A DNA stretch of 61,375 nt, the filler included, from Collodictyon triciliatum (taxonomy: Eukaryota): the NCBI GenBank assembly GCA_043381765.1. It is 21 parts of 21 records of this genome, joined end to end, with 100 filler letters (N's around TTAATTAATTAA, not from the genome) between each part and the next. Parts side by side here need not be neighbours in the genome. Positions count along the whole stretch, not along the records: positions 5,870 to 8,699 come from JBHJMP010008220.1; 20 more parts are not named here. One strand, 5' to 3'. The notes beneath the pieces are model-generated. The model was not told the DNA's origin. It did not search any database and saw only the letters and a program-made list of their open reading frames with translations. The translations under genes and the position numbers were made by a program. Below, one piece after another: positions 1-61,375 of this stretch (within the stretch, counting starts at the first letter, position 1; every line of letters begins with the position of its first letter).

Positions 1-42
1 TTTTGTTTTTGTTTTTGTTTTTGTTTTTGTTTTTGTTTTTGT

Positions 43-100
<58 letters not shown>

Positions 101-108
101 TCCCTTGG

Positions 109-2551
109 TCACATAAAACTGACCCGGTGGCGAAATCCTTCGACAAACTGGGGTTGGTTCTGCGATTGGGTGTTCGGTTGGTTTGAAGGACGAGAGAGTG
201 TCGGGGTTGTGGATCTGCTGTTACTTTTGTTCTGATATTGGACCGGAATATCCCCAGGGCTCTTGGATCTTGGGTCAGTCTAAAAAGAAACGTCAAGTTG
301 GTTAAAGAACTGGGATAAATGACGTTATTTCAAATCGTTGAATCTCGAGATAGTTTTCCCTTCCTTTTTTCTTTGGAAAAGATAAAGTGAGACATAAAAA
401 AATCGAAGAAGAAAAGACCAAAGAGCATTATGGTTGCATTATTTAAAATATTTTCAATGAATATAGCTGTCCCAGATGGCTTCAAATATTTTATATTCCT
501 ATAAATTTGTCTCACATACATATTCTCTAGTCATGACAGTCCCTGATTCACATGAACTTGCAGAGCTTTGTTGCCTGTATAGTATGGCCCAGTTTTCCTT
601 TACCTCATCGCGAATATGCTGACTTTCCTCTGACTTTGTAGTCCTAGTTAAAAAATACATTTAAAGAATATACTAATAACAGTAAAATATGTAAACGCAT
701 CGACGCCCCGACCCGTTTTTTCTTCTGTCGTTTCATATTCAATCTATGCTCTTATTATCAATTGTTTGCGCTATAATTTCCCCCCATAATTATTGATACT
801 ATTGTGAATAAATGAAACGTATACTACGGATATAATTTACCTCGTTTTTGGGTCAAAAGACCTCGCACTTTTGTCCATGTAACTACTTAATTTTGCCTCA
901 ATTTGTTGGCAAACGTGGACATGAGCATGCAACTCTGCCTTAAGCCTTTTAAGCTTCTGAATTTCGTCTTCCAGTAATATCCTTTTTGTTTCTATAGTAT
1001 TATTTTTAAAGTTAATTTTGAGAACATGACTAATGGTTTGTTGTTTGAAAATTAATCCAGTCATTTTGTCTAATTTACTTATTTTGTGATAGAAGAACAG
1101 AAGCCACGCTTTTTGACATTTTCAGGTTCTGAGTATTTTTCCCAAAGGAGATAGAAAAAAAAACAATGACCCAGATTTTTGGAATAATATGAACCTTCAC
1201 TCCATGATGATATTGCACTCATAGAACTTTGCTGAGAACGGAGAAGCTCTTTCGTTTCATGTTGAAGTTTTTCGAGCATGACCCTCAACTCAGTTGTACT
1301 TGCCTATGAATGTACAGAAGAAAGAATATTGATATACTACATAATAAAAAAAAAATCATGAACTAGCTTCTAAGAATCACTGTTTCGCGCTGTGGATTTT
1401 GCATTTTTTTTTTTAAAAAAAAAAAAGGAGGGAGAGGGGGAAGCTAAAGGTACGAATTGACATGTGATTGAAGTTCATAAGATCGATGAGGAATATTTTG
1501 AAGAAGATATTATTCAGATGTATACCTTCGATAGATCCCCGTATGCTGACGAAATAAGCTGAACATCATCACTATCAGCCAAGGGGGAGATTGTCTCCCC
1601 ACCGAAACTGCCCCTGGCTAAAGGATATGTCACCCTGGATATTACTTGCTGATCTGAGCTACACGTGGAACGAACGGAACGAAGCGAAGAACTTCTCAGT
1701 GGGTCCAGGGGCGGCTTCGATCCCGTGTTCGGTCGAAAAGTATAATCGGTGGAATTGTATGGGGCTGGTGCGTTCTCGTCCCTGTCAAGCTGCTGAATGA
1801 AATGGGTCATTTCGTCCACAAATTCATTTGCTGTCGATACGTCCTCTGAAAAGGTATGTCTCTGGCCTGCACAAAACCCAGAGGTTTGGATACGTGGGAG
1901 AGCATTTAGATGTATGCCTGTGAATTGGCTCTGTGTCTTTTGGTGGTTGGTTGTATTCCCTCTCTCATCGGCCAATATATACCCAGTGTCTCTTTGCCAT
2001 ATCCCTTGCGCGGTGATATCTGTCTTGGAAATTACTCCGGTCTGTCCAGCATTTACACCGAGTGGCTGAAGTCTATGACCCCCGTTTTGAGCAATAACCT
2101 TATCATCATCACCATCACCATCACCATCGTCGTCATCATCATCATCCAAATCAATACGTACAACACGTGCCATGTCCGTCTCTATCTGCTGAGATAGTCC
2201 CACTCTCACCACATCAGCTGAGTCAGGCTGCTCATGCAGAGTCCTTGGGGCTTCTCTGTTAGAATCTGCATGGGAGCCAATCAGCGATAAAGTGTCTTGC
2301 GCGGCTGTGTGTGCAGGTGCGAATGTTCTATGTGCGGATGTGCGGGACTGTGCGCTCTTTTCCGAGGCGAAGGCGATCGATGCGATGGACTCAGCGCGTG
2401 GACTCAGCGGAGGACATGCGGAAGTCTCGTTTGTGTCCCTTGCCTCGTGGATTGACCCTGTTTGTCGCGTTGTGCTTTGTGAGTTTTGCGACCGTAGTGT
2501 GGCCAGGAAATGCTTCGATGAGAAGGTCGGCATTGGTCCGGTCGGTCGCAT
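109..2551 (-). CDS. Multi-exon hypothetical protein: long disordered/acidic first exon, then coiled-coil exons
   Basis: 345-aa ORF 1514-2551 ending at a GT donor (LSK|gtatac). Downstream exons read ELRVMLEKLQHETKELL, ETKRILLEDEIQKLKRLKAEL and TDPRSKSP...RHRVSFM* (TGA 109-111). No family recognised. Confidence 0.55.
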
Positions 2552-2835
2552 TGTGGATCTGGGCTGTTTCGTGTTTAAGTGTATGGGTAGATGTTCTTTC
2601 TTTTCTTTTCTTTTTTTTCTTTTTTCTTTTTCTTTTTCTTTTTTCTTTTTTCTTTTTTTCTTTTTTTCTTTTTTTCTTTCTTTCCATTATTCGATTCAGG
2701 GCAGAGAAGTTTTTTTCGTTTATTATTTATGGTGCGTCTGTCTTGTTTTTTTATTGTTTTTATTGTTTTTTTATTGTTTTTTATTGTTTTTTGTTGTTTT
2801 TTTATTGTTTTTTGTTGTTTTTTATTGTTTTTATT

Positions 2836-2935
2836 NNNNNNNNNNNNNNNNNNNNNNNNNNNNNNNNNNNNNNNNNNNNTTAATTAATTAANNNNNNNNN
2901 NNNNNNNNNNNNNNNNNNNNNNNNNNNNNNNNNNN
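2836..2935. other. Artificial contig-joining linker N44-TTAATTAATTAA-N44 (first of 20)
   Basis: Identical 100-bp linkers start at 2836, 5770, 8700, 11634, 14565, 17495, 20424, 23353, 26282, 29210, 32137, 35064, 37991, 40917, 43842, 46767, 49690, 52612, 55534 and 58456. The 12-mer puts stops in all six frames, and contig lengths drift from ~2835 to ~2820 bp (roughly size-sorted). Confidence 0.98.
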
Positions 2936-3013
<78 letters not shown>

Positions 3014-4556
3014 TAACAATAACAATAACAATAACGCTTCAAGGTTTTGATCGCAAGTGATTACCAGCAAACAGCTAATAAAAGGAAAAGTTCATGCAAG
3101 AACTGAAAAGGAGAAAGTCTATGGTAAGTCTTGATGAGTCTCAGCCTTCTTCGGAAAGGCAAAGTGTTCTCGGCCGTTTCCTGCTTCTCTTGAGTTGCGT
3201 TTTGTTTGTTTTGTTTGTTTTGTTTGTTTTGTTTGTTTTGTTTGCTCAGCAGTCGACATAGGACATGGCAAACCATGAATTGGTCGGGCGAGACAATGCG
3301 TTTTGAATGCGAAATGAAAAAAGGGAGGAAAATAAAATAAAAAAGTAGCCTGTTTTGGAAAACCGTTATTTCATTTTAATGTGGAATATATGTTTTCTCC
3401 AGCACACTCAAACACTAAATTGGGGGTTTCTCGTTTTTTCGCTTTTTAATATCTGTAGATTTGTTTTGTACAGACGGGACCTCCTCACCCGAACACCTTC
3501 TTCAAAGACGTGTCTTGCCAAGCCATCATGACAATATAAATCACAGTGAACAATTAAATTTCTTATATAAATGGTTTAAAAAAGGTTACAGGATGCAATA
3601 GCAATGAAAAATTAGAAACCGAGACGGCTTGTGAGGTCTGCATTTGACTAGATTCAGCCTTTTAGATTTACTGGGAGAAATATATATATATGAGTGTCTT
3701 TTTCCACATCCACCAGTAAGGTCGCTATCTTTGAGCAGTTGAGAAAATGGTATGTGTTTATTTATGGTTGGTATTCTTTTTTTTTTTTTTGGGTAAACCA
3801 TACTTCTTAGTCAAAAATGAAATGACCAGCTCGGTGAGGATATCTTTAGGCGGAAAGCAGTATCGGGAGATGAACAATAGCCCATAGCGGGTCACCATCT
3901 ATCGATGGAGTTCGGAGCGGGTACAAGTGGACCGTTGTCATCCCATTCGATTCCTTTTCTCCAATGTCTTCTGAGACGACAGCCCATCCCAAAGTAGGGT
4001 GGGATGCATTCACACCTTCATGAACGAGGGGTCGAAGATATCGAGTTTAAAATAATATCAACATAATTGAACCAAATTGAGAGAAGGTGGTGTTTATATT
4101 CATGAGAAATCGTGGTTTTCGACACAGAGATACGAGTAAATCATTTTTGCTGATTTAAACATCTTTATTGCTATACAGAACTTCCAGATGACTGAGTTAC
4201 CTGGTCATATTAGTTGCAGTGTCAATAACTCGGCGACCCGCCGTCTTGCTGCATGGGTCCGGAGCCCCTAGTTTGAGGGAACACAAGATAAATGAAAGAT
4301 AAAGAAGCTCAAGGGAATAATCTATACAGCACACAATAATTTGTCGCAGAGATTGAGATATTCAAATTATAGGCATAAATCGAGAAGAAAACAAACGAAT
4401 TCCGCAGTCGTCGCCTTTCCACTCACGAGAACATTCGCATACCCCGTCGCGGCAGCCGCCATGACCCTGACAATCGTTCGGGCAACGTACTGTGTTTTAT
4501 GAATAGTTCAATAATGTAACAATAAAACATCCCAATCATAATCATAAGCACAATCA

Positions 4557-4670
4557 TAATAGTAATAGTAATAGTAATAGTAATAGTAATAGTAATAGTA
4601 ATAGTAATAGTAATAGTAATAGTAATAGTAATAGTAATAGTAATAGTAATAGTAATAGTAATAGTAATAG
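4557..4670. repeat. (TAATAG)n microsatellite
   Basis: Direct reading of a hexamer tandem array. Confidence 0.95.
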
Positions 4671-5675
4671 TGGTAGTATGTATTGGAGATGGAAAAAAAT
4701 ATAATATAGCTCTACACGCGCACTCAAGAGGGATTTTTTATTTGATTTGTTAAAAGAAATTGGTTTAAACAGAAAACTATAAATATGATTCACAAATAGC
4801 GATTTCTTTGAATATGGTCGATACCATCAGCTTTTCGATTTACAGCAAGTTGGCCTTCTGTCTGCTTTTGTCTATTGAATAATAGTTTCGGATAACCCTA
4901 AAGTTGCTAACGCACATACGGAAAAGCATTGAAGCAGAAAAGAGTAATACCTTATGTAGTTTTTTGCATGAAATCTCCGCGCGTCACTTATGTCCCATAT
5001 ACTGAATTCAGTTAGTACATCCTCTATAAGTGTGGTGCGTTTGAATGAAAGTTCATACTATGAAATGGTATTGAATAGCTTCATATAAAATGCAACAAAG
5101 ATAAACGACGAGTCAAAAGCTACCTTTGAGTTGAGCAGTTAGGTAATTGATGTGCGATACATATACATTACACAAACACTAAAGAAAAACAAATCATTAT
5201 GTGGATTTTTAGGAGCGAAAATATGGATTAAAGTTGATATGATATCAAATTGTTTTGAAAGAAAAGAATTCGTTCAGTACTCCTGGAATGTTTTACAGAC
5301 TACATCAAGCAGGTATATAAATATGTGGATAAACATTTTAGGTAAGAAAACAAACTTTTGTGTGCTGAACTACACAAAAATTATGCGGTCGGCCGAGGCT
5401 TTGTTGGCCATTTCGGAACATACATATTGGAAGCTCTCTCCAATTAATATTTCTCCTATGTAACATAATTTTCATATGAATACTTTAAAGGGGTTGTCAT
5501 ATGTGTCAATTTATTTATCTCCTCCAAATGTCCAAGAGCATATCATAGTTATCGTCATTACAACCTTTCTCGCATAATTTCATTTAGTGTGATCTGCTCC
5601 ATTCCGTGCCCAACAACAGTTCTTCAAAGGCAATTTTAATACATTTAAGGGACAGCTTACACACATACCCATGAG

Positions 5676-5769
<94 letters not shown>

Positions 5770-6257
5770 NNNNNNNNNNNNNNNNNNNNNNNNNNNNNNN
5801 NNNNNNNNNNNNNTTAATTAATTAANNNNNNNNNNNNNNNNNNNNNNNNNNNNNNNNNNNNNNNNNNNNTTTTCTTTTTCTTTTCTTTTTCTTTTCTTTT
5901 CTTTTCTTTTCTTTTCTTTTCTTTTCTTTTCTTTTCTTTTCTTTTCTTTTCTTTTCTTTTTTTGTCGCTATTATCCACGGGTCACAGCGCCAACACTTTG
6001 TGGAAACTAATTTGAATAGCGATAGCATGCAAAAATTGAATCGCAATACAGAAGCGGACTTTTTTTTTTCCATCTGTTAAAGAAGCGATACTTCGCGCGC
6101 GCTGTGGAGATGTCGATGAGAATTTATGATTATACTGGAGGGGGTATACAATATTTCGATTGGTAACATGGTTCGTTAGTATCCAAGGTCCCATCACTTT
6201 TTTCACAAAGGTCATGTAGTGGCGAAGGCTGCCAGGATAGACCCGACGATATATTTT

Positions 6258-8353
6258 TTAAGGAGATATATGCATTCTTTGTAGGATAAAAAGAACTTTG
6301 TTGAGTATATTTTTAGCGCTGTTTAACTCCCTTGTCGAGAATACACTTTGTTTGCTTTCTGAGCGATTACATTCTTTGCATATGTGACATTTACACTTTT
6401 TTTTTGAATTTCCTTTCAGTTTCATATATTCCAGTTCTTTTTCGCAGTTGCAGCAAATCTTGGAGGTTCTAAATTCATCTATACTAACTGCTTCAAAACG
6501 ATTGGATAGTATTTTTCGTAATCCTCTTCCGATTGTTGGCATAAAACATTTCATCGGAGATTTTCTGCTCCAGTCTCCATACGTCAGTACAACATCCTTG
6601 CCAAATGCCTTTTTGATTCGGTCCATAAACAATTCTTCACTGCTTTTTGTATTACCATACTGTCTCCATCTCACTTTTCGAAAAGTTACTTGTTCATAAA
6701 ATCTGGATAATTCTATCTGATATCTTGATTTCATAGATACTTATTTTCGAAATTATTCATAATCGACCATGCGTGAATTATGTTTACTCAGTTCTGTCTC
6801 TAAATCGATTAAATATACTAATGATGTCTCAAACTGCTGATTCTCTTCAAAAGCCCTGTGACCAAAAGAAACAACACTGTGTAAACCTGTTTCCATGCAT
6901 ACCCCTGAAGTATTGTACTTTTCTTTTTTCTCGCGTAAGAGTATTTTGTGATTTTTAAGAGATTTGCTACCATGTCTTCTTTGGTGTGTCGTGTAACGTA
7001 ATTTCTTACCTGTCTCATCCACCATGTAAACCAAACTAAACTTGCCAACATTCTCTCAAACTACTATTTTTTTGCCGCTAATAAAGATTTTTTTTTCCTT
7101 TATTCGATTCAAAGTGTAGCGAGGTTATGCCATACAAAGGGGGCGGGATGGGAGCGCATGGGAGAGAGCAAACGCGAGTAGGAGAAGACATTACCGTGGA
7201 GAGGGTAGCACTGGAAAGAAATCAGTGATAGCGAGTTGGTCAGGTGGGCGACCCAACTGGTTGATTGGTTGCGTGGGTAGCAGGGGTTGAAATTGCCGCT
7301 AATAAAGATAACTGCTCTTCGGAAAGCTCATGTATATAGACATATTCTTGGATTTTTGATTAAATTGGAATCTTGAAATTGAAAACCCATTCTTTTCTAA
7401 CAATAATGACACCGCCAAGCCGTCTGTTTGTATCATGTATTTAAAATTGTAGTATCTTTGATGAAAACCCCTCTTCTCCATTTCAAAGATCTTATCCCAT
7501 TGGGTCTCTTTGCATCCTGATATATTCTTCAGTAATAATGTTTTTCCAGTTGATACTAATAGATATATCAAGCGTGCAGTATCTAAAGTAATATGACATG
7601 GTGTATTGTTTGTTCTTATAGAGATTGGTTGAAGCAGTTTGGTTCCAATGTCATCAAAAATGCGATTCATGTAAATCAGACATGGAATGTACTTATTTGG
7701 ATTGACTTTGATGCCATATTTGATACCATTTTCAATGTCGCTGGGAATGATACAATGCAAATGCATTATAGCCCATTCTTCATATTGTTCCGGTATTTCG
7801 AGATTCTTGAAGATGGCTTTTTTAACTTTCGTAAATCTGCTTTTTTAATAGCTTCCGTAATATTCTCATCTTTAGGAAGTATTTGATTTATAAAACGCAA
7901 TAACCTCTTTACGAAATGTTCCTTAATGTTATTATGATAAGCTGTTAACATTTGCTTCGCCAAGTACGGTAACACATGAGACAGTCTAACCAATCGGAAA
8001 GCGTTCTTTTCGGGACAAAAGGAATCGAAAATCATTGAAAAAAAATCATCATGTCGATACTCATTTCTGGATGGTTTAATCTCGCGAGTCTATCTTGTGA
8101 AACTATTCTGACTGTTTGTAAAGCGTACAAAAAACATTTCATCGATTGTTGGGAGTTGTTGTGATTTCGATATGTAACATCTTGCAAACAGATAAGTGTC
8201 GGTAACCAATTTATGACACAATAGAACCATATAGTTGATTTTGTCATAGTCATCTGCATTTTTTACAATCGACTTTAGAGATGTTTTCACATTTCGGTAG
8301 TCTGGTTTTACATACTTGAGATTCTCAGATTCAAGGCGTTTTCTTTTCCTCAT
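6258..8353 (-). pseudogene. Fanzor1 (eukaryotic TnpB/Cas12-like RNA-guided nuclease), frameshifted and interrupted
   Basis: Collinear ORF pieces in shifting frames: MRKRKR..KTSLKSIVKN, MLTAYHNNIKEHF, QPISIRTNNTPCHITLDT, MIQTDGLAVSLL, LVYMVDETGKKLRYT, FYEQVTFRKVRW, YGDWS, MPTIGRGLRK, IDEFRTSKICCNC, CKEC, TRELNSAKNI. No introns evident. RuvC-I DPG is lost and RuvC-III RD has become RE. Confidence 0.9.
7072..7309 (-). mobile_element. 5'-truncated non-LTR retrotransposon insertion (204 bp, 7089-7292) with 17-bp TSD, inside the Fanzor
   Basis: TTGCCGCTAATAAAGAT is repeated exactly at 7072-7088 and 7293-7309. The insert ends (minus strand) in ...CCTCGCTACACTTTGAATCGAATAAAGG-polyA and begins with 33 open codons followed by TAA. 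Confidence 0.9.
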
Positions 8354-9054
8354 CTGAAAGCCTTTGTTTTACCTTTTCCTCTAGAAAACTACCGAGTTTT
8401 CAATTTTAATAAAACTTAATTCAATTAGTCAATTTAATAAAAAAAAAATACCTGCATAAAATCAATTCAGGTAAAGTGAAGCATCTACCGAGACTCTCAA
8501 AATGTGCGCATTGTGACAAACAAACTCACCAAGTTTTTTATATGTGATTTGAGAAAAAACGCTGAGAGCCGATTGGCGAGTTCGAAATGACAGCTGTTTT
8601 GCCATTGCGACTGAAAGTCAACATATCGGCCCCAAACAACATGATTACCACCGCAAGTGTGGATAGTATGCTTTTTTGAAATGCATGTTTGGTGGCAGGN
8701 NNNNNNNNNNNNNNNNNNNNNNNNNNNNNNNNNNNNNNNNNNNTTAATTAATTAANNNNNNNNNNNNNNNNNNNNNNNNNNNNNNNNNNNNNNNNNNNNT
8801 TTTTATTTTTTATTTTTTATTTTTTATTTTTTATTTTTTATTTTTTATTTTTTATTTTGATCTTTGTAGTGTTTGAACTTTTAACCACAATTCTACGTCG
8901 CATTGATATTTATAGATAAGGGGACACAGTGTAATTTATCACCATACTATCATTCAACGAATTACAATTCTTTCTACCGTGTATTCAAAATAAACATAAC
9001 TTCGAATTAAATAAGGTGAATGCAGTATCCCGCTTTCATCCCTCGTATCCCAAG

Positions 9055-11346
9055 AACCTATCGACAGTTGGTACGTGCTTCAATCTCCTCCTGGAGAACC
9101 TGACGTTCCTGTCGGAGACATTCGTCTGCAATTGCATCTAACCTATGACATAGTATGTATTCAAATCGCAACAATATGCCACTATACAAATCATTCCAAG
9201 AATCATCTGTCCCTACTATTTTGCTTAATTGTGCACTACCTGATTTTATAGAAGGAACAAACCATAAACAATTTTTAACTTTTCCTTTTTCACAAGGACG
9301 GAGATGATGATGCTTCCGAAAAGTCGATGAAGGGAAAACTATTTGTAAACAGTATGTTTGTTCATCGTACAAATAATGCCTTTTCCATGTTTATTTTCTA
9401 AATTAAAGAAACACAGTAAGAGAGGGTCGAAATCTGATGGCGGCTGACTTCAATGGTTTTCCACATTCACCTGAAAAAATCCCTCACAAATGAATAATAA
9501 TCATAATCATAATCATAATCATAATAATAATAATAATAATAATAATAATAGCAATAGTTTTAAGTATAATGATAATGATAATAGTAATAATAATAGTAAT
9601 AAATATAATTATAGAGCATATAAATGATGAACCCCTCATTTATATTCTCGTAAACCAGGTCTCAGCGATCCATACTATTTGATTAAGATGGGAAAGTCTG
9701 TAACAAAAGGCAGTGTGATACCGAAAACACTCAACCCTAAATGGAAAGATCAATTTACAATGTAATCTTGTCCATTCGCTTGACAGAAACAAACTAAAAA
9801 TAAAATAATTATTCAAATTCAAATTGCAGATGCTAAATTGATAGAAAACATGTAGCGAATGCGCTGTTTGAAACAGATCATATCTGGCTTTTCTTCTGCT
9901 GTTAACGTAGAGTTGTAATCTTTTCATCATAGTGACGTAACGAAATCTAAAGTAAAGATCGAGGTATACGATTATGACTTTGGGAATCCAAGCGACTTTT
10001 TAGGAAAGTGTATAATAGATTTGACTACTATTAAGGTTTTCTTCATTTTATGAATAAGATTTTTTTTTGTATCTTGAACATATATCGTAAACATCGTTAC
10101 GATACGAACCTTTTACTCCATAAGCCAAACCAAATCGTTGAGGATTGGCATTCCCTTCAACCGTCAGAAAACGGAGAGAAAGTAACTGGGGACATATACG
10201 TCGTCCTTCGGTATTTTCCAGAGGTACCGTTAGTCACTTTTTTTCCTAAAAAGAAATAAATTGGCCAACAAATTAACATGCAATTTTATTTAGTGCGATA
10301 ATATTGGTATTCTTTATTTTTATTTTATTTTTGTTAGTATTTTGGCATTCAGATTTTTATTTTCGTAACAAAATGAATCTTCGACTAGTTGCATTGCTCT
10401 TTTTCTTTCTTTTTCTTTCTTTTTCTTTCTTTTTCTTTCTTTTTCTTTCTTTTTCTTTCTTTTTCTTTCTTTTTCTTTCTTTTTCTTTCTTTTCTTTCCT
10501 TTTCTTTCTTTTCTTTCTTTTCTTTCTTTTCTTTCTTTTCTTTTAAGAAAAGTAACACATGCATTAATTCTTTTTTATCAGGATGTATTTGATACCGATT
10601 TGCTAGAGCAAAGAAATCGCGAAATCACAAAGTTACACGAGGTTTTTTTAAAAAAAAAAATTTTATATACTTAAAAGACATCAGACGTAATCATTTCACA
10701 TACTTTTGGTGTATGGAAAAAAAAACCAAACAGCCAGTACTATTGATGGTGTAATTGCACTATTGATTTCGTTACTATCACAACCATCTTTTATTATAGG
10801 CGATTATCACAATGCAAACAAACGAGGCCTTAGAGCTTATTAAAACCAAAGCACTAGTCAATTGTCGTGACCCAAGAGGTTTTTGCAAATTTTCGAACAC
10901 TTTGCAACATTTAATCGTGCATGCATGTGCACTTACATATTATTCTTGCATAAATACATTTCGTTGCTTCAATAATGCTTTGAATTCTCTCGGTTCAAAC
11001 TCTTGATGTATAGGTTTGACACCTCTCCACTGGGCAACAATAAATGGAATGCTTGTTATTGCCCGCTCGCTAATCGAGCATGGAGCAAAGGTTCTCTATC
11101 ATATTTTTGCCTTGTATTCCTCCAATTAAAAAGAACAATCGTGAAGAATTCGTCAAAAAATTTCGATTTCACTATTGATATTAGTAATCTTGGGAAAAGT
11201 GATATCTTTCTTTTTACTTTCATTCGTCTTTTTACTATTGTTCCCTCTTACTTTTCGACAGATGGATGTTACTGATGATAAAGGCTGGACTCCGATGTTT
11301 TATGCAGCCAGACATGGAAGAATGGAAATCATGAAGATGTTGACTG
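9055..11346 (+). CDS. C2-C2-ankyrin repeat protein (partial, multi-exon)
   Basis: Spliced exons give a C2 end (DSWYVLQ..GDIRLQL), a full C2 (GKLFVTVREGRNLMAADFNG-LSDPYY..KTLNPKW..EVYDYDFGNPSDFLG..DWHSLQ..GDIYV) and ankyrin repeats (GLTPLHWATING, GWTPMFYAARHG), with GT-AG introns. Confidence 0.85.
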
Positions 11347-11733
11347 GTAATATTACTTGCCATAATTGAATTTACTTTACATCTATAACAATACCTATAG
11401 TCACCATTATTCGTTAGTATTAGTATTACTATTATAGTTTGTAATATTCAATTCCTTCATTCCTTCCTTCCTTCCTTCCTTCCTTCCTTCCTTCCTTCCT
11501 TCCTTCCTTCCTTCCTTCCTTCCTTCCTTCCTTCCTTCCTTTTTCTTTTCTTTTCTTTTCTTTTCTTTTCTTTTCTTTTCTTTTCTTTTCTTTTCTTTTC
11601 TTTTCTTTTCTTTTCTTTTCTTTTCTTTTCTTTNNNNNNNNNNNNNNNNNNNNNNNNNNNNNNNNNNNNNNNNNNNNTTAATTAATTAANNNNNNNNNNN
11701 NNNNNNNNNNNNNNNNNNNNNNNNNNNNNNNNN

Positions 11734-23609: not shown

Positions 23610-25995
23610 CTAAATGAGTTGCACTTTCAAAGTGGGCTGGGATTGGTTTTGCACAGGGATGGGTTTCGAATTAACGAGTATATCTCCCTGGGAAACAACT
23701 GAAACTGAAACATAATCATACTCCTTATCATCGATAAAAGGAGATGACAGCATTCTTCGTTAGTCATAAGATAGCTGATTTTTTTTTTAAAAAAAAACCA
23801 TATATGCCTCAGATATTAACAAGAAAATATCTGGTTACGATTCTGGACAGAGATATACAAATGTGCAAGATAGCTCACGATGATTTCGAATTATGAGGGA
23901 AAAAAGTATATGAAACAAACATGTTCCTGCACTCTTAGATGGATTCTTCTTGCGACGGCTTTGTTCAACGTAATCGAATCACCAATTCGCACGTTATCAG
24001 AGGCCATGTTATTGAGTGAAAGAACCGCAAAATCTGCATTTTTATCAGCCACAAGAACACACCTTCACATGCAAATAGAAAGAAAGAGGGATAAGGCATC
24101 AAAGATAAGAATATTTACACAACCTTAAATTTTCAATTTTCATCACACATTTATATAAGCGACGCGGCATGACAATAATCAAAAATATTATGTCAATTGT
24201 GAGGAGAAAAGTGGAGAGAAAAGGAGGGGGGGAAATAGAAAATGGGAATGAAAAATGAAGACCTACAGCGGAACCTGAGAAGGTTGGGAAATGAATGCCA
24301 CCAATTTCAGCACAATAGACTCTGTGGATATACTGCCAATTGCTGGAACTTGGCCAATACCATTAACTTGGGAAGGAATCGTATCGAGCATAGACTGGAA
24401 TTTCTTTGGTCTCATAAAGCCTTTCCTCAGTATATTGTCTTGGATCCTTTTCAGAAAATTGGTGATATCCTTTTTCATCTCTGATGGTGGTGCCCAAGCC
24501 GGGTCTATTGACTCTGCCGTCGTCAAATCATCCAAGGCTGCGGTGTAATCCTCCATGTATCGAAAAACCTATGTCCGATGCGATTTTTAAGAGTTTGTAT
24601 TCAGCGACGTATGAACGGTAGTAATAAAGCATGCGTCTATTCAGATCTACCGTCGCTCGGTTAAAGTAAAGGTCGGGATTCTTGCGTGATACATCCAGCG
24701 ATTCCTTTGATTATGGAAACGTAACTGGTACCCCAAATTAAGGAAATACGTGTTGTTGTTGTTGTTGTTGTTGTTGTTTTTGTTGTTTTTTTGTTGTTTT
24801 TGTTGTTTTTGTTGTTAAAAAAAAGGGTAGGAGTAGATAAATAAGGAAATATTCGAGCAAAAATCTTGTGAATAAAGTTTGAAAAATGAAAGTAGTTTTG
24901 GTAACATATATACCGATTGTTTGTAAGCTTTGAGTGACAATGCCAGGTCAGAGCTATCAAAACTACAGCGGAAAAAATGCGCGAGATATGCATTTCCAAG
25001 AAAATCTAGATAAGATTATAAATAAAACTATTGAAAAAATATTTTAAAAAATAGGTTAAGGTGGCCTTGTTTATTAAAAAAAAGACAATTAATCATATCA
25101 AAAAAAAATTAAAAAAGGATTCATGATATGAGCTGCGCACGCAAATGAGACGATCTAACATGATTGTCCAACTTACACCAAGACAGGCTATCCTTCATAT
25201 CCAACGATATCGCCTCTTTTGCCTTCTCAATGCTAAGCCTAACATTCTGCTTCAAATCTTCTCCTGAAAGCAGAGGCATAAAGATTGGCGATAAATGGAA
25301 TAACTTTCATATGGAATCAGTAATTACTTTATAATTTGTCGAGTCACTTTGACATCTCGCAGATTGCACTATGCAAAAATAGAGAAGAATATTAAAGCCT
25401 TGCCCGCCCCAATCTGCCTTAAGACAATGGACATTTGACGAAGTGATTCTTTGTTTGGTGAAGAGACGATAGCATTCTGGAAACAGTACTTTGCATTTTG
25501 AAAATCTTTTCGTCGGCAATAATCATCCCCGATTTTATTCCACGCAATGTAGTTAGACGGATCAAGTTTCACCTTTTTGTTGAAGGATTTACATTTTTAG
25601 ATGGTTTTGATCATGCTTATTCTTTTTCGACAAAAAAAAAAAAAGAAAAGAAAGAAAGAAGAAAAATAGGCTACTTATAACAGAGATGCAACAAGAAATT
25701 TTGAGTATACATATCAAAATTTTATAACTCATGAAGCGATATACTTTTGATTCGTCACTCCAAACAGTAACTTATCCATTATATTATATACAATTTATCT
25801 GCTTCTATATCCTGTTTGTAGAGAATTGTTCGGCTTTACTGGCAAGCGTGATTTTATCATCATTACCGCACGGACAAAGGCCTCGCGTCCGGTCTCAATT
25901 TGACCAGTCCATTCATCAGAGCATCCTTTCAAAAACCAAATCCGCGATCTTGTCTCGATATCTTGTCGTTCGCATTTATAAGTGAAACATACAGC
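23610..25995 (-). CDS. TTC5: Tetratricopeptide repeat protein 5 (TTC5/Strap), 5'-partial, multi-exon
   Basis: AVKLDPSNYIAWNKIGD..AKYCFQNA..NKESLRQMSIVLRQ..SIEKAKEAISLD..SW, YMEDYTAAL..IDPAW, C-terminal OB-like exons, TAG at 23610-23612. Confidence 0.88.
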
Positions 25996-26184
25996 TTTAT
26001 ATTAATCGCATGAGCAGTTCAATATAGCAAACTCAGGTAAATATATATTTATAAAACTATTCTTTTAGGGTTATAGTGAGCGATATGTGTTGGATAAAAT
26101 CATAAAAAATTAAAATAAAATAATCTAGAAAACAAAATAAAATAGAGCGGAGATAACGAAGGTTTTCAAATCGAAGAAAAAAGA

Positions 26185-26273
<89 letters not shown>

Positions 26274-26638
26274 GTATAATANNNNNNNNNNNNNNNNNNN
26301 NNNNNNNNNNNNNNNNNNNNNNNNNTTAATTAATTAANNNNNNNNNNNNNNNNNNNNNNNNNNNNNNNNNNNNNNNNNNNNAGAATAAGAAAGAAGAACA
26401 AGAAAGAAGAACAAGAAAGAAGAACAAGAAAGAAGAATAAGAAAGAAGAATAAGAAAGAAGAATAAGAAAGAAGAATAAGAAAGAAGAATAAGAAAGAAG
26501 AATAAGAAAGAAGAATAAGAAAGAAGAATAAGAAAGAAGAATAAGAAAGAAGAATAAGAAAGAAGAAGCAAAGGATCTACGATGACAGGAAGAAAAGAGT
26601 CCAGAATAAATTAGGGTTGCTTCCGTGGACGCCCTTTG

Positions 26639-27980
26639 CTACTCAAGAGTCATACCCGCAGCCGGATCGGTTTTCGGGTGAGCAAGGATGAGAACGAGCG
26701 TCAAAATATGTTGGGCGATGAGAGATGTCCCAGCGATGAAAAGATAGATGGTTTCCTTTTCAGAGTCCAGAACATTCTTATAGAGACATGTGAGACAAAG
26801 ACAAAGCACTATGAAAATGTCCGACGCAAGGGTGGCAACTGTGAACCTGCTCACGTTACCGTCTTCCACGATGAATGACAGATTTTGCTTACTGTGAAGC
26901 GAGATAATACATAAATACAAAAAGAGAAGCAAACATGGTTAATGTGCGTGAAATAGGGGGTCATATATTTTTATATCACGTTTGTACAATATTGTAGTAA
27001 TGATATTTGTTATTACGCAAGTCTCGCTGATTTCGACGGCTTCGCACTAGCAAACCACACAATGGCTATGTCGAGTAGACTACCAAGCACAGATATGAGA
27101 AAAATCTTTGCAAACGCCGCAGTGCCCCAGTTGTTCCGCATGACCAACACGACCGATGCAGCATACTTGGCACCGATTAATATAAAGACATATGCCTGAC
27201 AAAAATTACGCATATAATAAGAGTAATATGATCAGAATTTATCTTCGGTTTGAAATGATGATTTTGTGGAAGTCTCTTATTAAATAGAAGAGAGAAAAAA
27301 AAGTACGATTGTGATTTTAAATATTGTATCACTCCGAACCTTGTAATGATGGGCAAACAAAGCGAATGAAAGGACAGCAGCAGCAGCCTCAGATATCCGC
27401 AGCAAGAACGTTATCCAACGTCTCCAGCCATCGCGATATAGCGGAGCAAAACCGCTATCCGCGGCCGATAGAGCGATGCAAAGTAGGGATGTGGGTATCG
27501 AAAATGCCGATATATCGGAGTAAGTCGTCTATTGAACATGAAGATATTGATGTGAGCAAATTGATTGTGACAAGAAATGCCTATCATATTCCATGAAAAA
27601 GTAACTGAGAATGAAGAATCGTTTTCTATTTCTTTTATTACTATTTCTATTATTAGCATCATTATTATAATAAGAACATAAAATAGTGTAGTATGGAATC
27701 AAACTTTTGATTATAATTATGTTTCATGCAAAATTGAATAAAATATTTTTAAATGGTATTGAAGTAAGAAGAGCTAGATCTCATGTCAATTCTGTTGTGA
27801 AGGCATCCTTCTCCAATTACCTCAAATAAAAAGATGTACAGTTGCATGAAACAAAAGGGGATCGACTGCAAGGACGATTCAATAAATTTGCTCCAGTAGA
27901 ATGAAGAGCAATACCGTTGATTGCTGATAAATAAATATAAATTTATAAGGGTGCAAACAAGGTCAATACATCGCGGTCAT

Positions 27981-28066
<86 letters not shown>

Positions 28067-28630
28067 AAAAACAGAAATATTCTACAGATTTTGTCAATTT
28101 TCTGGGTAAAACTAACCATTTGGCAATATAAATAAATACAAAGAATTCAATGGAGGGATGTATGAAAGTGATTGATTTTTTTAACGTGAGACGGGATGGA
28201 AGAAGGACATAATATTACTGAATGTTGTCGTAGGCGTCAAAAAGGAAGTTTAGCTGCACTATTGTGAGAAGACAATATCTAGTTCTCATGTCAGGGTGGT
28301 CGGGTTGCAAAAGGATGACGGAAACCTAGATGTGAACCTTCTAGTTTACAGCCTGCATTAACCGAGAGACAAAGCTTTGCACAAGGCAACGAGCTGGATA
28401 ACCAAATGAGAGCTACACTTGCGCTACTGAGATGAAAAGAGACAAACCAGAATTCTGAACGACATGAAAGCGATGCAAAACGTCCCCCAGAAAACATCTC
28501 CTTGGAAAAACAGCGCAAGTATGAAAATGCTATGCAGCACGCAGTCGGCCGTCACCGCCACACTCACAAAGGCCGAGTAGAATATGTCGAAGCGGCCCCA
28601 AAGAGGCGAAAACTGCGAGTCTGAATACAT
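26639..28630 (-). CDS. XK-related (Xkr/CED-8 family) multi-pass membrane protein
   Basis: Spliced exons give KFIESSLQSIPFCFMQLYI (cf. XK E..lES.PQ..LQ.Y), SIPTSLLCIALS and FLLRISEAAAAVLSFALF (cf. F..R..E......LALF), with hydrophobic helices throughout. Confidence 0.6.
27983..28062. repeat. (AG)n microsatellite in an intron
   Basis: Direct reading. Confidence 0.95.
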
Positions 28631-29309
28631 CACGGCGCTTCTCAGAGTCAGCTGCTTATGCGTGGTTGATCAAATAAAAGAAAAAGAGTGGAAAGGGAGT
28701 AAGTGGTGAAGAGGTTAGCGAGACTTTGCACTTGGGATCGTAATGAGGCTCGTGGCTGGCTCGTGACTCCGTTCCTATTCGACAGGCGATCGCCAACGCA
28801 AGCCGCGCGACAATAGCACTTGGATGGTTCTTGATCCACATATGGTATCATTGACTTGAATACACAGTTGGCAGATATGCGTTGCATAAGGTTGGTAGAC
28901 TCTCGCTTGGGATTTGCGATTTGCGTTCAAGTTATTCCGATTATTGTCGTGTGCTTCGGGGCGATCGGCTATTCCCTCTCAATGGGACTGCCCTTTCTTT
29001 CGTCCTTTTGCCAATTTTCCTTCTCTCTTTCGTTTTTTGGAATTTTGTTATTTAGTTTATAGTCTTTGTTATTGTTGTTTGTTGTTTGTTGTTGTTTGTT
29101 TTTTGTTTTTTGTTTTTTTTGTTGTTTTTTTGTTGTTTTTTTTGTTTGTTTGTTTGTTTGTTTGTTTGTTTGTTTGTTTGTTTGTTTGTTTGTTTGTTTG
29201 TTTGTTTGTNNNNNNNNNNNNNNNNNNNNNNNNNNNNNNNNNNNNNNNNNNNNTTAATTAATTAANNNNNNNNNNNNNNNNNNNNNNNNNNNNNNNNNNN
29301 NNNNNNNNN

Positions 29310-29381
<72 letters not shown>

Positions 29382-29664
29382 CTTTTTTTTTTTTTTGAAA
29401 ACCGGCTGGTGCCACAAGATGGCCGAAATGTTTGGTTTAAAATCACCCCTGCTTGGTCGCAGCCGACCAGAGGATTTTCACACTGGCCAAGCTGTAGGCT
29501 CATTCGTCGGCTGTAAGTGCTCTCATGCGATTAGGATACAAACATGCACAAACGCTCATGCATTATGCATGATACCACGACTTCTTTTCCTTGCATTTCT
29601 ATGATTTTATCTCGCAAATGACTCTCGAAATAAAAAGGAAAAAAGGACACACCAGGTGAATTAA

Positions 29665-31110
29665 TTGAAGCAACAATTGTCCCGACTACCCCTATTTGAT
29701 ACAATCTGTTTCCCTGAATCCCATCATCCTAATCAAAAGAGAAAAAATTTTGTAGATTGCTACGGGATGAACTTCATAGTTGGTGTAGGCGTGTTGAGCA
29801 TACCTTGGGCTTTTGAGCAAGGTGGTGTCGGTCTCAGCAGTCTTACCTTGTTGATTTCCACGTTAATCAGTTTCGTGGCCATGAATTGGCTTTTGGAGAC
29901 TTTCTGTCGCACGCATGCCCTACAAATGGCTCACCAGACGCGTGTGGTGAGCGATGACGACCAAATGCTTGCTCTTACACCTGAGCCAGAGTATATGATT
30001 GGGACAAGAAAGTTTGAAGTTGGCGAATTAGTCGGGCTTTATTTTGGACCACAAGTGCAACGTGGATATGAGGTTATTCTATGCATATGTATCTTTGGTG
30101 CGCTGTGGTCATACAGCTCTGTTTTTGCTGCGTCTGCATCCACATACATACCAATACCCTTTATCAATAATGGAAATACATGCGAGGATTGTGAATCACT
30201 CTACTTTTTCTATCTTGGTGTCTTTGGTTTGGTTGTTGTTCCTTTAACTTGCATGGATTTGCATGAGCAGATAGCGACGCAAGTCTTTCTGACCATATTC
30301 CGCTTCGTCGCAATCTTTTTGATGATATCCACATCTGCCTATGGAATACAGAACCAGTTACCACCAGACCAGGATGATGCCGCTTCTTTTGAAAAGAAAG
30401 ACCCGACAGAGGCTTTCAAATGGACAGGCTTCGGCTCGATGTTTGCAATTGTAGCTTTCAGCCAAATGTTCCAGCTCAGTGTTCCTACACTTACGCATCC
30501 AATCAAAGACCGCATGGAACTAAGAACCATATACTCTGCTGTTCTTACCTCGACATTTAGCCTCTATTGCACTCTTGGTGTTGTTGTGGTTGAGTACTAC
30601 CGTAATTACGTCGAAACTCAATGCTCTTTAAACTGGGTGGACTATGATTACAGAAAGAATCCAGAGGGTAACCCACCGACTGCGGCCTATCTGGCTTCGT
30701 ACTTGATTGTTTTGTTCCCTGCTCTTGATGTATTGAGCACGTTTCCATTGTCTGCAATCACGTTGGCTAATAATATCAAGGGCTTACTAATTCAGGAGAA
30801 TGAGCCACTCAGCCGCCAAAGGCGTTTGGCTCTACGACTCCTCGCGTCTGTTCCTCCTATTTTAGGGGCTATGGCCATTAGAGACATCAGCATTATACTT
30901 CGGTATGTGGGTATATTTGGATTCCTGATAAACTTCATCGCTCCTGCTGTGCTTCAACTGGAGTCTGAGAAAGTTTGTGAGCGTGTTTTTTCAAACGACA
31001 CAAAAACTCCATTCACTCATAGCTTCATGAGTCACCGTTGGTTGGTCAAGCTCGTGATAGTATTTTGCGCCTTCGGAATTGCGATGACCCTCGCAAGTTT
31101 CTTTCTATGA
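29665..31110 (+). CDS. Amino-acid transporter, AAAP/SLC38 family, TMEM104-like; long uninterrupted ORF (start uncertain, first in-frame ATG 29767)
   Basis: NFIVGVGVLSIPWAFEQGG, RKFEVGELVGLYFG, GALWSYSSVFA, PLTCMDLHEQ, LFPALDVLSTFPLSAITLANN; about 11 hydrophobic segments; TGA at 31108-31110. Confidence 0.88.
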   Translation: MKQQLSRLPLFDTICFPESHHPNQKRKNFVDCYGMNFIVGVGVLSIPWAFEQGGVGLSSLTLLISTLISFVAMNWLLETFCRTHALQMAHQTRVVSDDDQMLALTPEPEYMIGTRKFEVGELVGLYFGPQVQRGYEVILCICIFGALWSYSSVFAASASTYIPIPFINNGNTCEDCESLYFFYLGVFGLVVVPLTCMDLHEQIATQVFLTIFRFVAIFLMISTSAYGIQNQLPPDQDDAASFEKKDPTEAFKWTGFGSMFAIVAFSQMFQLSVPTLTHPIKDRMELRTIYSAVLTSTFSLYCTLGVVVVEYYRNYVETQCSLNWVDYDYRKNPEGNPPTAAYLASYLIVLFPALDVLSTFPLSAITLANNIKGLLIQENEPLSRQRRLALRLLASVPPILGAMAIRDISIILRYVGIFGFLINFIAPAVLQLESEKVCERVFSNDTKTPFTHSFMSHRWLVKLVIVFCAFGIAMTLASFFL

Positions 31111-31157
31111 ACAATAGACCCCTTCATTTTCACTCTTTATTATTTCTCTTTCTCTTT

Positions 31158-31630
31158 GTCTTTTCTTCTTTTCTTCTTTTCTTCTTTTCTTCTTTTCTTC
31201 TTTTCTTCTTTTCTTCTTTTCTTCTTTTCTTCTTTTCTTCTTTTCTTCTTTTCTTCTTTTCTTTTTTCTTCTTTTCTTCTTTTCTTCTTTTCTTCTTTTC
31301 TTCTTTTCTTCTTTTCTTCTTTTCTTCTTTTCTTCTTTTCTTCTTTTCTTCTTTTCTTATTTTCTTCTTTTCTTCTTTTCTTTTTTATATTTTCTATTTT
31401 TCTTTTTCCTTTTTTCTTTTCTTCTTTTCTTTTTTCTCTTTTCTTTTTTCTCTTTTCTTTTTTCTCTTTTCTTTTTTCTCTTTTCTTTTTCTTTTTTCTC
31501 TTTTCTCTTTTCTTTTTTCTTTTTTCTTTTTTCTTTTTTCTGTTTTTATTTTTTCTGTTTTTATTTTTTCTGTTTTTATTTTTTCTGTTTTTATTTTTTC
31601 TGTTTTTATTTTTTCTGTTTTTATTTTTTC
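31158..31630. repeat. Compound pyrimidine-rich microsatellite (TTC/TTTTC/TTTTCTGTTTTTAT)
   Basis: Direct reading. It generates the spurious Phe/Ser ORFs here. Confidence 0.95.
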
Positions 31631-32655
31631 AGCTACCGATTTTCTTCACGTCATCAATAAAACCTCAAGAACTTTTTCTTTCTAATCCAACGTGATGCAG
31701 TCCTGTGTGGGTACGGGATATGAGTTTACATAGAATCAGAGAAGGAAATATTTAATTGTAGAAATGCGCCCAATCGAGTGTAAAACGATATGTTCTGGCG
31801 CGGTGTTTGTGCGTGCAAAGCGATTCTGTCTTTATGTATGTGAAGGACTATGGTAAATTATATGCGGAATCGTATGTATTGAAGCGCATAAATGTTGTGG
31901 TATAGTCAATTTTTTATCATGTTCTGGTCATCGCGAATTTCTTTCTTTTGTCTTTTTTCTTTTTTTCTTTTATTCTATTTTTCTATTTTTCTATTTTTCT
32001 ATTTTTCTATTTTTCTATTTTTCTATTTTTCTATTTTTCTATTTTTCTTTTTTCTTTTTTCTTTTTTCTTTTTTCTTTTTTCTTTTTCTTTTTCTTTTTC
32101 TTTTTTTCTTTTTTTTTTTTTCATTTTGAAAATCGCNNNNNNNNNNNNNNNNNNNNNNNNNNNNNNNNNNNNNNNNNNNNTTAATTAATTAANNNNNNNN
32201 NNNNNNNNNNNNNNNNNNNNNNNNNNNNNNNNNNNNCCAAAAAACCAAAAAACCAAAAAACCAAAAAACCAAAAAACCAAAAAACCAAAAAACCAAAAAA
32301 CCAAAAAACAAAAAAACCAAAGAAACAAAAAACAAAAAAAACAAAAAAAACAAAAAAAACAAAAAAAACAAAAACAAACAAAAAAACAAAAAAACAAAAA
32401 AACAAAAACAAACAAAAACAAACAAAAAAAACAAAAAGGGTGAAAAAAGAAAACGGAGTGAAAACAACCATACACTCCCCTTTCGGTCAGGCAATTTGCA
32501 TGCTGCTCAAGAGATACGCTCTATATTGCTCCTTTTATTTTTCTCCATATCTTGCCTTCGCCTGTCTGATCACTAACGCAGCCATCTCATCCGATTCACA
32601 GGCAAGCAAAGGCCAACACCAAACTACCGACTTCAAGTAAATACTCACCCCCACA

Positions 32656-33817
32656 ATGTCCTACTCCACCTGGGTTCGTCCTGAAGTGAGTGCCGCTGTC
32701 CTCTCCATGACTGGCCTTTCCTCTTTTCCCCTCTTTTCCCCTCTTTTCCCCTCTTTTCCCCTCTTTTCCCCTCTTTTCCCCTCTTTTCCTCTCTTTTCTC
32801 CTCTTTTCCCCTCTTTTCCCCTCTTTTCCCCTCTTTTCCCCTCTTTTCTCTCTCTTTTCCTCTCTTTTCTCCTCTTTTCCCCTCTTTTCCCCTCTTTTCC
32901 CCTCTTTTCTCTCTCTTTTCCCCTCTTTTCCCCTCTTTTCCCCTCTTTTCTCTCTCTTTTCTCTCTCTTTTCTCTCTCTTTTCTCTCTCTTTTCTCTCTC
33001 TTTTCTCTCTTTTCTCTCTTTTCTCTCTTTTTTCTTATTTTTCTCTCTTCTTCTCTCTTTCCTCTCTTTTTCTCTCTTTTTCTCTCTTTTTCTCTCTTTT
33101 TCTCTCTTTTTCTCTCTTTTTCTCTCTTTTCTATTCTCTTTTTTCTCTCTTTTTTCTCTCTTTTTTCTCTCTTTTTTCTCTCTTTTTTCTCTCTTTTTTC
33201 TCTCTTTTTTCTCTCTTTTTTCTCTCTCTTTTCTCTCTTTTTTCTCTCTTTTTCTCTCTTTTTCTCTCTCTTCTCTCTTTTTTCTCTCTCTCTTTTTTTC
33301 TTTTCTTTCTTTTCCTTGTCCAAGACCATGAAACACTCATCACACCGGAACCCAGGTCTACCCCGTCATTGCCTGCGTCGTTGGCGGCACCGTCTGGGCT
33401 GCATACATGGGCGGCCGCAACATCTTCTTCCACAACGACATCAGGTTCCGCACCCTGCCTCACATCAACGCCCCGCCTCTTCTGCCCCCGAAACAAACCC
33501 CATCCCAAGCGAAGCATACTGAGCCACCACGTATCACAATCCACCCAGCTTCAACAAGAACAAGCCTCGCCCCTTCGCCAACGAAGAAGGACTCAACCGC
33601 TTCATGAGCGTGCGCTCCTACAAGTATGCAAACTCGCCTGCCATCCGCGAGGGCAAGAACTAAGCACCCAAGCACTCAAGCATTCAAGCACTCACAGACA
33701 ATAAAGACAAGAGAGACACCACGAAACAGACTCTGTCTTCTCGGTTTCATGGAGCAGGAGAGCGGCTCCACTATCGTGTGTCTCTTACAACGGCACGTCA
33801 GGATGCACGGTGGCTGA
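32656..33817 (+). CDS. B12D/NDUFA4-like small mitochondrial membrane protein (3' end uncertain)
   Basis: Exons 32656-32685, 33356-33444 and 33549-33623 splice GT-AG to MSYSTWVRPE-VYPVIACVVGGTVWAAYMGGRNIFFHNDISFNKNKPRPF. W.RPEVYP followed by one TM helix and RN is the B12D signature. Confidence 0.8.
32717..33315. repeat. ~600-bp polypyrimidine tract (CCCCTCTTTT/CTCTTTT variants) filling intron 1 of the B12D-like gene
   Basis: Direct reading; almost no purines on the + strand. Confidence 0.95.
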
Positions 33818-34049
33818 TGTGAAAAGAGCGAGCAATATCTCGAAACAGTAAAGCTGGATTGCTCTGATGTTCCGCCTGCATCGCTTCTTTCCAGTTAGGC
33901 TCATATTCGTTCCAAACAGTGGTGTCATCTGTCACTTTGTGTAATGGCGCAGGCGCAACCAAGACATGCTTTCTGAAGAATCTGCCCGGCTTTCACCAAC
34001 CATCCCATCGGGCTGCGTGATGCCTCCTTCGTCAGGCGGCTGCCGAATG

Positions 34050-34570
34050 CGCATATACCATCTCGATTATCGGCATCATTGTACTCGTGATGACCAGGTT
34101 AATCAATCGCTAATTGACAGTCAGCCACTAGGCACAAAAACTCACAAAGCAAACACAAAGACTGTGTGATATAACCATGTAATTAATACCAAGCTTGTAT
34201 CAATATCGTAACCATCCTTTTAATCGAATAAAAAGGAGAAAAAATAACTATTACACAACCGTTTATCTTCCCTCACTTTTCAACGAGGATTTTTAACCCT
34301 CTTGTCCTGGGCATCTCCGACTTCAGGAAGAAGTTGCTATCCGTAACTTTCGACTTTTCCAGTTCATAAGAAAAGCCCACGGATGCATCCTATGTGCCTG
34401 TTAAGTAAGCGGTTCTTTAGCTTGCGCTTATTCTGAGACAACCGCCACTGACCCTCTCGCCCATACTCGCCTCCTGTCGCTCGTAAAACTGACCCAGCGC
34501 GCTTCGGGACGATACATACTCCGCCTTCCTCTTATCGTTTCCAAGCAGACGCTCTCGATTATATTTTGTG
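34050..34570 (-). pseudogene. Highly decayed Fanzor1 RuvC-region remnant
   Basis: Collinear frameshifted motifs ALGQFYERQE, QWRLSQNKRKLKNRLLNR, VGFSY(G)NW, MPRTRGLKILVEK, TS and NRD, spaced close to FYEQ/W/YGDW/MP..GL/TS/TRE in the 6258-6734 Fanzor piece. Confidence 0.55.
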
Positions 34571-34634
34571 TCTGTCGAAAGTGATAGTGATAAACAAAAT
34601 GACAAATATTAATAGGAAGTTTAACCCAGGTCAA

Positions 34635-34781
34635 GGAGAACATGAAGCCTTTGCTGTATCTGACGATAATCGCATCTACTTCACCCCTCGCCATTTTTTC
34701 AAACATCCGACACAGACAAAACTTCCTCCAGTTTCTCCTGTCACAGCTACTTTCTGGCGGACATTCTTTGTCTTTGAGATA
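34635..34781 (-). mobile_element. IS607 TnpA-like (serine recombinase) fragment
   Basis: YLKDKECP...NWRKFCLCRMFEKMARGEVDAIIVRYSKGFMFS resembles the IS607 TnpA pattern YL..KYP...SGLNF.RKGL..LL..I..GEV..VVV..KDRL.RF. The SG and DRL.R residues are degenerate. Confidence 0.45.
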
Positions 34782-35163
34782 GAATGCTGCGTCATTGCAA
34801 CCAGTCATTACCGCCTACCTTAGCCTCTTGCTTCTGGCGGCAGACTTAAATAAAGTGAAGTAGAAAAAGGAAAATGGATTATCCTGCCAGAAATGTAAAT
34901 GAACCGATTGATTTCATCCATAAATCAAACCACAAAGAAACAAAGAAACAAAGAAACAAAGAAACAAAAAACAAAAAACAAAAAACAAAAAACAAAAAAC
35001 AAAAAAACAAAAAAACAAAAAACAAAAAACAAAAAACAAAAAACAAAAAACAAAAAACAAAAANNNNNNNNNNNNNNNNNNNNNNNNNNNNNNNNNNNNN
35101 NNNNNNNTTAATTAATTAANNNNNNNNNNNNNNNNNNNNNNNNNNNNNNNNNNNNNNNNNNNN

Positions 35164-35221
<58 letters not shown>

Positions 35222-35344
35222 TGTGCATGAAAAGTGTCGTAGTAATCAACCGGAAGGTCTTTGTTTTTGTTTTTATTGATGGAGTCGATTTGCTTGTTTT
35301 ATTCGCTTTTGTTGGGCTGATGCTATGGTCAGGAAGTCGTCATA

Positions 35345-61375: not shown

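Follow-up and report, generated by a model that had tools for sequence, protein, structure and literature searches.

Thousands of Fanzors have been surveyed across eukaryotes, with up to 122 copies in a single genome, according to PMC10530073, and several from molluscs and other metazoans have been tested (MmFNuc, DpFNuc and BaFNuc, PMC10530073; MmeFz2, PMC10432273). As these two studies present them, the tested metazoan Fanzors are RNA-guided RuvC nucleases with a rearranged Glu, carried by transposons and present in multiple copies in animal genomes. The same texts describe a canonical RuvC-II Glu that has become Gly or Pro, together with a conserved Glu about 45 residues away that is essential for cleavage (Jiang et al., PMC10530073), and show published loci with an omegaRNA on their right end, where it overlaps or directly follows the stop codon (PMC10432273). 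The mollusc Fanzors are classed, in PMC10711439, as Fanzor2-type elements residing in cut-and-paste transposons. For Fanzor1, the structures of Spizellomyces punctatus SpuFz1 (8gkh), Parasitella parasitica Fz1 (PpFz1, 9cf0) and Guillardia theta GtFz1 (9cer) serve here as comparators.

The locus described here lies within a window of 61,375 nucleotides (the whole stretch of DNA analysed) and is read, with a probability of about 95%, as a decayed, non-functional Fanzor1 copy on a 2.83-kb unplaced contig from a eukaryote, probably an animal, and belonging to a multi-copy repeat family. It has in common with SpuFz1, PpFz1 and GtFz1 the domain order, from the N-terminal region through RuvC with its zinc finger, as well as a basic N-terminus, a Gly at the old RuvC-II place and a Glu in the D-E-F/Y-x-T-S block. 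It is nevertheless distant from the solved Fanzor1 proteins (E 1e-10 to 1e-18, against 1e-23 to 1e-37 for its intact relatives), and differs from them in being interrupted and in lacking two catalytic Asp. Its family also stands apart from the mollusc Fanzors, matching Fanzor1 structures only, whereas the mollusc elements are Fanzor2-type according to PMC10711439.

The closest relatives found are P0164, an intact 648-aa open reading frame from a public ENA assembly, and its kin P0163, P0009, P0011 and P0161. When P0164 was matched against the contig's minus strand by a frameshift-aware dynamic programme, 374 of the 639 aligned codons proved identical (58.5%), Met1 corresponding to position 8353. 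The fossil shares with this group an MK/RKRKR start, a variable loop between EKKKY and LIDLET and the motif places that read GVDPGK, YGDWS, NEFRTSK and TRDFNSANNIL in the relatives; it differs from P0164, whose frame is open and whose three catalytic acids are all kept.

Identity and extent of the element

The window consists of about 21 short contigs, some 2.83 kb each, strung together in a row and separated by 20 linkers (for example at 2836-2935, 5770-5869 and 8700-8799) composed of 44 N, 12 bases and a further 44 N, the 12 bases being TTAATTAATTAA in the two linkers read. Joins across linkers are artificial, so that neighbours within the window are not genomic neighbours of the fossil, and any finding in the window that rests on neighbours is affected for the same reason. 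Long microsatellites of the (ATT)n, (CTTTT)n and (TTTTA)-like types occupy contig ends (5675-5769, 5870-5960 and 8800-8860), at which the assembly probably breaks. The next contig carries a C2 domain in two exons (9634-9765 and 9922-10053, plus strand; Pfam C2, E 1e-06 and 8e-05), a split gene that is consistent with an intron-bearing eukaryotic host.

The main features of the fossil-bearing contig are as follows.

5870..8699: fossil-bearing contig, 2830 bp, with linkers on both sides and the Fanzor1 fossil wholly inside
6212..8353, minus strand: Fanzor1 pseudogene, with its ATG at 8353-8351 and the present in-frame stop at 6260-6258
8336..8353, minus strand: basic N-terminus MRKRKR; the relatives likewise begin with K/R-rich runs
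6813..6911, minus strand: variable segment of 33 residues between EKKEKY and LIDLET, poorly conserved
8354..8699, minus strand: 5' flank, repeated in sister contigs; 346 bp of contig remain upstream of the ATG
6144..6211, minus strand: 3' flank, inside the repeat family; sister-contig cover ends between 6143 and about 6170

Read from stop to stop, the minus-strand frames yield, in order, MRKRKR, QTDGLAVSLL, VV*ENVGK, YGDWS, IDEFRTSK, CCNC...CKEC and TRELNSAKNIL, the first of which looks like a nuclear localisation signal. Among PDB sequences (phmmer), the 528-residue read-through of the fossil with stops as X (P0006) matches the three Fanzor1 chains at E 9.1e-18, 4.3e-11 and 3.1e-10 and nothing else at or below 0.01. 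Its C-terminal piece (P0001) matches the same three at 3.4e-12, 6.8e-07 and 2.7e-06, with the next match at 0.33, and its middle piece (P0003) matches them at 1.9e-4 to 0.042. No Fanzor2, TnpB or Cas12 chain appears at E <= 0.01 in this PDB set, which may lack Fanzor2 chains.

A HMMER search over 1.84 billion representative proteins returned 2214 matches at E <= 1e-3, including 107 at E <= 1e-30, headed by the 634-aa P0007 (3e-91); the clusters of the best protein matches are small, with 1-3 members and uninformative names. Residues 14-607 of P0007 match SpuFz1 at E 9.2e-37 and P0164 matches GtFz1, PpFz1 and SpuFz1 at E 2.1e-28 to 3.7e-23, both among PDB sequences, and the fossil is also collinear with residues 7-601 of P0004. 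Similarity to Fanzor1 is thus significant, collinear and whole-length, for the fossil together with its full-length relatives, and much stronger than chance would give. Pfam gave no match at gathering score on five pieces of the fossil (best relevant entry Cas12f1-like_TNB, E 0.037, 14.6 against 26.3 bits) and none at E <= 0.01 on the read-through; of P0004, P0007, P0012, P0163 and P0164, the curated cut-off was reached by P0012 only, for Cas12f1-like_TNB. In addition, two metagenome contigs, L001 (2078-2386, 16.8 kb) and L002 (1273-1581, 23 kb), match P0001 at only 33% identity over 100 residues, in the C-terminal half of RuvC.

The initial annotation had proposed a near full-length Fanzor1 at 6258-8353, with motifs to be checked by a profile search of the repaired protein. 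That identification holds: the PDB matches are to Fanzor1 alone, collinearity with the 648-aa P0164 runs from start to end, every listed motif is present on the minus strand in its described place and order, and the best PDB match of the read-through is a Fanzor1 (9.1e-18), with Pfam making no call. The proposed range is right at its start, the ATG at 8353, and probably too short at its end, which would lie nearer 6212. The ancestral stop was probably close to 6214-6212, reached past a frameshift at 6263, beyond which the frameshift-aware alignment to P0164 is weak.

Lesions of the reading frame and catalytic residues

The path against P0164 requires six frameshifts, one long DNA gap at 7299-7080 and three in-frame stops, all on the minus strand.

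8128, minus strand: frameshift 1, against P0164
8046, minus strand: frameshift 2, in a T run
7994..8000, minus strand: frameshift 3, where sister contigs are without one base at 7994
7839..7840, minus strand: frameshift 4, adjoining an A run
7351..7352, minus strand: frameshift 5, with an extra base at 7352 and 7366 in some sister contigs
6263, minus strand: frameshift 6, near the C-terminus
7058-7056, minus strand: stop TGA, in the RuvC-I motif
6753..6755, minus strand: stop TAA, Lys in P0164
6741..6743, minus strand: stop TAA, Tyr in P0164

The base at 7994 is absent from all 13 covering contigs (X1 5/5, X2 4/4, X3 2/2, X4 2/2; the runs are described below), and faulty assembly, not mutation, may account for the frameshifts located at homopolymer runs or next to them (8046, 7840). 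Two further stops that show up in single-frame translations, TAG at 8092-8090 and TAG at 7301-7299, both lie off the true reading path in the P0164 alignment.

The segment at 6813-6911 is most likely a coding, lineage-specific loop and not an intron: the segment is translated in frame in both P0011 and P0164 and is missing from P0007 and P0012. An intron was considered at this place and rejected, as no GT..AG pair that could be placed by eye has a length divisible by three, the frame stays open there in P0011 and P0164, and GtFz1 aligns across.

Counts for catalytic and zinc-finger sites come from an alignment of the read-through with those of the 150 matches listed that are at least 450 aa long, 122 relatives in all.

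7047..7061, minus strand: RuvC-I motif VV*ENVGK, ruined, with TGA at 7058-7056 and AAT at 7052-7050
6576..6578, minus strand: Gly of YGDWS, occupying the canonical RuvC-II Glu position; Gly in 122/122 relatives, kept
6474..6476, minus strand: Glu of IDEFRTSK, candidate relocated RuvC-II acid; Glu in 121/122 relatives, kept
6369..6455, minus strand: zinc-finger cysteines CxxC...CxxC, 4/4 kept (CCNC, CKEC); Cys in 79-82 of 122 relatives
6327..6329, minus strand: RuvC-III acid, GAG (Glu) in the fossil; Asp in 115/122 relatives

At RuvC-I, the acid that is Asp in all 122 relatives has become Asn, with TGA two codons before it, and the residue that follows, Pro in 120 of the 122, is Val. Both catalytic Asp of a Fanzor1 are therefore absent, and the rearranged RuvC-II and the zinc-finger (TNB) cysteines are present. 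The Gly of YGDWS and the Glu of DEFRTS are 34 residues apart, a pair that fits the rearranged site as reported in PMC10530073, and the two Glu may be equivalent. The loss of two of the three acids would be enough to inactivate the copy, frame breaks aside; judged by its sequence, the fossil is a Fanzor1 homologue, a pseudogene member of the group and not functional.

Much of what had been claimed for these sites at the outset is borne out, namely the replacement of GxDPG by VV*ENVGK, with Asn for an invariant Asp and an added TGA, and the RE in place of RD in RuvC-III, encoded by GAG at 6329-6327. A relocation of the RuvC-II Glu to the DE..TS block fits the near-constant Glu there and the constant Gly at the old place. 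The several frameshifts amount to six on the path against P0164, and the verdict of a dead copy agrees with these six, the three stops, the retroposon described below and the replacement of two catalytic Asp.

Retroposon, repeat family and flanks

The long gap in the alignment to P0164 coincides with an insert just upstream of RuvC-I.

7089..7292, minus strand (poly-A end): retroposon insert of 204 bp, either SINE-like or the tail of a LINE truncated at its 5' end
7293..7309: first copy of the 17-nt target-site duplication
7072..7088: second copy of the duplication, matching the first at 100% over the 17 nt

A poly-A end combined with a flanking direct repeat is the signature of a LINE-mediated retroposon. 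The 36-nt tail of the insert recurs at 54894-54929 with 100% identity, on another contig of the window, and shorter parts of it recur on three further contigs (21510-21535, 44948-44973 and 37231-37252). The copy at 7089-7292 looks 5'-truncated, because copies in public runs extend further in the 5' direction, and in contigs from four runs the retroposon has about 10 times the summed depth of the Fanzor part. A tRNA-derived SINE was considered for the insert and rejected, there being no tRNA and no Rfam match. Where the initial annotation had spoken of inserts to be removed, this retroposon is the only one.

Evidence on further copies comes from contigs of four public runs, X1-X4 (two coded organisms and two freshwater metagenomes), placed on the stretch at 80% likeness or more; the best share of the sampled words of the fossil stretch in any listed public run is at most 0.12. 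The contigs number 601 (X1), 598 (X2), 139 (X3) and 214 (X4), at 80-100% likeness. These sister contigs cover 6144-8699 and leave 5960-6143 bare, with likeness ranging from below 90% to above 99%, and they are short, the longest pieces among those listed reaching about 450 nt. Their cover in four runs shows the Fanzor sequence to be a repeat with many diverged copies and a 3' edge near 6144-6170, and multiple copies are accordingly found in the contigs of runs that may be other genomes than that of the fossil.

Some of these contigs bridge 7046/7043 to 7293, 7299 or 7390 without the retroposon. All six of the printed between-joint strings (21-30 letters; reverse-complemented, in the downstream frame) give Asp at the RuvC-I place, and most of the six read G-V-D-A-G-K. 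Since the bridging contigs have the Asp and are without the retroposon, the insertion, the stop and the Asn are private to this copy or its sublineage. The sister contigs thus carry Asp-Ala-Gly in RuvC-I as against Asp-Pro-Gly in 120/122 relatives, a family-level change. P0161, an NCBI-sourced fragment of 136 aa that is 73% (BLASTP) or 61% (tblastn) identical to the fossil, keeps Arg-Asp in RuvC-III and is out of frame at both ends. Taken at the level of sequence, these observations support a family with less damaged members. None of the 375 HSPs from 156 family queries falls outside the fossil contig, so that the remaining 20 contigs of the window hold no second copy.

As to the element ends, 6144-6211 is where an omegaRNA scaffold or a right end should lie, the repeat stopping about 45-70 nt past the probable ancestral stop (~6212). 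Rfam gave no match over the fossil contig, and the fold of 6130-6420 does not exceed that of shuffled sequences (z +0.77; 149 of 200 shuffles at least equal). Between the flanks no terminal inverted repeat stands above chance, the best inverted match being equalled by 43 of 200 shuffles, and no transposase was found on the fossil contig. The 5' flank at 8354-8699 matched no protein family. Summed contig depth rises about 5-fold in 8628-8699, at the contig end, which suggests that a second, more abundant repeat adjoins the 5' side of the Fanzor element.

The initial annotation had further raised the prospect of intact sister copies in this genome, accompanied by an omegaRNA and forming an uncharacterised programmable nuclease family. 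The first part stands in so far as the family is multi-copy, has members with the RuvC-I Asp and includes an intact relative in P0164; it falls short in that P0164 is only 58.5% identical and no intact full-length copy from the fossil's own genome was seen among the other contigs of the window or those of the four runs. The omegaRNA found no backing in Rfam or in the fold of 6130-6420, and the description as uncharacterised was overstated, Fanzor1 having already been described and biochemically tested.

Alternative readings and significance

A Fanzor1 is a transposon-borne TnpB homologue of eukaryotes, RNA-guided and with a single RuvC domain. By the published mechanism, the product of an intact relative would associate with an omegaRNA transcribed at the element's 3' end and cut DNA with a RuvC triad made up of Asp in GxDPG, the relocated Glu in DEF(R/K)TS and Asp in RDxNxxxNI; such a nuclease function is presumed to be the ancestral one. 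Once activity was lost, six frameshifts and three nonsense codons gathered in this copy; two of the three catalytic acids were replaced, and a retroposon inserted just upstream of RuvC-I. No nuclease can be produced from it.

That the gene is instead alive, its breaks being introns and sequencing errors of a poor assembly around a working Fanzor1, is extremely improbable. In its favour, captured introns have been reported in Fanzor genes (PMC10530073), two of the frameshifts fall at homopolymer runs, and the contig is a short unplaced piece. Against it stand two TAA codons in place of Lys and Tyr within a conserved block, and the point changes that turn the RuvC-I Asp into Asn and the RuvC-III Asp into Glu. 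The frameshifts lie within blocks that align without gaps on both sides, unlike introns, and the poly-A insert of 204 bp, flanked by its perfect 17-nt duplication, is missing from sister contigs.

Scarcely more credible is the proposal that the locus is a relic of Fanzor2, TnpB or an IS607-type element, or a giant-virus fragment or contaminant, rather than a host Fanzor1 element. Giant viruses do carry Fanzors, as PMC10530073 states, and the C-terminal piece has its protein-atlas look-alikes in clusters of Cas12f1-like_TNB, mostly from giant viruses, their few placed members being mostly Nucleocytoviricota. These look-alikes fit the known spread of Fanzors, however, and have no bearing on the origin of the contig, whereas Fanzor1 chains alone are matched at E <= 0.01 and a search of viral contigs with P0164 found no relative. 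Moreover, the tail of the retroposon inside the Fanzor gene is common to other contigs of the window, so that the fossil contig has a repeat family in common with the rest of the assembly. The reading as a decayed host Fanzor1 copy is accordingly retained.

By itself, the fossil is of little weight, dead Fanzor copies being expected wherever the family has spread. Its value is that of a pointer to a multi-copy Fanzor1 lineage hosted by this genome or by close kin, for which the nearest intact relative is only about 58% identical. Fewer tests have been made of animal Fanzor1 than of Fanzor1 from fungi and protists or of mollusc Fanzor2. It may be suggested tentatively, though it is rather unlikely, that the fossil is the trace of a high-copy Fanzor1 lineage still active in the genome of a freshwater animal, with sister copies carrying D-A-G in RuvC-I; if that were true, full-length intact members with their own omegaRNA would constitute a new animal-derived programmable nuclease. 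An intact member, if found, would add an animal Fanzor1 to the candidate set.
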